The notes under the pieces: model-generated | Database searches by the model: none | Told to the model about the DNA's origin: nothing | What the model saw: the letters and a program-made list of their open reading frames with translations, nothing else | Virus record (IMG/VR): IMGVR_UViG_2563366854_000002 | Span: 1-25,932 of that record | Origin: a virus | Taxonomy: Duplodnaviria > Heunggongvirae > Uroviricota > Caudoviricetes | DNA length: 25,932 nucleotides | Strand: one strand, 5' to 3' | In this document: piece after piece, positions 1 through 25,932 of the stretch | How positions within the stretch are numbered: position 1 is the first letter of the stretch | Layout: the number at the start of each line of letters is the position of its first letter | Program-made: the position numbers and the translations under genes

Positions 1-1053
1 TTACGGGGTAATGCCAACCGCTGCCGCCACTTTGTCGCCACTTGGCAGCGTTGCCAGAGGATTGAAACGGAGCGCCGTTTCCAGATGATCCGGTGCCAGA
101 TGTGCGTAACGCATAGTCATTTTTATATCGTGGTGTCCGAGAATTTTTTGTAAGGCCAGAATGTTTCCACCCGACATCATGAAGTGCGCCGCAAACGTAT
201 GGCGCAGAACGTGTGTGAGTTGACCGCGAGGGAGCACGATAGACGTTTTTTCCATCACGGATAAAAATTGAAAATAGCAGTCTGTGAAGAAATTGAACCC
301 ATCAAGCGCCATGATCTCTTCGTAAAGCTCTTTACTGATAGGGATGCTTCTGTTTTTCTTCCCCTTCGTTCTGACAAAGGTAATTCGGTATTTGGTCACC
401 TGTGAGCGGGTAAGATTTACGGCTTCACGCCAGCGTGCGCCTGTGCTTAAGCATATCTTAACTACCAGTGCCAGAATTGGGTCCTGACGTTTGCAATCAG
501 CCAGCAATTCAACAATCTGCTCATGGGTAAGCCATGCCATCTCTTTTTCTGCGATGGTGAATTTTCGCATGTTCTCCAGTGGGTTCGGATACGACCATTC
601 GCCCAGACGGGATAGTTCGCTAAAAACACTACTTAGATAGCTTTGCTCCAGGTTAATGGTGACCGGGCTTGCTCCTTTCTTCCATTTCTCGCTGAAGTAG
701 ATCTCGCCTGTCAGGCGTTTATCTCGATAGTGGGCAAACATTTTAGAGGTGAGATCGGTTGCAAGAGGATTGCCCAGAGCGTCAACCATCAACAGCAATT
801 TGTCATAGACATGCTGCCCAGCTGTCAGAGATTTACCATGTAGTTTGAACCATAGCTCAACCACGTCTTTCAGTGTTCGACGATCCACTGATTCACCCAG
901 CCAGGGCTTTGCTTCGGTTTCTTCCATCGTGTGGCGCTCAAAAGCCAGTGCTTCGCCTTTGGTGACGAATTGTTTACGCACACGACGCCCACTTCGTCCG
1001 GCGGGGTAACATTCGCAAAGCCATTTCCCAGTGGTGAGTTTTCGTACTGCCAT
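1..1053 (-). CDS. int: Phage tyrosine integrase (P2 Int-like), 350 aa from ATG at 1051-1053
   Basis: ORF translation has the C-terminal tyrosine-recombinase region (ARWREA...HVLRHTFAAHFMMSGGNILALQKILGHHDIKMTMRYAHL); start chosen at MAVRKLTTGKW with GGAGGG 8 nt upstream; the longer 1..1209 ORF lacks an SD. Confidence 0.9.
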   Translation of the reverse strand: MAVRKLTTGKWLCECYPAGRSGRRVRKQFVTKGEALAFERHTMEETEAKPWLGESVDRRTLKDVVELWFKLHGKSLTAGQHVYDKLLLMVDALGNPLATDLTSKMFAHYRDKRLTGEIYFSEKWKKGASPVTINLEQSYLSSVFSELSRLGEWSYPNPLENMRKFTIAEKEMAWLTHEQIVELLADCKRQDPILALVVKICLSTGARWREAVNLTRSQVTKYRITFVRTKGKKNRSIPISKELYEEIMALDGFNFFTDCYFQFLSVMEKTSIVLPRGQLTHVLRHTFAAHFMMSGGNILALQKILGHHDIKMTMRYAHLAPDHLETALRFNPLATLPSGDKVAAAVGITP

Positions 1054-1241
1054 AAAAAATGCCCTCCAGTAGAGAGCATTTTCACTGTATGTATAACCAG
1101 TGTCAATGTATGAAATCCTACGACCATACATCTCACTGAAGCCATAATTAAGTTGGCTATTCTTTTTGCTATGTGAGCATGTAACTTTTGCGGTTAACCT
1201 GCGGCTCATTTTTATTTTAGACGCAGATATAAAAGCAAAAG

Positions 1242-1433
1242 TTATCGTGAGTTTTTAGTACAGATTTTTTTGGATTTACTAATAGTTCCATCATTGCAAA
1301 CGAATTTGCCATCTGAGGTACAGTGAGAAACACCTCCCTTTTTCCCTGAGCAGGGATAATTTCTAGCATAGGTAGTTAGTGGGTTTAATAACAAAGAACA
1401 TGACAAAACCACAAAAAATACCTTACCAAGCAT
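1242..1433 (-). CDS. Small secreted Cys-rich peptide (63 aa; predicted signal peptide, 4 Cys in the ~40-aa mature part), unknown function
   Basis: Strong SD GGGAGG 5 nt upstream of ATG, placed at the CI stop codon; hydrophobic N-terminus [23 protein letters not shown]; AT-rich (20 G+C in the 60 nt of line 1261). Confidence 0.6.
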
Positions 1434-1448
1434 AGTTTCCTCCCGGTA

Positions 1449-2018
1449 CTATTTAACATACTTGACTGTTAAACTTATAATTTTACCAATTATTTCAATG
1501 TCTTCTATCTTGCATTCGAAGGCTCTGTTTCCACCCTCGACGAAGATTCTTCCACCGGGTAAACGAGTAATGTCACGGATCGTTATTTCGCCATCAATAC
1601 TTATTACCCATTTACCATCACGTATATCATCAAATTCTTTATCACAAATAAATTCAGAATTGTTATCTGTGATGACAAAAGGTTTTTTAAACGTAGAGGG
1701 TAGAAATCCCTTATCAAAAATATAAAAACCGTCTTTCTGCAATGCTCCATCAGACAATAAATATTTTTCTACTTCTATAGTATTTGTATTTGCTGATGCT
1801 TGCTTTGAACCATGCCCTGTTGTTAGCCAATTAAGCGAGGTGCCCGTTTCAAGGGCGCACTGGATTACCCAATCTGCTGGAAAAATATCACGCATATAGC
1901 GCGTTGCCATGGTGCTCTTAGAAACACCTAAATGATCACATAGAGCCTGACGGGTACCGAACCCATATGCTTCAACTAAACGTTCTATGGCTTTCTTACC
2001 GCCGCTATTGAAATCCAC
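1449..2018 (-). CDS. cI: Phage CI-type repressor (HTH plus C-terminal domain), 186 CI-like; start uncertain (GTG at 2018 with GGAGGA upstream, or GTG at 2105)
   Basis: Translation contains AIERLVEAYGFGTRQALCDHLGVSKSTMATRYMRD (HTH region) and lies divergent to apl and upstream of int, as in 186-like phages; the 2018 start gives ~189 aa. Confidence 0.75.
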   Translation of the reverse strand: MDFNSGGKKAIERLVEAYGFGTRQALCDHLGVSKSTMATRYMRDIFPADWVIQCALETGTSLNWLTTGHGSKQASANTNTIEVEKYLLSDGALQKDGFYIFDKGFLPSTFKKPFVITDNNSEFICDKEFDDIRDGKWVISIDGEITIRDITRLPGGRIFVEGGNRAFECKIEDIEIIGKIISLTVKYVK

Positions 2019-2163
2019 AAGTCCTCCAAAGAAATCCAAAATTCGTTGACAGATTCCAAAAGCGATCTTAAAGTTGAACCAGAAGTGTTCTTTTGGAGCC
2101 TTCACTACTAATCACGACAAACAACGGCTCGCCACAAGCCATATCTAGAAGGAATGTTGCCTT
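2019..2163. promoter_or_regulatory. Lysis-lysogeny switch region between cI and apl (promoters/operators not resolved)
   Basis: Position between divergently oriented repressor and apl/cox-like genes; no specific -10/-35 confidently assigned. Confidence 0.35.
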
Positions 2164-2367
2164 ATGACACCTAACATTTCAATTACTCTGAATACACCAC
2201 ATGTCACAATCGAACGTTATAGCGAACTGACTGGCCTTTCTATTGATACGATTAACGACATGTTGGCTGATGGCCGACTACCTCGTCATCGTCTTCGTAA
2301 AGACAAAAAACGTGAAAAGGTAATGATTAACCTGGCTGCTCTGACTGTTGATGCTTTGTCTGCTTAA
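2164..2367 (+). CDS. apl: Apl/Cox-like excisionase and switch regulator (67 aa, HTH)
   Basis: ATG with AGGAA upstream; small HTH protein ([24 protein letters not shown]) as first gene of the rightward early operon, opposite cI. Confidence 0.75.
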
Positions 2368-2431
2368 TAGACGTCTATTTTCGCAATAAGACGCTGAGTT
2401 CGATTTTGCGATAAGTTCGGAGTTGAAAACC

Positions 2432-2941
2432 ATGTTTGATTACCAAGTTTCCAAACATCCACATTTTGATGAAGCCTGTCGTGCATTCGCACTGCGCCAC
2501 AATCTGGTGCAACTGGCAGAACGTGCGGGCATGAATGTGCAGATTCTGCGGAACAAGCTGAACCCAGCTCAACCTCATTTATTAACCGCACCAGAAATCT
2601 GGCTGCTTACCGATCTGACTGAAGATTCAACGTTGGTAGATGGTTTTCTGGCACAGATTCATTGTCTGCCATGTGTACCGATTAATGAGGTAGCAAAAGA
2701 GAAACTGCCGCATTACGTCATGAGCGCAACTGCAGAGATCGGGCGTGTTGCAGCAGGTGCGGTATCTGGTGATGTAAAAACTAGTGCCGGTCGTCGTGAT
2801 GCTATCAGCAGCATTAACTCTGTAACACGACTGATGGCGCTGGCTGCTGTTTCATTGCAGGCCCGTTTACAGGCTAATCCTGCGATGGCGAGTGCAGTTG
2901 ATACCGTGACTGGCCTCGGTGCTTCATTCGGTTTGCTGTGA
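2432..2941 (+). CDS. cII: Phage 186-type CII regulatory protein (169 aa)
   Basis: Translation [45 protein letters not shown]... matches my recollection of the 186 CII family; ATG at 2432 with GGAG upstream (the track start at 2423 is TTG). Confidence 0.85.
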
Positions 2942-2948
2942 GGTGCTT

Positions 2949-3245
2949 ATGCTGACGAAAGAACCATCATTTGCATCGCTGCTGGTAAAACAAAGCCCGG
3001 CAATGCACTACGGTCACGGCTGGATCACGGGTGAGGATGGAAAACGCTGGCATCCATGTCATTCACAAGATGAATTGCTGTCTGAATTGACCACGAGGAA
3101 ACGGAGAAAGTCCAAATGTATGCGGCAGAAAGTGAAGTGGTTTATCAGTTTCGTTACAGAGGGGAGAGTTATTCAGTACCTGAAGATGATTTGCTCTGTT
3201 GCTATCCGTCATTGTCGGGCGATGGCAGTTACTTTTTCACGTTAA
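2949..3245 (+). CDS. Hypothetical early protein (98 aa as an ORF; C-terminal third looks low-complexity and may be non-coding)
   Basis: ATG at 2949 with GAGGTG upstream; the N-terminal half MLTKEPSFASLLVKQSPAMHYGHGWITGEDGKRWHPC looks protein-like; overlaps the next ORF in another frame. Confidence 0.4.
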   Translation: MLTKEPSFASLLVKQSPAMHYGHGWITGEDGKRWHPCHSQDELLSELTTRKRRKSKCMRQKVKWFISFVTEGRVIQYLKMICSVAIRHCRAMAVTFSR

Positions 3246-3340
3246 AGGATGGGACGTTTTTACGGGGAGAGCAGGTTAAAGAGACGATACGAAAAAATGT
3301 ATCTCCTCTTGAGCGTTACCGTAAGAACAAAGAACGATAG
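3116..3340 (+). CDS. Hypothetical early protein (74 aa)
   Basis: ATG at 3116 with GGAG 9 nt upstream; protein-like composition; overlaps the 3' part of the 2949..3245 ORF in a different frame. Confidence 0.5.
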   Translation: MYAAESEVVYQFRYRGESYSVPEDDLLCCYPSLSGDGSYFFTLKDGTFLRGEQVKETIRKNVSPLERYRKNKER

Positions 3341-3362
3341 CTGCGTTTGGGGGATATGAAGT

Positions 3363-3704
3363 ATGGCAATTAATGGCGCTGCAGCAACTGTTCCATTAAG
3401 CCCCGGTGAACGCCTGAATGGACTTAATCACATTGCAGAGTTAAGGGCGAAAGTTTTTGGCCTGAATATTGAGTCAGAGCTTGAGCGGTTTATTAAAGAT
3501 ATGCGTGATCCACGGGATATTAATTATGAACGAAATAAACGAGCACTGGCTGCTATATTCTTTATAGCAAAAATTCCAGCTGAACGTCATAGCATCAGCA
3601 TTAATGAGCTGACCACTGACGAAAAGCGGGAGTTGATTAAAGTAATGAATCATCTTCGTGCAGTGGTGAGCTTATTTCCCAGACGGCTAGCCATGCCGAA
3701 TTAA
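3363..3704 (+). CDS. Hypothetical early protein (113 aa)
   Basis: ATG at 3363 with GGGGGA 8 nt upstream; co-oriented in the early operon. Confidence 0.6.
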   Translation: MAINGAAATVPLSPGERLNGLNHIAELRAKVFGLNIESELERFIKDMRDPRDINYERNKRALAAIFFIAKIPAERHSISINELTTDEKRELIKVMNHLRAVVSLFPRRLAMPN

Positions 3705-3771
3705 CCAATTAATGAAATTCATGGCGTAAACCCGCCGGGCATTCCTTTATCTAAATTCAGGAGAATTGATT

Positions 3772-4005
3772 ATGCGTAATATTGAAACCCTCTCGACTAA
3801 AACCGGACCGGATGACGCAGGACTTAATATTTTACTGACAGAGGCTCGTCTGGAAGAACGTCGGGCAAGAGCTGAAGCAATGGCAGCTCGCCTTGATAGC
3901 CTTGCGTGCCATATCACATCCCGCCAGCTAAACCACGTTGAAGCGGCTGAACTGCTGCGTGTGGCAGCTGAAGCAATCCAGAACGAAGCGCAGGAGATCC
4001 ACTAA
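3772..4005 (+). CDS. Hypothetical early protein (77 aa)
   Basis: ATG at 3772 with AGGAG 8 nt upstream; stop overlaps the next start (TAATG at 4003-4007). Confidence 0.6.
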   Translation: MRNIETLSTKTGPDDAGLNILLTEARLEERRARAEAMAARLDSLACHITSRQLNHVEAAELLRVAAEAIQNEAQEIH

Positions 4006-4232
4006 TGGCTGATGCAATGGATCTCGTACAGCAGCGCGTTGAAGAAGAACGCCAGCGTCATATCCGTGCTGCCCGTGCCAAAACGCCGGGCGTGTCCCGC
4101 GTGCTTTGCATTGAGTGTGAAGCGCCAATTCCGCCAGCACGCCGCCGTGCCATTCCGGGTGTGCAGCTTTGCATTACCTGTCAGGAAATCGCAGAGCTGA
4201 AAGGCAAACATTACAACGGAGGTGCTGTATGA
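4005..4232 (+). CDS. TraR/DksA-family C4 zinc-finger protein (75 aa)
   Basis: Four-Cys pattern CIECEAPIP...CITCQ in a small basic protein; GGAG upstream; ATGA overlap with dam at 4229-4232. Confidence 0.8.
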   Translation: MADAMDLVQQRVEEERQRHIRAARAKTPGVSRVLCIECEAPIPPARRRAIPGVQLCITCQEIAELKGKHYNGGAV

Positions 4233-5086
4233 GCACCATCCTGAAATGGGCGGGAAATAAAACCGCCATTATGTCCGAACTGAAAAAGCATCTTCCTGCT
4301 GGCCCGCGACTGGTTGAACCTTTCGCGGGTTCCTGTGCAGTGATGATGGAGACGGAGTACCCCAGCTATCTTGTTGCGGATATTAATCCTGATTTAATCA
4401 ACCTCTATAAAAAGGTTGCTGCTGATTGTGAATCGTTTATATCTCGCGCCAGAGTTTTATTTGAGATCGCAAACAGGGGGGGGGCTTATTACAACATAAG
4501 GCAGGAGTTTAATTACTCAACTGAAATTACTGATTTCATGAAAGCGGTATATTTCCTGTATCTCAATCGTCACGGTTACCGTGGTTTATGTCGCTATAAC
4601 AAGAGCGGGCATTTCAACATTCCCTACGGTAATTATAAAAATCCGTATTTCCCTGAAAAAGAAATTCGCGCATTTGCAGAAAAAGCCCAGCGAGCAACGT
4701 TTATCTGCGCCAGCTTTGATGAAACGCTGGCGATGTTGAAGGCGGGGGATGTGGTGTATTGCGATCCGCCGTATGACGGTACGTTTTCCGGCTATCACAC
4801 TGATGGTTTCACTGAAGATGACCAGTATCACCTGGCATCCGTTCTTGAACATCGGTCATCAGAAGGACATCCGGTCATTGTTTCTAACAGTGATACATCC
4901 CTGATCCGTTCGCTGTATCGCAATTTTACTCACCACTATATCAAGGTAAAACGCAGCATCGGTGTGGCAGCTGGCGAGGGTAAATCAGCAACAGAAATCA
5001 TTGCTGTTTCCGGGCCGCGCTGCTGGGTGGGATTTGATTATTCGCGTGGCGTGGATAGTTCTGCCGTGTACGGAGTACGTGCATGA
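4229..5086 (+). CDS. dam: DNA N6-adenine methyltransferase, Dam/D12 class (285 aa)
   Basis: Motif [10 protein letters not shown] and motif IV DPPY ([10 protein letters not shown]) seen in the translation; ATG at 4229 with GGAGG upstream; ATGA overlap with gene A at 5083-5086. Confidence 0.9.
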
Positions 5087-7497
5087 GCCATGCCGATATG
5101 AACAACTGCTGCGGCTTTAACGAGGCTGCCGCAGCGTTCTCATGGAACAGCCCGAAAAAGGCCATTAACCCTTATCTGGACCCGGCGGAAGTTGCGCCGG
5201 TTTCTGCGCTTTCAAACCTGATCGCTCTGTACGCTGCCGATAACGAACAGGAACACCTGCGCCGCGAGGCACTGAGTGATCAGGTCTGGGAGCGTTATTT
5301 CTTTAATGAATCCCGTGATCCTGTCCAGCGCGAAATGGAGCAGGATAAGCTCATTAGTCGGGCAAAGCTGGCGCATGAGCAGCAGCGTTTTAATCCAGAT
5401 ATGGTCATTCTGGCGGACGTCAATGCCCAGCCTTCCCATATCAGCAAGCCGCTGATGCAACGTATTGAATACTTCAGCAGCCTGGGCAGGCCAAAGGCTT
5501 ATTCCCGCTATTTGCGTGAGACGATTAAGCCATGTTTGGAGCGACTGGAGCATGTACGCGACAGCCAGCTATCTGCATCTTTTCGTTTTATGGCAAGCCA
5601 TGTAGGGCTGGACGGCCTGCTGATTCTGCCTGAAATGAGTCAGGATCAGGTGAAACGCCTGTCTACTCTTGTCGCTGCGCATATGAGCATGTGTCTTGAT
5701 GCCGCTTGTGGTGATTTGTACGCCACCGATGATGTTAAGCCAGAAGAAATCCGCAAGACATGGGAAAAGGTGGCAGCAGAAACCCTGCGACTGGATGTTA
5801 TCCCGCCTGCGTTTGAGCAACTTCGTCGGAAAAGAAACCGCCGTAAACCCGTGCCCTATGAACTCATTCCGGGTTCGCTGGCGCGTATGTTGTGCGCCGA
5901 TTGGTGGTACCGGAAATTATGGAAGATGCGTTGCGAATGGCGGGAAGAGCAGTTGCGTGCTGTTTGCCTGGTCAGCAAAAAAGCATCTCCCTATGTCAGC
6001 TATGAAGCCGTGATGCATAAACGTGAGCAGCGCCGTAAGTCGCTGGAGTTTTTCCGTTCTCATGAACTGGTGAACGAAGACGGCGACACGCTGGACATGG
6101 AGGATGTGGTAAACGCCAGCAGCAGCAACCCGGCGCATCGCCGCAATGAGATGATGGCCTGTGTTAAAGGTCTGGAGCTTATCGCAGAAATGCGCAGTGA
6201 CTGTGCCGTTTTCTACACTATCACCTGTCCGTCGCGTTTCCATTCCACGCTCAATAACGGCAGACCAAACCCGACCTGGACAAACGCGACGGTAAGACAA
6301 AGCAGCGATTATCTGGTCGGCATGTTTGCTGCATTTCGTAAGGCTATGCACAAAGCCGGGTTGCGCTGGTATGGCGTGCGGGTGGCTGAACCGCATCATG
6401 ACGGCACAGTTCACTGGCACCTGTTGTGTTTCATGCGCAAAAAAGACCGCCGCGCCATTACTGCATTGTTGCGTAAGTTTGCCATCCGTGAAGACCGCGA
6501 GGAGCTGGGCAATAACACGGGGCCACGCTTTAAGTCTGAGCTGATAAACCCGCGCAAAGGTACGCCAACAAGCTACATCGCGAAATACATCAGTAAGAAC
6601 ATTGACGGGCGTGGTCTGGCTGGCGAGATCAGCAAGGAAACGGGTAAATCCCTGCGTGATAACGCTGAATACGTTAATGCCTGGGCGTCTCTGCATCGTG
6701 TTCAGCAATTCCGCTTCTTTGGTATTCCGGGGCGTCAGGCTTACCGTGAACTTCGCTTGCTGGCTGGTCAGGCGGCAAGGCAACAGGGTGACAAAAAAGC
6801 AGGTGCGCCGGTACTGGATAACCCGCGTCTTGATGCCATTCTGGCTGCTGCTGATGCTGGTTGTTTTGCCACCTACATCATGAAGCAGGGCGGCGTACTG
6901 GTTCCCCGTAAATATCACCTCATCAGAACCGCTTATGAAATCAACGAAGAGCCGACCGCCTATGGCGATCACGGCATTCGTATTTATGGCATCTGGTCAC
7001 CCATTGCAGAGGGCAAGATCTGCACTCATGCAGTGAAGTGGAAAATGGTTCGTAAAGCCGTTGACGTTCAGGAGGCGGCAGCCGACCAGGGCGCTTGCGC
7101 CCCTTGGACTCGTGGCAATAACTGTCCCCTTGCTGAAAATTTGAACCAACAGGATAAAGATAAATCAGCTGATGGGGACACCAGAACGGACATTACCCGC
7201 ATGGATGACAAGGAATTGCACGATTACCTGCACAGTATGAGCAAAAAAGAGCGCCGGGAACTGGCAGCAAGGTTACGCCTAGTTAAGCTGAAACGGCGTA
7301 AAGACTACAAACAGCGAATTACAGATCATCAGCGACAGCAGCTCGTCTATGAGCTGAAGTCCAGAGGATTTGATGGCAGCGAGAAAGAGGTCGATTTACT
7401 CCTACGTGGTGGCAGTATTCCGTCAGGAGCAGGCCTGCGTATCTTCTATCGGAACCAGCGTTTGCAGGAAGATGATAAGTGGCGGAACCTGTATTAA
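5083..7497 (+). CDS. A: Phage replication initiation protein A (rolling-circle endonuclease, 804 aa)
   Basis: Translation has an HxH-type motif ([10 protein letters not shown]) and paired tyrosines ([11 protein letters not shown]) typical of P2 gpA-type initiators; position after the early operon. Confidence 0.9.
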
Positions 7498-7589
7498 TTA
7501 CGCAGGTTAACAATTCGTGCTCTTAATAATACCAGGCATATCAGGCTGATGAACGTAAAAAACGTTTTACATCAGTAATATTATTATAT

Positions 7590-7607
7590 ACTGTAAATAC
7601 AAACAGT
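7590..7607. promoter_or_regulatory. LexA (SOS) box CTGT-N8-ACAG, overlapping a possible promoter (TTTACA 7566-7571 / TACTGT 7589-7594)
   Basis: Sequence aCTGTaaatacaaACAGt read directly; exact 16-mer spacing of the LexA consensus; lies upstream of the 62-aa ORF and the dinI-like gene. Confidence 0.6.
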
Positions 7608-7648
7608 GGTTATGTATACAGTGTTGCTTTGGTGTCATAGGAGGAAAG

Positions 7649-7837
7649 ATGCAGGACTATTTTTTGGAGTCTTTGAAGCTCCAGCGCATTGATTTTTTTC
7701 TTAAGCTTGTAGCGGCTAGTGAGTGTAGTGATGAAGAGAAGGGGCTGGCTCTGCAGTGGGTTTCTGAACTGACAGATGAACTCATGGCAAAAATCAGAAC
7801 CCACGAATACAACCGCTCAATGGATGTCATCAGCTGA
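7649..7837 (+). CDS. Small protein (62 aa), possible Tum-like antirepressor N-terminal module
   Basis: Strong SD AGGAGGAAAG directly upstream of ATG; downstream of the LexA box; the Tum analogy comes from gene position only. Confidence 0.5.
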   Translation: MQDYFLESLKLQRIDFFLKLVAASECSDEEKGLALQWVSELTDELMAKIRTHEYNRSMDVIS

Positions 7838-7847
7838 GGTGGCTTTT

Positions 7848-8081
7848 ATGCGCATTGAAATAATGATCGATAAAGAGCAGAAGATTAGCCAGTCTACCCT
7901 GGACGCCCTTGAATCCGAGCTTTACCGTAATTTGCGCCCTCTGTATCCCAAAACAGCAATTCGTATCCGTAAGGGCAGCGCCAATGGCGTTGAGCTGAGC
8001 GGGTTAAAACTGGATGAAGACAAAAAGCGAGTGATGGAAATAATGCAGCAGGTCTGGGAGGACGATAGCTGGCTGCATTAA
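7848..8081 (+). CDS. DinI-family protein (77 aa)
   Basis: Translation MRIEIMIDKEQKISQSTLDALESELYRNL...MEIMQQVWEDDSWL resembles DinI (N-terminal MRIE..., C-terminal acidic W-containing tail); ATG at 7848 with GAGGTGG upstream. Confidence 0.8.
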   Translation: MRIEIMIDKEQKISQSTLDALESELYRNLRPLYPKTAIRIRKGSANGVELSGLKLDEDKKRVMEIMQQVWEDDSWLH

Positions 8082-8089
8082 GAAACATT

Positions 8090-8120
8090 GTAGGCGTCAG
8101 AACTTGATTCTGACGCCTAC
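8090..8120. terminator. Perfect 13-bp inverted repeat hairpin (gtaggcgtcagaa / ttctgacgcctac) at the boundary between phage core and cargo
   Basis: Read directly; lies between the convergent dinI-like gene (+) and the three-gene operon (-); no strong T-run. Confidence 0.4.
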
Positions 8121-8176
8121 GAGGTTGAACAACGAGTAAGGCGAGGCGTTAGGTGAAGTAACTCCTTATAAGCCAT

Positions 8177-8860
8177 CTATGATTGAAGGGTGACTTTTTT
8201 TAACGTATCAAAAACGATTTTCGTAAACTCATTCTCATTTCTAACATCAATATAAGCAAGGCCGCTATTGGTGATCTTGAGCTTACCGGAATATTCTAAT
8301 GAATTAACAGAGCAAACAAGCCTGTCAATTCTTATTTTTTTACCCTCTAATTCTTCTTTATAATACTTCCTAAGATCATTGCTGCCAATTATTTGCATTT
8401 TAGCTGTGGCGTAATCAGAAACTCTAACCCTTGAAATATCAAGTTGTGTTAAATTGATATTTACACTTGAAGATATTTCATTAAGCCAGTCTATAGGGTT
8501 TATGTCAATTTCTTCCAAACTAACACCTAAGCCAAGATTTTTTACCAAAGCCTGCGAAAAAGGCTTTAAAGTTCTGGGTGGGTTAGTAATCTGCATTACA
8601 GGAAGAGAGTCTAAAGCCACGCTAAAATTTGTGGTGCGATATTCGATTCTTTCAACGGTAGTTTCGCTTCCGTCAAAGCTTAATATTTTATCATGATAAA
8701 CAATACGCTCGACAAAGCGACCATTTGCAAAATCATGGCGTATTTTATCAAAAATGAACCCTTTCCCTTTATCCTCTGTAAAAGAATCAAGAGAAAGACG
8801 TCTAACGGCTGTTTCAAACTCAAGCCGTATGTTTAACTTAAGCCATTTAACCTTTTTCAT
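8177..8860 (-). CDS. Cargo operon gene 3: hypothetical protein (227 aa), no family recognised
   Basis: ATG at 8858-8860 with GAGGTGA upstream; overlaps gene 2 by 14 nt; AT-rich. Confidence 0.75.
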   Translation of the reverse strand: MKKVKWLKLNIRLEFETAVRRLSLDSFTEDKGKGFIFDKIRHDFANGRFVERIVYHDKILSFDGSETTVERIEYRTTNFSVALDSLPVMQITNPPRTLKPFSQALVKNLGLGVSLEEIDINPIDWLNEISSSVNINLTQLDISRVRVSDYATAKMQIIGSNDLRKYYKEELEGKKIRIDRLVCSVNSLEYSGKLKITNSGLAYIDVRNENEFTKIVFDTLKKVTLQS

Positions 8861-9926
8861 CTTCGTTCACCTCTGATCCTATTATTATATTATAGGCATT
8901 TTCAGCGGCGGACTCAATTAATTCACTAATATGTTTTTTCTCTTGTGCCGTTGCCGCGCGAATGGTTACATTGAAACCGTCTTCTTTTTGATTGTTTATA
9001 CCTTTAATTTGATAGGCAAAGTCACAGCATTTTTCTGAGTCTTTGAAAAATGCTTCGACGTTGATTCTGTCTCCAATTCCACTTGTCGGCTTTGAAGACC
9101 ATGCAATACGCCCGATATAATAACCTTTCTCATGTAGTTGAGAAAATATAGCTGAACTATTTACCCCTTCACCATTAAGGACGGCTTTCTTAACAAATCC
9201 GGTATCAATAGTTTCTTCCTTGTCTTCATCCTCACTAGCATCAGTACTGCGATTTAATTCGACTTTTGTTACGTCATCAGTCTCATAACCGCGTAGACCA
9301 TTCATTAATTCCTGAAAAAACTGACTTCGCAATGTAGGATCAGTTATTGCTAGTAATGATATTTCGAAGCGCTCGATAGGTTCGGACTTGATTTTAGATA
9401 GCTCGTTTTGCAAGCTCTCAATAACTTTTTTTGCCTCGGGGTTTTGAGGCATACGTACTTCAACTTTGTCAGCTCCAGGGCGAAGTTCTATTATAACATT
9501 CCGCTTGTCGATCTGACGTAATGCAGTTTTAGACAGGTCTATTTCTTCATATTTGTATTCTACTGTAAGCGAGCCATCTTTTTTAGCTACAATATTCAGG
9601 CTTTGACCTTTACTAGGGGAGCATGTTTTTTTTAGTGCTTCAGCAGCACTTTTTAATTCGGCCTGATTTGTTGAGGTTTGGAAGCTCACACTAGTAGTGC
9701 TTTCCCTTGGGTCATATGTTTTGACCAGTTTTTTTATGTGTTCTAATTCATTAAATCCGTGAGGAAGTTTGGATATTTCCTCGATTAGTATTTCCTTGTC
9801 GAGTTCTGGTGATAAAAACACACCTCGATTCAACAATAATTCATGCAACTTTGCAGCGGTTATCCTTTTATGATGTAATGCATCATAAATATTTTTATCA
9901 GTTGCGAAATATAGTTTTTTAGCCAT
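8847..9926 (-). CDS. Cargo operon gene 2: hypothetical protein (359 aa) with an acidic linker between two regions, no family recognised
   Basis: ATG at 9924-9926 with GGAG upstream; TAATG stop/start overlap with gene 1; AT-rich. Confidence 0.75.
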   Translation of the reverse strand: MAKKLYFATDKNIYDALHHKRITAAKLHELLLNRGVFLSPELDKEILIEEISKLPHGFNELEHIKKLVKTYDPRESTTSVSFQTSTNQAELKSAAEALKKTCSPSKGQSLNIVAKKDGSLTVEYKYEEIDLSKTALRQIDKRNVIIELRPGADKVEVRMPQNPEAKKVIESLQNELSKIKSEPIERFEISLLAITDPTLRSQFFQELMNGLRGYETDDVTKVELNRSTDASEDEDKEETIDTGFVKKAVLNGEGVNSSAIFSQLHEKGYYIGRIAWSSKPTSGIGDRINVEAFFKDSEKCCDFAYQIKGINNQKEDGFNVTIRAATAQEKKHISELIESAAENAYNIIIGSEVNEDEKG

Positions 9927-10927
9927 TATCGTTGCTCCATGCCGATTTGTTCAAGATTATATTCAACAACAATTTTGTCTGTCTTGTCGAAGTCAATTTT
10001 AAGAAAAAGTCTTTCATCCTCGCCTAAGAGCCAGTCTGTGCTGTATTTCTTTTTCGCTCTTTCAAAATGATGAATGGCATTTTCATTTGGGTGAATGTGA
10101 CAATGGCGTAATACGATTGGTTTACCTTCGGTTAATATCTGATAAGTTGATAACATATCAAAGAAGTAAACGAATTCGTCTACTGAATCCCCCGGTTGAT
10201 TGTAATAAACAACATATCCCTCAGGGTTTTTATCCCTGAGCCAACTGAAAGCCTCATGCTTTATTATAATGTATGGTGATGTTAATAATTCAATTGTTGC
10301 AGGTGTTGTCTGATTAATAGGGTGCTTTATTCTTGTTAGGGAAAGATCTGGATAATAATATGTGAACTTATCAGGTTGAGGAAGTTTGCCTGAACCAATT
10401 AACTTAGTTATGTCAGAAGATATGTTTATCAAATCTGATATTTTATAAGGGTCAAGCAAATGTAGTTTGATGTTTGGAGGGCAATTTATAGATGAGTGAT
10501 CTAATTTTTTTGTAATATTCTCATAGAAGTCTTTATCATATAAATTATCATGGTTATATAAGAATAATAACCCTCTTACGTTATAACCTAAAGAATCATC
10601 ATGAACATATTTCAATCGCCATTCTTCACTGACATTTGCACACTCGGTAGCTAAAGCAAGCGATGTTAAAGCTCCCTCGACTATTTTTTTCCCAATAGTA
10701 CCTTCTGCATAGCTTTTGAGGTCTGTGTTGAGATAGACCATTTCCTCCTCATATGGATCTATGTAGAAAAATACAACATCGCTTGGATGTGTTTTCTTGG
10801 AATGAGCCTCTTGGCAACAATCCCAATTCATGTCCGCTCTAGCGGCACGATCCCATTTGAACACTGAGAAAATATCATCAGAAATCTTACCCGCGACTCG
10901 TTGTATAGCCGAAGTCTCTCCACCCAT
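9926..10927 (-). CDS. Cargo operon gene 1: hypothetical protein (333 aa), no family recognised; has an R-x4-H spacing (RHCHIH) near the C-terminus
   Basis: ATG at 10925-10927 with AAGGAG 7 nt upstream; first gene of a three-gene minus-strand operon; AT-rich. Confidence 0.75.
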   Translation of the reverse strand: MGGETSAIQRVAGKISDDIFSVFKWDRAARADMNWDCCQEAHSKKTHPSDVVFFYIDPYEEEMVYLNTDLKSYAEGTIGKKIVEGALTSLALATECANVSEEWRLKYVHDDSLGYNVRGLLFLYNHDNLYDKDFYENITKKLDHSSINCPPNIKLHLLDPYKISDLINISSDITKLIGSGKLPQPDKFTYYYPDLSLTRIKHPINQTTPATIELLTSPYIIIKHEAFSWLRDKNPEGYVVYYNQPGDSVDEFVYFFDMLSTYQILTEGKPIVLRHCHIHPNENAIHHFERAKKKYSTDWLLGEDERLFLKIDFDKTDKIVVEYNLEQIGMEQR

Positions 10928-11077
10928 TTCAATCTCGCTCCTTTACAATTGCTGTGGCAATCTGCCTGAAAATCCATCTGACTTGATGAGTAATCTAACC
11001 ATATGGTTCGTATGCGTTTGTTGCATGACTATAGCGCATGAAAATGAATGATCGCAAAAGGATCGTTTTTGCTCAGT

Positions 11078-11104
11078 CCCGCCAGTTCTGGCGGGCTTTT
11101 ACTT
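11078..11104 (+). terminator. GC hairpin (cccgcca-gttc-tggcggg) followed by cttttactt, just left of cos
   Basis: Read directly; may be a terminator or part of the cos-flanking packaging region. Confidence 0.35.
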
Positions 11105-11145
11105 ATGTCATGCAGGTGCATGAAAACCACTACACAAAGCGGGCA

Positions 11146-11164
11146 GGCGTGGCGGGGATACGAG
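11146..11164. other. cos: Putative cos site (19-nt cohesive-end sequence GGCGTGGCGGGGATACGAG)
   Basis: Matches the P2 cohesive end as I recall it (GGCGAGGCGGGGAAAGCAC) at 15 of 19 positions, followed by GCGCGCGCTG as in the P2 left end; lies between the A-side region and portal Q, where cos is in P2-like prophages. Confidence 0.6.
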
Positions 11165-11232
11165 CGCGCGCTGTGCGTGGTTGTAAAAGGAAATTGTTTT
11201 CGGTATAACCACTTCCATTAGAAGGAGAATTT

Positions 11233-11478
11233 ATGAAAATTTTTGCAATAGTCATTACATGTATGCTGGCATCGATTGCAGGATTATGGCTTTATATGGA
11301 TCCTGGTTTTGATTCTATTGTTGCATTTTTGGCTGCAGTTAGCGCTTTAGCTGGATTACTTATCACTACAAAAAATAAATATAATTCTATGAGCCAATCA
11401 GTTGGTGATAATTCAACTGCTGTCCAGGCTAGAGGTGATATTAAAATTGATTGTATAAATACAGGTGATAAAAAATAA
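11233..11478 (+). CDS. Small membrane protein (81 aa, two predicted TM helices) with a C-terminal GDNSTAVQARGD motif
   Basis: ATG with AGGAG 7 nt upstream; hydrophobic segments IFAIVITCMLASIAGLWLY and IVAFLAAVSALAGLLITT; AT-rich. Confidence 0.7.
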   Translation: MKIFAIVITCMLASIAGLWLYMDPGFDSIVAFLAAVSALAGLLITTKNKYNSMSQSVGDNSTAVQARGDIKIDCINTGDKK

Positions 11479-11487
11479 GGAGGATAT

Positions 11488-12345
11488 ATGTTTAGTGATA
11501 AGCAAAAGCAACAAATAGGTAATAATTCGTATGCAATTCAAGCTGGAAATAATGTAAATGTTTCAGGGATGTCGTTTTCCGAGGTTAGAGAACTATTCAA
11601 CATTCTCTTCGAAAATCAGTTTCCAAAATTGAAAGATGTTGCTTATGCTGCAGCTCAAGAGAATGCAAAAGATTTTGAAGAGCGTGTCGTTTCGGATTTA
11701 ACAAAAAACGTTGATAGATTGATTATTGATAAATTTTGCGATCCGGACGTTCAGGCTACATTGACTGAGGCATTAAAGTCATCAGCCAGGAAGGGAAAGA
11801 AAGCTAATATGGATGTGCTTTCTCAGTTGTTAGTTGAACGAGTCTCCAATAACAATGACGATTTTAGAGATATAGTTTTAACGGAGGCAGTTACCGTCGT
11901 TCCCAAGTTAACACAGCAACAAATATCACTTATAACGATAGTTTTTCTTCTCAAGAATGTTGAGATCAAAGACCCTGTTAATGGTGTTCGATTGGATTTG
12001 TTGGAGCACAATTTTAGAAACTTTGAATCAATGTATACTAATGGGTTTAATTTGTCTCAAGCCCAGATATATCACATTCAATATGCAGGGGCTTGTTCAT
12101 GGAATACTTTTTTAGGGATGGATGTTGAAGACTATTTTATGAGTAAATATCCGACTGATATAAAAGATAAGAGTGCATATATTTCAAATCTTAAGTTAGT
12201 TGCCCCTCATGTGTCTGCATTTTTAGAAAAATTTTCAAAGAGCAACTATCAAGGAATTGAATTAACAAGTGTAGGGCAAGCAATTGCTCTGGCTGTTTTT
12301 TCAAGATACGTAGGAAGATTGGATTATAATATTTGGTTAAAGTAG
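11488..12345 (+). CDS. Hypothetical protein (285 aa), no family recognised; N-terminal GNNSYAIQAGNN motif resembles the C-terminus of the upstream small protein
   Basis: ATG with AAGGAGG 6 nt upstream; 9 nt downstream of the 81-aa gene; AT-rich. Confidence 0.75.
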   Translation: MFSDKQKQQIGNNSYAIQAGNNVNVSGMSFSEVRELFNILFENQFPKLKDVAYAAAQENAKDFEERVVSDLTKNVDRLIIDKFCDPDVQATLTEALKSSARKGKKANMDVLSQLLVERVSNNNDDFRDIVLTEAVTVVPKLTQQQISLITIVFLLKNVEIKDPVNGVRLDLLEHNFRNFESMYTNGFNLSQAQIYHIQYAGACSWNTFLGMDVEDYFMSKYPTDIKDKSAYISNLKLVAPHVSAFLEKFSKSNYQGIELTSVGQAIALAVFSRYVGRLDYNIWLK

Positions 12346-12370
12346 GGCATTATTTGCCCTACTTTATTAT
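12341..12370. terminator. Hairpin (agtagggc-attattt-gccctact) plus ttattat, a bidirectional terminator between the 285-aa gene and portal Q
   Basis: Read directly; overlaps the stop codon of the 285-aa gene and lies 3' of the convergent Q gene. Confidence 0.5.
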
Positions 12371-13398
12371 AATTCATATGGTTGGAAAGAAATTATTTCA
12401 TCACTCAACCATTCATTAATTTCTTTAATTCGCTTTTGCAGCGGTATCAATTCGTTACGGACAAACACCTTACTCGCCTTTTCCACATCCCCAAATCCCC
12501 CAACATTACTCGGCATAATCCCCATCATCTGCGGCGGAACGCGGTGTGCAGCCATCATGTCGTCTCGGCTCACGTTCTTAATGTTCAGAAACTCATCCTT
12601 TGCCGCTACCTCTGACAGCGGGATTATCTGAATCCCGTCCTTTTTGCCGTTGGGTGAATACATAAACAGGTTGCGGAAGTTGCCCGGTCCTTTAGCGCTT
12701 TTCATGGCCTGGCGGATGTTGTTCACGTCCTCCTGGTTCTGCGCGGCGTCGGTCATATACATGATGAACCCTGCATGACTGCCATTGATGTAGTATTTAC
12801 GCCGGAACAGCGTAGCGGACTCGTTCAGCAAGGCGGACGGAATGGCGGACAGATATTCCGGCAGGCCGTAAATTTCCTGGTTCAGGTCCGGCTCCATCAG
12901 GTGAAAGATACTGCCTTTAGTGAACTCGTAGGGCTGCGTGGTTAGACCGTATTGCACAAACCAGTAGGTGTCTAAGTCGATCCCGCGGCGGGTGTATTTC
13001 GCCAGCGATGGCTCCAGCGACAGAATGCCGCCGAGCCGGTTCGTTCGTTTCTCCAGATAAGCGTTACCAAACACCAAATAGTCCTGCACAAAGCGGCTGA
13101 ATGCCTGCTGGCTCAGTAATGGATGTGGGATAAATGTACTGGTCAGAATGTTGCGTTTGACGGCAATCGGTGAGCTGTGATGTACGGCGGCGCGATAGGT
13201 GCGAGCCAGCCCATCAAAACTGACCGGCGGTTCATACCATCTGTCCATCTGTACGCATTCCACATAGTCCAGCAGCTCGCGGCGGTCCAGTACCGGGATC
13301 GGATCGCCAAAGCTGAAAGCCTCGGCACTTACGCCTGTGTTTTTCGGTGCCGTAGCTTCTGTTGGCGTTGTGCTGGTTAAGGCTTCGGGTTCACTCAT
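12367..13398 (-). CDS. Q: Phage portal protein (P2 gpQ-like), 343 aa from ATG at 13396-13398
   Basis: Size and position next to the terminase large subunit; TGATG overlap with the P stop; the track start at 13401 is TTG. Confidence 0.9.
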   Translation of the reverse strand: MSEPEALTSTTPTEATAPKNTGVSAEAFSFGDPIPVLDRRELLDYVECVQMDRWYEPPVSFDGLARTYRAAVHHSSPIAVKRNILTSTFIPHPLLSQQAFSRFVQDYLVFGNAYLEKRTNRLGGILSLEPSLAKYTRRGIDLDTYWFVQYGLTTQPYEFTKGSIFHLMEPDLNQEIYGLPEYLSAIPSALLNESATLFRRKYYINGSHAGFIMYMTDAAQNQEDVNNIRQAMKSAKGPGNFRNLFMYSPNGKKDGIQIIPLSEVAAKDEFLNIKNVSRDDMMAAHRVPPQMMGIMPSNVGGFGDVEKASKVFVRNELIPLQKRIKEINEWLSDEIISFQPYEL

Positions 13399-15164
13399 CA
13401 AAAAATCTCCACAATATTGCTGGTATTGGCGGATTCGCCCTGCAGCGGTTCGTTAAACAGTGCGTGCATTGTTGCCCAGGCCAGATCGGCGTGGCTGGCT
13501 TCTTCGCTGCGGCTGGCTTCATAGGTCGGGCGGTTGCCGCTGGCGGTGGTTGCGCGCCGGATTGCCATAAATGACTGCGCTATGTCGGTGTGTCCGGCGT
13601 CAAACTCCAGACGGCGGTGACTGATAATGTCGTAGGCTTTGAGTACTAGGGCATTTTTAACATTGGGGTTGTAGACAAACTCCCGGACGGCAGGAAAGAA
13701 CGCTTTCACGTTCTCATAAACCCCGTGACCGACGCCTGTCGAGTCGATGCCGATATAGGTCACGTTGTACTGCTCGGTCAGTTTTTTGATTGCATCAGCC
13801 TGGGCGCGGAAGTCCATCCCGCGCCACTGGTGACGCTCAAGAATGCGAAACTTACCGCCTGGCACGGCTGGCGGTGCCACCACCACGCATCCGGCACTGT
13901 CGCCGTTCTGCGTACCTTTTGCCGGGTCATAACCGATCCACACTTCGCGCCAGCCAAACGGGCGCAGGGCCAGAGCATGAAAGTCGGTCCAGACTTCCCA
14001 ACTGTCCACCATGCACGCCTGCAGCTCGCTGAGCGGAAACACGGACGCGAGATCGTCCACAAACTCGCACATCAGCAGGTTCTGGTATTCGTCCGGGCTG
14101 TACTCCATGCGCAACTGGTCAAGGTCGAACAGGTTGCAGCCGCCGCGCACCGCATCTTCCACGGTGACTATCTGGCGGTATTGCCCGTCTGCGCACAGCA
14201 GGCCGGGGGCCAGATTGCTGTGGGACAGGTCGATGTCCACCTTATCGGCTTTGTTGCGCCCACGGTTGAACAGTGCACCGGACCAGAACGGATAAGCACT
14301 GTGTGTCAGGCTGGATGGCGTGGAAAAATAGGTTTGTCGCCATTTCTTGTGAATAGCCATACCAGAAGCCACTTTGCGCAGCTCCTGGAATTTCGGTATC
14401 CAGAAATATTCATCCAGATACAGATTGCCGTGGTAACTCTGGGCCGTGCGGGCATTGGTGCCGAGGAAATACAGTGTGGCCCCGTTGGGAAGCACCATCG
14501 GATCGCCTTTCAGCTCCACCTCCACTTCTTTGGCAAAGTCGATGATGTACTGTTTGAAAACGTGGGCCTGTGCCTTACTGGCAGAAAGGAAAATCTGGTT
14601 ACGTCTGGTTAGCAGGGCGTCAATCAGGGCTTCACGGGCAAAATAGAAGGTCGCGCCGATCTGGCGTGACTTCAGCAGGTTGCGGATGCGGTTGGTTTTT
14701 CCGGCTTCCCACCAGTGGCGCTGGTAGTTGAACATGGAGGAATGGAAGATTTCTTCTAGCTTCTCAATCTGTTCATCGGTGAAGACATTTTTTTCCGGCT
14801 GACGGCGCGGGCCTTTGTTGCGGTTGGCGACGTTAGGGTTTAAGTCGGCTTCGTTGCCGCCATTGTTAAACTTGCCGATCCGCGCGTGGCGCTCAGACTG
14901 GCGCGCCAGCAGGTCAATCTCTTTGAAATCTTTCCCTTCTTTGTGCTCCTTCATAATGAGCTGGCAGTAGCGTGCGGCGGTGGTGAGCTGCATCTGATCC
15001 AGCGGCCCATAGTCACCCCACTTGTCGCGTTTTTTCCAGCTGTGAACGGTTGCAACTTTCTCGCCCAGCATTTCAGCAATGCGGGCTACGCGGTATCCCT
15101 GAAAGTACAGCAGCATGGCCTGCCGACGGGGATCGAGATCTGCGGGTGTCAGTGTGGTGTTCAT
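13398..15164 (-). CDS. P: Terminase large (ATPase) subunit, P2 gpP-like (588 aa)
   Basis: Size, position between portal and scaffold genes, and P2 synteny. Confidence 0.9.
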   Translation of the reverse strand: MNTTLTPADLDPRRQAMLLYFQGYRVARIAEMLGEKVATVHSWKKRDKWGDYGPLDQMQLTTAARYCQLIMKEHKEGKDFKEIDLLARQSERHARIGKFNNGGNEADLNPNVANRNKGPRRQPEKNVFTDEQIEKLEEIFHSSMFNYQRHWWEAGKTNRIRNLLKSRQIGATFYFAREALIDALLTRRNQIFLSASKAQAHVFKQYIIDFAKEVEVELKGDPMVLPNGATLYFLGTNARTAQSYHGNLYLDEYFWIPKFQELRKVASGMAIHKKWRQTYFSTPSSLTHSAYPFWSGALFNRGRNKADKVDIDLSHSNLAPGLLCADGQYRQIVTVEDAVRGGCNLFDLDQLRMEYSPDEYQNLLMCEFVDDLASVFPLSELQACMVDSWEVWTDFHALALRPFGWREVWIGYDPAKGTQNGDSAGCVVVAPPAVPGGKFRILERHQWRGMDFRAQADAIKKLTEQYNVTYIGIDSTGVGHGVYENVKAFFPAVREFVYNPNVKNALVLKAYDIISHRRLEFDAGHTDIAQSFMAIRRATTASGNRPTYEASRSEEASHADLAWATMHALFNEPLQGESANTSNIVEIF

Positions 15165-15210
15165 GGCACAAACCTACAGCCTTGAATGAAGGCTTTCCCC
15201 GCCTGCGGTT

Positions 15211-15228
15211 TGTGTGGTTGTCGGTACA
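15211..15228. promoter_or_regulatory. TGT-N12-ACA dyad (TGTgtggttgtcggtACA), candidate Ogr-dependent late-promoter element in the P/O divergent region
   Basis: Read directly; P2 late promoters carry a TGT-N12-ACA dyad near -55; the site is ~88 nt upstream of the O start. Confidence 0.45.
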
Positions 15229-15306
15229 AATACCGCGCATTGTTTCACTGCCCCCATCACCGCAACCATAAGGCTCCAGTAAGTTTTTTCTAACGGAGCA
15301 CGGCTC

Positions 15307-16140
15307 ATGACAGTGAAAGCAAAGCGTTTTCGCATCGGGGTGGAAGGTGCCACCACCGACGGACGCGAAATCCAGCGTGAATGGCTGGAACAGATGGCAG
15401 CCAGCTACAACCCGGCGGTGTATACCGCGCTGATTAACCTTGAGCACATCAAGTCTTATCTGCCGGACAGCACCTTTAACCGCTACGGCAAGGTGACGGC
15501 GCTGTTTGCTGAAGAAATCACGGAAGGTCCGCTGGCAGGCAAGATGGCGCTGTATGCCGACGTTGAGCCAACGGAGTCCCTGGTGGAACTGGTGAAAAAA
15601 GGCCAGAAATTATTCACCTCTATGGAAGTCAGCCCGAAGTTCGCTGATACGGGCAAAGCCTACCTGGTCGGCCTGGCTGCCACTGATGACCCTGCCAGTC
15701 TGGGTACGGAAATGCTGACATTCAGCGCCAGTGCAGCCCATAACCCGCTGGCAAACCGCAAGCAGAATCCTGCCAATCTCTTTACCGCTGCAGAGGAAAC
15801 GGTGATCGAACTGGAAGAAATCCAGGACGACAAACCGTCCCTGTTTGCCCGCGTCACGGCGCTGTTTACCAAAAAAGAGCAGTCCGATGACGCCCGGTTC
15901 TCTGATGTGCATAAGGCCGTGGAGCTGGTCGCCACTGAGCAGCAGAACCTGAGCGCACGCACCGAAAAATCCCTGTCTGAGCAGGAAGAACGCCTGTCTG
16001 AGCTGGAGGCTGCCCTGCAGGCACAGCAAACCGCCTTTAACGAACTGGTGGACAAGCTGAGTCATGAAGACAGCCGCCAGGACTACCGCCAGCGTGCAAC
16101 AGGCGGTAACGCCCCCGCTGACACTCTGACCAATTGCTGA
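15307..16140 (+). CDS. O: Capsid scaffolding protein (P2 gpO-like, 277 aa)
   Basis: Position before the major capsid gene; coiled-coil-like acidic C-terminal half. Confidence 0.9.
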   Translation: MTVKAKRFRIGVEGATTDGREIQREWLEQMAASYNPAVYTALINLEHIKSYLPDSTFNRYGKVTALFAEEITEGPLAGKMALYADVEPTESLVELVKKGQKLFTSMEVSPKFADTGKAYLVGLAATDDPASLGTEMLTFSASAAHNPLANRKQNPANLFTAAEETVIELEEIQDDKPSLFARVTALFTKKEQSDDARFSDVHKAVELVATEQQNLSARTEKSLSEQEERLSELEAALQAQQTAFNELVDKLSHEDSRQDYRQRATGGNAPADTLTNC

Positions 16141-16156
16141 TGGAGCACAAAACCCG

Positions 16157-17215
16157 ATGAAGAAGAATACCCGCTTTGCTTTTAACGCTTACCTGCAGCA
16201 GCTGGCGCGTCTGAACGGTGTGGCAGTTGAAGAACTGTCCAGCAAGTTCACCGTGGAGCCGTCTGTGCAGCAGACGCTGGAAGACCAGATCCAGCAGTCC
16301 GCCGCTTTCCTGACGCTGATTAACGTCACGCCAGTGACTGAGCAGTCCGGTCAGCTGCTGGGGCTGGGTGTTGGCAGCACCATTGCCGGAACCACTGACA
16401 CCACCGCGAAAGAGCGTGAACCTGTCGATCCGACGCTGATGGTCGATGTGGAATACAAATGCGAACAGACCAACTTTGACACGGTACTGACCTACGCGAA
16501 GCTGGACCTGTGGGCGAAGTTTCAGGATTTCCAGGTGCGTATCCGTGACGCCATCGTGAAACGTCAGGCACTGGACCGCATCATGATCGGCTTTAACGGT
16601 GTGAAGCGTGCGAAAACCTCCAACCGTAGCGAAAACCCGCTGCTGCAGGATGTGAACAAAGGCTGGCTGCAGAAAATCCGTGAGGATGCACCGGATCACG
16701 TCATGGGCAGCACCACCACGGGCGGTGAAACCACACCGGGCGCGGTGAAAGTCGGGAAAGGTGGCGAATATACCAACCTGGACGCCGTGGTGATGGATGC
16801 CGTCAATGAGCTTATCGACGTGGTCTACCAGGACGATGACGATCTGGTGGTGATTTGCGGTCGTGAGCTGCTATCTGACAAGTATTTCCCGCTGATCAAC
16901 AAAGAGCAGGAAAACAGTGAAAAACTGGCTGCCGATATGATCATCAGTCAGAAACGCATGGGAGGCCTGCAGGCCGTGCGTGCGCCGTTCTTCCCGCCGA
17001 ATGCGCTGCTGATCACCCGTCTGGATAACCTGTCCATCTACTGGCAGGAAGACACCCGCCGCCGTTCAGTTATCGACAACCCGAAACGTGACCGGATTGA
17101 AAACTTTGAATCCGTTAACGAAGCCTATGTGGTTGAGGACTACCGCTGCGCCGCACTGGTGGAAAACATCCAGATTGGCGATTTCAGCGCCGCCGCAGCA
17201 GAAACCGGAGAGTAA
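16157..17215 (+). CDS. N: Major capsid protein (P2 gpN-like, 352 aa)
   Basis: N-terminus MKKNTRFAFNAYLQQLARLNGV and overall pattern match the P2 gpN family as I recall it. Confidence 0.9.
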   Translation: MKKNTRFAFNAYLQQLARLNGVAVEELSSKFTVEPSVQQTLEDQIQQSAAFLTLINVTPVTEQSGQLLGLGVGSTIAGTTDTTAKEREPVDPTLMVDVEYKCEQTNFDTVLTYAKLDLWAKFQDFQVRIRDAIVKRQALDRIMIGFNGVKRAKTSNRSENPLLQDVNKGWLQKIREDAPDHVMGSTTTGGETTPGAVKVGKGGEYTNLDAVVMDAVNELIDVVYQDDDDLVVICGRELLSDKYFPLINKEQENSEKLAADMIISQKRMGGLQAVRAPFFPPNALLITRLDNLSIYWQEDTRRRSVIDNPKRDRIENFESVNEAYVVEDYRCAALVENIQIGDFSAAAAETGE

Positions 17216-17218
17216 TCC

Positions 17219-17869
17219 ATGAGCCTGAGTCCCGCACGGCAGCATCGCCTGCGCGTTCAGGCTGAACAGGCCGCCCGTGAGGGCGGCAGCGTTCGCCACG
17301 CGTCGGGCTATGACCTGATGCTGCTGCAACTGGCGGAAGACCGCCGCCGTCTCAAGGGCGTTCAGTCCACGGTCAAAAAAGCGGAAATCAAGGTGGAGCT
17401 GCTGCCGAAGTACGCCGCCTGGGCGGAGGGTGTCCTGGCTGCCGGAGGCGCTCAACAGGATGACGTGCTGATGTACGTGATGCTGTGGCGCATTGATGCC
17501 GGAGATTATGCCGGGGCGCTGGAGATAGGGCGTCATGCCCTGCGTCATGGCTGGGTGATGCCGCTGGGTAACCGCAACGTGCAGACCGTGCTGGCAGAGG
17601 AAATGGCAGACGCAGCCCAGAGTGCAATGCTTGCCGCCACCGGGTTTGATGCCGATCTGTTGCTGCAGACGCTGGAGCTGACAGACGGTCTGGATATGCC
17701 GGACCAGTCACGGGCGCGTCTGCATAAAGCGATTGGCGCTGTCCTGAGTGAAAGCAATCCGGCTTCCGCCCTTAATCATCTCAACCATGCGTTACAGCTC
17801 GATCCCCGCTGTGGCGTGAAAAAAGACAAACAGCAGCTGGAGCGCAGACTGCGCAATGACAGCCGCTGA
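17219..17869 (+). CDS. M: Terminase endonuclease (small) subunit, P2 gpM-like (216 aa)
   Basis: Position after N and P2 synteny. Confidence 0.85.
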   Translation: MSLSPARQHRLRVQAEQAAREGGSVRHASGYDLMLLQLAEDRRRLKGVQSTVKKAEIKVELLPKYAAWAEGVLAAGGAQQDDVLMYVMLWRIDAGDYAGALEIGRHALRHGWVMPLGNRNVQTVLAEEMADAAQSAMLAATGFDADLLLQTLELTDGLDMPDQSRARLHKAIGAVLSESNPASALNHLNHALQLDPRCGVKKDKQQLERRLRNDSR

Positions 17870-17964
17870 CAGAACGTGCCCCCGCGCACGGGCGGCACGG
17901 GGTGGCGAAAGGCACTACCACATCAAAACCCCGTCCACCGCCCTCTATTTCAGGAGAAAGCAGC

Positions 17965-18429
17965 ATGAAGTTTGTTGCGCCAGAACAGGCACCGGAACAG
18001 GCGGAAATCATCAGAAATACGCCGTTCTGGCCTGATGTGGACCTGTCGGAGTTTCGCAGTGTCATGCGCACTGACGGCACAGTGACGCAGCCGCGTTTAA
18101 AGCAGGTTGCGCTGTCGGCAATTTCGGAGGTCAACGCAGAGCTGTATGAGTTTCGCAGACGCCAGCAGATGCTGGGGTATGCCTCGCTGGCAGAAGTCCC
18201 GGCGGAACAACTGGACGGCAAAAGCGAGCGCATTCAGCACTATTTCAACGCGGTTTACTGCTGGGCACGCGCCATGCTCAACGAACGTTACCAGGACTAT
18301 GACGCCACGGCATCCGGTGCGAAGCGAGGCGAGGAACTGGCGGAAGCAAGCGGTGATTTATGGCGTGACGCCCGCTGGGCCATCAGCCGGGTGCAGGATG
18401 CGCCGCACTGCACAGTGGAGCTTATCTGA
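17965..18429 (+). CDS. L: Head completion/stabilisation protein (P2 gpL-like, 154 aa from ATG at 17965)
   Basis: AGGAG 8 nt upstream of the ATG at 17965; the longer track ORF begins in the intergenic region. Confidence 0.85.
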   Translation: MKFVAPEQAPEQAEIIRNTPFWPDVDLSEFRSVMRTDGTVTQPRLKQVALSAISEVNAELYEFRRRQQMLGYASLAEVPAEQLDGKSERIQHYFNAVYCWARAMLNERYQDYDATASGAKRGEELAEASGDLWRDARWAISRVQDAPHCTVELI

Positions 18430-18632
18430 TGAAAGTGCGTGCGCATCAGTATGACACGGTGGACGCACTTTGCTGGCGTCATTACGGGCGCACGCAGGGT
18501 GTCACGGAGCAGGTACTGAAGGCAAATCCGGGGCTTGCCGAATACGGCCCCTTTTTACCTCACGGGCTGCAGGTGGAGCTGCCGGACATTCCGACAACCA
18601 CCACCGTGCAGACCGTCCAGCTATGGGACTGA
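18429..18632 (+). CDS. X: Tail protein X (P2 gpX-like, 67 aa)
   Basis: Translation MKVRAHQYDTVDALCWRHYGRTQGVTEQVLKANPGLAEYGPFLPHGLQVELPD fits the gpX family. Confidence 0.85.
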   Translation: MKVRAHQYDTVDALCWRHYGRTQGVTEQVLKANPGLAEYGPFLPHGLQVELPDIPTTTTVQTVQLWD

Positions 18633-18635
18633 ATT

Positions 18636-18851
18636 ATGACGCTTGAGCGAATCAGCGCCTTTATCACGTATTGCATCGCCGTCGTGCTGGCCTGGCTGGG
18701 CGATTTGTCCATCAAGGATGCCTCAACGCTGGGCGGCCTGATGATTGGTGTGCTGATGCTGGCTATCAACTGGTACTACAAACACAAAGCCTACCAGCTT
18801 CTGCGCGACGGGCAGATCTCGCGGGAGGATTATGAATCCATCAATCGTTAA
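18636..18851 (+). CDS. Holin (71 aa, membrane)
   Basis: Small protein with hydrophobic helices and a charged C-terminus, immediately upstream of the endolysin. Confidence 0.75.
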   Translation: MTLERISAFITYCIAVVLAWLGDLSIKDASTLGGLMIGVLMLAINWYYKHKAYQLLRDGQISREDYESINR

Positions 18852-19347
18852 ACGTTGCCTTGTCGGGACCGTGCTGGCTATTGCTGCCACTCTGCCGGGT
18901 TTTCAGCAGCTTCACACCTCCGTAGAGGGGCTGAAACTGATTGCCGATTACGAAGGCTGTCGTCTGCAGCCGTATCAGTGCAGCGCGGGTGTCTGGACCG
19001 ACGGCATTGGTAATACATCGGGCGTCATTCCCGGCAAAACAATCACGGAACGACAGGCAGCAGAAGGGCTGATCTCCAACGTGCTGCGTGTGGAGCGGGC
19101 ACTGGAAAGGTGTGTAAAGCAACAGCCGCCACAGAAGGTGTATGACGCTACGGTGTCGTTTGCCTTCAACGTGGGGACGGGCAATGCCTGTAGTTCCACG
19201 CTGGTGAAATTGCTCAATCAGCGGCGCTGGGCGGATGCGTGCCGACAGTTGCCGCGCTGGGTTTATGTGAAAGGTGTTTTTAATCAGGGGCTGGATAACC
19301 GCCGTGCGCGGGAGATGGCCTGGTGCCTTAAAGGAGCTGGACTATGA
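18832..19347 (+). CDS. Endolysin, lysozyme type with an N-terminal signal-anchor-release (SAR)-like segment (171 aa)
   Basis: Hydrophobic N-terminus CLVGTVLAIAATLPG, then E-x8-C/D-x5-T spacing (YEGCRLQPYQCSAGVWTDGIGNT) typical of T4-type lysozymes. Confidence 0.8.
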   Translation: MNPSIVKRCLVGTVLAIAATLPGFQQLHTSVEGLKLIADYEGCRLQPYQCSAGVWTDGIGNTSGVIPGKTITERQAAEGLISNVLRVERALERCVKQQPPQKVYDATVSFAFNVGTGNACSSTLVKLLNQRRWADACRQLPRWVYVKGVFNQGLDNRRAREMAWCLKGAGL

Positions 19348-19772
19348 CACGTGCGCTGGCGGTAGTGGCGGCGCTGGCACTCGTTGCGCTGGGCTGGCAG
19401 TCGTGGTGGCTTAACAGCGCCAGCCACACCATCGAAACGCAGCGCGCGGCGCTGAAAAGTAAAGCGCACGAACTAACGAAGAAAAATAGTCAGCTGATCA
19501 GTCTGTCCATTCTGGCTGAAACCAACAATCGGGAGCAGGCGCGGCTCTACGCCGAAGCAGAACAGACCAGTGCGCTGCTGAGACAACGACAACACCGGAT
19601 CGAGGAACTGAAACGTGAGAACGAGGATTTACGCCGCTGGGCTGATACTCCTTTGCCTGCTGACATTATCCGGCTGCGGGAACGTCCGACACTCACCGGA
19701 GGTGCAGCTTACCGTCAGTGGTTGTCCGCGGGTGACGCCGTGTCGGCTGGATCAGGCAACGCCGCGCACTAA
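19344..19772 (+). CDS. lysB: Inner-membrane spanin (LysB/Rz-like, 142 aa)
   Basis: N-terminal TM segment plus coiled-coil-like remainder; AAGGAG upstream; follows the endolysin. Confidence 0.7.
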   Translation: MTRALAVVAALALVALGWQSWWLNSASHTIETQRAALKSKAHELTKKNSQLISLSILAETNNREQARLYAEAEQTSALLRQRQHRIEELKRENEDLRRWADTPLPADIIRLRERPTLTGGAAYRQWLSAGDAVSAGSGNAAH

Positions 19773-19905
19773 CGGTGATCTGAACGCGTTGCTGGATGAA
19801 ACGGAGGGCGCCTGGGCGGTCTGTGCAGACAAAGTGGACATGATTATTGCGTGTCAGGAGCGAAACAGTGAACAAACCACAATCCCTGCGCCACGCCCTC
19901 AATAA
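19615..19905 (+). CDS. lysC: Outer-membrane lipoprotein spanin (LysC/Rz1-like, 96 aa) in the +1 frame overlapping lysB
   Basis: GTG start with GAGGAA upstream; lipobox LTLSGC; Pro-rich mature part; embedded/overlapping arrangement typical of spanin pairs. Confidence 0.65.
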   Translation: MRTRIYAAGLILLCLLTLSGCGNVRHSPEVQLTVSGCPRVTPCRLDQATPRTNGDLNALLDETEGAWAVCADKVDMIIACQERNSEQTTIPAPRPQ

Positions 19906-20299
19906 AGCGGTGCCTTATGTCCGCAATAACCCGGACAAACTGCATCTGTTTGTGGATAACGGTTCGCTGGTTGCTACGGGGGCCAGCTCCATGTCATGGG
20001 AGTACCGTTACACCCTGAACGTGGTGATTGAGGATTTCAGCGGCGACCAGAATCTGCTGATGGCCCCGGTTTTGCTGTGGCTGCGGGATAACCAGCCCGA
20101 TGCCATCAATAACCCGGCGTTACGGGAAAAACTATTTACCTTTGAGGTGGATATTCTGCGCAACGATGTCTGTGATATCAGCCTTAACCTGCAACTGACG
20201 GAACGTGTGCTGGTCAGCACTGACGGCAGTGTGTCGAGCGTTGAAGCGGTAGCAGAACCCGATGAACCTGAAGAAATGTGGACGGTGAAACGTGGCTGA
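19868..20299 (+). CDS. R: Tail completion protein R (P2 gpR-like, 144 aa from GTG at 19868)
   Basis: AGGAG 7 nt upstream of the GTG; translation ...KPQSLRHALNKAVPYVRNNPDKLHLFVDNGSL... matches the gpR pattern. Confidence 0.85.
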   Translation: MNKPQSLRHALNKAVPYVRNNPDKLHLFVDNGSLVATGASSMSWEYRYTLNVVIEDFSGDQNLLMAPVLLWLRDNQPDAINNPALREKLFTFEVDILRNDVCDISLNLQLTERVLVSTDGSVSSVEAVAEPDEPEEMWTVKRG

Positions 20300-20738
20300 A
20301 CTGCAGAAGGTGGACGACTGGCTTAGTGCCTTACTGGCGAATCTGGAACCAGTCGCAAGAAGCCGCATGATGCGCCAGCTGGCGCAGGAACTGCGCCGGA
20401 CACAGCAGCAGAATATCAGGATGCAGCGCAATCCAGATGGCAGCAGTTATGAACCGCGCAAGGTCACGGCGCGCAGTAAAAAAGGCCGCATCAAACGTCA
20501 GATGTTTGCAAAGCTGCGCACCACCAAATACCTGAAAACTGCCGCCAGCGCCGATTCTGCCAGCGTGCAGTTTGAAGGTAAGGTGCAGCGCATTGCCCGC
20601 GTTCACCATTATGGCCTGCGCGATCGCGTCAGCCGCAAAGGACCGGAAGTGCGTTACGCAGAGCGTCGTTTGTTGGGTCTTAATGGTGAGTCTTACGTTC
20701 TAACTCTTGATATATTGAATAGATTCCTTCTGTCTTGA
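20292..20738 (+). CDS. S: Tail completion protein S (P2 gpS-like, 148 aa) with a replaced C-terminal ~18 aa encoded by AT-rich inserted DNA
   Basis: Conserved gpS body (..IARVHHYGLRDRVSRKGPEVRYAERRLLGL) then an unrelated tail NGESYVLTLDILNRFLLS where the GC content drops. Confidence 0.8.
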   Translation: MAELQKVDDWLSALLANLEPVARSRMMRQLAQELRRTQQQNIRMQRNPDGSSYEPRKVTARSKKGRIKRQMFAKLRTTKYLKTAASADSASVQFEGKVQRIARVHHYGLRDRVSRKGPEVRYAERRLLGLNGESYVLTLDILNRFLLS

Positions 20739-21486
20739 ATTCACCATATGCCCAATGAATTGCATTTTTTTGTTCAGTCAGAATATATTTCCTAACTTTT
20801 TTAGAATAGTGAATGGTCAGTATAAAACCCAAAGAAATCCATAATAGAATAAATATGGTTGTTGGGGCAAAGGAATAGATAAAGAATTTGTCTTTAACGA
20901 AATTCTTGACTTCTTCATCAATGTAAGCATTCCCTTCATCAGTGGTTAGTAGTTTACAAAGAATTTCTTTATGTTCGATAGTTAATGATTTGTACTTCTC
21001 TGTACTGGCAGAGGATGACTCTTCGCAATCATCCTTTGATATTTCCCAATCAGGAGTGGTTAATATTGTAGCTGCAGTCGCCAGTTTTTTTGACATATAA
21101 AATGATTCACCGGATTTTATCCAATAAAGCAATGTGCTATTTGGTGGGGTTCTAATGGCTTGGATGAAAACTGGACCAAAAATATAAATTGCACACAAAA
21201 AAAGAAGTGAAAAGAGAACCGTGATTGATTTTTCAGCCCATGTGATAGTAGGCAGCCTTTTTAATGATATTCGTATAAGAAAAAAATTCAATATAAACGC
21301 AGGTATTCCTGATTTTTTCAAAATTACATCATGAGATTTTCTATATTTGAATAGTGCTCTTATAACTATCGTCACCAAAGTTATAACAGCTCCAATAATG
21401 GAAATCCATGCGGCAAGTGCCGCTGCCGGGGTGTTTAAAAATTCAGCATTAAATATATTAGAACTTATTGGATTCATAACACTCAT
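20680..21486 (-). CDS. Polytopic membrane protein (268 aa), unknown function, in an AT-rich insert between S and V
   Basis: ATG at 21484-21486 with AGGTGGA upstream; several hydrophobic helices; 19 G+C in the 60 nt of line 21181; opposite strand to the flanking late genes. Confidence 0.65.
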   Translation of the reverse strand: MSVMNPISSNIFNAEFLNTPAAALAAWISIIGAVITLVTIVIRALFKYRKSHDVILKKSGIPAFILNFFLIRISLKRLPTITWAEKSITVLFSLLFLCAIYIFGPVFIQAIRTPPNSTLLYWIKSGESFYMSKKLATAATILTTPDWEISKDDCEESSSASTEKYKSLTIEHKEILCKLLTTDEGNAYIDEEVKNFVKDKFFIYSFAPTTIFILLWISLGFILTIHYSKKVRKYILTEQKNAIHWAYGEFKTEGIYSIYQELERKTHH

Positions 21487-21589
21487 TTATCCACCTATTG
21501 GTTGTTTTTTATCCTTTTATCAATTTGTACCATCGATACCACAATTTGCAAGAAGTTATAAACAAGTTTTCAGCTGTCATCATATATCT

Positions 21590-22768
21590 ATGAACGCACA
21601 ACTAACCGAAATCATGCGCCTTATCACCAATCTGATCCGCATAGGTGTAGTCACCGAAGTGGACCGGGAAAACTGGCTTTGTCGGGTGAAAACGGGCGAC
21701 CTTGAAACCAACTGGATTAACTGGCTGACGCTGCGCGCGGGTATCACCACTGTGCTGGACAACCGCCTGATGGGGCTTACGCTGACGGATAACCGGGGCT
21801 TTGAAGCGGACCAGCTTGATCTGGAGCTGGACGACGCTGACGGAAAAATCGTGCTGCCGCGCCGTGGTGCGGTCATTACGCTGGCGCTGGGCTGGAAGGG
21901 GCAGCCGCTTTTCCCGAAAGGGGCATTCACGGTGGACGAGATTGAACACACTGGCGCACCGGACCGCCTGACTATCCGGGCGCGAAGCGCTGATTTTCGG
22001 GAAACGCTGAATACCCGTCGTGAAAAATCGTGGCACAAGACCACGGTCGGGGAAGTGGTGAAGGAAATAGCTGCGCGTCACAAACTGAAGATGGCACTGG
22101 GTAAAGACCTGTCGGATAAACCCGTGGAGCATATAGACCAGACTAATGAGAGTGACGGCAGTTTTTTGATGCGGCTGGCGCGCCAGTACGGTGCCATTGC
22201 ATCGGTGAAAAATGGCAATCTGTTATTCATCCGGCAGGGACAGGGCAAAAGCGCCAGCGGTAAACCACTGCCGGTGATCACTATCATACGTAAGGACGGC
22301 GACAGTCACCGCTTTACCCTGGCAGATCGCGGAGCTTACACGGGGGTAATTGCCAGCTGGTTGCATACCCGCGAACCCGCGAAGAAAGAAAGCACTACGG
22401 TGAAGCGTAAGCGCAGGACTAAGAAGCAGAAGAAAGAGCCGGAAGCGAAGCAGGGCGATTACCTGGTGGGGACGGATGAAAACGTGCTGGTACTTAATCG
22501 CACTTATGCCAACCGGAGCAACGCCGAACGAGCGGCAAAAATGCAGTGGGAACGCCTGCAACGCGGCGTTGCGTCATTCTCGCTACAACTGGCGGAAGGG
22601 CGGGCAGATCTCTACACGGAAATGCCTGTGAAGGTCAGTGGTTTTAAACAGCCGATAGATGATGCGGAATGGACTATTACCACCCTGACGCATACTGTCA
22701 GCCCGGATAACGGTTTTACGACCAGTCTGGAGCTTGAAGTGAAGATTGATGATTTCGAAATGGAATGA
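21590..22768 (+). CDS. Chimeric in-frame ORF: N-terminal ~48 aa of baseplate spike V fused to late control/tail protein D (392 aa)
   Basis: The first ~48 aa (MNAQLTEIMRLITNLIRIGVVTEVDRENWLCRVKTGDLETNWINWLTLRAG) match the gpV N-terminus pattern; the rest (LTLTDNRGFEADQLDLELDD...FTTSLELEVKIDDFEME) matches gpD; no W, J, I, H, G, F, E, T or U genes are present. Confidence 0.8.
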   Translation: MNAQLTEIMRLITNLIRIGVVTEVDRENWLCRVKTGDLETNWINWLTLRAGITTVLDNRLMGLTLTDNRGFEADQLDLELDDADGKIVLPRRGAVITLALGWKGQPLFPKGAFTVDEIEHTGAPDRLTIRARSADFRETLNTRREKSWHKTTVGEVVKEIAARHKLKMALGKDLSDKPVEHIDQTNESDGSFLMRLARQYGAIASVKNGNLLFIRQGQGKSASGKPLPVITIIRKDGDSHRFTLADRGAYTGVIASWLHTREPAKKESTTVKRKRRTKKQKKEPEAKQGDYLVGTDENVLVLNRTYANRSNAERAAKMQWERLQRGVASFSLQLAEGRADLYTEMPVKVSGFKQPIDDAEWTITTLTHTVSPDNGFTTSLELEVKIDDFEME

Positions 22769-22858
22769 TTCTTCGCAATGGAGAACTTTTAAGTTTTCAA
22801 AATGGAATAATGCGGTATCATTATTGTGAATTTAGCAAAAATGGGGAGAACTCGAAAA

Positions 22859-23077
22859 ATGATGATTTGCCCACTGTGTGGAAGTGCCGCCCATACTCGC
22901 AGCAGTTTTCAGGTATCTTCATTGACCAAAGAGCGTTACAACCAGTGCCAGAACATTAACTGCAGCCATACTTTTGTTACCCATGAAACTTTTGTTCGTT
23001 CGATTGCAACGCCAAAAGAGTCAAATCCGGTTCAGCCGCATCCAATGAAATCAGGACAGGTGGCGCTCTCTCTTTGA
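22859..23077 (+). CDS. ogr: Ogr-type zinc-finger late-gene activator (72 aa)
   Basis: CPLCGSAAH...CQNINCSHTF four-Cys motif and length match P2 Ogr / K-12 OgrK; ATG at 22859. Confidence 0.85.
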   Translation: MMICPLCGSAAHTRSSFQVSSLTKERYNQCQNINCSHTFVTHETFVRSIATPKESNPVQPHPMKSGQVALSL

Positions 23078-23151
23078 CGCTGCCGCCAATTTGTCGCCAT
23101 CATTAAAAAACAGTGCTTCTAACATCATGATTTTGAATGGCATAAATTTCA

Positions 23152-23199
23152 GGCAACAAAAAACCCATCAACCTTGAACCGAAATGGCGGGGTTGATGG
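23152..23199 (-). terminator. Probable Rho-independent terminator of ybjL (10-bp stem cccatcaacc/ggttgatggg, T-run on the minus strand)
   Basis: Inverted repeat read directly; AAAAAA at 23155-23160 on the plus strand gives the U-tract for the minus-strand transcript. Confidence 0.6.
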
Positions 23200-23312
23200 G
23201 CTCCACAAAATGGGGACATCAAAGAAAAGCAGTGGCACTAATTAAGACTGATGCCCTGCGGAAAAGTTCTGCGGTTGTGCAAAAAAATTTCATTTTCAGG
23301 GCAACTTCAGTT

Positions 23313-24998
23313 TTATCCTAATCCTGGCCATACCATGACGATGATTGTCCCTGCCAGCGTCAGCAGGACGTTGGCGATTGCATAGGTGCCCGCATAGCCC
23401 AGCGCCGGGATGTTACTGCGAGCTGTATCACTGATGATCTCCATTGCCGGCGCGCAGGTACGTGCGCCCATCATTGCGCCGAACAACAGCGCGCGGTTCA
23501 TTCGCAATACATAAGCACCGAACAAGAAACAGATAACCACGGGCACCAGACTGACAATCAATCCGGCAATCAACATCTGACCGCCAATCGCGCCCAGGCC
23601 GTTATTAATACCGCTACCGGCGCTCAGACCAACGCCTGCCATAAACACCATCAAGCCGAACTCTTTCACCATGCTTAATGCACCCTGCGGAATGTAACCG
23701 AAGGTCGGGTGGTTAGCACGCATAAAGCCCAGCATAATTCCGGCGAATAACAACCCGGCAGCGTTCCCCATGCCGAAACTGAATGTGCTGAACTGGAAGG
23801 TGATCATCCCGATCATCAGCCCAATAACAAAGAAGGCGCAGAATGCCAGCAGGTCAGTGACCTGGCTGTGAATCGAGATAAAGCCGATGCGATCGGCGAT
23901 GGTTTTTACGCGGCGGGCATCGCCGCTGACTTGTAAAACGTCACCTTTGTTAAGCACGACGTTGTCATCTATCGGCATCTCAATCTGGCTACGAATGACG
24001 CGGTTAAGGAAGCAACCGTGATCGGTCAACTTCAGTTGTGCGAGACGTTTACCTACAGCGTTATGGTTTTTAACGACCACTTCTTCAGTGACGATACGCA
24101 TGTCGAGAAGGTCACGATCGAAAACTTCTTTACCGTTACGGAAGCTGGGATCGAGTCGGGCATGGGCGTCGGGATAGCCTACCAACGCTATTTCATCGCC
24201 CATTTGTAGCACGGCATCACCGTCTGGATTTGCCAGAATCCCGTTACGTCGAATACGTTCAATGTAGCAGCCGGTTTGTCGATAAATACCCAGTTCACGC
24301 AGATTTTTGCCGTCGGTCCAGGCCACCAGTTCCGGGCCGACGCGATAGGCGCGGATCACCGGTAAATAAACCTTACGGTTGGCATCAGTGTCCAGGCCAC
24401 GTTCGCGGGCGATTTGCTGGGCGCTGGTCTGTAAGTCCTGATGCTGCAATTTCGGCAAGTAACGCGCACCAACAATCAAACTCACCAGACCGATTAAATA
24501 GGTTAAGGCATACCCGAGGCTCAGATTATCCAGTGCCAGTGAGAGCTGCCTGCTTTCCATGCCGGAATGACGCAGTGTATCGCCAGCACCGACCAGAACC
24601 GGTGTCGACGTCATAGAGCCTGCTAACATACCGGCCGTCAGGCCAATATCCCAGCCAAACAGCTTACCTAACCCTAAGGCGATCACCAGCGCACTGCCAA
24701 CCATCACCAGTGCTAACATTAGGTAATTTTTCCCATCGCGAAAAAAAATGGAAAAAAAGTTCGGTCCGGCTTCGACCCCGACGCAGAAAATAAACAGCAT
24801 AAAGCCAAGATTAAGCGCATCGGTGTTAATGCTGAAATGTTGTTGGCCTAATAACAGCGATACGACTAAAACGCCAATGGAATTACCCAGTTGGATCGAA
24901 CCAAGTCGTAACTTTCCGAGACATAGCCCAAGCGCGAGGACCACAAATAATAACAGAATGTAATTCCCATTTAACAATTCGGCGACGTTTATATTCAC
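23313..24998 (-). CDS. ybjL: Putative transport protein YbjL (AAE-family membrane transporter with TrkA-C-like domains, 561 aa)
   Basis: Translation ([30 protein letters not shown]..., 561 aa) matches E. coli YbjL as I recall it; flanked by ybjM and grxA as in E. coli. Confidence 0.95.
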
Positions 24999-25267
24999 GG
25001 AGGCTAACTTCTTGTTTACTAGTAAGCTGTTGAAAGAAATGGTAATTTACGATAATGTTTTTTACCAGAATTCAGGGCGCAGATTCATTCAGCGCACCTA
25101 AACGATAGTAAAGCAACAATATATTTTACTAGTGTAATCACATTAGGTATCAACGGCTATATGAATTGCGTTGGCCTATATTAGCATGGAATGCGAAGCG
25201 GCTTTATCTTACTGAACGCCACACTGGCGAAAAATGTGTTCGATAGACGCAGTGTCAGGAGGAACGA

Positions 25268-25645
25268 GTGAAACATAAACAACGTTGGGCGGGGGCAATC
25301 TGCTGTTTTGTCCTCTTCATTGTGGTGTGCCTTTTTCTGGCGACGCACATGAAAGGCGCTTTTCGGGCTGCCGGGCATCCTGAAATCGGCTTGCTATTTT
25401 TCATTCTTCCTGGAGCAGTCGCCAGCTTCTTTTCACAGCGTAGAGAAGTCCTGAAACCTCTGTTTGGCGCAATGCTGGCGGCACCCTGTTCGATGCTCAT
25501 TATGCGGCTGTTTTTTTCACCGACGCGCTCATTCTGGCAAGAGCTGGCATGGTTACTAAGCGCGGTGTTCTGGTGTGCGCTGGGGGCACTGTGTTTCTTA
25601 TTTATCAGTAGTTTGTTTAAACCACAGCACAGAAAAAATCAGTAA
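25268..25645 (+). CDS. ybjM: Inner membrane protein YbjM (125 aa)
   Basis: GTG start with AGGAGG 5 nt upstream; 125-aa hydrophobic protein in the expected position between ybjL and grxA. Confidence 0.9.
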   Translation: MKHKQRWAGAICCFVLFIVVCLFLATHMKGAFRAAGHPEIGLLFFILPGAVASFFSQRREVLKPLFGAMLAAPCSMLIMRLFFSPTRSFWQELAWLLSAVFWCALGALCFLFISSLFKPQHRKNQ

Positions 25646-25668
25646 AGCCCTCAACGCGAGGGCTTGTC
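25645..25668. terminator. Hairpin aagccctc-aacgc-gagggctt between the convergent ybjM and grxA genes
   Basis: Read directly. Confidence 0.5.
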
Positions 25669-25674
25669 AGACGA

Positions 25675-25932
25675 TCAGGCGTCCAGATTTTCTTTCACCC
25701 ATGCAGCAAAATCGGTATAGCCGCCGATATGTTGCTGATCGACAAAAATCTGCGGCACGGTTTCTACGGGTTTACCTGCCTTTTGTTGTAGATCTTCTTT
25801 AGTGATCCCTTCCGCACGAATATCTACATACTGATACTGAAAATCATCGCGTTCATTGCTCAATTTCTCAGCCAGATCTTTTGCACGCACACAGTAAGGG
25901 CAACCCGAACGACCAAAAATAACGGTTTGCAT
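25675..25932 (-). CDS. grxA: Glutaredoxin 1 (85 aa); start codon is the last three bases of the window
   Basis: CPYC active-site motif (GRSGCPYCVRAKDLA) and full-length match to GrxA. Confidence 0.95.
   Translation of the reverse strand: MQTVIFGRSGCPYCVRAKDLAEKLSNERDDFQYQYVDIRAEGITKEDLQQKAGKPVETVPQIFVDQQHIGGYTDFAAWVKENLDA

Follow-up and report, generated by a model that had tools for sequence, protein, structure and literature searches.

Is the very short open reading frame (ORF) that separates the cI repressor gene from the integrase gene of this prophage a real gene, and if so, what would its product do for a lysogen? The window, a 25,932-nt stretch of DNA from a virus of the class Caudoviricetes (IMG/VR record IMGVR_UViG_2563366854_000002), begins with a P2/186-like prophage's lysogeny block, in which int, the ORF and cI lie in this order on the minus strand and are followed by apl/cox, cII and fil on the plus strand (Table 1). 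In the Pfam scan the repressor carries the Phage_CI_repr and Phage_CI_C domains. The original prediction, made from the sequence letters and a list of ORFs, described a 63-aa ORF directly downstream of cI and took it for the gene of a small Cys-rich secreted peptide, translationally coupled to the repressor and laid out like a lysogenic-conversion moron. The ORF is indeed present between cI and int. The evidence below leads us to a joint claim, to which we give a probability of roughly 0.6: the ORF encodes a member of the YdcA family, the protein is exported, and it is co-expressed with the repressor during lysogeny.

Table 1. Features of the lysogeny block, in coordinates of the window.
Feature	Coordinates	Strand	Basis
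Tyrosine integrase gene int, downstream end of the lysogenic block	1..1053	-	Pfam Int_N, Phage_integrase; RefSeq
Terminator/attenuator-like hairpin with U6 run, reaching up to the int ATG	1054..1082	-	fold, sequence
Stable RNA hairpin from the YdcA stop codon, no U-tract after it	1182..1244	-	fold
YdcA-family gene, ATG start, 63 codons and a TAA stop	1242..1433	-	ORF list, family HMMs
Mature 40-aa basic core with 4 conserved Cys	1245..1364	-	family alignment
Predicted type-I (Sec) signal peptide, residues 1-23, predicted cut after A23	1365..1433	-	n/h/c pattern, family alignment
Shine-Dalgarno sequence GGGAGG, 4 nt past the cI stop, with 5 nt between it and the ATG	1439..1444	-	sequence
186-type CI repressor gene, upstream member of the presumed lysogenic operon	1449..2018	-	Pfam PF07022 3e-31, PF16452 5e-29; RefSeq annotation

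Profile searches place the ORF in a family that the original prediction had missed. Its translation scored 115.8 bits against the NCBIfam model NF007463 (PRK10040.1-2; curated cutoff 93, E 5e-34) in an alignment that runs over all 58 model positions (1-58), and matched PHROG 6000 (phrog_6000) with an E-value of 2e-34. An identical RefSeq protein, WP_000900883.1, is named 'YdcA family protein', and close homologues in a large protein collection carry Pfam PF27300 (YdcA); our own Pfam scan, which used a copy of the database predating PF27300, returned only a sub-threshold GULLO2 match. By these matches the ORF encodes a YdcA-family pre-protein (PF27300 / NF007463 / PHROG 6000). With the K-12-type model NF007462 it reached 68.5 bits, below the cutoff of 118, and it therefore belongs to a distinct YdcA subfamily. 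Searches with Pfam, PHROG, NCBIfam, PADLOC and BLASTP against the exclusion protein Glo gave no homology to toxins, bacteriocins or known exclusion factors, and no PADLOC model matches YdcA. A match to the lpg1681 family (E 0.11; PMC6598767) was too weak to use, and an Rfam search over 900..2500 produced chance CRISPR-DR matches only (E ~0.85). The gene is already named in RefSeq, which limits its value as a discovery: the family is known, if uncharacterised, and so is this kind of prophage cargo region. What is of interest is the new genomic context, with synteny of cI and YdcA across genera, and a link to the Legionella protein Dis2.

Comparison of alleles showed that the ORF is a true gene and that purifying selection on it is strong. 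From the BL21 allele it is set apart by 11 synonymous differences and 1 non-synonymous difference. Relative to a second prophage allele, for which pS is ~1.0 and thus saturated, pN is 0.027 over the core (P27..C58) and 0.44 over the signal peptide, and the dN/dS of the gene lies far below 1. So few replacements in the core behind a rapidly changing leader are the signature of a cleaved leader followed by a tightly constrained mature domain. The family HMMs and the dN/dS ratio thus both bear out the proposal of a real gene for a small Cys-rich protein with a signal peptide.

The leader has a single Lys in its n-region, a 12-residue h-region with a mean Kyte-Doolittle value of 2.86, and a Pro-containing c-region. 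We assigned the signal-peptide cleavage site by rule, from this n/h/c organisation as read in the sequence, and residues -3 to -1 of the predicted site are T-Y-A. Similar leaders, with small residues at -3 and -1, are found throughout the family: among the 174 members with a recognisable core, 167 (96%) have a hydrophobic h-region ahead of it, and the Ala at -1 is present in 26 of 26 aligned sequences. This Ala is one of 16 invariant columns in the 26-sequence alignment; the other 15 are core positions (P27, C28, S29, K32, G33, G34, C38, F44, C46, D48, G49, S52, S54, K55 and C58) and include all four Cys. Beyond the last Cys, family members differ in their tails. At 40 aa, the mature part has a pI of 9.7 (7 Lys and 2 Arg against 2 Asp) and its Cys residues at C28, C38, C46 and C58, so that both the signal-peptide-like N-terminus and the mature region of ~40 aa with four Cys are as originally described.

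A fifth Cys, C12, lies inside the signal peptide, in a VLSC motif that could be read as a lipobox. We rejected a lipoprotein because this Cys, at residue 12, comes earlier than the ~15-35 expected of a lipobox and is not conserved in the family; a lipobox-like motif was found in 1 of the 174 members. In a Gram-negative cell a Sec signal brings a protein to the periplasm only. With no further export genes nearby, the term 'secreted' is better replaced by 'exported to the periplasm'.

These properties also bear on whether the product might be a periplasmic protease inhibitor or an antimicrobial, bacteriocin-like peptide, since a small size, a positive charge and many Cys, which may form disulfides, mark the mature peptide. 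Searches with phmmer gave weak but repeated matches to plant Pin-II proteinase inhibitors (E 0.07-0.8), aligned over CxG.KG...DG.FVC...K.C, none of them significant. Pin-II domains have eight Cys and a Cys-flanked reactive loop. Both are absent here: the core has four Cys, the second of which is out of register, and the variable tail after the last Cys contains no conserved loop. We therefore set the Pin-II resemblance aside. For a bacteriocin, the reach of the Sec signal ends at the periplasm, and in the window gene list we found neither a double-glycine leader nor an immunity, modification or export gene near the YdcA ORF. Either activity seems to us very improbable.

How the gene is expressed can be read in part from its junction with cI. 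On the coding strand this junction runs TAG (1451..1449), TACC, GGGAGG, AAACT, ATG. The ATG, at 1433, is separated from the cI stop by 15 nt (TACCGGGAGGAAACT), which makes its A base number 16 after the stop, as had been stated, and the cI TAG and the YdcA ATG share one reading frame. The Shine-Dalgarno sequence had been described as overlapping the cI stop; GGGAGG (1444..1439) in fact begins 4 nt after it. Spacing of stop and start differs between lineages, being 15 nt with an independent Shine-Dalgarno sequence here and ~45 nt in Yersinia, with a 1-nt overlap (TAATG) in the HP2 lineage only. The RNA fold around the YdcA Shine-Dalgarno sequence is unremarkable (z -1.5) and thus lends no structural support to the proposed translational coupling with cI; sequestration of this site, considered as a sign of such coupling, was rejected because the local fold is not significant.

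Transcriptional linkage is more readily supported. In the promoter and terminator scan, the minus strand of the interval between cI and the ORF held no sigma-70-like site and no consensus terminator, and the database records of phages 186 and K139 annotate pL/PL transcripts that span cI through int. With the gene on the same strand as cI, 15 nt downstream, and neither kind of signal found in between, co-transcription from the lysogenic promoter is the simplest reading, in agreement with the original prediction.

We then compared the slot between cI and int across related phages. It holds no gene in the two phages that had been named as lacking one: in 186 cI and int overlap, and in P2 a 115-nt gap lies between repressor and int. 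Every phage-type YdcA homologue that we looked up directly follows a 186-type cI. The order is cI-YdcA-KAP NTPase-int in E. coli NGF1, in a second E. coli immunity type and in Klebsiella; it is cI-YdcA-int in Enterobacter hormaechei, where the YdcA stop lies 3 nt before int; and in Hafnia a gene for an unknown 347-aa protein stands between YdcA and int. In E. coli BL21, which still has the cI-YdcA-int block, YdcA likewise comes after cI. Three Yersinia species have cI, YdcA and an HP2-like int, with the ~45-nt spacing given above, and Haemophilus phages HP2 and S2 have an unannotated 60-aa homologue, its ATG overlapping the cI stop, with orf1 and int after it. The gene is therefore widely conserved among related prophages, in Enterobacterales as well as in Haemophilus HP2/S2. 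Wherever extra cargo is present, it always lies between YdcA and int. In HP2/S2 and in 186-like prophages from many Enterobacterales, the repressor is almost always accompanied by a tiny exported protein, and lysogens therefore probably bathe their periplasm in it. A megablast search of 1000..2200 against cultured phages gave int-proximal matches only, none with this cI-YdcA segment.

Such a distribution is hard to reconcile with a functionless passenger, meaning a host gene copy gained by horizontal transfer that either remains unexpressed or is simply tolerated. The position after cI is kept in at least seven genera despite identities between lineages of only ~31-35% for cI and 52-64% for int. 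The 395-bp spacer between cI and int is covered over at least 80% of its length in 590 of 5426 E. coli genomes (~11%), BL21 derivatives included, and this retention, the strong Shine-Dalgarno sequence and the very strong purifying selection among prophage copies all argue for a gene that is used. A passenger would fit the facts that the family is without assigned function, that Dis2 and chromosomal ydcA are both dispensable in laboratory conditions (PMC12716638, PMC7642389), and that YdcA is missing from some siblings. Two of these, at the same rcdA-ybjL site, are E. coli strain C2 (cI-hyp-hyp-ASCH-int) and Klebsiella phage 4LV2017 (cI, a gene for an unknown 349-aa protein, int). On balance we consider a passenger quite unlikely.

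The same comparisons qualify the proposed moron layout. Phage morons, or lysogenic-conversion genes, are exemplified by lambda bor and lom and by the cargo of the P2 hotspots. Like them, YdcA is an accessory gene that 186 and P2 lack, sits in a region that varies among siblings and is presumably expressed from the prophage; unlike them, it has no detected promoter/terminator pair of its own and no contrast in composition with cI, and it recurs across genera. The layout therefore holds insofar as the slot is without YdcA in 186, P2, C2 and 4LV2017, but the gene behaves as a recurrent partner of cI with the cargo downstream of it, and the usual moron hallmarks are not there. The region is AT-rich, as had been noted (20 of 60 positions in 1261..1320 are G or C), but not specifically so: the G+C content of the YdcA gene is ~35%, against 29-38% in the adjoining 3' half of cI.

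To place the core structurally, we predicted its fold with AlphaFold2, using the family alignment without the HP2 sequence as input. The model shows a leader helix and a short beta-hairpin, with a pLDDT of 76 overall and 86-89 over the core. A sequence search of the PDB gave one significant match, Lpg0823/Dis2, an accessory subunit of Dot/Icm, a Legionella type IV secretion system (T4SS; 7MUC/7MUD), with E-values of 3e-5 for the single sequence (phmmer), 1e-4 for the profile and 2e-4 for the mature peptide alone. Both lobes of Dis2 align to the YdcA core. In Foldseek the top two of 350,542 chains were Dis2 chains, and a Dis2 homologue in the protein collection carries PF27300. Because of the PDB sequence matches and the PF27300 assignment of this homologue, the YdcA core appears to be a single-lobe form of the Dis2 fold. 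Dis2 has been located near the outer membrane, with five disulfides and contacts to DotK, DotC and DotD (PMC8486379, PMC12716638), and has been called Legionella-specific (PMC12716638). The two proteins are alike in being exported (by prediction, for YdcA) and Cys-rich. They differ in that Dis2 has two tandem lobes with ten Cys and is built into a secretion machine in stoichiometric amounts, whereas the YdcA ORF encodes one lobe with four core Cys and has cI and int as its neighbours, with no T4SS genes nearby. An orphan family is thereby tied to its sole solved relative, a protein treated in the literature as peculiar to Legionella, and from this link partners of YdcA are suggested among outer-membrane lipoprotein or OmpA-like complexes.

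The family extends far beyond lysogeny blocks. A profile search of 1.84 billion representative sequences returned 459 clusters at E <= 1e-3, a few of them with two or three tandem cores, and we found relatives in 504 IMG/VR contigs as well as in 229 species-representative genomes from gamma-, beta- and alpha-proteobacteria. Some are on plasmids of Acinetobacter and Rhizobium, among them a 3.9-kb MOBQ plasmid, and on small mobilisable plasmids the family adjoins a TraD-like gene and MobA. Others lie inside the head-tail (structural) modules of Moraxella and Acinetobacter phages or in plain chromosomal contexts. In other species, 71 of 80 loci were not adjacent to a P2-like cI or int. Given these loci and the copies in structural modules, which we count against our best explanation, what the family does is not bound to lysogeny modules.

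A close relative is also present in the host. Chromosomal ydcA (57 aa) was found in 5416 of 5426 complete E. coli genomes, so that lysogens carry two paralogues. The K-12 protein (b1419) resembles the prophage protein in having a signal peptide and a core of ~35-40 aa with four Cys and the motifs PCSG.KGG..HC and FVC.DG, and 25 of 32 core residues (78%) are identical. The two differ in setting, a chromosomal ydcA-rydC-cybB locus in K-12 and a prophage lysogeny operon here, and their signal peptide sequences are unrelated. K-12 YdcA has been described as a predicted periplasmic protein with a signal sequence and of unknown function (PMC11340327). In the ydcA literature the sole phenotype that we found is that deletion of the chromosomal gene sensitises E. 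coli W to 3-hydroxypropionate; the same study reports ydcA as induced at pH 5 (PMC7642389).

Two proposals for the benefit to the lysogen follow from the evidence so far. In the first, which we put forward tentatively as possible, prophage YdcA would be an extra, constitutively made copy of a host factor for tolerance of envelope stress or altered permeability. The 3-hydroxypropionate sensitivity of the ydcA deletion, the induction at pH 5 and the 25 of 32 identical core residues are each consistent with such a role in envelope fitness. In the second, YdcA would be a periplasmic exclusion factor that blocks DNA entry, at the outer membrane or in the periplasm, by phages or by conjugative type IV machines, analogous to Glo of Vibrio phage K139, for which exclusion is documented (PMC3952083). 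Lysogens make Glo as a soluble protein of the periplasm, and its gene lies in the same slot between cI and int (GenBank annotation; PMC3952083). Prophage YdcA shares with it this position in a Peduoviridae phage and the predicted export, whereas Glo has 137 aa, is not Cys-rich and has no sequence similarity to YdcA (BLASTP E 0.16).

Several other facts are in keeping with exclusion. The KAP NTPase that occupies the slot in NGF1 matches the PADLOC defence candidate PDC-S20 (E 2e-171). YdcA lies at the upstream boundary of this cI-int cargo hotspot, in which defence candidates are found. The interval between cI and int is a reported defence hotspot in K139-like Vibrio phages (PMC9122126), and of the P2 defence systems 8% are located between int and the primase (PMC13586616). 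Dis2, the sole structural relative, belongs to a type IV machine that translocates DNA and protein, and the plasmid relatives neighbour TraD-like and MobA genes. The wealth of defence candidates nearby, together with the precedent of Glo, keeps exclusion in play. It is weakened by the lack of any PADLOC match, as well as of homology to Glo, and by a core that is almost invariant across distant bacteria. Moreover, a 78%-identical paralogue exists in essentially every E. coli, so an exclusion function would already be present in non-lysogens. Because the core is near-invariant in distant bacteria and the host paralogue is so close, we rank tolerance of envelope stress or altered permeability slightly above exclusion of DNA entry or superinfection, and we regard the latter as possible but somewhat doubtful. 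The constancy of the core and the paralogue in 5416 of 5426 genomes are unlike what is seen in typical fast-evolving phage exclusion proteins, an observation that counts against our best explanation.

Our proposed explanation for the cI-linked copy can be written as a chain of steps. The YdcA gene would be transcribed together with cI from the lysogenic promoter and so be made continuously in lysogens. The pre-protein would be exported by Sec and cut after Ala23, and DsbA would oxidise its core to a mini-domain with two disulfides that is kept in the periplasm. By analogy with Dis2, this mini-domain may dock at the outer membrane on its periplasmic side, or on outer-membrane lipoprotein or OmpA-like assemblies, and the benefit to the lysogen would be an envelope phenotype. 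Our confidence falls along the chain, from co-expression, through export, cleavage and disulfide formation, to docking and finally to the envelope phenotype. If such a phenotype were found, a core E. coli y-gene and a common prophage gene would both gain a function at once.

In a broader version of the docking step, YdcA mini-proteins in general would form a widespread module, carried for the most part by mobile elements, that docks in the periplasm on outer-membrane lipoprotein or OmpA-like assemblies, much like Dis2 in the Dot/Icm cap, with the cI-linked copy acting either as an entry or superinfection-exclusion factor or as a mimic or competitor of host YdcA. We think this unlikely; if true, it would provide the first functional handle on both the orphan ydcA and Dis2.

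A further observation concerns the RNA between YdcA and int, which is strongly structured. As a 221-nt minus-strand transcript, 1040..1260 folds with -64 kcal/mol (z -5.5), and 0 of 200 shuffles were as stable. The scan found no consensus terminator downstream of the YdcA gene, and the hairpin at 1054..1082 is absent from its output. The strong hairpin after the YdcA stop was counted against our best explanation. It is contained in a segment, 1142..1264, in whose place NGF1-type prophages have the KAP NTPase gene. The int Shine-Dalgarno sequence, GGAGGG (1062..1067), sits in the 3' arm of the int-proximal hairpin, which, judging from its fold and position, could terminate or attenuate read-through into int, and the 60 nt upstream of int are kept in sibling prophages with differing cargo.

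Several related prophages carry different cargo between YdcA, the small gene for a signal peptide and four-Cys core, and the integrase gene int. In siblings from E. coli and Klebsiella, this interval holds a KAP-family NTPase that matches a candidate system, PDC-S20, in the PADLOC collection of defence models, and matches PifA and QatA weakly. The 60-nt stretch just before int (1054..1113) is kept in siblings whose cargo differs. It contains a hairpin (1056..1082, minus strand), followed by a U6 run reaching the int ATG, and this structure buries the int Shine-Dalgarno sequence (GGAGGG). The 5' arm of this hairpin is overlapped by a promoter-like site (TTGACA, 1106..1101, and GAAAAT, 1083..1078, minus strand), and transcripts starting from it would lack that arm, leaving the int Shine-Dalgarno sequence free.

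In the window itself, gpA (5083..7497) and an ORF at 12367..13401 that we take to be the putative portal gene Q flank the classic P2 hotspot. Three successive ORFs there have full-length matches to the PADLOC models Hp3, Hp2 and Hp1, and none of the three has a Pfam match. The same hotspot holds a 285-aa ORF with neither a Pfam nor a PADLOC match.

Cargo genes of the window and of sibling prophages (L008, L010 and L183 are sibling loci, each with its own coordinates)
Feature	Length (aa)	Coordinates	Strand	Location	PADLOC E
Hp3-matching ORF	227	within 8177..10927	-	gpA-Q hotspot	2e-157
Hp2-matching ORF	359	within 8177..10927	-	gpA-Q hotspot	3e-248
Hp1-matching ORF	333	within 8177..10927	-	gpA-Q hotspot	1e-239
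285-aa ORF	285	11488..12345	+	gpA-Q hotspot	
KAP-family NTPase gene	443	L008 1142..2473; L010 4198..5529; L183 3198..4529		between YdcA and int	2e-171 (PDC-S20)

With a length of about 23 kb, the prophage looks short. A permease gene of the host (Asp-Al_Ex/TrkA_C; 23313..24998, minus strand) comes not far past a gpD-like gene (21347..22768), and the closest phage, Klebsiella 4LV2017, aligns with only 68% of the window's first 25 kb. Together these features suggest a deletion in the tail region. Since rcdA adjoins int in an identical RefSeq locus and the permease gene on the far side looks like ybjL, the element would lie between rcdA and ybjL.

The YdcA start codon (1431..1433, minus strand) lies five codons past the amber stop (TAG, 1449..1451) of the repressor gene cI and in the same frame, so that amber suppression or read-through would yield a CI-YREET-YdcA fusion. 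Some beta-proteobacterial YdcA proteins (P0056, P0058, P0060, P0062) have a second Cys-rich motif, C.GPRGG.YC....G...Y, in a C-terminal extension; it does not align with the YdcA core. A Buttiauxella prophage has an extra small ORF between cI and YdcA (3579..3988 of its locus, L024), which begins with a signal-peptide-like sequence (MIFCCLFLAGIAHA...).

What the first reader, a model, noticed from the sequence alone, without database searches (positions are those of the whole stretch)
7560..8081. SOS-controlled tum/dinI-like locus, apparently split into two ORFs
A textbook LexA box (CTGT-N8-ACAG at 7591-7606) overlaps a plausible promoter and precedes a 62-aa ORF with a very strong SD, followed 10 nt later by a DinI-family gene. 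In phage 186, SOS induction works through the LexA-repressed tum gene, whose product is an antirepressor with a DinI-like C-terminal part. Here the two parts are in different reading frames, so the module is either bicistronic or a frameshifted tum. This bears on whether the prophage is UV or mitomycin inducible.
Basis: partly seen in the sequence, partly recalled or inferred. Interest (0 to 1): 0.45.

Follow-up and report, generated by a model that had tools for sequence, protein, structure and literature searches.

The report
LexA-controlled tum–dinI prophage induction operon
This is the well-known DNA-damage switch of Fels-2/186-type P2-like prophages: a LexA-repressed two-gene operon with a 62-aa Tum antirepressor followed by a DinI homologue. 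It is not a broken gene, and here it sits in a prophage that has lost its tail genes.

Summary
A LexA box (7591-7606) lies in the gpA-downstream intergenic region. It is followed by a strong Shine-Dalgarno sequence, a 62-aa ORF (7649-7837), a 10-nt gap and a 77-aa DinI gene (7848-8081) in another frame.

The split is not a frameshift. The same two-gene layout is found in Fels-2 (ORF 98% identical), E. coli HS prophage DuoHS (61/62), SopEPhi, 80 of 80 IMG/VR loci and about 1100 E. coli genomes. The gap varies between relatives (3, 10, 11 or 12 nt), and both genes are under purifying selection (dN/dS about 0.08).

The ORF is a distant homologue of the 186 Tum N-terminal domain. This shows at profile level only.

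Published work settles the function. PSP3 annotates tumA and tumB. Lemire et al. 2011 describe the split tum of Fels-2 and PSP3. The Phollow study deleted exactly this ORF in DuoHS and lost mitomycin C induction, as did lexA(Ind-).

New details found here:
- The operator is a colicin-type double overlapping SOS box (7591-7621).
- One identical Tum allele pairs with four divergent CI classes.
- This prophage copy carries a 10-kb tail-gene deletion.

Verdict: already known; low interest.

The parts
7566..7571 (+). Putative -35 hexamer TTTACA of the SOS promoter (counterpart of 186 p95)
   Evidence: Invariant in six diverged relatives while the 17-nt spacer varies. Same geometry as the annotated 186 p95, TTCACA-N18-TACTGT. 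Not picked up by the consensus scan because the -10 is weak. The role is inferred.
7589..7594 (+). Putative -10 hexamer TACTGT, which overlaps the left arm of LexA box 1
   Evidence: Identical to the hexamer annotated as the p95 -10 in the 186 record. Invariant in relatives. An alternative -10, TATACT at 7587-7592 with a 15-nt spacer, cannot be excluded.
7591..7606 (+). LexA (SOS) box 1, CTGTAAATACAAACAG
   Evidence: Conserved upstream of every Tum-type gene examined, including those without dinI. Exact in 75 of 80 IMG/VR loci.
7606..7621 (+). LexA box 2, GTGGTTATGTATACAG. It shares one G with box 1, giving a colicin-type double overlapping operator.
   Evidence: The 31-nt pattern has an expectation of 0.00 in the window. 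ColE1 has CTGTATATAAAACCAGTGGTTATATGTACAG at L090 5063-5093. Both arms are invariant in the Fels-2 group. Binding of two LexA dimers is inferred from colicin operators (PMC2994835).
7639..7644 (+). Shine-Dalgarno sequence AGGAGG of tum
   Evidence: Lies 4 nt before the ATG at 7649. Invariant in relatives.
7649..7837 (+). tum (tumA type): a 62-aa antirepressor gene, predicted to fold as a two-helix hairpin
   Evidence: phrog_698 at E 3.6e-38. The 186 Tum N-domain hits the same PHROGs in register. hhalign E 5e-4. 98% identical to Fels-2 STM2728 and to DuoHS ECHS_RS04495. dN/dS about 0.08. The published DuoHS delta-tum primers map to 7629-7651 and 7835-7857. AlphaFold pLDDT 88, helices 2-23 and 28-61.
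7836..7842 (+). Shine-Dalgarno sequence GAGGTGG of dinI, overlapping the tum stop codon TGA (7835-7837)
   Evidence: Relatives each have their own SD directly after the tum stop. Translational coupling is inferred.
7848..8081 (+). dinI homologue (tumB type), 77 aa
   Evidence: Pfam DinI at 3.2e-24. phrog_189 profile positions 71-148. 41% identical to 186 Tum 71-145. E. coli DinI structure 1GHH at E 6.6e-9 over the full length. dN/dS 0.03-0.08.
8090..8120 (.). Conserved 14-bp stem-loop directly after the dinI stop. Probably the 3' end or terminator of the operon, and possibly bidirectional.
   Evidence: In five phages, 8 of 18 pairs show compensatory double changes. There is no T-run on the + strand, so the function is inferred.
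1449..2018 (-). 186-type CI repressor (189 aa from GTG 2018), the presumed target of Tum
   Evidence: Pfam Phage_CI_repr and Phage_CI_C. 87% identical to the DuoHS CI. The target relationship is inferred from phage 186.

Best explanation
The locus is the SOS induction operon of a Fels-2/DuoHS-type P2-like prophage. It is a genuine two-gene operon, tum then dinI, transcribed from a promoter that LexA keeps shut.

In the lysogen, LexA occupies a double overlapping operator (7591-7621) that covers the -10 region and transcription start. After DNA damage, RecA-stimulated LexA self-cleavage opens the promoter.

The first product is the 62-aa helical-hairpin protein Tum. It inactivates the prophage's 186-type CI repressor by binding to it rather than by cleaving it, and this switches on the lytic genes. 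The second product, DinI, is translated from its own ribosome-binding site, which overlaps the tum stop codon. It binds RecA filaments and modulates the SOS signal. It is an accessory, not the trigger.

Shown here:
- the anatomy of the locus;
- its conservation and purifying selection;
- homology of both ORFs;
- a 186-type CI in the same prophage.

Shown by others on near-identical sequence: precise deletion of this ORF, or a non-cleavable LexA, abolishes mitomycin C induction.

Inferred:
- direct Tum-CI binding in this subfamily;
- occupancy of the operator by two LexA dimers;
- the role of DinI.

In this particular copy, induction cannot yield infectious phage, because about 10 kb of tail genes are deleted.
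For: Anatomy.

Context: gpA lies upstream, and the same prophage carries a 186-type CI, CII and Fil.

DinI: Pfam 85.5 bits; 41% identical to the 186 Tum C-terminal half; matches PDB 1GHH.

Tum homology:
- The ORF hits phrog_698 (3.6e-38), phrog_8554 (2.4e-8) and phrog_1993 (2e-3).
- 186 Tum residues 1-70 hit phrog_1993 (1.5e-23), phrog_8554 (3.4e-12) and phrog_698 (5.9e-6), in the same register.
- hhalign E 5e-4 over columns 4-43.

Conserved bicistronic state:
- Fels-2 STM2728 plus STM2726.1.
- PSP3 tumA, annotated 'UV induction of prophage', plus tumB.
- 80 of 80 IMG/VR loci and 10 of 10 genome contexts.
- 1125 of 5426 E. coli genomes.
- The gap is 3, 10, 11 or 12 nt, so there is no fixed frame relation.
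- dN/dS is 0.08 at dS about 1.

Tum can stand alone: LexA-boxed Tum-like genes exist without any dinI in ESSI-2, ev040 and a Yersinia phage.

Standalone is the norm: 156 representative clusters, nearly all 45-100 aa. Only two of the best 150 carry a DinI domain.

Regulatory footprint: the -35, the -10 with box 1, box 2 and the SD are invariant among diverged flanks.

Literature:
- Lemire et al. 2011 (PMC3121763) state that Fels-2 and PSP3 have tum split in two, and that in PSP3 the upstream gene carries the antirepressor activity.
- In Phollow (PMC12055606 and PMC11195241), delta-tum and lexA(Ind-) both block MMC-induced lysis of DuoHS.
- The deletion primers fuse the ATG and TGA of exactly this ORF and leave dinI intact.
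- The DuoHS Tum is 61/62 identical and its CI 87% identical to the window's.

186 parallel: the 186 record annotates a separately translated DinI-like Tum95.5 that 'modulates SOS induction'.
Against: - Pairwise BLASTP of the ORF against 186 Tum finds nothing.
- The profile-profile probability is only 31%.
- No biochemical study of CI binding exists for the Fels-2-type Tum. The mechanism is carried over from 186.
- The identical Tum allele is found with four CI classes that are only 43-56% identical to one another. This is unexpected for a specific protein-protein antagonist, unless it targets the conserved N-terminal domain.
- The -10 hexamer is weak, and a consensus scan does not call the promoter.
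- LexA binding to this sequence was not measured.
- Lemire et al. report no detectable effect of deleting the dinI homologues in Gifsy prophages, so a role for DinI is unproven.
Confidence: 0.9

Rival explanations
1. The two ORFs are the remains of a single 186-type tum gene broken by a frameshift or sequencing error, so the module is a pseudogene and the prophage is not SOS-inducible through it.
For: The two parts are in different frames, 199 nt apart. In 186 they form one 146-aa protein.
Against: - The identical architecture is found in 80 of 80 IMG/VR loci, 10 of 10 genome contexts, Fels-2, DuoHS and SopEPhi.
- Each ORF has its own SD and is under purifying selection.
- The gap length differs between lineages without loss of either ORF.
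- Standalone Tum is the majority form.
- The DuoHS two-gene version is functional.
Confidence: 0.01
2. A full-length Tum-DinI fusion is made by programmed recoding: a +1 frameshift or stop-codon readthrough at the tum stop. The fusion, as in 186, would be the active antirepressor.
For: The dinI frame is open from 7776, overlapping the 3' end of tum. In PSP3 and the Yersinia phage MLG42 the two ORFs are in frame, separated by a stop codon.
Against: - There is no conserved frame relation: offsets of 0, +1 and +2 occur among close relatives.
- No conserved slippery or stimulatory motif is present. The weak hairpin at 7826-7843 is absent from relatives.
- Tum-like genes work in phages with no dinI at all.
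- The in-frame deletion of tum alone abolishes induction in DuoHS.
Confidence: 0.02
3. The 62-aa protein is needed for induction but does not act as a CI-binding antirepressor. It might, for example, act on another pro-lysogenic factor, on CI synthesis or stability, or on transcription.
For: - Similarity to the biochemically studied 186 Tum N-domain is weak.
- One identical allele coexists with four CI classes of 43-56% mutual identity and with CIs of 38-57% identity in phage records.
- The DuoHS study shows requirement, not mechanism.
Against: - The profile cross-hits are consistent and in register.
- Genomic position, LexA control and partnership with 186-type CI are the same in all cases.
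- The CI N-terminal DNA-binding domain is strongly conserved across the four classes. It offers a common target, and blocking it would explain loss of DNA binding.
- The PSP3 upstream gene is reported to carry the antirepressor activity.
Confidence: 0.07

Closest known systems
tum of E. coli HS prophage DuoHS (ECHS_RS04495) with its dinI (ECHS_RS04500); Fels-2 STM2728 with STM2726.1
   Same: - Same gene order: gpA, LexA operator, 62-aa ORF, 10-nt gap, 77-aa DinI.
- Tum is 61/62 identical.
- Promoter, operator and tum DNA are about 97% identical.
- The double SOS box is the same.
- The DuoHS CI is 87% identical.
- Deletion of this ORF or lexA(Ind-) abolishes MMC induction in DuoHS.
   Different: - The 3' half of the window's dinI is SopEPhi/PSP3-like, with a recombination breakpoint near 7927.
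- The downstream cargo differs.
- A conserved hairpin plus motif follows dinI here but not in Fels-2 or DuoHS.
- The window's prophage has a 10-kb tail-gene deletion.
tumA and tumB of Salmonella phage PSP3
   Same: A LexA-boxed two-gene split tum downstream of gpA. tumA is annotated for UV induction and tumB as a DinI homologue. TumB is nearly identical to the window's DinI in its C-terminal half.
   Different: - TumA belongs to a different sequence subfamily with no pairwise similarity.
- The gap is 3 nt and in frame.
- There is a single LexA box, matching the consensus at 19 of 20 positions.
Tum of coliphage 186 (p95 SOS operon)
   Same: - LexA-repressed promoter with TACTGT as both the -10 and the box arm.
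- An antirepressor N-domain plus a DinI-like C-domain.
- A 186-type CI as target.
- The DinI-like part is also translated on its own, as Tum95.5.
   Different: - One fused 146-aa ORF.
- A single LexA box.
- orf97 follows in the operon.
- The N-domain is related only at profile level.
dinI-antirepressor (gfoA/gftA) SOS operons of the Gifsy prophages
   Same: A LexA-controlled operon that pairs a small non-proteolytic antirepressor with a DinI homologue. The antirepressors act in trans across prophages.
   Different: The gene order is reversed (dinI first). The antirepressor and repressor families are unrelated, and the phage is lambdoid.
Double overlapping SOS boxes of colicin operons (ColE1 cea)
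   Same: A 31-bp operator of two 16-bp cores that share one G. The second core starts with GTGG. Fels-2 matches the ColE1 operator at 28 of 31 positions.
   Different: It controls a phage antirepressor rather than a colicin. Occupancy by two LexA dimers was not tested here.

Membership tests
LexA-repressed (SOS) promoter | A 16-bp core CTGT-N8-ACAG with an AT-rich spacer | tested here: met
   7591-7606. The 20-mer matches the consensus at 16 of 20 positions.
LexA-repressed (SOS) promoter | The box overlaps the promoter's -10 or start site and is conserved in orthologous loci | tested here: met
   TTTACA-N17-TACTGT is invariant, and the boxes are invariant among diverged flanks. The geometry matches the annotated 186 p95. 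The promoter assignment itself is inferred.
LexA-repressed (SOS) promoter | LexA binds, and transcription is derepressed by DNA damage | not testable with these tools
   Indirect only: lexA(Ind-) blocks induction of the near-identical DuoHS prophage.
Tum antirepressor (186 Tum N-domain, PSP3 TumA, DuoHS Tum) | Sequence homology to the Tum N-terminal domain | tested here: met
   Pairwise BLASTP is negative. The PHROG cross-hits are reciprocal and in register, and hhalign gives E 5e-4. The ORF is 98% identical to the genetically defined DuoHS Tum.
Tum antirepressor (186 Tum N-domain, PSP3 TumA, DuoHS Tum) | First gene of a LexA-boxed unit directly downstream of the gpA replication gene, in a phage with a 186-type CI | tested here: met
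Tum antirepressor (186 Tum N-domain, PSP3 TumA, DuoHS Tum) | Required for SOS induction of the prophage | not testable with these tools
   Shown for the DuoHS orthologue by a precise in-frame deletion. The primers map to 7629-7651 and 7835-7857.
Tum antirepressor (186 Tum N-domain, PSP3 TumA, DuoHS Tum) | Binds CI and prevents operator binding without cleaving it | not testable with these tools
   Known for 186 Tum (Shearwin et al. 1998, as cited in PMC3121763). No data exist for this subfamily.
DinI family | Full-length match to Pfam PF06183 above the gathering score | tested here: met
   85.5 bits against 24.2; residues 14-76 cover profile positions 1-63.
DinI family | A single-domain protein of about 80 aa that aligns with E. 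coli DinI, including the acidic C-terminal helix and conserved Trp | tested here: met
   1GHH at E 6.6e-9, aligning residues 1-75 to 1-77. The C-terminus reads ...QQVWEDDSW.
DinI family | Binds RecA filaments and modulates RecA co-protease activity | not testable with these tools
   Inferred from E. coli DinI. The 186 record calls the equivalent product a modulator of SOS induction.
Colicin-type double overlapping SOS operator | Two 16-bp cores sharing one base pair (31 bp), with the second core GTGG-N8-ACAG | tested here: met
   7591-7621 matches with no mismatches and an expectation of 0.00. The ColE1 operator has the same architecture.
Colicin-type double overlapping SOS operator | Two LexA dimers bind, giving tight and late derepression | not testable with these tools
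   Stated for colicin operators in PMC2994835. Not measured for tum promoters.

The most novel reading that the evidence does not exclude
The Fels-2-type tum promoter carries a colicin-type double overlapping SOS operator, which 186, PSP3 and ESSI-2-type phages lack. It would bind two LexA dimers and set a high damage threshold for induction.

In addition, a single invariant Tum allele neutralises at least four CI immunity classes by targeting their conserved N-terminal domain. If so, even a tail-less remnant like this one would still act as an SOS-triggered trans-inducer of co-resident P2-like prophages of other immunity types.
Probability: 0.3. Interest if true: 0.4.

Novelty: already known. 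Interest (0 to 1): 0.15.

Why it matters
The switch decides whether DNA-damaging agents such as UV, mitomycin C or fluoroquinolones wake a very common family of E. coli, Salmonella and Klebsiella prophages. The module is present in about a fifth of complete E. coli genomes. These prophages carry anti-phage defence cargo directly downstream of it.

The practical gain is in annotation. RefSeq and most phage records still call the 62-aa gene 'hypothetical protein', although it is the genetically defined Tum antirepressor.

For this strain, the switch is intact but the prophage cannot make tails. SOS induction would therefore be expected to cost the cell without producing infectious phage.

Tried and rejected
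- Pairwise BLASTP of the ORF against 186 Tum found no alignment. Profiles were needed.
- PDB sequence search with the ORF family profile gave no hit.
- AlphaFold model plus Foldseek against BFVD returned only unspecific two-helix hairpins, best E 0.49.
- Rfam on the locus found nothing meaningful.
- The consensus sigma-70 scan did not call the SOS promoter, because its -10 is TACTGT.
- PADLOC has no model for either ORF.
- The primary paper on the Fels-2 tum (Bunny, Liu and Roth 2002) is not held. It is cited only through Lemire et al. 2011.
- A full-text search for the operator string found no paper. Whether the double box of tum promoters has been described remains unknown.
- The second CTGT-N8-ACAG at 7941-7956 was rejected as chance: it is coding, has a C-rich spacer and is not conserved.
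- The 101-aa extended DinI ORF was rejected.
- The frameshift and recoding readings were rejected (see rival explanations).
- Co-variation of Tum with CI was looked for and not found.

Full report
**Observation.**
- CTGTAAATACAAACAG lies at 7591-7606, in the 151-nt spacer between the stop of an 804-aa gpA-type replication gene (5083-7497) and a 62-aa ORF (7649-7837).
- The ORF is preceded by AGGAGG at 7639-7644.
- Ten nucleotides after its TGA, a 77-aa ORF starts at 7848 in another frame. It matches Pfam DinI at 85.5 bits, against a gathering score of 24.2.
- CTGT-N8-ACAG occurs twice in the window, against 0.36 expected. The second copy (7941-7956) is inside dinI, has a C-rich spacer and reads ACGG in Fels-2 and DuoHS, so it is chance.

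**Context.** The window is a P2/186-like prophage integrated at the rcdA-rybB-ybjL locus of E. coli.
- It contains an integrase, a 186-type CI (Pfam Phage_CI_repr plus Phage_CI_C), CII (CP76), Fil, a Dam methylase and gpA, followed by the locus in question.
- Next come a variable cargo and then portal, terminase and capsid genes.
- The presumed target of a Tum-type antirepressor is therefore present in the same element.

**Identity of the two ORFs.**
- The DinI gene is 41% identical to residues 71-145 of 186 Tum. It aligns end to end with E. coli DinI, PDB 1GHH, at E 6.6e-9.
- The 62-aa ORF has no Pfam family and no pairwise BLAST similarity to 186 Tum.
- It belongs to phrog_698 (E 3.6e-38) and also hits phrog_8554 (2.4e-8) and phrog_1993 (2e-3).
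- Residues 1-70 of 186 Tum hit the same three families in the same register: 1.5e-23, 3.4e-12 and 5.9e-6.
- A profile-profile comparison of the two families gives E 5e-4 over columns 4-43. Shared positions include R13, C26, A34 and E40.
- The ORF is therefore a distant homologue of the Tum N-terminal domain.
- AlphaFold predicts a two-helix hairpin with pLDDT 88.

**The split is the normal state, not damage.**
- The same two genes are annotated in Fels-2 as STM2728 and STM2726.1. The ORF is 98% identical, and the promoter and tum DNA about 97% identical.
- They are also annotated in E. coli HS prophage DuoHS (61/62 identical), in SopEPhi, and in Klebsiella and Yersinia phages.
- All 80 IMG/VR loci encoding the identical protein have the LexA box region, the 10-nt gap and a 77-aa DinI. 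All 10 genome contexts sampled do too.
- The module is present in 1125 of 5426 complete E. coli genomes.
- The intergenic gap is 10 nt in the window and Fels-2, 11 nt in SopEPhi and phi4.1, 12 nt in MLG42 and 3 nt in PSP3. The relative frame is therefore not conserved, and each dinI has its own SD.
- Against relatives at dS of about 1, dN/dS is 0.08 for the ORF and 0.03-0.08 for dinI.
- Tum-like genes with a LexA box but no dinI exist in ESSI-2, ESSI2_ev040 and a Yersinia phage.
- In a library of 1.84 billion representatives the family has 156 clusters, nearly all of 45-100 aa. Only two of the best 150 carry a DinI domain.
- The fused 186 gene is thus the exception. Even there, the record annotates a separately translated DinI-like product, Tum95.5, made from a GTG behind AAGGAGGG.

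**Regulation.**
- Aligning six diverged upstream regions leaves five invariant islands: TTTACA; TATACTGTA; AACAGTGG-TAT; TACAGT; and AGGAGG-ATG.
- This fits a promoter TTTACA-N17-TACTGT, like the annotated 186 p95 (TTCACA-N18-TACTGT).
- It also reveals a second LexA-type core, GTGGTTATGTATACAG (7606-7621), which shares one G with the first.
- This 31-bp arrangement is that of the ColE1 colicin operator, CTGTATATAAAACCAGTGGTTATATGTACAG.
- Colicin operators of this kind are described as binding two LexA dimers and preventing untimely expression (PMC2994835).
- 186, PSP3, ESSI-2 and the Yersinia phage have a single box.
- I could not establish whether this double box has been described for tum promoters.

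**Literature.**
- Lemire et al. [quoted passage not shown] - The PSP3 record names the genes tumA ('UV induction of prophage') and tumB.
- The Phollow study (PMC12055606; preprint PMC11195241) made an in-frame delta-tum in DuoHS. Both delta-tum and lexA(Ind-) abolished mitomycin C-induced lysis and formation of viral foci.
- Its primers...ATAGGAGGAAAGATG-TGA-GGTGACTTTTATGCGCATTG, fuse the start and stop of exactly the 62-aa ORF and leave dinI intact. They map to window 7629-7651 and 7835-7857 with one mismatch each.
- The function of this ORF is therefore established genetically on near-identical sequence.

**Mechanism.**
- Shown: the anatomy, conservation, selection, homology and genetic requirement.
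- Inferred from 186: Tum binds CI and prevents operator binding.
- Inferred from colicin operators: two LexA dimers occupy the operator and repress tightly.
- Inferred from E. coli DinI and the 186 annotation: DinI modulates RecA and the SOS response. Lemire et al. saw no effect of deleting the dinI homologues in Gifsy prophages.

**Caveats and extras.**
- The identical Tum allele occurs with four CI classes: 87-100%, about 55%, about 45% and about 43% identical to the window's CI.
- The N-terminal DNA-binding domain of these CIs is much better conserved than the C-terminal domain.
- So either Tum targets that conserved domain, which would allow cross-induction between immunity types, or the mechanism differs from simple specific antagonism.
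- The prophage copy in this window is defective. Relative to DuoHS, about 10.35 kb from inside gpV to inside gpD is missing, leaving a chimeric ORF at 21347-22768.
- That deletion junction occurs in only one of 5426 complete E. coli genomes, strain HSP425, at 100% identity.
- The SOS switch is thus intact, but infectious particles cannot be made without a helper.

**Verdict.** The finding is real and correctly read, and its open question is resolved: it is bicistronic. It is already known and experimentally characterised. Interest is low. The only possibly unreported points are the colicin-type double operator, the pairing of one Tum allele with several CI classes, and a conserved hairpin plus motif after dinI.

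**Dead ends.** Pairwise BLAST, the PDB sequence search, Foldseek, Rfam on the locus, the consensus promoter scan and a literature string search for the operator gave nothing.

Noticed in passing
window 7606-7621 (with 7591-7606): A second LexA-type core, GTGG-N8-ACAG, shares one G with the first. This gives a 31-bp double operator nearly identical in layout to the ColE1 colicin operator. It is conserved in the Fels-2 group and absent from 186, PSP3 and ESSI-2-type tum promoters.
   Followed up: yes
window 8090-8152: The 14-bp stem-loop right after dinI is conserved in PSP3, SopEPhi, MLG42 and phi4.1, with compensatory changes at 8 of 18 pairs. It is followed by an invariant sequence, AGGTTGAACAAC...GCGAGGC.TTAG (8122-8152), of unknown function. 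There is no T-run on the + strand. Both elements are absent from Fels-2 and DuoHS.
   Followed up: partly
window 8177-10927 (- strand): Three low-GC genes match PADLOC models Hp3, Hp2 and Hp1 (PDLC03006, PDLC03005, PDLC03004) at E 1e-156 to 1e-247. From memory this is probably the three-hypothetical-protein anti-phage system of the P2 hotspot; I did not verify that in a paper. They sit in the variable cargo slot between dinI and the portal gene. Other copies of the same Tum carry different cargo there: GmrSD, retron-like RT plus ATPase, AAA plus S8 peptidase, DndB, and others (L093-L102).
   Followed up: partly
window about 7927, inside dinI: There is a recombination breakpoint inside dinI. 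Upstream of it the sequence is Fels-2/DuoHS-like (dS about 0.06 for tum). The 3' half of dinI is SopEPhi/MLG42/PSP3-like: dS 0.17-0.22, against 0.62-0.66 to Fels-2 and DuoHS.
   Followed up: partly
window 21347-22768, junction at 21739-21743: The prophage is defective. About 10.35 kb from inside gpV to inside gpD is deleted relative to E. coli HS DuoHS, removing baseplate, tail fibre, sheath, tube and tape-measure genes. A V'-'D chimeric ORF remains. The junction is found in only one of 5426 complete E. coli genomes (strain HSP425, 100% identical).
   Followed up: yes
window 20680-21486 (- strand): A roughly 900-bp insertion relative to DuoHS lies between the tail-completion gene S and gpV. 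It carries a DUF6216 gene on the opposite strand. It is also present in E. coli H3.
   Followed up: partly
window 23155-23233 (- strand) and onwards: The RybB sRNA gene (Rfam 105 bits) lies just beyond ogr (22826-23077). It is followed by ybjL and ybjM. The prophage is therefore integrated at the rcdA-rybB locus, and the window's first 44 bases are host sequence (attL side).
   Followed up: partly
window 1449-2018 (- strand); loci L093-L102: The exact 62-aa Tum protein occurs with four different 186-type CI classes, 43-56% identical to one another. These CIs are strongly conserved only in the N-terminal HTH domain. There is no co-variation between Tum and CI.
   Followed up: partly
window 7941-7956: A second exact CTGT-N8-ACAG lies inside dinI (codons L-Y-P-K-T). 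It has a C-rich spacer and is not conserved in Fels-2 or DuoHS, so it is judged a chance match.
   Followed up: yes

Follow-up and report, generated by a model that had tools for sequence, protein, structure and literature searches.

The window, which is the whole 25,932-nt stretch of viral DNA that was analysed, holds a prophage without its tail genes. The last backbone gene on its A side is a plus-strand DinI/Tum-like gene (7848-8081; Pfam DinI, 84.5 bits; RefSeq annotation of identical DNA), for which the mechanical ORF runs from 7776 to 8081, as against 234 nt in the RefSeq version. Upstream of the operon comprising orf62 and this gene, we read a LexA-box-like palindrome (TACTGT-N8-ACAGTG, 7589-7608, plus strand), which by its position would correspond to the p95/LexA site in phage 186. 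The DinI/Tum-like gene is followed by a hairpin with a perfect 13-bp stem and a 5-nt loop (8090-8102/8108-8120) and by a conserved 32-nt leader, GGTTGAACAACGAG-N4-GCGAGGCGTTAG (8121-8152, plus strand), directly after which the A-side cargo starts.

For comparison, we used IMG/VR contigs that share an exact 36-nt cos core (at least 123 related loci; the set is biased and not dereplicated). A hairpin of the left type follows dinI in nearly all of the related loci listed, with many stem sequences that are all still complementary. Judged by sequence and position, it terminates the putatively LexA-controlled dinI/tum-like operon and is the positional analogue of t95a of 186. Because a T-rich tail follows on the minus strand, it can also terminate the A-side cargo operon. 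The leader provides a GAGG ribosome-binding site to a plus-strand ORF (usually ~85 aa) in 9 of the 25 A-side cargo types listed. Since both hairpin and leader are also present in loci with an empty A-side slot, they belong to the backbone, and the cargo begins at 8153 rather than at 8082. The first-pass annotation had taken the hairpin at 8090-8120 as a bound of the island; it is a real and conserved boundary marker, but the true junction lies at 8152/8153.

The p95 SOS operon of 186 is ordered LexA box, tum, t95a, orf97, t95b, cos, and shares with the window a LexA-box-like site, a DinI/Tum-like gene, an immediate hairpin and an accessory gene position before cos. The hairpin and leader of the window have no sequence homology to those of 186, however, and its accessory cargo lies on the opposite strand with a candidate promoter of its own, unlike in the p95 operon.

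The sequence at 11146-11164, GGCGTGGCGGGGATACGAG, matches the cohesive ends as annotated in P2 (GGCGAGGCGGGGAAAGCAC) and 186 (GGCGTGGCGGGGAAAGCAT) column for column, and its flanks are conserved too (GTGCATGAAAACC..AAAGCGGGC on the left, GCGCGC on the right). This alignment bears out the earlier proposal that 11146-11164 is cos. It is part of a conserved 150-bp cos block (11022-11171) with GCATG repeats and a conserved hairpin (11078-11095). Within 8153-12366, this block is the only part that the window shares with Fels-2 and with Klebsiella phages, and 1252 of the 5426 E. coli genomes contain it. Packaging in this prophage is hypothetical because the tail genes are missing.

On the other side of cos, two plus-strand genes (11233-11478 and 11488-12345) lead up to a terminator hairpin with a perfect 12-bp stem (12338-12349/12355-12366). 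This hairpin abuts the stop codon of the minus-strand portal gene Q (12367-13401; Pfam Phage_portal, identity profiles), a backbone gene that forms the outer limit of the Q-side slot. It stands in place of the native tQ terminator of empty Q-side slots, and every Q-side cargo type listed brings its own; a hairpin of -14 kcal/mol or lower occurs within the last 60 nt in 78% of the Q-side types listed versus 7% of internal windows. The right-hand bound proposed earlier at 12341-12370 is therefore a real terminator, but its position is 12338-12366, and it is cargo-borne and not conserved in sequence. The expected layout of AT-rich cargo on either side of cos was confirmed, with three minus-strand ORFs on the A/dinI side and two plus-strand ORFs on the Q side at 35-37% GC, compared to 52-56% in the backbone (36.5% in 8153-11021 and 34.5% in 11172-12366 versus 52.8% in A, 52.7% in the cos block, 51.7% in Q and 56.1% in P). 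The region contains 12 terminator-like sites, versus 3.7 ± 1.9 in shuffled sequences.

Gene content of the two cassettes

The A-side genes encode Hp3 (8177-8860, 227 aa; PADLOC PDLC03006, 519.6 bits), Hp2 (8847-9926, 359 aa; PDLC03005, 820.3 bits) and Hp1 (9926-10927, 333 aa; PDLC03004, 792.4 bits). All three match their models at full length with very high scores, gene order and P2-like hotspot setting are as in Rst_3HP, and no sequence-level differences were detected. By these profile matches, the operon is the published 3HP anti-phage system, a defence system active against P1.

[quoted passage not shown] Hp1 is a predicted GAPS4-type PD-(D/E)xK nuclease: all Hp1 homologues listed, including the 100%-identical cluster, carry PF26115 PDDEXK_GAPS4, and residues H47, P48, D50, D69, K71 and S72 are invariant across 23 homologues. 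Hp2 is distantly GapS4b-like (E=2.2e-5; 23.5 bits, far below the NCBIfam cut-off of 300), and the gene neighbouring a Vibrio Hp1 homologue carries PF26110 GAPS4b_N. Because of this remote homology, 3HP most likely works as a PD-(D/E)xK DNase complex. Both systems have the nuclease gene first and the scaffold gene second, but 3HP differs in its third gene, Hp3 (~206-227 aa), a conserved feature in Escherichia, Vibrio and Delftia, and in its motif (HPSD...DLK in Hp1 versus HGxD...SxK in GAPS4).

The first Q-side gene encodes a small protein of 81 aa, predicted to have two transmembrane helices, with an NSxxxQAxGD motif at its C-terminus (PHROG 27656), and the second a 285-aa protein of the LPO_1073/Vpar_1526 family (PF28206). 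Equivalent small ORFs precede Vpar_1526 homologues in Klebsiella, Vibrio and Burkholderia (uncalled in the latter), and this recurrent gene order marks the 81-aa protein as a conserved partner of the Vpar_1526 gene. The pair is rare, being present in 6 of the 5426 E. coli genomes, and the 285-aa protein had no match when the phage collection was searched at protein level.

We consider the pair to be probably a further defence or exclusion module. In P2-like prophages of E. coli, Salmonella and Klebsiella it is found in the same slot, which is rich in defence genes, a Vibrio homologue lies amid an integrase, a NERD-domain gene, an IS element and a group II intron reverse transcriptase, and a two-helix membrane protein with a soluble, motif-sharing partner would resemble membrane-effector abortive-infection pairs. 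Only slightly short of even odds, however, is that the cassette is a moron without anti-phage function, e.g., a membrane, lysogenic-conversion or regulatory module riding in the hotspot. This would fit with the lack of a PADLOC match for the cassette, with our finding no functional literature, and with the location of the Burkholderia homologue between housekeeping genes; moreover, partition systems and cytolethal distending toxin are described as examples of hotspot cargo outside defence.

Promoters and direction of transcription

A consensus scan gave a candidate σ70 promoter for the 3HP operon at 11028-11057 on the minus strand (-35 TTGCGA, 18 nt, -10 TATAGT). Its left-hand part reaches over the boundary of the cos block on that side; among the loci compared, only those bearing 3HP have the substitutions from which it arises. 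For the Q-side cassette, sequence inspection and our own scoring pointed to a candidate at 11181-11209 on the plus strand (TTGTAA, 17 nt, TATAAC), which is weak, as its -10 hexamer lacks the last T; the promoter scan tool did not report it. Consensus matches in the region as a whole are at expectation (18 versus 15.5 ± 4 in shuffles), and those at Q-side cargo starts are modestly enriched (24% versus 9%). A divergent promoter region at 10928-11232 had been proposed to drive both units. Candidates are indeed found for both, but as two separate promoters about 150 nt apart, each on that side of the cos core where its own cassette lies. Each cassette would thus have a promoter of its own at the edge nearest to cos.

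Both units are transcribed away from cos, as the first-pass annotation stated. This holds as a rule for the Q side, where the genes are all on the plus strand in 53 of 58 types listed and all on the minus strand in none, but not for the A side, where cargo occurs on either strand among the related loci listed.

Assortment and exchange around cos

In the comparison set of at least 123 related loci, the A-side interval ranges from 78 to 3317 bp (at least 31 types) and the Q-side interval from 146 to 3524 bp (at least 63 types). The 65 loci listed contain at least 58 combinations of A- and Q-side types, and only 3 of 48 pairs with a common non-empty A-side type also have a common Q-side type. Some linkage is left, as 8 locus pairs among those listed have both types in common versus 2.8 expected (P about 0.015). 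Each cassette of the window is also found with another partner: Klebsiella phage ST437-OXA245phi4.1 carries the same 3HP operon with a different Q-side gene, and E. coli PEC422 and Salmonella prophages carry the same Q-side pair with A-side cargo that is different or absent. These data support the earlier suggestion of a modular hotspot with two independently exchangeable slots. A single acquisition of all the AT-rich DNA as one island, with an incidental or non-functional cos-like sequence inside, is very improbable. Both parts are similarly low in GC, and five E. coli genomes hold them together; nevertheless, either half is found without the other, and the block that separates them matches the backbone in GC (52.7%), is kept whatever the cargo and can be aligned with cos as annotated in P2 and 186.

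In identity profiles, the window and a Salmonella prophage are 94-100% identical from ~11100 to ~12550, compared to 75-82% and about 80-90% outside, and the last ~200 nt of Q travel with the Q-side cassette. With the Klebsiella phage, identity is 90-100% from ~8000 to ~11050 and 70-80% in A and dinI, and no homology was found past 11190. Because high-identity tracts end inside the 150-bp block, it appears to act as a shared homology arm of both slots.

The cos block parts the hotspot into two cassette positions. On the A side, the position (8153-11021) begins past the terminator and leader of the dinI/tum-like operon and here holds minus-strand 3HP; on the Q side, it (11172-12366) extends from ~7 nt past the cohesive end to the Q stop codon, and the two-gene cassette in it carries its own terminator. 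Related phages probably swap cassettes through homologous recombination in three conserved stretches, the 3' ends of dinI (with its terminator) and of Q and the cos block. Since the cos block sits between the positions, either side could be replaced alone. Homologous recombination accounts for exchange among relatives, not for the first entry of new cargo into the slots.

An unlikely alternative, put forward as speculation by Rousset et al. (PMC9122126), is that the cohesive ends themselves drive exchange, in that recombination would act on cos ends just cut by terminase or newly injected. A slot would in that case be exchanged by one end-initiated event and one homologous crossover instead of two flank crossovers. 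In favour of this, both slots abut cos, with Q-side cargo beginning ~7-25 nt from the cohesive end; the Q-side cassette has a high-identity tract that starts at or near cos (~11100-11150), and the strict polarity of Q-side cargo hints at a directional constraint. The 3HP tract, however, crosses the left part of the cos block, fading from 98% to 92% to 85% without stopping at the cut site, and tracts reach ~80-200 nt into dinI and Q, as for ordinary homologous crossovers. The two models are compatible, and sequence alone does not separate them.

Relation to known hotspots

Our main reading, with a probability of about 0.85, is that 8153-12366 corresponds to the accessory-gene (defence) hotspot known from P2/186/Fels-2-like prophages, where replication gene A and portal gene Q enclose it, that it is bipartite at cos, and that its cassettes are exchanged via conserved flanks. 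The variable, cos-adjacent gpA-gpQ hotspot of P2-like phages has already been published (Rousset 2022, PMC9122126) and appears in further publications (PMC13586616; bioRxiv 10.1101/2024.10.15.618418). This hotspot (old/tin, 'TO') resembles the window in its A-Q position beside cos and its hypervariable AT-rich content, and it carries validated defence systems. In the Rousset supplement, the exact protein arrangement of the window is already present (WP_001154434, WP_000687980, WP_000490525, WP_000508501, WP_001085272, WP_000756244 and WP_001217570), and the accessions match the RefSeq annotation.

A related arrangement is the psu-int hotspot of P4-like satellites, where PMC9122126 describes variable defence cargo in either orientation beside the shared P2/P4 cos core. 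That hotspot is single-sided, in contrast to the two-sided one in the window, and cargo exchange between P2 and P4 is reported to happen almost never. P2 and 186 also differ from the window, as only their A-side position is filled and their cos-to-Q interval (~170-180 nt) contains just the tQ/tW terminator. Whereas the accessible published text treats the A-Q interval as one hotspot, the window has two cassette positions with the cos block between them and differing orientation rules. Except for this bipartite refinement of the hotspot and for the Q-side cassette, the finding is an ordinary one.

The prophage and its cos block

The prophage is of the P2/186/Fels-2 type, its insertion site adjoins ybjL, and its best-scoring phage relatives are Peduoviridae. 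Over its first 25 kb, the window matches the E. coli HSP425 chromosome at 100% identity; E. coli H3 is 100% identical over 7400-13000 and shows differences elsewhere in the prophage. The gene order starts with the integrase (1-1209), followed by a CI repressor, a Dam methylase, replication gene A (5083-7497, Pfam Phage_GPA) and a DinI/Tum-like gene that ends at 8081, ahead of the cargo on the A side of cos. Portal gene Q (12367-13401, minus strand, Pfam Phage_portal) is followed by terminase P and then by head, lysis and tail-completion genes. As the first-pass annotation had stated, AT-rich cargo flanks cos on both sides, with a GC content of 36.5% on the left and 34.5% on the right compared to 52-56% for A, Q and P.

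The assignment of cos to 11146-11164 was borne out by alignment: the columns of GGCGTGGCGGGGATACGAG match the annotated cohesive ends of P2 and 186, with identity to 186 at 14 of 19 nt and to P2 at 12 of 19. With its 19-nt G+C-rich cohesive-end sequence and conserved flanks, the site would be a cos of the P2/186 type. A pseudo-cos was also considered at 8141-8148, where GCGAGGCG is identical to 8 nt within the cohesive end of P2, GGCGAGGCGGGG, and found unsupported; only GAGGCGTTAG is kept across loci, and the match is therefore probably due to chance.

The cohesive end lies in a conserved block of 150 bp (11022-11171), which has the GC content of the backbone (52.7%). Of the island, Fels-2 and Klebsiella phages share this block alone with the window. 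Among 5426 complete E. coli genomes, 1252 have the cos block with identical edges, and 5 have the cargo combination of the window. Cargo comes within ~7 nt of cos towards Q and within ~125 nt of it towards A. Inside the block, GCATG occurs four times plus one variant (11022-11130), and a conserved hairpin with a T-tail, CCCGCCAG-TTCT-CTGGCGGG-CTTTT, occupies 11078-11095. These elements are possibly binding sites for terminase or host factors, or a terminator shielding cos from A-side transcription.

Further downstream, an ORF on the plus strand (21347-22768) fuses an N-terminal fragment of baseplate protein V (residues ~80-136) to tail protein D (residues 132-473), with the breakpoint near 21743. 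The fusion implies a deletion of tail genes V to U, which makes the prophage defective. Packaging of this copy would need a helper. The related E47 and H3 prophages carry the deleted genes.

Several other features of this prophage and its copies were observed. Two 55-kb records annotated as plasmids (NZ_CP148585.1 and NZ_CP148400.1) are 100% identical to 1-21743, with the integrase at one end and the V fragment at the other, and may represent phage-plasmids, excised circles or artefacts of assembly. An E. coli locus (NZ_LT883142.1, 2957-5105) is a decayed, cos-less copy of the prophage: an ISKpn26 insertion is associated with the loss of hp1 in full, of the A-side gene hp2 in part, of the cos block, and of the Q-side cassette except for its final 105 bp beside Q. 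Between tail-completion gene S and V lies an AT-rich (~33% GC) gene on the minus strand (20680-21486) for a 268-aa DUF6216 protein. It had no match in PADLOC or PHROG and looks like cargo at another accessory position of P2-like phages. P2-like phages typically have a variable immunity region; here it is the AT-rich stretch 1200-2000 (33-38% GC), which takes in the spacer near the integrase and the gene for the CI repressor.

Two cassette positions divided by cos

The interval lies between A and Q of a P2-like prophage, adjoins cos and is hypervariable in content; through 3HP, assigned by PADLOC models, it would also carry an anti-phage system. [quoted passage not shown] A contig with exactly the protein set of the window appears in the supplementary table of Rousset et al. 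2022 (PMC9122126). The locus is therefore known in kind and in instance, and the first-pass annotation was right in its recognition, from sequence alone, of a type of locus already in the literature.

To this hotspot that annotation had attributed two independently exchangeable slots. For comparison we used at least 120 IMG/VR contigs with an identical 36-nt cos core, three reference phage loci and the window, a set that represents one cos clade and is redundant (not dereplicated). Among the matches listed, the A-side interval, measured between the dinI stop and the cos block, spanned 78-3317 bp, and 29 of 88 loci were empty (78-80 bp). The Q-side interval from cos to the Q stop measured 146-3524 bp among the matches listed; 10 of 91 loci were empty (146-178 bp) and one additional slot was short (264 bp). 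These Q-side lengths are approximate, since the Q stops of other loci were extrapolated from tblastn and many are off by a few codons.

Clustering of the content of 123 related loci gave 31 types on the A side and 63 on the Q side, and the 65 loci with both ends displayed 58 A/Q combinations, in each case among the matches listed. Within this set, only 3 of 48 locus pairs with the same non-empty A-side type also had the Q-side type in common. Overall, again among the matches listed, some A-Q linkage remained (8 shared pairs vs 2.8 expected, P ~0.015), as expected from clonal relatedness. Reciprocal examples were found as well. Klebsiella phage ST437-OXA245phi4.1 carries 3HP with a different Q-side gene, in E. 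coli PEC422 a 97.4%-identical Q-side pair accompanies A-side genes that are unrelated, and Salmonella prophages with the Q-side pair have no 3HP. The independent variation of the slots and these exchanged cassettes uphold the description of one hotspot with two exchangeable slots split by cos. P2 and 186 differ in that the A-side position alone is filled.

Junctions, hairpins and candidate promoters

The hairpins said to bracket the island are both real. On the left, a perfect 13-bp stem was confirmed at 8090-8120; the right one, a perfect 12-bp stem, lies at 12338-12366, ~3 nt away from where it had been placed. They differ in nature: the left hairpin is a conserved putative terminator of the backbone, and the right one is borne by the cargo. 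The stem sequences behind dinI fall into 58 distinct versions among the matches listed, all with complementarity kept, and the structure is therefore under selection. Its position, after a DinI/Tum-like gene with a LexA-box-like site upstream, matches that of terminator t95a of phage 186. A terminator scan called the left hairpin on the minus strand (8120-8090) and the right one on the plus strand (12338-12366). There is no T-run for the left hairpin on the plus strand or for the right one on the minus strand, so that bidirectional use can only be inferred.

In empty loci the A-side backbone reads dinI stop, hairpin, GGTTGAACAACGAG, a short variable spacer (4 nt in the window), GCGAGGCGTTAG, 8 nt and cos block. 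A-side cargo begins directly 3' of GTTAG (junction 8152/8153) and ends directly ahead of TGCATG at 11022. In 9 of 25 cargo types among the matches listed, the leader motif with the conserved GAGGCGTTAG provides a ribosome-binding site to an ORF on the plus strand, which is usually ~85 aa long. Members of this ORF family start 2-3 nt past the GTTAG leader (comparison loci L022, L020, L076, L009, L029, L063, L084 and L132); the only one translated, in L132, begins MGSKD. Among the matches listed, this ORF accounts for most A-side slots of ~344 bp.

On the Q side, empty loci keep a spacer with a tQ-like terminator, which is missing in the window. Here, cargo starts ~7-25 nt past the cohesive end and extends to the Q stop codon. 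The terminal hairpins of Q-side cargo types are their own and mutually different among the matches listed. Likewise among the matches listed, a structure of -14 kcal/mol or stronger was present in the final 60 nt of 78% of the types, compared to 7% of internal windows. Phages that carry different cargo diverge in the final 3-14 codons of Q, and the portal C-terminus thus appears to tolerate replacement. About 180 nt at the 3' end of Q (12367-12550) travel with the Q-side cassette.

Transcription of both cargo units away from cos had also been proposed. Among the matches listed, this holds for the Q side (53 of 58 types all plus, none all minus), where plus-strand cargo is convergent with Q, and fails for the A side, where either orientation occurs (16 types all plus, 9 all minus, 5 mixed). 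Nor does 10928-11232 look like a shared divergent promoter region: two separate, cassette-specific candidates were predicted instead. The one for 3HP, TTGCGA-18-TATAGT (11057-11028, minus strand), came from a promoter scan. The substitutions that create its hexamers are confined to loci bearing 3HP, suggesting that this promoter travels with the cassette. Its layout is that of P2, in which the transcripts of the cargo genes old and tin start ~150 nt from cosR and are directed away from cos. The candidate for the Q side, TTGTAA-17-TATAAC (11181-11209), was found by inspection and is absent from the scan output; promoter-like matches at the start of Q-side cargo are modestly enriched (24% vs 9%, among the matches listed). 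A single promoter within the cos block reading across cos was sought on the plus strand by scan and inspection, and none was found. An Rfam scan of 7600-12800 (E<=1) returned two chance-level matches, both to eukaryotic families.

A LexA-box-like palindrome, TACTGT-N8-ACAGTG (7589-7608), precedes the dinI-like gene and an ORF of 62 aa (7649-7837), an arrangement similar to the SOS-controlled p95-tum operon of phage 186. Given this site, plus-strand A-side cargo of other phages would be SOS-inducible via read-through of the hairpin.

Cargo genes and cassette exchange

ORF calls confirmed the three genes on the minus strand left of cos: hp1 (9926-10927), hp2 (8847-9926) and hp3 (8177-8860). They are co-oriented and overlap or abut, and their products match the PADLOC models end to end (Hp1 792.4, Hp2 820.3, Hp3 519.6 bits). 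By these models, the operon is a predicted 3HP (Rst_3HP) system. According to the available text of Rousset et al. (PMC9122126), 3HP was cloned from the A-Q hotspot, consists of three genes without clear predicted domain, and protects against P1.

A link to GAPS4 emerged from family records. PF26115 (PDDEXK_GAPS4) is precomputed for every listed Hp1 homologue, including the 100%-identical cluster, and residues H47, P48, D50, D69, K71 and S72 are invariant among 23 homologues. Hp1 would thus have a PD-(D/E)xK nuclease domain of the GAPS4a type. Hp2 aligned to GapS4b (NF047934) near full-length but weakly (E=2.2e-5, 23.5 bits vs a cut-off of 300). The second gene of the homologous Vibrio operon has PF26110 (GAPS4b_N), and the Delftia operon has no such record. 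Escherichia, Vibrio and Delftia all have a conserved third gene downstream (~206-227 aa). GAPS4 itself has a two-gene (or fused) architecture; since 3HP has three genes, we file it as a GAPS4 relative and not as GAPS4. We infer a three-component relative that would act as a nuclease. The local copy of Pfam yielded no significant match for any of the five cargo proteins, NCBIfam (E<=10) none for Hp1 or Hp3, and a PDB sequence search none for Hp1. The GAPS4 link is an addition of the present analysis, absent from the Rousset paper, and gives a mechanistic lead (DNase) where the published name offers just "three hypothetical proteins".

The two plus-strand ORFs right of cos were likewise confirmed. 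The first (11233-11478) encodes an 81-aa protein with two hydrophobic helices, and the second (11488-12345) a 285-aa member of the LPO_1073/Vpar_1526 family (NF045477; 243.4 bits vs a cut-off of 45, residues 27-284 on model positions 1-257); all Vpar_1526 homologues have PF28206. The pair is rare in E. coli (6 of 5426 genomes). In the equivalent slot it occurs at 98% identity in Salmonella P2-like prophages, and a 39%-identical pair does so in Klebsiella variicola. Vibrio and Burkholderia homologues are also preceded by a small membrane ORF, which is uncalled in the Burkholderia annotation. The C-terminal tail of the membrane protein (11400-11460) and the N-terminus of the Vpar_1526 protein (11510-11570) share the motif xIQAGxxV(N) in Escherichia, Klebsiella, Vibrio and Burkholderia (loci L132, L134 and L137), suggesting that the two proteins may pair through it.

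The AlphaFold2 model of the Vpar_1526 protein is all-alpha (pLDDT 81). Foldseek against the PDB gave no match at E<=0.001, with weak winged-helix similarity only; neither a PDB sequence search with the family profile nor tblastn of the 285-aa protein against the phage-record collection gave a match, and the pair had none in PADLOC. A literature search returned no paper on the function of the family; its name occurs in one paper, an outer-membrane proteome study of Veillonella parvula. Judged from context, a role in defence or exclusion is a reasonable guess. A bolder reading is that the pair is a new, widespread two-gene anti-phage system of the abortive-infection type that docks via xIQAGxxV and, separately, that the P2 hotspot is formally two hotspots with differing rules, the Q side always reading away from cos with its own terminator replacing tQ. 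We advance it tentatively, at somewhat less than even odds. In any case, the pair is a conserved, uncharacterised two-gene cassette and is flagged as a candidate for phage-challenge assays.

How cassettes are exchanged was approached with sliding identity profiles. Compared to Salmonella, identity is 94-100% from ~11100 to ~12550, spanning cos and ~180 nt of Q, and falls to 75-82% leftward and ~80-90% deeper into Q. Compared to the Klebsiella phage, the 3HP tract is 90-100% identical from ~8000 to ~11050; identity decays across the cos block and is gone past 11190, and A and dinI reach merely 70-80%. High-identity tracts that overrun the cargo into conserved flanks are consistent with homologous crossovers. 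These would take place in the end of dinI with its putative terminator, in the cos block and in the 3' end of Q, with the cos block serving as the middle homology arm for both slots. Rousset et al. (PMC9122126) raised, as speculation, that the cos ends contribute to exchange, and the identity profiles would be compatible with such a contribution as well. Homologous crossovers fit the exchange of cassettes, not the first entry of foreign cargo into the slots.

The additions to the known hotspot are modest: a bipartite description, a polarity and terminator rule for the Q side, and a flagged two-gene cassette. The hotspot can now be described as two cassette positions with junctions stated to the nucleotide and the cos block as putative common homology arm, in which Q-side cargo follows a strict orientation and brings its own predicted terminator in place of tQ. 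The literature treats the mechanism of cassette swapping in P2-like phages as unsettled, and these bipartite details offer a concrete design for testing it.

Follow-up and report, generated by a model that had tools for sequence, protein, structure and literature searches.

A three-gene operon beside cos in a P2-like prophage is the known 3HP anti-phage system, with a predicted GAPS4a-like nuclease and two predicted RdgC-fold partners

A compact block of three genes in a tailed-phage genome (Caudoviricetes; IMG/VR record IMGVR_UViG_2563366854_000002, of which positions 1 to 25,932 were analysed as one stretch, referred to here as the window) raises two questions: whether it is a new anti-phage system, as had been proposed from the letters of the sequence, and how its products might act. 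The three minus-strand open reading frames of the original prediction (333, 359 and 227 amino acids; products Hp1, Hp2 and Hp3) have exactly the coordinates that it gave (Table 1), and its description of the gene junctions was confirmed in the sequence. Genes 1 and 2 share a 1-nt stop/start overlap, TAATG, at 9924-9928, genes 2 and 3 overlap by 14 nt (ATGAAAAAGGTTAA, 8847-8860), and each start is preceded by a Shine-Dalgarno-like motif: AAGGAG for gene 1, located 9 nt upstream of the ATG, GGAG for gene 2 and GAGGTG for gene 3. These overlaps and motifs uphold the view of the trio as a co-translated operon. The best sigma-70-like candidate, a putative promoter by consensus match only, is TTGCGA-18-TATAGT at 11057-11028. 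The G+C counts given earlier as a sign of AT-richness (18/60 and 19/60 in the trio block, against 31/60 in gene A) were reproduced exactly, and the trio block has a GC content of 36.4%, compared to 50.9% in the window outside the AT-rich island.

Table 1. Features of the three-gene cassette and its borders (window coordinates)
Feature	Position	Strand	Source	Remarks
Gene 1, Hp1, 333 aa	9926-10927	(-)	ORF list	Predicted PD-(D/E)xK nuclease and effector; probable GAPS4a homologue
Gene 2, Hp2, 359 aa	8847-9926	(-)		GAPS4b-like subunit; predicted helical N-terminal domain (~1-70) and RdgC-fold module (~77-349)
Gene 3, Hp3, 227 aa	8177-8860	(-)		Basic, fast-evolving standalone protein with predicted RdgC fold; predicted DNA-binding or sensor subunit
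Terminator-like hairpin 3' of gene 3, 14-bp stem	8120-8090	(-)	Consensus scan	Common to the convergent DinI-family gene
Native upstream region with promoter	10928-11145	(-)		Part identical to the pFR109 insert
Presumed cos core, GGCGTGGCGGGGATACGAG	11146-11164	(+)		Right-hand edge of the 3HP cassette

The trio had been placed between a DinI-like gene and cos, in the cargo slot occupied by tin and old in P2, and this placement was borne out: gpA and a DinI-family gene flank it on the left and the cos core on the right. The right-hand element is one that we take to be a P2/186-type cos core, in view of the P2/186 cohesive ends. The sequence GGCGWGGCGGGGA has one exact match in the window, and the P4 clones of Table S2A of Rousset et al. 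carry the related GGCGAGGCGGGGAAAGCAC. In other E. coli genomes, homology to the cassette stops at about window position 11171. The trio had also been described as lying on the strand opposite to the flanking genes, which is correct for the gpA-DinI side only, since the right-hand phage genes encoding the portal gpQ and the terminase gpP are on the minus strand, like the trio. The cos-adjacent position and the prophage-encoded exclusion of other phages are shared with old and tin of P2; no Old- or Tin-named family was found for the three proteins at E <= 1 in the PADLOC, Pfam and NCBIfam scans. The AT-rich island extends to about 12366, with a second two-gene module on the plus strand past cos.

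Comparison with published systems showed that the trio is the known 3HP anti-phage system, here a cargo of a P2-like prophage located between cos and the DinI-like gene. All three proteins are string-identical (100%) to those of plasmid pFR109, described as "hp + hp + hp" with E. coli E1114 as its source. Driven by its native promoter, the pFR109 system made E. coli resistant to phage P1, the only one of eight phages in the panel against which it protected (Rousset et al. 2022, Cell Host Microbe, PMC9122126). A locus arranged exactly as here, in the P2 gpA-gpQ hotspot, is entered in Table S5 of the same study (PMC9122126). Window positions 10954-11170, cos included, recur without change in the pFR109 insert; no sequence-level differences were found between the window copy and pFR109, and the extra cargo module past cos is dispensable for the cloned construct. 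PADLOC returned full-length matches of Hp1, Hp2 and Hp3 to PDLC03004, PDLC03005 and PDLC03006 (E = 1e-239, 3e-248 and 2e-157, respectively), and DefenseFinder names the system Rst_3HP. These matches and the identity to pFR109 place the trio in an already named defence family. Of the proposed candidate novel anti-phage system, the anti-phage part therefore stands, as the identical pFR109 protects against P1, while the novelty does not, the system having been published in 2022; the three-hypothetical-protein system from P2 hotspots, mentioned in the original prediction, is 3HP itself. The locus has no discovery value, since it repeats, in the original hotspot, a system already discovered, named and validated in 2022.

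The three proteins had no Pfam-A matches above the curated cutoffs and matched only PHROGs families of unknown function, and a 2024 survey placed Rst_3HP among the systems without a recognisable domain. The literature searched contained no published mechanism for 3HP and no link between 3HP and GAPS4; nothing was found on 'LPO_1073'.

Gene-neighbourhood analysis confirmed that the three genes travel together. The order Hp1-Hp2-Hp3 and the overlaps are kept in 76/80 genome loci and in 75/78 loci on viral contigs, the third gene is present in every untruncated locus examined, and the pairwise divergences of the three genes correlate (r = 0.93-0.96). The hosts include Proteobacteria, Cyanobacteria, Verrucomicrobiota, Bacteroidota, Clostridia and others, and the prophages include P2-like, Pf-type filamentous and Vibrio prophages, which shows an old and broadly distributed system. 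Among the subunits, Hp3 evolves fastest by a wide margin: its mean pairwise identity is 23%, compared to 45% in Hp1, and just two of its positions are conserved above 90%. At 50% identity the Hp3 family falls into 704 clusters; the best 150 of these 704 representatives are standalone proteins of ~225 amino acids or shorter fragments, and none of the 150 is a fusion of the kind that would attest a physical partnership. The entry 'system 32' in Table S5B of Rousset et al. has Hp1 and Hp2 that are ~95% identical and an Hp3 homologue that is only ~20% identical. Searches of 18 complete E. coli genomes, of 78 viral contigs and of PLSDB plasmids turned up no cassette of this kind, and the identity of Hp3 always scales with that of Hp1 and Hp2. 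The idea of Hp3 as an exchangeable specificity module is thus not supported.

The three proteins had been described as carrying no recognisable signature, which does not hold for gene 1, given its invariant PD-(D/E)xK motif. In the Hp1 segment H47-P48-S-D50 … D69-L70-K71, residues H47, P48, D50, D69, L70 and K71 are invariant in 81/81 homologues, and E4 is conserved in 80/81; the conserved acidic and lysine residues conform to the PD-(D/E)xK pattern D … (D/E)-x-K. Newer RefSeq records name the product 'PD-(D/E)XK nuclease domain-containing protein', and the precomputed Pfam family of Hp1 is PF26115, with relatives named 'GAPS4 PD-(D/E)XK nuclease domain-containing protein' in UniRef. The Hp1 alignment, searched as a profile against PDB sequences, gave no meaningful match. 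The sequence evidence points to Hp1 being a PD-(D/E)xK nuclease homologous to GAPS4a, with nuclease activity as the predicted function. Gene 1 had instead been tentatively suggested to encode a HEPN-like RNase, through an R-x4-H spacing (LRHCHIH) near its C-terminus, within an undescribed system. The window copy does have the motif and the local Pfam scan gave no significant matches, as this reading would expect, but across the 81 homologues only R274 is kept (75/81) and the histidines of the motif are all conserved below 90%, whereas the PD-(D/E)xK residues are invariant. With the system already validated and its proteins identical to those of pFR109, this reading was rejected as extremely improbable.

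The relationship between 3HP and GAPS4 was assessed with NCBIfam models and with Pfam and UniRef naming. GapS4a is represented by NF047933 (cutoff 270 bits) and GapS4b by NF047934 (cutoff 300 bits). The window Hp1 had no match to NF047933 at E <= 1; distant Hp1-type proteins scored up to 42 bits among the matches listed, below the 270-bit cutoff, and the GapS4a model matched 39 of the 61 Hp1-type family members (best E = 1.6e-14). The window Hp2 matched NF047934 over profile positions 8-329 of 355 (23.5 bits, E = 2.2e-5), below the 300-bit cutoff, and the GapS4b model matched 15 of the 61 Hp2-type proteins (best E = 2.4e-9). No NCBIfam families other than these two recurred in the Hp1- and Hp2-type proteins (61 each). 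Judged from sequence, Hp1 and Hp2 are probably homologous to GAPS4a and GAPS4b, with a remote similarity that leaves them outside both families, and the profile match points to Hp2 as a distant GAPS4b homologue.

Several features agree with this relationship. The PD-(D/E)xK core is N-terminal in both Hp1 and GAPS4a (H-x-x-D … x-x-K), D50 of Hp1 being comparable to D49 and D59 in two GAPS4a proteins, Hp2 resembles GAPS4b over almost its full length, and the gene order is nuclease then partner in both systems. The catalytic motifs, HGxD…SxK in GAPS4 and HPxD…DLK in Hp1, agree in part: spacing and position are the same, but two residues differ (P for G and D for S). Unlike GAPS4, for which two genes suffice, 3HP keeps Hp3 as an obligate third gene. 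Because nearly all of the genome and viral loci counted above keep the trio order, 3HP is placed beside GAPS4 as a sister system with three components instead of two, and not within GAPS4 itself. GAPS4 was reported to form an a2b2 complex, in which GAPS4b makes a ring with a nuclease-docking helical domain and the catalytic Asp of GAPS4a is essential, and to degrade bulk DNA, host DNA included, upon sensing DNA breaks; these breaks are the trigger, escape phages could not be isolated, and carriers were reported to be sensitised to quinolones (Mahata et al., bioRxiv 10.1101/2025.09.07.674715). The preprint makes no mention of 3HP.

Among known structures, the Hp2 and Hp3 models both matched E. 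coli RdgC (PDB 2OWL) best, at 9% sequence identity. A two-lobed RdgC-like fold is present in both predicted structures, which would bring Hp2 and Hp3 into the fold group of RdgC, λ RexA and IML3-CHL4, and the modelled architecture of Hp2 agrees with that of GAPS4b, with its ring and docking helical domain. No RdgC-named family was found for Hp2 or Hp3 at E <= 1 in the Pfam and NCBIfam scans, so that they fall outside the RdgC sequence family. Nor did a comparison of Hp2 with Hp3 show similarity in sequence (hhalign probability 0.2 with both shallow and deep profiles), so that a reading as sequence paralogues was rejected and their likeness is confined to the fold level. Because of these two results, the fold match could be due to convergence on a common TBP-like scaffold. 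Part of RdgC (303 amino acids) is absent from Hp3 (227 amino acids), and neither RdgC nor RexA works with an associated nuclease. Hp3 is basic (pI 9.0; family median 8.3), an indirect sign in favour of the DNA-binding ring or horseshoe that Hp2 and Hp3 may form.

RdgC lowers RecA-catalysed strand exchange, and the linear, terminally redundant genome of P1 must circularise by recombination. With RdgC as the top structural match of both subunits and P1 as the only phage restricted, Hp2 and Hp3 rings might coat phage DNA and block recombination-dependent circularisation or replication of P1, with Hp1 merely trimming or degrading the stalled DNA and protection being direct and non-abortive. However, the nuclease active site is strictly conserved in every trio, an indication that cutting is the core of the mechanism and not a side activity. 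The homology to GAPS4, with its essential catalytic Asp and its degradation of bulk DNA, also favours central cleavage, and we consider interference by coating to be quite improbable.

As the most likely mechanism of the known 3HP system we hypothesize, on a slight balance of probability, that Hp2 and Hp3 make up a DNA-sensing clamp that licenses the Hp1 DNase. Hp1, as a PD-(D/E)xK DNase, would be the effector, and the N-terminal helical domain of Hp2 would dock it by analogy with GAPS4. The C-terminal two-lobed RdgC-fold module of Hp2 would build a ring or horseshoe encircling DNA, and the basic RdgC-fold Hp3 would either complete this ring as a heterodimer, as in IML3-CHL4, or make a DNA-loaded ring of its own. 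The assembly might sense free DNA ends, DNA damage or aberrant DNA forms arising in infection, for example the P1 genome prior to circularisation, and sensing would license DNA degradation by Hp1. Should host DNA be cut too, as in GAPS4, the outcome would be abortive infection. A more specific version, in which 3HP is a sister lineage of GAPS4 and its DNase is governed by a heteromeric Hp2-Hp3 clamp of sequence-unrelated RdgC folds threading onto free DNA ends, is possible and is put forward more tentatively.

The phage range fits this mechanism less easily. GAPS4 homologues act on many phages whereas the tested 3HP acts on P1 only, a range that is odd for a generic sensor of DNA breaks, and the precedent of RexA also counts against DNA sensing, since this RdgC-fold defence protein does not strictly require DNA binding for exclusion. 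A P1-only phenotype is better matched by a protein trigger than by generic DNA damage, as in a toxin-antitoxin-like arrangement where Hp3, or Hp2 and Hp3 together, restrains a constitutively dangerous Hp1 until a specific phage protein titrates away or displaces the inhibitor and frees the nuclease. The trigger might then be, for example, a recombination, anti-restriction or DNA-end-binding protein of P1, and the RdgC-fold subunits would sense a protein and not DNA. The exclusion by RexA without a strict need for DNA binding is in keeping with this, and the fast evolution of Hp3 is typical of direct conflict with phage proteins. On the other hand, the homologous GAPS4 is triggered by DNA breaks and yielded no escape phages, and the basic Hp3 is predicted to adopt a fold of DNA-binding proteins. 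We therefore regard an inhibitor-release arrangement as unlikely, and retain the DNA-sensing clamp as the preferred mechanism.

The value of the analysis is secondary and mechanistic, in that three hypothetical proteins become a testable model of a GAPS4a-like DNase with two RdgC-fold subunits. The clamp mechanism was stated nowhere in the literature searched. If true, it would give 3HP its first assigned mechanism and, with λ RexA and GAPS4b as further cases, would mark out the RdgC fold as a sensor of DNA state used repeatedly in phage exclusion. If 3HP senses DNA breaks like GAPS4, its carriers might show quinolone sensitisation.

Hp1 already carries the label of a GAPS4-type nuclease in databases, PF26110 is assigned to Hp2 relatives whose source names are all 'hypothetical protein', and one GenBank record names an Hp3 relative 'RdgC-like'.

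Judged by its sequence, the minus-strand gene trio is an exact copy of 3HP (Rst_3HP in DefenseFinder), an already named and experimentally validated defence system, because its three products gave full-length PADLOC matches to the Hp1 (E = 1e-239), Hp2 (E = 3e-248) and Hp3 (E = 2e-157) components of 3HP, and all three (3/3) are string-identical to the pFR109 proteins printed in Table S2A of Rousset et al. (2022; PMC9122126). That table lists pFR109 as a validated plasmid, 'hp + hp + hp', from E. coli E1114; in the eight-phage panel of that study it protected E. coli against P1 alone. Window positions 10954-11170, comprising the promoter region and cos, also match the printed pFR109 insert, and Table S5 of the same study lists the complete protein set of the locus, two neighbouring genes included. 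Every testable defining feature of 3HP is present. The original prediction of a defence operon in the P2 hotspot is borne out by identity to a validated construct, while its claim of a novel system is refuted on its own terms, the family being already named. No paper giving the mechanism of 3HP was found in the searchable literature, which still treats it as three hypothetical proteins; the residual value of the locus is a concrete, testable mechanistic hypothesis for 3HP.

The three ORFs have exactly the predicted coordinates and sizes. A TAATG at 9924-9928 is common to genes 1 and 2, the overlap of genes 2 and 3 is 14 nt long (ATGAAAAAGGTTAA), and an SD-like sequence lies 5' of every start (AAGGAG, GGAG and GAGGTG for genes 1, 2 and 3). 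The GC content of the trio block is 36.4%, compared to 50.9% in the window outside the AT-rich island, and the earlier hand counts of G+C (18/60, 19/60 and 31/60) were reproduced exactly.

Features of the 3HP locus and the adjoining cargo module
Feature	Position	Strand	Remark
gene 1 (Hp1), 333 aa	9926-10927	-	ORF
gene 2 (Hp2), 359 aa	8847-9926	-	ORF
gene 3 (Hp3), 227 aa	8177-8860	-	ORF
hairpin, 14-bp stem	8120-8090		3' of gene 3
presumed cos core, P2/186-type	11146-11164	+	GGCGTGGCGGGGATACGAG
81-aa protein, two predicted TM helices	11233-11478	+	second cargo module, between cos and portal gene
285-aa LPO_1073/Vpar_1526-family protein	11488-12345	+	NCBIfam NF045477, E=3e-72

The cassette is present in 18 of 5,426 complete E. 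coli genomes (13 at an identity of at least 99%, 5 at ~87%). Of these copies, one is disrupted by IS1, another is truncated, and two come from 55-kb plasmid records. The Hp1 alignment also served as query in a cross-taxon scan limited to a single genome from each species, which found 235 loci; the 80 kept are from Gamma- and Betaproteobacteria, Desulfobacterota, Cyanobacteria, Bacteroidota, Verrucomicrobiota, Clostridia, Caldiserica and Patescibacteria. By our own ORF calling and HMM searches, an Hp2 homologue lies directly downstream of Hp1 in 77/80 loci and an Hp3 homologue follows in 75/80. The remaining loci lie on contigs that are cut short, apart from one locus whose third ORF is present, though too diverged for the HMM, bringing the full trio to 76/80 loci. 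An Hp1 relative is encoded on 111 IMG/VR viral contigs; 78 of these were examined, and 75 carry the full trio. Homologous loci typically show stop/start overlaps of -1, -4 and -13 nt, and pairwise divergence is correlated among the three genes (r = 0.93-0.96); together they make up an ancient and obligate unit. Neighbouring genes in 40 diverse loci place it in a defence-island context, and include type I and IIG restriction-modification, DrmD, BrxH, ZorD-like helicases, PsyrA and RmrA.

Further carriers of the trio are Vibrio prophage elements, 13-kb filamentous phages (Tubulavirales) of Pseudomonas and, as judged from Hp1 alone, Klebsiella prophage genomes of ~40 kb. In Pseudomonas phage 54-4 (OR621021), a 13-kb Pf-type member of the Tubulavirales, a complete 3HP-type trio at the left end (485-3252) adjoins repressor and excisionase genes and is annotated 'nuclease related protein / hypothetical / RdgC-like exonuclease'; 3HP-type systems therefore ride on inoviruses too. 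System 32 in Table S5B of Rousset et al. has Hp1 and Hp2 variants ~95% identical to those of the window, and its third protein ('MSQLRLKWMRL…NPPKSVKPF…') is a true Hp3 homologue (E=2.6e-25) with only ~20% identity. Searches of plasmids, viral contigs and complete E. coli genomes found no cassette of this type, which either occurs in draft genomes only or is an artefact of representative picking.

Hp1 residues H47, P48, D50, D69, L70 and K71 are invariant in 81 homologues, and E4 nearly so; H47-P48-x-D50…D69-L70-K71 constitutes an N-terminal PD-(D/E)xK nuclease signature. The precomputed Pfam family of Hp1 is PF26115, its UniRef relatives are named 'GAPS4 PD-(D/E)XK nuclease domain-containing protein', and a recent RefSeq product name for an identical protein is 'PD-(D/E)XK nuclease domain-containing protein'. 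Of 61 Hp1-type proteins taken from diverse trios, 39 match the NCBIfam GapS4a model (best E = 1.6e-14), with scores far below the 270-bit family cutoff; one such alignment covers profile positions 13-239 of 302. The proposed HEPN-like reading of LRHCHIH in gene 1 was ruled out, R274 being the sole conserved residue of that motif.

In the two-gene system GAPS4 (bioRxiv 10.1101/2025.09.07.674715), GAPS4a is reported to be a PD-(D/E)xK enzyme whose N-terminal motif is HGxD…SxK and whose Asp is essential. It forms an a2b2 complex with GAPS4b, in which two GAPS4b subunits make up a ring and each docks one nuclease through a helical globular domain. [quoted passage not shown] 3HP is not mentioned in that preprint. 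Part of the link is already present in databases, in the form of PF26115 on Hp1, PF26110 on Hp2, and the UniRef and PGAP names, and 3HP proteins are remotely homologous, at the level of sequence, to both GAPS4a and GAPS4b. The trio would by analogy work like GAPS4, yet is not a member, because both NCBIfam cutoffs are widely missed, two motif residues differ between GAPS4a and Hp1, and a conserved third gene is present, whereas GAPS4 has two.

Secondary-structure elements follow the same order in Hp3 (1-227) and Hp2 (77-349), and deep profile-profile comparison of the two gave no sequence similarity. Their predicted folds place both with RdgC, RexA and IML3-CHL4, although neither belongs to the RdgC sequence family. 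RdgC is a ring-shaped dimer that encircles DNA; the same fold, along with DNA binding, is found in the IML3-CHL4 heterodimer and in λ RexA, an exclusion protein encoded by the prophage. An RdgC-like interference of 3HP with recombination is conceivable on this fold, and we consider it quite improbable. With moderate confidence, we hypothesize that Hp1 is a DNase effector docked by the N-terminal helical domain of Hp2, and that the RdgC-fold modules of Hp2 and Hp3 would build a DNA-encircling or DNA-clamping sensor, most economically a hetero-ring analogous to the GAPS4b homodimer ring, which may be loaded at free DNA ends or on aberrant DNA, thereby licensing cleavage.

Hp3 is the only basic subunit (pI 9.0, family median 8.3, compared to 5.4 for Hp1 and 5.5 for Hp2) and the fastest evolving, with a mean pairwise identity of 23% compared to 34% for Hp2 and 45% for Hp1; only two glycines are conserved above 90%. 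This rapid evolution, together with the P1-only range, would suit an antitoxin-like or protein-trigger logic, which we regard as unlikely. The Hp3 family comprises 704 clusters at 50% identity, the best 150 of which contain no fusions, all being standalone proteins of ~225 aa or shorter fragments.

The prophage is P2-like, as shown by a chromosome that has 100% identity over window 8000-12500 and is annotated in RefSeq with the gene order integrase, CI, CII, Dam, gpA (replication endonuclease), DinI-family, cargo, gpQ (portal), gpP (terminase), gpO and gpN. In other E. coli genomes homology to the three-gene cassette ends at ~11171, beside GGCGTGGCGGGGATACGAG, which we take to be the P2/186-type cos core; the trio therefore fills the DinI-to-cos slot, as predicted. 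Its supposed orientation opposite to the flanking phage genes holds only in part, gpQ and gpP being on the same strand as the trio. The AT-rich island extends past cos to ~12366, and cos and gpQ are separated by a second module of two plus-strand genes. The 'hotspot' is in fact a pair of slots flanking cos, since cos itself lies in the middle of this low-GC island. The cos sequence is included in the validated pFR109 insert. Between cos and the 3HP promoter region, a GC-rich hairpin (CCCGCCAGTTCTGGCGGG; 11078-11095, plus strand), followed by CTTTTACTTA, is terminator-like on the plus strand, antisense to the operon, and might be an insulator of 3HP or part of the cos-flanking packaging signals.

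The second module, inside the same AT-rich island, is system 141 ('DUF6358 | Abi_alpha', 14 occurrences) in Table S5B of Rousset et al. and is missing from their validated-systems table (S2A). It gave nothing significant in PADLOC, Pfam or PDB and is of 'unknown function' in PHROGs. In other genomes its movement is independent of 3HP, and we regard the two genes as a candidate abortive-infection pair. A 268-aa ORF (20680-21486, minus strand), a DUF6216 family protein by annotation of a near-identical prophage, lies in a further AT-rich patch (GC 0.35-0.40) between the virion-morphogenesis gene and baseplate gene V, and thus marks a further moron/cargo position.

Compared to the window, the E. 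coli H3 prophage has lost ~2 kb corresponding to 17741-19733, which is intact in the window, and its gpM is truncated and fused to partial lysC. Identity to H3 is only 88-95% over window 1-3108, the integrase-to-immunity end, no alignment covers 1992-2149 or 3109-3362, and the remaining aligned sequence is ~99% identical, so the two prophages are mosaics. Two ~55-kb plasmid-typed E. coli records (NZ_CP148585.1 and NZ_CP148400.1) carry the island at 100% identity over window 8000-12500, portal gene included, so P2-like elements may be maintained extrachromosomally as phage-plasmids, a possibility that Rousset et al. raised for P2-likes bearing partition systems.

Follow-up and report, generated by a model that had tools for sequence, protein, structure and literature searches.

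A probable cos site of the P2/186 family in a tail-less prophage of Escherichia coli HSP425

The sequence analyzed here (the window) is a viral DNA of 25,932 nt and is 100% identical to E. coli strain HSP425. The element is a P2/186-family (Peduoviridae) prophage of E. coli inserted between rcdA and ybjL. In its left part, the genes are ordered as integrase, CI, CII, Fil, methylase, gpA (the replication endonuclease, 5083-7497, + strand), a DinI-like gene and three leftward cargo genes, after which the putative cos is reached. The right part continues from cos with two rightward cargo genes, gpQ, gpP, scaffold, capsid, gpM, head completion and lysis genes. The portal protein, a gpQ homologue (12367-13401, - strand; Pfam Phage_portal), has an intact ORF that is transcribed toward cos. 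The gpP homologue (13398-15164, - strand), the terminase large (ATPase) subunit and the partner of cos in trans, matched Pfam Terminase_6N, Terminase_6C and Terminase_5. The gpM homologue (17219-17869, + strand), the terminase small/endonuclease subunit, matched Pfam Phage_term_smal, and RefSeq names the corresponding HS protein terminase endonuclease subunit. A cognate gpP/gpM-type terminase is therefore encoded by the same element. The prophage has kept its integrase, SOS-responsive switch, replication, lysis, head and terminase genes, as well as cos. The sequence under study is the 19-nt cohesive-end sequence GGCGTGGCGGGGATACGAG, located at 11146-11164 on the + strand.

E. coli HS phage 1 resembles the window in its integration site (rcdA-ybjL), its gene order and an identical 19-mer. 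It differs in having unrelated cargo on both sides of cos and a full tail module, and in being demonstrably inducible. The head proteins gpN and gpO were identical to those of the HS phage at 349 of 352 and 276 of 277 positions, respectively, and all head/packaging proteins other than the portal were 98-99.8% identical to those of this inducible phage. For the portal, 288/344 positions were identical by global alignment. Its divergence was concentrated in roughly the last 45 residues and in the DNA downstream (12367-12500, - strand). As the rest of the protein is nearly identical, the boundary of cargo exchange seems to fall within gpQ, in its 3' end.

The earlier note on this DNA had described an element without tails but with intact terminase, portal and capsid genes, and both descriptions were borne out. 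A 473-aa ORF (21347-22768, + strand) consists of the N-terminus of gpV and the C-terminus of gpD, and this fusion replaces about 10.3 kb. Alignment with the HS phage placed the V-D junction at 21739-21743, with a 5 bp overlap, and the missing ~10.3 kb comprised tail/baseplate genes (W through U). Among 5426 complete E. coli genomes, only HSP425 gave a match across the junction, so the tail deletion looks recent, and probably is. The terminase, portal and capsid ORFs were uninterrupted, and the scaffold and head-completion ORFs were too. The lysis genes were also uninterrupted, and ogr lies within the homology block shared with the HS phage. The ORF at 22765-22959 was considered as ogr and rejected; the HS alignment puts ogr at about 22859-23077. 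The 14-bp att core reported for HS phage 1 (AACAAAAAACCCAT) was found once in the window, at 23155-23168 (+ strand), after ogr and before ybjL; this copy is presumably attR. A sister prophage at the same site in E. coli H3 (NZ_CP028732) carries a different deletion at 27220-27913, with a truncated gpM fused to lysC; in addition, its tail-fibre genes are frameshifted and its tape-measure/gpD is truncated. Because its internal deletion differs, the same prophage lineage has decayed independently in H3.

Cargo genes lie on both sides of cos. The three leftward genes (8177-10927, - strand) matched PADLOC Hp3, Hp2 and Hp1 (PDLC03006, PDLC03005 and PDLC03004) along the whole of each gene (E-values, 2e-157 to 2.7e-248), whereas a Pfam search of the three gave no match. 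In P2-like phages, cos lies between gpA and gpQ in a hotspot of variable, often anti-phage genes (Rousset et al. 2022, PMC9122126). The profile matches suggest that these three genes form an anti-phage system, candidate or known, in this cos-proximal hotspot. The two rightward genes between cos and the portal gene (11233-12345, + strand) encode an 81-aa protein and a 285-aa protein of the LPO_1073/Vpar_1526 family (NCBIfam NF045477, 3e-72). PADLOC and Pfam searches of these two proteins gave no match. Because they are placed in the defence hotspot, they are a candidate uncharacterised anti-phage module. A further cargo site lies between the gpS-like gene and gpV, where a DUF6216 gene that the HS phage lacks has been inserted on the opposite strand (20680-21486, -).

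The 19-mer was compared with known cohesive ends. The P2 end given in the earlier note, GGCGAGGCGGGGAAAGCAC, was right: the sequence is bases 1-19 of NC_001895, where it is annotated cosL. The P4 end has the same 19 bases as P2, and the end of phage 186 is GGCGTGGCGGGGAAAGCAT, annotated cos in its record. The earlier note had also given the agreement with P2 as 15 of 19 positions. That figure did not hold for P2 or P4, both of which agreed at 14/19, but it is true for 186. A P2-like sequence had further been claimed to follow the 19-mer. The likeness stood, since CGCGCGCTG lies directly 3' of the 19-mer in the window and TGCGCGCTG in P2 (8/9 match), but the sequence quoted for it, GCGCGCGCTG, takes in the last G of the 19-mer itself. 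The conserved 5' part of P2-family ends, GGCGWGGCGGGGA, was present in the window 19-mer at 13/13 positions. Position 11146 scored highest in the window for both reference 19-mers (P2 and 186), and no other window position exceeded 13/19 to either reference cohesive end.

To estimate chance agreement, windows were simulated with a first-order Markov model. Agreement with P2 at 14/19 was expected 0.6 times per window and was seen in 40% of simulated windows, and a 15/19 match to 186 was expected 0.03 times per window. Because a match of 14/19 to P2 is expected this often, the bare 19-mer is by itself weak evidence: it is suggestive, and its P2 match is at chance level. We consider the flanking homology to be decisive for the identity of the site as cos.

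The ends of P2, 186 and P4 were circularised and then aligned to the window. The pairwise alignment with the P2 and 186 cos regions, which had been proposed as a check, was in register, and P4 aligned in the same way. The register to the physical ends of these phages was kept from about -125 to +26. Within this region, a 55-bp core at 11117-11171 comprises 29 bp on the left (TGCATGAAAACC...AAGCGGGCA), the 19-mer and 7 bp on the right (CGCGCGC). A 55-bp core of P2/P4 cos is attributed to Ziermann & Calendar 1990 in a citing paper (PMC5694545). The window core was identical to P2 at 41/55, to 186 at 43/55 and to P4 at 44/55 positions, ungapped and in register.

The exact 19-mer was found in at least 120 IMG/VR viral contigs, and 115 distinct sequences, anchored on the 19-mer, were used to analyze conservation. 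Conservation jumped at -125/-124 (11021/11022) and dropped after +25/+26 (11171), and outside this interval the identity was about 0.25, that is random, on both sides. BLAST gave the same picture. The 143-150 nt around the site matched 84-90 P2-like phage records, the lowest E-values being 1e-49 to 1e-56 (best, 2e-56), and both the phage records and the HS phage had the block 11022/23-11171 in common with the window. Per-position conservation and the BLAST block together define a conserved cos island of ~150 bp (11022-11171). It is asymmetric: ~125 bp precede the cut on the gpA (mature right-end) side, and only 7 bp follow the 19-mer. The island was the sole homology between non-homologous segments, both against P2-like phage records and against the HS prophage, and its ends match junction coordinates seen in E. 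coli genomes. The cos island has likewise been reported as the sole homology of P2-like phages and P4 satellites (Rousset et al. 2022, PMC9122126).

Among the 115 loci, the 55-bp core was nearly invariant. From -42 to +26, the window departed from the family consensus only at 11135, with a variant that is present in 33/115 loci. The left arm was variable family-wide (median, 23 differences over 152 nt), and the nearest of the 115 islands differed from the window island at 9/152 positions. Given this median, the window left arm is not an outlier within the family.

The left arm contains (T)GCAT motifs on the + strand. Upstream, TGCAT is located at 11022-11026 (-124), CGCAT at 11035-11039 (-111) and a degenerate TGAAT at 11045-11049 (-101). 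A further TGCAT is located at 11117-11121 (-29), all distances being counted from the top-strand cut. Phages 186 and P4 have TGCAT at exactly -124, -111, -101 and -29, and P2 has it at -123, -111, -101 and -29. The DNA between the GCAT motifs differs among the phages, whereas the motif positions are the same, and these positions also dominate among the 115 loci. The background for TGCAT was 0.17 per random 140-nt slice of the window. The window thus has the left-arm architecture of the family, with GCAT at -124, -111 and -29 and a degenerate motif at -101. The A at 11047, within TGAAT, is common to only 4/115 loci. The motifs are candidate recognition repeats for the terminase (gpM), and we infer from their conservation that phased GCAT motifs may be a defining functional feature of P2-family cos.

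A GC-rich hairpin, CCCGCCA GTTC TGGCGGG followed by CTTTT, was found by a terminator scan at 11078-11100 (+ strand). It has the features of a rho-independent terminator: a 7-bp stem (6 GC pairs), a 4-nt loop and CTTTT after the stem. Among the 115 loci, the stem was conserved and the 4-nt loop was freely variable. The phage 186 record has the terminator t95b at the equivalent place, and P4 has a hairpin there with a different stem sequence. Covariation within the 19-mer allele group was almost none, so the support for the structure comes solely from the conserved-stem/variable-loop pattern and from the different hairpins of P4 and 186. At 11077, at the hairpin base, the window has T, a base found in 0/115 related loci; 99/115 have G. 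This T removes a possible eighth stem pair. The island also contains a weak promoter-like match on the minus strand. A search of 10800-11400 for known structured RNAs gave no Rfam match at E<=1.

The gene context was analyzed in 119 independent loci. The earlier note had placed cos between the A-side genes and Q, and this position was confirmed: the window has the site between the end of gpA (7497) and gpQ (12367-13401, - strand), and in 111/119 loci the 19-mer had a homologue of gpA on its left (+), one of gpQ on its right (-), or both. In the remaining 8/119, the flanks were too short to tell, and a contrary gpA/gpQ arrangement around the 19-mer was found in none of the 119. The top strand of the 19-mer reads toward gpQ, matching the orientation of P2-family cos. 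The distance from cos to gpQ ranged from 156 to 3534 bp across the loci and was 1202 bp in the window, where it is occupied by cargo. One contig, IMGVR_UViG_3300011853_000021, has two complete inverted cos islands at 3447-3465 (-) and 6704-6722 (+), each facing outward to a portal gene, with an ISL3 transposase and a DinI gene between them. Either an IS has rearranged this DNA or the contig is a chimera assembled through the conserved island.

The cos of HS phage 1 has been mapped to 5'-GGCGTGGCGGGGATACGAG-3' at HS 926016-926034 (Zünd et al. 2021, Microbiome, PMC8008629, Suppl. Table 4). The mapping used read starts and PhageTerm after mitomycin C treatment (PMC8008629); the termini are thus a supplementary-table result of read-start analysis, not of classical end sequencing. 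We confirmed the 19-mer at the published coordinate, HS 926016. From -53 to +26 (80 bp), the HS phage and the window differed at one position, and over the island they differed at 22/149 positions, mostly from -125 to -54. The two gpP proteins were identical at 587/588 positions and the two gpM proteins at 215/216. Because of this identity, the window terminase is effectively the enzyme already shown to cut at GGCGTGGCGGGGATACGAG.

A published account of Salmonella phage SEN8 (PMC5427200) also gives the identical 19-mer as cos. The first base of the SEN8 record is the equivalent of 11146 and the last base is the equivalent of 11145, and the 19-mer is annotated cos. The Escherichia phage Cartapus record annotates the same 19-mer as a P2-homologous cos. 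For both phages, cos was assigned by annotation and homology. SEN8 (a Fels-2-type Felsduovirus) and Cartapus share with the window the 19-mer and a homologous left arm with hairpin and GCAT motifs, but they belong to other hosts and genera, and their DNA past +26 is unrelated. The start of the Cartapus record was rejected as a physical end, as it lies 32 nt upstream of the 19-mer and was the authors' choice. The record boundary of Midge, which has a 186-type allele, was rejected as well, as it falls 10 nt inside the 19-mer. The exact 19-mer is therefore already known as a published, mapped cos allele of the Fels-2/HS-phage type, and it is in the textbook position.

Taken together, 11146-11164 is very probably the cos of a P2/186-family prophage. 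The cohesive-end or nicking region (+ strand) is identical to the cos of HS phage 1 and SEN8, and it matches 186 at 15/19 and P2/P4 at 14/19 positions. With the nick polarity taken from the 186 record annotation, the predicted nicks lie 5' of 11146 (top strand) and past 11164 (bottom strand), giving 5'-protruding 19-nt ends. This copy of cos is also likely to be fully functional, a claim we make with somewhat less confidence.

Established P2/186 biology and the record annotations suggest a mechanism. Once SOS induction has led to excision and replication, the left arm of the island would be recognised by the gpM/gpP terminase, with the phased GCAT motifs at -124, -111, -101 and -29 as the likely recognition elements. 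The terminase would make staggered nicks at the two predicted positions (top strand, 5' of 11146; bottom strand, after 11164) and so leave 19-nt 5' overhangs. One genome length would then be translocated into the gpN procapsid via the gpQ portal. Rightward transcription coming from the early/cargo side is probably stopped by the hairpin (11078-11095) short of the cut site. Given the loss of the tail genes, DNA-filled tailless heads would be the expected product. With head, packaging and lysis genes uninterrupted and tail genes deleted, such packaging into tailless heads after induction is plausible, and the earlier note's view that packaging might still occur is a reasonable one. A further step would be that the tail-less prophage still excises, replicates and fills capsids as a 'heads-only' element, its heads being rescued by the tails of a co-resident or superinfecting P2-like phage, or its capsids and terminase being supplied to P4-like satellites sharing cos. 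We regard this extension as unlikely.

The strongest alternative is that the site is a homologous but inactive relic of cos in a decaying prophage, where substitutions in the left arm prevent efficient terminase binding. Selection on virion production may have lapsed, as ~10.3 kb of tail genes are lost and the H3 sister is deleted differently. The third GCAT motif reads GAAT, as in 4/115 loci, the G>T at 11077 is private to the window, and even the nearest of the 115 islands is 9/152 positions away. These differences fall in an arm that is variable throughout the family (median, 23/152), in which the window is no outlier. Neither the 19-mer nor the 55-bp core strays far, if at all, from the family consensus, 11135 (33/115 loci) being the sole departure from -42 to +26. 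In addition, the terminase, portal and capsid ORFs are intact, and the tail deletion, present in 1/5426 genomes, is probably recent. We therefore consider a relic quite improbable.

A second alternative is that the island is mainly a terminator/promoter block or a recombination anchor for the exchange of defence cargo, with packaging starting elsewhere. It contains a terminator-like hairpin and a weak minus-strand promoter-like match, hypervariable cargo lies on both its sides, and it is the sole homology shared by P2-like phages and P4 satellites. Such roles are compatible with cos and do not substitute for it. The physical ends of P2, 186 and P4 and the read-start ends of the HS phage all fall in the island, the SEN8 record starts at the 19-mer (its cos by annotation), and no second site in the window exceeds 13/19 to either reference end. 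We give this reading hardly any credence. A chance resemblance of a GC-rich 19-mer to the P2 end, without a packaging role, would fit the 0.6 matches of 14/19 expected per window, but it was rejected as extremely improbable on the ~150 bp of homology in register with three phages of determined ends, the exact 19-mer in at least 120 viral contigs with the same gene context, and its identity to the mapped HS phage 1 cos.

The assignment of 11146-11164 as cos is of practical value mainly for annotation, because cos sets where the prophage genome physically ends and where its packaging originates. It also marks the boundary of two cargo (defence-hotspot) segments, and it indicates a head/packaging module that is still matched to its recognition site though the tail genes are gone. 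The architecture around cos is textbook P2/186 biology, with nothing unexpected and no new question opened.

Among the known systems, phage 186 (Eganvirus) is like the window in its end (15/19), its core (43/55), its GCAT positions and the hairpin t95b in the same place. The early region of the window is also 186-like, with CI, CII, Fil and DinI/Tum-like genes. They differ in the last six overhang bases (ATACGAG in the window, AAAGCAT in 186), and the 186 portal gene is ~180 bp from cos, without cargo between. P2 shares the position of cos between the old/tin (gpA) side and gpQ, as well as the gpP and gpM terminase architecture. The packaging substrate of P2 is circular monomers. The P2/P4 ends differ from the window in the base at position 5 and in the 3' third of the overhang, and P2, unlike the window, is without a clear hairpin. 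In P4, cos lies beside psu/gop and the element has no terminase of its own. A P4-like satellite cos was rejected for the window, which encodes a full head and packaging module, and a psu or gop homologue next to this 19-mer allele was found in none of the 119 loci.

The cos of lambda has no sequence relationship with the window site, its overhang is 12 nt rather than 19 nt, and the small subunit of lambda terminase belongs to a different family. The similarity is in working only. In lambda cos (cosQ-cosN-cosB), terminase also makes staggered nicks to produce 5' cohesive ends, and its recognition region is likewise asymmetric, with repeated motifs on one side of the nick site.

Follow-up and report, generated by a model that had tools for sequence, protein, structure and literature searches.

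A DUF6216-family membrane protein gene in the orf30 cargo slot of a P2-like prophage of Escherichia coli

Introduction

P2-like phages have three classical variable loci, the TO region, Z/fun, and orf30 (PMC3091744), and orf30 is also treated as a cargo locus in the literature on R18C. Recent surveys of the defense hotspots of P2 and P4, including that of Rousset et al. 2022 (PMC9122126), focused on the gpA-portal and Z/fun loci and do not mention the S-V junction among the hotspots mined; of these loci, the S-V (orf30) slot has received the least attention. In P2 the slot is occupied by orf30 (NP_046770, PHROG 2407), which is nonessential and read opposite to S and V. The old, tin, and Z/fun cargo of P2 resembles the cargo described here in being AT-rich, nonessential, and placed at a fixed variable locus of P2-like phages. 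Inner-membrane superinfection-exclusion proteins are known from other phages and prophages: T4 Imm, P22 SieA, and HK97 gp15.

The S-V slot has been analyzed here in a 25,932-nucleotide stretch of viral DNA (IMG/VR record IMGVR_UViG_2563366854_000002), referred to as the window. A previous sequence-only reading had noticed an AT-rich block with one membrane-protein gene downstream of S. It is close to certain that this block is an orf30-slot cargo cassette, lying between S (tail completion) and V (baseplate), in a P2-like (Peduovirus) prophage whose integration site in E. coli adjoins ybjL (Table 1).

Table 1 Features of the S-V slot and its surroundings in the window.
Feature	Position	Strand	Basis
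AT-rich cargo cassette, 898 bp, 32.7% GC, S-V (orf30) slot	20690..21587	none	Alignment with insert-free relative L002, GC content
gpS, tail completion, 148 aa	20292..20738	+	Pfam Phage_tail_S, E 9e-40, reaching profile position 147 of 148
Convergent overlap of S and cargo 3' ends, 59 bp	20680..20738	both	Coordinates
Cargo gene, 268-aa DUF6216-family inner-membrane protein	20680..21486	-	ORF, Pfam PF19723, hydropathy, AF2
TM helices of cargo protein	Residues about 21-43, 86-108, 203-225		Hydropathy
Predicted periplasmic domain of cargo protein (holds C154 and C177)	Residues about 109-200		
Predicted cytoplasmic tail of cargo protein	Residues 226-268		
Shine-Dalgarno sequence AGGTGG of cargo gene	21491..21496	-	Read in sequence; four bases before ATG
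Candidate sigma-70 promoter of cargo gene: -35 TTGCAA (21551-21546), -10 TACAAAT (21529-21523)	21523..21551	-	Phylogenetic footprint
TGT-N12-ACA motif TGTACCATCGATACCACA, presumed Ogr activator site of late promoter PV	21526..21543	+	
V'-'D in-frame fusion ORF, outside cassette	21590..22768	+	Pfam, blastn against complete prophage L010

Results

Borders and composition of the cassette

The GC content falls from 0.55–0.60 in the flanks to 0.30–0.38 across about 20690–21590, which bears out the sharp drop described in the sequence-only reading; its count of 19 G+C in the 60 bases of 21181–21240 is exact. Comparison of the S-V junction with related prophages delimits the insert: in an alignment to the insert-free relative CP019275 (L002), the left border falls at 20689/20690 and the right border at 21587/21588, and the 898 bp between them stand in place of 115 bp of the insert-free junction. 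No other stretch of this length in the window has as low a GC content (0.327 versus 0.485 overall). The foreign composition and the variable presence among close relatives agree with the earlier description of the block as an acquired moron. By contrast, the site had been called non-canonical, whereas the S-V junction is the classical variable locus in which P2 Orf30 resides (PMC3091744). Repeats and a transposase are absent, and the borders are recombination points common to other cassettes; an origin of the insert from an IS element or transposon was therefore rejected.

The cassette moves among phages by recombination that is anchored on one side in S, where the RRLLG motif is conserved, and on the other at the start codon of V. 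Such an exchange brings along a C-terminus of S and an Ogr-dependent activator site of PV that belong to the cassette itself. The gpS reading frame does run into AT-rich DNA, from about codon 133, as had been noticed; however, the cassette encodes roughly the last 16 codons (20690–20738) rather than 18. Nor is this end an unrelated replacement of the S C-terminus. The tail reads LTLDILNRFLLS, compared with MTRDMILQWLAG, and with MIEEIILAHLER in P2; the S pattern is kept, and S is 148 aa long in both. The variant tail is conserved among cassettes whose cargo alleles share only 47–74% identity, and it has also been found in apparently complete prophages. The possibility that the insert truncates or inactivates S was rejected because the length and pattern of the tail are preserved and the variant occurs in those prophages. 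To the overlap of the convergent genes, S contributes its last 19 sense codons and its stop codon, which lie antisense to the last 18 sense codons and the stop codon of the cargo gene. The identical overlap is present in three other loci (L008, L015, L022).

The right-hand neighbor of the cassette had been taken as V, but it is a deletion fusion, V'-'D, in which the first ~50 codons of V are joined in frame to gpD (Pfam Phage_base_V at residues 17–52 and Phage_GPD at 93–371). The junction is located at 21739–21741 by blastn against the complete prophage L010. Behind this scar is a deletion of 10.36 kb that removed the 3' part of V, the genes W, J, I, H, G, FI, FII, E, T, and U, and the 5' part of D. 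Two lesions make this prophage defective: the V-D deletion and a stop codon in the portal gene. A 3HP defense system is retained in its TO locus.

Structure and family of the cargo protein

The single minus-strand gene of 268 codons with a Shine-Dalgarno sequence is present as described. Its assignment as orf30-slot cargo of the DUF6216 family is very nearly certain. The match to PF19723 scores 45.6 bits against a curated gathering cut-off of 27.3 (E 7e-12), and it is partial, with residues 72–237 aligned to profile positions 114–265 of 270. The protein has the architecture of the family, which comprises about 225–296 aa with three TM helices and, in the TM2-TM3 loop, a pair of cysteines and conserved F and W residues. 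An alignment of 39 diverse members shows only C154 and C177 as invariant; F129 and W147 reach at least 90% conservation.

The several hydrophobic helices and charged central region of the sequence-only reading correspond to three strong hydrophobic segments and a central region that is acidic (residues 130–200); loop 44–62 and the tail are rich in K and R. The predicted topology has the N-terminus outside and the C-terminus inside. In the AF2 model (pLDDT 76.9), the predicted periplasmic domain of ~90 residues consists of four beta-strands and two short helices and is probably held by a C154-C177 disulfide. The mean pairwise identity is 81% in the predicted cytoplasmic tail, 77% in the periplasmic N-terminus, and 58–65% in the periplasmic domain. 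This distribution of conservation would suit an interaction partner in the cytoplasm no less than a target in the periplasm.

DUF6216 is a small family, with 50 cluster representatives among 1.84 billion, and all its named members are from Enterobacterales. The Pfam prototype is of the Winslowiella type and, unlike the window protein, has an extra loop. By contrast, the 20-residue C-terminal extension of the window protein is specific to the P2-borne enterobacterial clade. The RefSeq entry WP_000115390 from E. coli B REL606/BL21 is 99% identical to the window protein, and its gene likewise lies in this S-V cassette next to ybjL. In REL606 the cargo gene is ECB_RS04445. Full-length members of 243 aa are named from F. 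pulveris, F. daqui, and Franconibacter sp., and truncated DUF6216 copies exist (P0032, P0042, P0087–P0090).

Searches for characterized relatives gave few leads. PHROGs returned only sub-threshold single-helix matches, none of them informative, and a structural relative was not found in the PDB and BFVD. None of the 5027 models of PADLOC-DB v2 matched the protein at E <= 1, and P2 Orf30 was likewise without a match. Sequence or fold likeness to characterized exclusion proteins was not detected in PHROGs, PADLOC, BFVD, or the PDB. A literature search covering DUF6216, its WP accessions, PF19723, and orf30 function yielded nothing functional. The holin family Phage_holin_2_3 (PF16080) aligned to TM1 with 14.5 bits against a cut-off of 28.8 (E 0.037). 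This match is below the cut-off and covers one helix only. The identification of the cargo gene as a holin or antiholin was rejected; the real HP1-type holin of this prophage is encoded elsewhere, at 18636–18851.

Comparison with P2 Orf30

P2 Orf30 shares with the window protein the slot, the strand, and the approximate length (261 versus 268 aa), and the GC contents of the two genes are 34% and 33%. Both proteins have a three-TM layout with two cysteines between TM2 and TM3. The AF2 models display a common order of elements: TM2, four beta-strands, a short helix with a cysteine, a helix with a cysteine, and a long helix leading into TM3. There are also differences. The cytoplasmic TM1-TM2 loop of Orf30 is longer (about 77 versus 42 residues), its cysteines are spaced 17 rather than 23 residues apart, and it lacks the GEFKxEGIYxIYQELER tail of the window protein.

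Similarity between the two proteins was not found by BLASTP, tblastn, Pfam, or PHROG. Profile-profile comparison of the window family with Orf30 by hhalign, using a diverse alignment, gave a score of 34.3 (E 2.4e-4, probability 43%). Block-shuffled controls averaged 14.2 ± 2.6 and never exceeded 22, and reversed controls scored 14–16; the observed score is about 7.7 SD above the shuffled ones. A shallow alignment gave no significant score, and setting the Pfam-prototype member against Orf30 as single sequences was not informative. Taken with the shared architecture, the profile score makes it fairly probable that the window protein is a remote homolog of P2 Orf30.

Expression signals

Phylogenetic footprinting across nine loci from seven genera shows that CTTG(C/A)AA and TGGTACAA are invariant and separated by a variable spacer; the footprint is kept even in loci without V. 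The GG(A/T)G core of the Shine-Dalgarno sequence is kept in nine aligned loci. The cargo gene runs against the direction of the late operons, and these signals suggest that it has a candidate sigma-70 promoter of its own, which was not called in a strict consensus promoter scan. A terminator scan between the convergent S and cargo genes found none.

The TGT-N12-ACA motif is positioned ~55 bp upstream of the V ATG, within the cassette, where it overlaps the candidate cargo promoter. It recurs at equal distance in five other minus-strand cargo loci (L022, L025–L028) and in the insert-free junction. The S-V junction of P2 itself contains only an imperfect match, and the P2 annotation has an activator site at the equivalent place. 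The old, tin, and Z/fun genes and the cargo of the window are probably all expressed from the prophage. DNA with a GC content of 33% is a typical target of H-NS; therefore, expression of the cargo gene in the lysogen is not assured.

Distribution of the cassette

Among 5426 complete E. coli genomes, 111 have the cassette, in every case at full length. The E. coli B strains REL606 and BL21 are among the carriers, and one copy sits in an apparently complete prophage. In a ranked sample, 787 E. coli records had at least 80% coverage of the junction; the DUF6216 cassette occupies 111 of them (14%), and an estimated ~70% of such junctions are empty and ~16% hold other cargo. Therefore, the sequence is not a conserved core gene of related phages. 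The other occupants of the slot in E. coli include a TIR-domain protein and further AT-rich single genes; in carrying defense-type domains such as TIR, the S-V slot of other strains resembles the P2 and P4 defense hotspots (PMC9122126).

In IMG/VR, 18 contigs contain a DUF6216 gene, mostly between S and V and always opposite to the late-gene strand, and the cassette also occurs in viral contigs with complete late-gene clusters. A tblastn search of 50,697 deposited phage genomes with the window protein and two distant relatives detected no family member. One distant DUF6216 homolog is encoded near a SIR2 defense candidate on a mobile element. A single metagenome contains alleles 79% and 50% identical to the window protein in near-identical phage backbones, and in Buttiauxella an identity of 47% for the cargo allele contrasts with 86–94% for R, S, and V. 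Cargo alleles turn over fast between backbones that are near-identical.

Persistence of the gene in decayed prophages

In C. sedlakii, only the cargo gene remains between ybjL and rcdA. Franconibacter and a metagenomic relative carry solitary copies at the same site that are 32–35% identical, and the Franconibacter copy is partly ameliorated, to 45% GC. Prophage remnants with an intact gene have been found in C. youngae, Scandinavium, Serratia, and K. aerogenes, although this pattern of survivors is subject to ascertainment bias, because the loci were located via intact proteins and truncated copies occur as well. The dN/dS ratio is 0.12–0.33 in every computable pair; the ORF is thus conserved under purifying selection. 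That the gene has stayed intact while the P2 prophages of Citrobacter, Franconibacter, Scandinavium, Serratia, and Klebsiella decayed heavily or were erased speaks for an advantage to the host. It is likely that the cargo gene is host-beneficial and phage-independent. Purifying selection that continues after the surrounding prophage has decayed also indicates that the protein serves the lysogen and not the virion.

Discussion

The reading preferred here is lysogenic conversion at the envelope, with the protein working on behalf of the lysogen. The periplasmic domain would hinder genome entry, acting on only a restricted set of the phages or tail-like particles that arrive, which is superinfection exclusion, and the conserved cytoplasmic loop and tail may anchor the protein or couple it to an inner-membrane partner. 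The probability of this full explanation, with an anti-phage function at the envelope, is put at roughly 40%. An anti-phage function of any kind falls somewhat short of even odds. Entry exclusion in particular is a more doubtful proposal that draws on analogy: similar to Imm, SieA, and gp15, the window protein is a small polytopic protein of the inner membrane, with a predicted periplasm-exposed part.

Escherichia coli B is the classical host of T1–T7, and REL606 is sensitive to lambda. A comparison with Imm-type exclusion meets the difficulty that E. coli B carries the cargo allele and yet is sensitive to T4. The 99% identical allele in a strain sensitive to T1–T7 rules out a broad activity against these phages; any exclusion must be narrow, or the gene is silent.

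A contribution to host fitness apart from phage would account for the domestication of the gene, and the protein may confer immunity to a pore-forming bacteriocin or to a tailocin, modulate envelope stress or transport, or act as a colonization factor. Such a role is compatible with the solitary copies in the chromosomes of several genera, the partial GC amelioration in Franconibacter, the purifying selection, the absence of similarity to known defense proteins in PADLOC, and the continued sensitivity of E. coli B to classical phages. Moreover, colicin immunity proteins are usually small polytopic inner-membrane proteins. It is nevertheless considered unlikely, because the carriers are overwhelmingly P2-like phages whose slot elsewhere holds a TIR protein, a linked bacteriocin or toxin gene is absent, and the quick turnover of alleles in near-identical backbones is more typical of conflict genes.

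Abortive infection, which the sequence-only reading had named along with superinfection exclusion, is a considerably weaker candidate. The protein would sense that the envelope is damaged or that a phage protein is entering; its helices would then permeabilize the inner membrane so that the infected cell dies before phage release. Many defense effectors are small TM proteins, and a single membrane protein in a prophage cargo slot, with conserved TM helices and cytoplasmic tail and a TM1 that is weakly holin-like below threshold, would suit this role. However, the holin match is weak and confined to one helix, a recognizable sensor or enzymatic domain and a partner gene are absent, and no PADLOC model was matched. 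It would also be less likely for a latent toxin to persist over long times as a lone, unregulated gene in the chromosome.

The position of the gene between the lysis-R-S block and the V operon, the overlap of its 3' end with S, the Ogr motif inside its candidate promoter region, and a membrane location such as that of holins and antiholins could point to an accessory of the phage life cycle that tunes when the carrier lyses its host, how its tail or baseplate is assembled, or its late transcription. This is very improbable: the gene is intact where all lysis and tail genes are gone, roughly 70% of related prophages have an empty slot, the P2 annotation lists Orf30 as nonessential, and the cargo gene is read opposite to the late operons. 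Least credible of all is a version along the lines of the sequence-only reading in which the insertion is recent, the site unusual, and the loss of the end of S a contribution to the inactivation of the prophage. S does enter foreign AT-rich DNA, and this prophage is defective. However, the site is the canonical orf30 slot, the length and pattern of the S tail are kept and conserved across cassettes, the cassette also occurs in prophages that appear complete and in viral contigs whose late-gene clusters are complete, and the defects are the V-D deletion and the portal stop codon.

Returning to lysogenic conversion at the envelope, DUF6216 and P2 Orf30 may tentatively be regarded as one fast-evolving superfamily of single-gene protectors that act at the envelope, are borne in the S-V slot, and are kept by hosts of several genera as fixed chromosomal genes after the erasure of the prophage. 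Their action might, with equal reservation, be a narrow-spectrum block of genome entry by phages or tailocins, or another immunity function. The S-V slot holds diverse AT-rich single-gene cargos, and the repeated survival of the DUF6216 gene beyond its prophage is a strong sign of host benefit. The presence of the gene in E. coli B, REL606, and BL21(DE3) makes it easily testable. If the superfamily reading is true, it would provide a function for orf30 of P2 and for a gene that is present in every BL21 and REL606 culture. An anti-phage activity would define a new single-gene family of envelope immunity and explain an old orphan gene; otherwise, the gene would represent another form of lysogenic conversion.

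The S-V cassette and its prophage

The window contains a P2-like (Peduovirus-type) prophage integrated beside ybjL in E. coli, and a 1.7-kb query covering 20300–22000 is 100% identical to strain HSP425. The late genes are ordered X, holin, lysozyme, LysB/C, R, S, cassette, V/D hybrid and ogr, followed by host ybjL. The GC content drops from 0.55–0.60 to 0.30–0.38 over 20690–21590, and the line cited for this drop in the sequence-only reading contains exactly 19/60 G+C. The cassette is the lowest-GC 898-bp stretch of the window (0.327 versus 0.485 overall), equaled only by the cargo of the gpA-portal region. Homology to the insert-free relative CP019275, in which S and V are adjacent, ends at 20689 and restarts at 21588; therefore, 898 bp stand in place of 115 bp. 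This junction comparison, proposed in the sequence-only reading, delimits the insert. Together with the GC profile and the AGGTGG ribosome-binding site preceding the cargo gene, it confirms the AT-rich block, the minus-strand ORF and their coordinates.

Features of the prophage and of the S-V cassette
Feature	Position	Strand	Remarks
Hp3, Hp2, Hp1 genes	8177–10927	-	Three AT-rich genes; full-length PADLOC matches, E 2e-157 to 3e-248
81-aa ORF	11233–11478	+	Adjoins the Hp genes, same hotspot
285-aa LPO_1073/Vpar_1526 family protein	11488–12345	+	Adjoins the Hp genes, same hotspot
Portal (gpQ) pseudogene	~12367–13398	-	Internal stop; RefSeq annotation of identical record
Cargo gene	20680–21486	-	268 aa, DUF6216
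S/cargo overlap	20680–20738		59 bp, convergent 3' ends
AT-rich cassette	20690–21587
Candidate cargo promoter, -10	21529–21523	-
Candidate cargo promoter, -35	21551–21546	-
TGT-N12-ACA, presumed Ogr activator site of the V late promoter	21526–21543		Inside cassette, ~55 bp upstream of V start
V-gpD in-frame fusion ORF	21590–22768	+	Junction 21739–21741; V homology stops at 21741, gpD homology begins at 21739 (3-bp overlap)

The gene to the right of the cassette had been read as V; however, it joins the first ~50 codons of this baseplate gene in frame to gpD from about codon 24, and RefSeq labels it 'phage late control D family protein'. The fusion arose from a deletion of 10.36 kb, in which W, J, I, H, G, FI, FII, E, T and U were lost. 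A further inactivating lesion is the stop within the portal gene, and the prophage is therefore defective. Although its tail genes are deleted and its portal is broken, the DUF6216 gene and the Hp genes, located in the gpA-portal (TO) hotspot, are intact. We take the Hp genes to be the previously described three-gene system, named 3HP here. Protection against P1 has been reported for a three-hypothetical-protein system of the P2 hotspot (Rousset et al. 2022, PMC9122126). Neither the 81-aa ORF nor the 285-aa protein has a PADLOC match.

The S-V junction as a cargo locus

The insertion site was previously considered non-canonical; however, P2 itself encodes the nonessential, 261-aa Orf30 between S and V, on the minus strand and with 34% GC, and orf30 is one of three loci for horizontally acquired genes in P2-like phages, the others being the TO region and Z/fun (PMC3091744). 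Phage R18C has yet another ORF in this slot (PMC6823313). The full-length cassette is present in 111 of 5426 complete E. coli genomes, including REL606 and the BL21 family, with 99.4% identity and the same ybjL site. As estimated from a ranked sample of E. coli matches, about 70% of related S-V junctions are empty, ~14% contain DUF6216 and ~16% other cargo. The other cargos all have 30–36% GC, each with its own S tail. They include a plus-strand gene for a TIR-domain protein in E. coli 23CRST001 (L024, 860–1675) and, on the minus strand of loci L025–L028, genes for a 271-aa HNH-like protein, a 250-aa two-TM protein, and soluble unknowns of 288 and 176 aa. Two ~55-kb E. coli records classed as plasmids, NZ_CP148585.1 and NZ_CP148400.1, carry the cassette at 100% identity and may be P2-like elements kept or assembled extrachromosomally.

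The prophage of REL606 has the same S-V cassette, but its TO hotspot (13156–15204 of locus L001, versus 8177–12345 in the window) contains a retron, composed of an St85-family effector and reverse transcriptase, in place of 3HP. Therefore, the two cargo slots assort independently. The deletions of the REL606 prophage, from capsid to lysozyme and from tail sheath to D, differ from those in the window.

The S tail of the window, GLNGESYVLTLDILNRFLLS, had been described as unrelated to S. However, S retains its length of 148 aa, the Pfam S model aligns up to position 147, and the family pattern is kept among the tails from the window, the Buttiauxella cassette (GINKESYDLTLDILHRYLLS), the Serratia cassette (GVNKDSIDLTLDILHRYLLS), the insert-free relative (GVNDDVEAMTRDMILQWLAG) and P2 (GFTGEDVQMIEEIILAHLER). 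The same cassette occurs in the apparently complete prophage Ecol_881, as well as in viral contigs whose late-gene clusters are complete; therefore, the variant tail is presumably functional, and a disruptive insertion, as first envisaged from the altered end of S, is very improbable. The convergent overlap, in which the C-termini of S and the cargo protein are encoded mutually antisense, recurs in Serratia, Buttiauxella and Tatumella cassettes, and the C-terminal tail of the cargo protein is conserved even at loci without S. Because the S tail varies and the late-promoter motif is borne by the cassette, the exchangeable unit extends from the RRLLG motif of S to the ATG of V, bringing its own S end and V promoter control site.

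The P2 annotation places the activator site of the V promoter at the position equivalent to the TGT-N12-ACA motif. The motif is at the same distance in the insert-free junction and in five other minus-strand cargo loci compared, L025–L028 among them; the match in the junction of P2 itself is imperfect, and none was identified in the TIR cassette. The motif sits between and over the -35 and -10 of the candidate divergent cargo promoter, whose footprint, CTTG(C/A)AA ... TGGTACAA, is invariant upstream of the cargo gene in nine loci. In four of six remnants without intact V, mutations have altered the TGT half; the -10 half does not vary. The cargo gene would be expressed in lysogens from its own promoter, and Ogr binding to the overlapping motif in late lytic growth could switch it off.

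The DUF6216 protein and its relation to P2 Orf30

The cargo protein matches Pfam DUF6216 above the curated cut-off, and its RefSeq name agrees. The topology check suggested earlier, performed by hydropathy, gives three TM helices at about residues 21–43, 86–108 and 203–225. K and R are abundant in the loop following TM1 and in the C-terminal tail, the N-terminus lacks positive charge and residues 130–200 are acidic; by the positive-inside rule, the N-terminus is predicted to be outside, the C-terminus inside and residues ~109–200 periplasmic. Among 1.84 billion cluster representatives, a profile search detected just 50 relatives. Across an alignment of 39 diverse members (15–75% identity with the window protein), no residue except C154 and C177 is invariant, consistent with a periplasmic disulfide. 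The AF2 model (pLDDT 76.9; >85 over most of 80–240, 68–73 at 151–170) contains TM2, four β-strands, two short cysteine-bearing helices, and a long helix turning into TM3. The protein has no significant structural or sequence relative in BFVD or PDB.

BLAST, Pfam and PHROG show nothing shared with P2 Orf30. However, Orf30 has the same three-TM layout with a Cys pair in the same loop, and the elements follow one another in the same order in its AF2 model. Profile-profile comparison of a diverse DUF6216 alignment with Orf30 gave a score of 34.3 (E 2.4e-4, probability 43%) over TM2–TM3, whereas 60 block-shuffled controls with local composition kept scored 14.2 ± 2.6 (maximum 22), and reversed controls 14–16. 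Because of this score and the identical slot, strand and size, the cargo protein is probably, with odds of roughly two in three, a remote homologue of Orf30.

Allele turnover and survival after prophage decay

In other genera, intact-looking phages have divergent DUF6216 alleles in the S-V slot. That of Buttiauxella is 47% identical, versus 86–94% for R, S and V, and that of Tatumella (296 aa) 20%. In one metagenome, two phage backbones that are nearly identical carry alleles sharing 79% and 50% identity with the window protein; therefore, the cargo is swapped faster than the backbone diverges.

The gene also outlasts its prophage. The 1.5 kb between ybjL and rcdA of Citrobacter sedlakii contains the DUF6216 gene and nothing else recognisable from P2. 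At this site a 35% identical copy, partly ameliorated to 45% GC, stands alone in Franconibacter, three taxa of which have named full-length members, and a 32% identical copy stands almost alone in metagenomic contigs. Remnants from C. youngae, Scandinavium, an Enterobacteriaceae MAG, Serratia rubidaea and Klebsiella aerogenes contain the intact gene together with pieces of V, S, R, ogr, CI or gpA. The window follows this trend, its cargo genes being intact in a defective prophage. All computable pairs have dN/dS of 0.12–0.33. Intact proteins led to the survivor loci, and truncated copies occur as well; therefore, retention is frequent, not universal. The cassette thus encodes a conserved, selected three-TM protein that persists independently of phage function, which makes a role as a phage life-cycle accessory improbable, despite the gene's place beside lysis and tail genes. 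The protein would instead benefit the host.

In Pectobacterium brasiliense (L021, 1–1159 and 6001–6711), a 22% identical DUF6216 homologue has no P2 surroundings; its AT-rich mobile element encodes MobA/MobL and TraD, and a SIR2 protein matching PADLOC candidate PDC-S25 is encoded ~5 kb away.

Possible function

The best guess, a tentative one, is lysogenic conversion at the envelope, in which the protein would exclude a narrow range of phages or tail-like particles that reach the cell. This is favored by the neighbors (a TIR protein as alternative cargo of the slot, the 3HP genes of this prophage, the SIR2 candidate near the distant homologue), fast allele turnover and the predicted periplasmic domain. 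However, the protein has no PADLOC match, no informative PHROG match, and no similarity to known defence or exclusion proteins in these searches. The predicted cytoplasmic tail is conserved best of all (mean pairwise identity 81%, versus 58–65% in the predicted periplasmic domain), DNA this AT-rich is likely silenced by H-NS, and E. coli B, with an almost identical allele, is nevertheless phage-sensitive, being the classical host of T1–T7 and infected by lambda. These points leave room for a host-fitness role unrelated to phages, a less likely but serious alternative that the defence-related neighbors do not favor. An abortive-infection pore, with which the TM helices would agree, is rather unlikely.

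As the occupant of a known variable locus the cassette is nothing unusual, and its DUF family is already annotated and present in common laboratory strains. What raises it above routine is the repeated pattern of domestication and the probable link to P2 orf30; the survival of the DUF6216 gene after prophage decay is the most informative result.

Follow-up and report, generated by a model that had tools for sequence, protein, structure and literature searches.

A defective P2-like prophage at the rcdA-ybjL site

The window analysed here, the whole 25,932-nucleotide stretch of virus record IMGVR_UViG_2563366854_000002, is occupied from position 1 to position 23168 (plus strand) by a defective P2/186-like (Peduoviridae) prophage, delimited on the basis of the RefSeq annotation of a near-identical region in E. 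coli HSP425 (NZ_CM136999.1), from which the window differs at 4 of 24,633 aligned positions. The prophage is flanked by rcdA and ybjL in the E. coli chromosome, with ybjL, ybjM and grxA following on its 3' side. The window opens at the int stop codon, attL lying about 88 bp further left and outside it; in HSP425 the integrase gene is intact and found directly left of the window-equivalent region. A 14-nt direct repeat, AACAAAAAACCCAT, at 23155..23168 (plus strand) recurs downstream of rcdA at attL and is the candidate att core, here marking attR. From attL to attR the element measures 23,256 bp, compared with approximately 35 kb for intact relatives at the same site.

As judged from open reading frames and Pfam matches, the annotation of the HSP425 locus and the P2 record, the late genes follow the P2-like order, with Q-P divergent from O-N-M-L-X-Y-K-lysB/C-R-S and V...D-ogr placed beside the att site, the interior of the V-to-D segment being missing. 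The segment 12367..20738 contains Q and P (minus strand) together with the plus-strand genes O, N, M, L, X, Y, K, lysB, lysC, R and S, identified from the ORF list, the HSP425 annotation, the portal translation, Pfam (for R and S) and comparison with genome 2018-11-3CC (L007), where the rcdA-ybjL site is occupied by a complete prophage. CI, CII, fil, dam, A, Q, P, O, N, M, L, X, holin, endolysin, lysB/C, R, S and ogr are all open and of parental length in the window, and the intact late-gene activator ogr at 22859..23077 (plus strand) is supported by both annotation and a match to PF04606 (Ogr_Delta, 77.6 bits). The statement in the preliminary description that R, S, the head genes, the lysis genes and ogr are retained is borne out by these ORF, Pfam and annotation data. 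From the tail module, which when complete comprises V, W, J, I, H, G, FI, FII, E, E+E', T, U and D, only V codons 1-51 and D codons 26-366 are present and, as judged from this gene content, the element is a defective derivative of a P2-like (Peduoviridae) prophage and not a complete member of the group.

The packaging site also appears to be retained. The exact P2 cos 19-mer is absent from the window; alignment of the P2 cos region to window positions 11114-11181 nevertheless recovers a diverged cos-like site, GGCGTGGCGGGGATACGAG, at 11146..11164 (plus strand). Three AT-rich cargo loci are kept as well, namely Hp1-Hp3, which is a full-length match to the PADLOC Hp1-Hp3 system, a pair formed by an 81-aa ORF and Vpar_1526, and a DUF6216 membrane-protein gene (Pfam PF19723; 33% GC) at 20680..21486 on the minus strand. 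The latter occupies the S-V slot (orf30 in P2), overlaps the 3' end of S by 59 nt, and adjoins an intact V in L007 and BL21 too.

An in-frame V'::'D reading frame behind a presumed late promoter

Downstream of the DUF6216 gene, a 392-residue open reading frame at 21590..22768 (plus strand) consists of gpV residues 1-51 followed by gpD residues 26-366, as resolved by the ORF list, Pfam and P2 alignments. Residues 3-51 of the fusion align with P2 gpV residues 5-53 (45% identity, E=1e-12), and residues 52-392 with P2 gpD residues 26-382 (55% identity, E=8e-142). Consistent with this partition, the PF05954 (Phage_GPD) match scores 93.3 bits against a cut-off of 30.1 and begins at model position 28 of 305, while the PF04717 (Phage_base_V) match covers model positions 1-42 of 75 and, because only these 42 positions are present, remains at 21 bits, under the cut-off of 23.8. 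A gpV-like start continuing in frame as a gpD-like protein had been read from the ORF before, with a V part of about 48 residues; the architecture is upheld by the alignments, and the V part is revised to 51 residues. RefSeq labels the fusion 'phage late control D family protein'.

A TGT-N12-ACA dyad at 21526..21543 (plus strand) reads as the presumed Ogr/activator site of the late promoter P_V. Its center precedes the ATG at 21590 by 55.5 nt, a spacing shared with P2, where the P_V activator site is recorded at 10239-10266 and V transcription starts on the V start codon itself, at 10308. By analogy with P2, the V'::'D mRNA would be leaderless, and the chimera is probably made whenever Ogr is active.

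Structurally, the gpV remnant amounts to 51 of approximately 192 residues and comprises neither a complete OB-fold nor the C-terminal spike, and the lost D residues 1-25 include a segment whose aligned counterpart in the R2-pyocin hub (6u5h_C) is the first strand to be ordered. Having lost most of the V OB-fold and the spike as well as the opening beta-strand of the D hub, the chimera is most likely a by-product devoid of function.

Parental alleles and extent of the deletion

The two halves of the fusion can be traced to intact alleles at nucleotide resolution. The V' segment (V nt 1-154; 21590..21743, plus strand) is 100% identical to intact V alleles, with identity to the L007 V gene continuing up to window position 21743, and the 'D segment (D nt 75 to the stop codon; 21742..22768, plus strand) is 100% identical to the intact D genes of YZ_2_2 and Z1322HEC0001. 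The identity extends well beyond the fused frame. At least 10 complete E. coli genomes, L007 among them, carry intact V loci that match window positions 21440-21743 at 100% identity, and this complete agreement takes in the upstream DUF6216 cargo gene. Positions 21742-25932, which run through ogr and attR into 2.6 kb of the host chromosome, are 100% identical to YZ_2_2, in which the 5' end of D is normal. The D'-ogr part is likewise 100% identical to Z1322HEC0001. The segments meet at 21742..21743 (plus strand) in a 2-nt microhomology, TA, where V reads ..GCGGGTA|ATGC and D reads ..AGGGATA|TCACC, and the product, ..GCGGGTA|TCACC, is a precise join in which the TA is common to both parents and no filler bases are found. 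A precise join at a short shared sequence, with no inserted bases, is the signature of a microhomology-mediated deletion.

Relative to L007, 11,775 bp are missing, corresponding to the 3' part of V, W, J, I, H, the invertible tail-fibre and assembly genes with their invertase, FI, FII, E, T (the tape measure), U and 25 codons of D. The junction had been predicted between nt 21730 and 21760, and alignment to intact V and D places it within that interval. As had been proposed, the window is devoid of W, J, I, H, G, FI, FII, E, T and U; the inclusion of Z/fun among the lost genes does not apply, the tail-fibre region of this lineage, as seen in L007, being an invertible segment with its invertase in place of P2's Z/fun. 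Comparison with intact relatives at the same locus documents at the nucleotide level that, as suggested, one deletion took out the whole tail-gene block and fused V' to 'D in frame, while the capsid, packaging and lysis genes and the cargo stayed in place.

A lesion of one clone, with further decay in its carriers and relatives

The junction is spanned in one of 5,426 complete E. coli genomes, that of HSP425; 1,187 genomes match some part of the junction query, and all except HSP425 stop at the junction. The exact 392-aa protein is found in about 100 contigs and is indexed in 203 blocks of a public assembly collection, and the R-S-DUF6216-fusion-ogr-ybjL neighborhood recurs in the 24 contigs read from NCBI, ENA and Logan assemblies. 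In one metagenome contig with the fusion, the DNA to the left of R is foreign. The junction does not vary among carriers, and on either side of it the sequence matches intact V and D alleles from elsewhere at 100% identity. The absence of tail genes is accordingly a private deletion in one clone, and not a trait conserved across a diverse family as would be seen for a satellite.

Further lesions are observed among carriers and sister prophages. The HSP425 portal gene contains a nonsense codon (Q97*), and a second deletion, corresponding to window positions 18394-19728 (1,335 bp) and crossing a CGGGTG repeat, has removed X, holin, endolysin and part of lysB in 5 of the 24 junction-bearing contigs. 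Other deletions at the same site include Q'::'D in G4/9, Q'::T' in EC812A1 and invertase'::T' in YZ_2_2, and the same-site prophage of E. coli B/BL21 bears three (CII'::A', O'::K' and invertase'::'D). The window copy itself has no second lesion, relaxed selection on head and lysis genes being seen in its relatives only. Because the lesion belongs to one clone, its flanks are identical to intact alleles and decay continues in relatives, the element is best read as a recently crippled, decaying prophage heading to domestication and not as an evolved capsid-only satellite.

The observed anatomy, junction, clonal distribution and later decay support a model, to which we assign a probability of about 0.88, where a single deletion in an integrated P2/186-like prophage produced a functionless chimera and a one-lesion defective element inherited vertically in one E. 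coli clone. A single illegitimate-recombination event would have linked V (nt 154) and D (nt 75) at the shared TA, with loss of some 11.8 kb holding all baseplate, fibre, sheath, tube, tape-measure and tail-completion genes between V and D. The join would be in frame by chance, behind the Ogr-dependent P_V promoter, an outcome favored because most TA steps in these genes separate one codon from the next (NNT|ANN). Everything else, comprising the integrase, CI immunity, replication, head, terminase, lysis and ogr genes, the cos-like site and the three cargo loci, is intact, and the product is therefore a prophage made defective by one lesion. From this gene complement we infer that induction would at best yield DNA-filled tail-less heads and cell lysis, the element otherwise passing vertically through its clone and accumulating further lesions.

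Recurrent TA-bounded endpoints in D and elsewhere

The break itself was probably not random, because its D endpoint lies within 7 nt of at least four other independent deletions. Searching a protein collection with D returned dozens of in-frame X'::D' chimeras, and at D codons 25|26, within the 7-nt sequence GGATATC, five left partners (V, antisense Q, N, T and FII) are joined, all verified in DNA. An independent deletion in G4/9 uses the same D nucleotides (..CCAGGTA|TCACC), and descent of its Q'::'D fusion from a window-type junction is unlikely, the early region and Q of G4/9 being 93% and 82% identical to those of the window. Similarly, an N'::'D contig (GCA_049263665), the left part of which is 99.98% identical to the window, has D broken at the same GGATA|TCACC position and must have arisen separately from an intact D because it keeps the A of GGGATATC, which the window junction lacks. 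The contig descends from the same prophage in its intact form. Other recurrent D endpoints fall at codons 41|42, 115|116 (at least 11 partners) and 134|135, and left-hand sites recur as well, in O (..GGCGGT|AAC), FII (..GGCTCT|ATC), V (..GGCGTT|ACC), K (..CTGGAT|AAC) and CII (..GCGGTA|TCT).

A common feature of these junctions is the TA dinucleotide, which lies inside the microhomology in approximately 21 of 32-38 mapped junctions and often constitutes all of it, compared with 2% in a null that enumerates every in-frame pairing with a microhomology of 2 nt or more. The same signature is present at a CII::Q fragment, where D is not involved, and at several FI junctions, and in two remnants islands of 120 nt and 257 nt are kept between two junctions. 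These figures refer to a survey of in-frame fusions among top-ranked matches, most of them mapped on reference alleles and not on their true parents, with rough lineage de-replication. Within D nt 1-540, 11 of 14 TA steps are at codon boundaries, and TA-to-TA joins between genes on the same strand would consequently tend to be in frame.

We regard the recurrent TA-bounded endpoints, to which independent deletions in unrelated strains have returned repeatedly, as a robust, unexplained side observation. They could reflect a TA-specific break-and-join process, such as paired blunt or 2-nt-staggered cuts at TpA by a nuclease or recombinase followed by end joining, in place of generic microhomology recombination. 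The convergence of five left partners on D 25|26, the further recurrent sites in D and on the left-hand side, the excess of TA over the null in D, CII::Q and FI junctions alike, and the paired junctions that bound the two retained islands all speak for such a process, which would preferentially yield in-frame fusions because TpA steps sit at codon boundaries. Against it, 7 of the 15 junctions verified in DNA cross at sequences other than TA, the survey is confined to in-frame fusions among top matches, placed mostly on reference alleles, and three collections (IMG/VR, JGI metagenomes and GTDB representatives) searched with the pattern non-A|TATCACC returned no further codon 25|26 junction, all 49 IMG/VR matches being intact. 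Nor does a candidate enzyme, a hairpin or a wider consensus accompany the TA. No consensus around T|A was found beyond codon structure, and no long inverted repeats were found; folding at the D site is no better than that of shuffled sequences (z = 0.23 and -0.49). An EcoRV site (GATATC) or another palindromic restriction site can be discounted, there being no 6-mer common to the other hot spots and the left-hand sites. In the case of CRISPR I-E self-targeting, for which an AGG PAM precedes GATATCACC, endpoints at -8, -3 and codon 21 would leave the target intact, and a second hot spot is without a PAM. The phage HUH nickase gpA nicks the P2 origin at G|G, the cix-like site of the tail-fibre invertase, TTCTCCCAAACC-AA-CGTTTAAGAAAA, has an AA and not a TA center, and no sequence specificity is reported for Rpn nucleases (PMC5350276). 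A literature search on TA-biased illegitimate recombination or on this deletion found nothing relevant.

On balance, we consider TA-specific breakage a serious contender that nonetheless falls short of being the probable explanation. More tentative is the broader proposition that a TA-specific process, whether an enzyme or TpA fragility, repeatedly deletes P2-like late genes and constitutes a directed and undescribed route of prophage domestication in Enterobacteriaceae, which we hold to be rather doubtful. The set of TpA steps that such a process would use, namely D 20|21, 25|26, 41|42, 115|116 and 134|135, one FI site, and the CII, O, K, V and FII sites, is equally provisional.

Could the element or its chimera be functional?

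The preliminary description left two readings side by side, a decaying prophage or a capsid-only element. The former is strengthened by the single clone, the continuing decay of carriers and the variety of same-site deletions, and nothing in our data supports the latter as an evolved strategy. A functional capsid-only mobile element would, in the manner of the cf-PICIs, package itself in its own heads and borrow the tails of a P2-like helper. The window does hold intact head, terminase, lysis, int, replication and ogr genes and a cos-like site, and Q, P, O, N, M and L are all open beside that site, a complement that provides its own capsid, portal, terminase and packaging sequence; these are, however, simply the genes of the parental phage. 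Elements that steal only tails do exist, as the cf-PICIs show (10.1101/2025.02.11.637232), and a related tail block, a possible helper, is present in 21% of complete E. coli genomes. We nevertheless find this reading very unlikely: the lesion is that of a single clone with flanks 100% identical to those of intact phages and without a diversified tail-less lineage, carriers lose the portal (Q97*) or lysis genes, the opposite of purifying selection, the tail-completion genes R, S and X are uselessly kept, and the genome is about two thirds of the parental length (23.3 kb). In HSP425, moreover, only one matching locus and no second P2-like V' or 'D locus was detected, and in a search for a relocated tail block HSP425 is absent from the best 40 of 1,135 matching records, a scope that a divergent P2-like helper could escape.

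A second functional reading takes the chimera itself to be selected, expressed from P_V on Ogr supplied by an incoming P2-like phage and acting as a truncated hub, a dominant-negative decoy for the baseplate. In its favor, the fusion is in frame, with the P_V activator dyad and the start codon both in their native form, and many independent in-frame X'::D' fusions keep D from residue 26, 42 or 116. The protein search detects in-frame fusions only, however, and TA steps at codon boundaries favor them; in G4/9 the 'D part follows antisense portal sequence without a late promoter; and endpoints that coincide to the nucleotide indicate mechanism, not selection. We judge such a decoy highly improbable. 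Finally, an assembly mis-join, or a V-like N-terminus native to D, both of which had been named as possible objections to the fusion, can be dismissed as negligible, the exact protein (203 index blocks) and its neighborhood recurring across independent assemblies from NCBI, ENA and Logan as well as on a complete chromosome, and the first 154 nt being 100% identical to a V gene that continues normally while the same D allele has a normal 5' end elsewhere.

Relation to known defective prophages and implications for prophage domestication

The reading we retain, a prophage crippled by a single deletion in one clone, is one of ordinary decay, and the element is a new instance of the well-known defective P2-like prophage. 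The E. coli K-12 chromosome carries a cryptic P2 remnant made up of ogrK and yegZ, the latter a C-terminal gpD fragment, in the arrangement D'-ogr beside the P2 attachment site; that remnant is limited to a D fragment and ogr, whereas the window preserves approximately 23 kb of otherwise intact phage. Among described elements, the classical defective E. coli B prophage, which is integrated at this site too, is the nearest relative. The E. coli B/BL21(DE3) element shares with the window the rcdA-ybjL location, the lineage (99.3% identity over V and the DUF6216 region) and internal deletions that fuse partial genes, and its invertase'::'D deletion also removes FI to U together with the 5' end of D. 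Its three deletions destroy replication, head and tail, whereas the single one in the window affects tail genes only and leaves everything else open; moreover, none of the BL21 junctions crosses at TA, and in BL21 the break in D lies far downstream of the one in the window. G4/9, EC812A1, YZ_2_2 and the N'::'D contig are of the same site and family as the window and differ from it in left endpoints and extents.

In gene content the window superficially resembles the cf-PICIs, which have their own capsid and packaging genes and no tail genes. The cf-PICIs are, however, an old and diverse family with a regulatory architecture of their own, in contrast to a clone-specific deletion derivative with leftover tail-completion genes and continuing decay. 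Incomplete P2-like prophages have been described to keep near-identical defence genes (Nucleic Acids Res 2026, PMC13586616); cargo is kept both there and in the window, and neither the window junction nor recurrent TA endpoints are reported in the passages of the article that were consulted.

The window illustrates the first step of prophage domestication, where one lesion removes infectivity while immunity, defence cargo and a still-lethal lysis cassette stay; relatives that have gone on to lose the portal or lysis genes show how the process continues. If the TA bias is true, decay of E. coli prophages would be partly sequence-directed, which would affect the dating of defective prophages and the annotation of fusion ORFs such as those labeled 'late control D family protein', and would bear on the question of which DNA-breaking activity acts on resident prophages.

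Recurrent deletion endpoints in gene D

Comparison of the X'::D' fusions, in which part of another gene is joined in frame to the 3' part of the hub gene D, shows that a stretch of only 7 nt of D, GGATATC, has served as the crossover at least five times independently, in deletions whose left partner was V, antisense Q, N, T or FII (window 21742-21743 and, among the comparison loci, L003 6003-6004, L062 about 4616-4620, L063 2242-2245 and L064 4867-4871). Deletion endpoints also recur in D between codons 41 and 42, 115 and 116, and 134 and 135, the second of these with at least 11 partners. In the D gene of another locus (L004) the 11-nt direct repeat GAAAAATCGTG is present in two copies, at nt about 170 and about 355 and in differing frames, and the protein P0135 looks like the product of a deletion between them.

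Microhomology containing a TA dinucleotide is found at about 21 of 32-38 X'::D' junctions, most of them placed on reference alleles, versus about 2% in a null enumeration of all in-frame pairs with at least 2 nt of microhomology; the tally draws on junctions in L003, L062-L065 and L067 and on proteins P0016-P0174 and P0199-P0281. The same TA signature marks a CII::Q-fragment junction and FI junctions, and a search for an enzyme, or for a motif extending past T|A, to account for the TA junctions identified none. Two prophage remnants feature two junctions each, where large deletions flank a tiny retained island of 120 nt of Q (L065 3206-3325) or 257 nt of V (L067 2988-3244), suggesting either multi-break rejoining or serial deletions.

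Further lesions in carriers of the fusion and in related prophages

The window carries G at position 13110 where HSP425, a near-identical carrier of V'::'D, has A, resulting in a Q97* portal in HSP425 versus an intact one in the window; the window therefore stems from a sister genome within the clone that includes HSP425. A sub-lineage of the V'::'D carriers, represented by 5 of the 24 contigs read, has undergone a second deletion of 1,335 bp across a CGGGTG repeat (window 18394-19728), which takes out X along with the holin and endolysin genes and most of lysB, and with them the still-lethal lysis cassette.

The deletions in the sister prophages of BL21 and YZ_2_2 both begin about 240-250 nt inside the tail-fibre invertase gene, directly upstream of which the intact relative L007 features a cix/pix-like crossover site, TTCTCCCAAACC-AA-CGTTTAAGAAAA (25477-25502). 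Two records of strain Z1322HEC0001 labelled as plasmids, NZ_CP148584.1 (L005) and NZ_CP148585.1, hold the chromosomal ybjL-potG region together with halves of an intact prophage, split within the invertible tail-fibre segment; both probably represent pieces of the chromosome that were given the wrong label during assembly.

Promoter and cargo genes

Upstream of the fusion, the presumed P_V activator dyad is centred 55.5 nt 5' of the ATG (window 21526-21590 from dyad to start codon), a spacing that implies a leaderless V, here V'::'D, mRNA and agrees with the P2 record, where V transcription starts at the start codon. The adjacent S-V slot, occupied by orf30 in P2, is filled by a DUF6216 membrane protein gene (20680-21486, minus strand, 33% GC) that overlaps the 3' end of S by 59 nt and is shared with the E. 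coli B prophage. Two further cargo genes (11233-12345) occupy the interval from the cos-like site to the portal gene, one an ORF of 81 aa and the other encoding a 285-aa protein of the LPO_1073/Vpar_1526 family (34% GC); neither has a match in the PADLOC or Pfam libraries used here. Finally, the A-to-cos hotspot harbors an AT-rich three-gene cargo operon (8177-10927, minus strand, 36% GC), a candidate defence system, with no Pfam domain but with full-length matches to the PADLOC models Hp1, Hp2 and Hp3 (E down to 1e-248).
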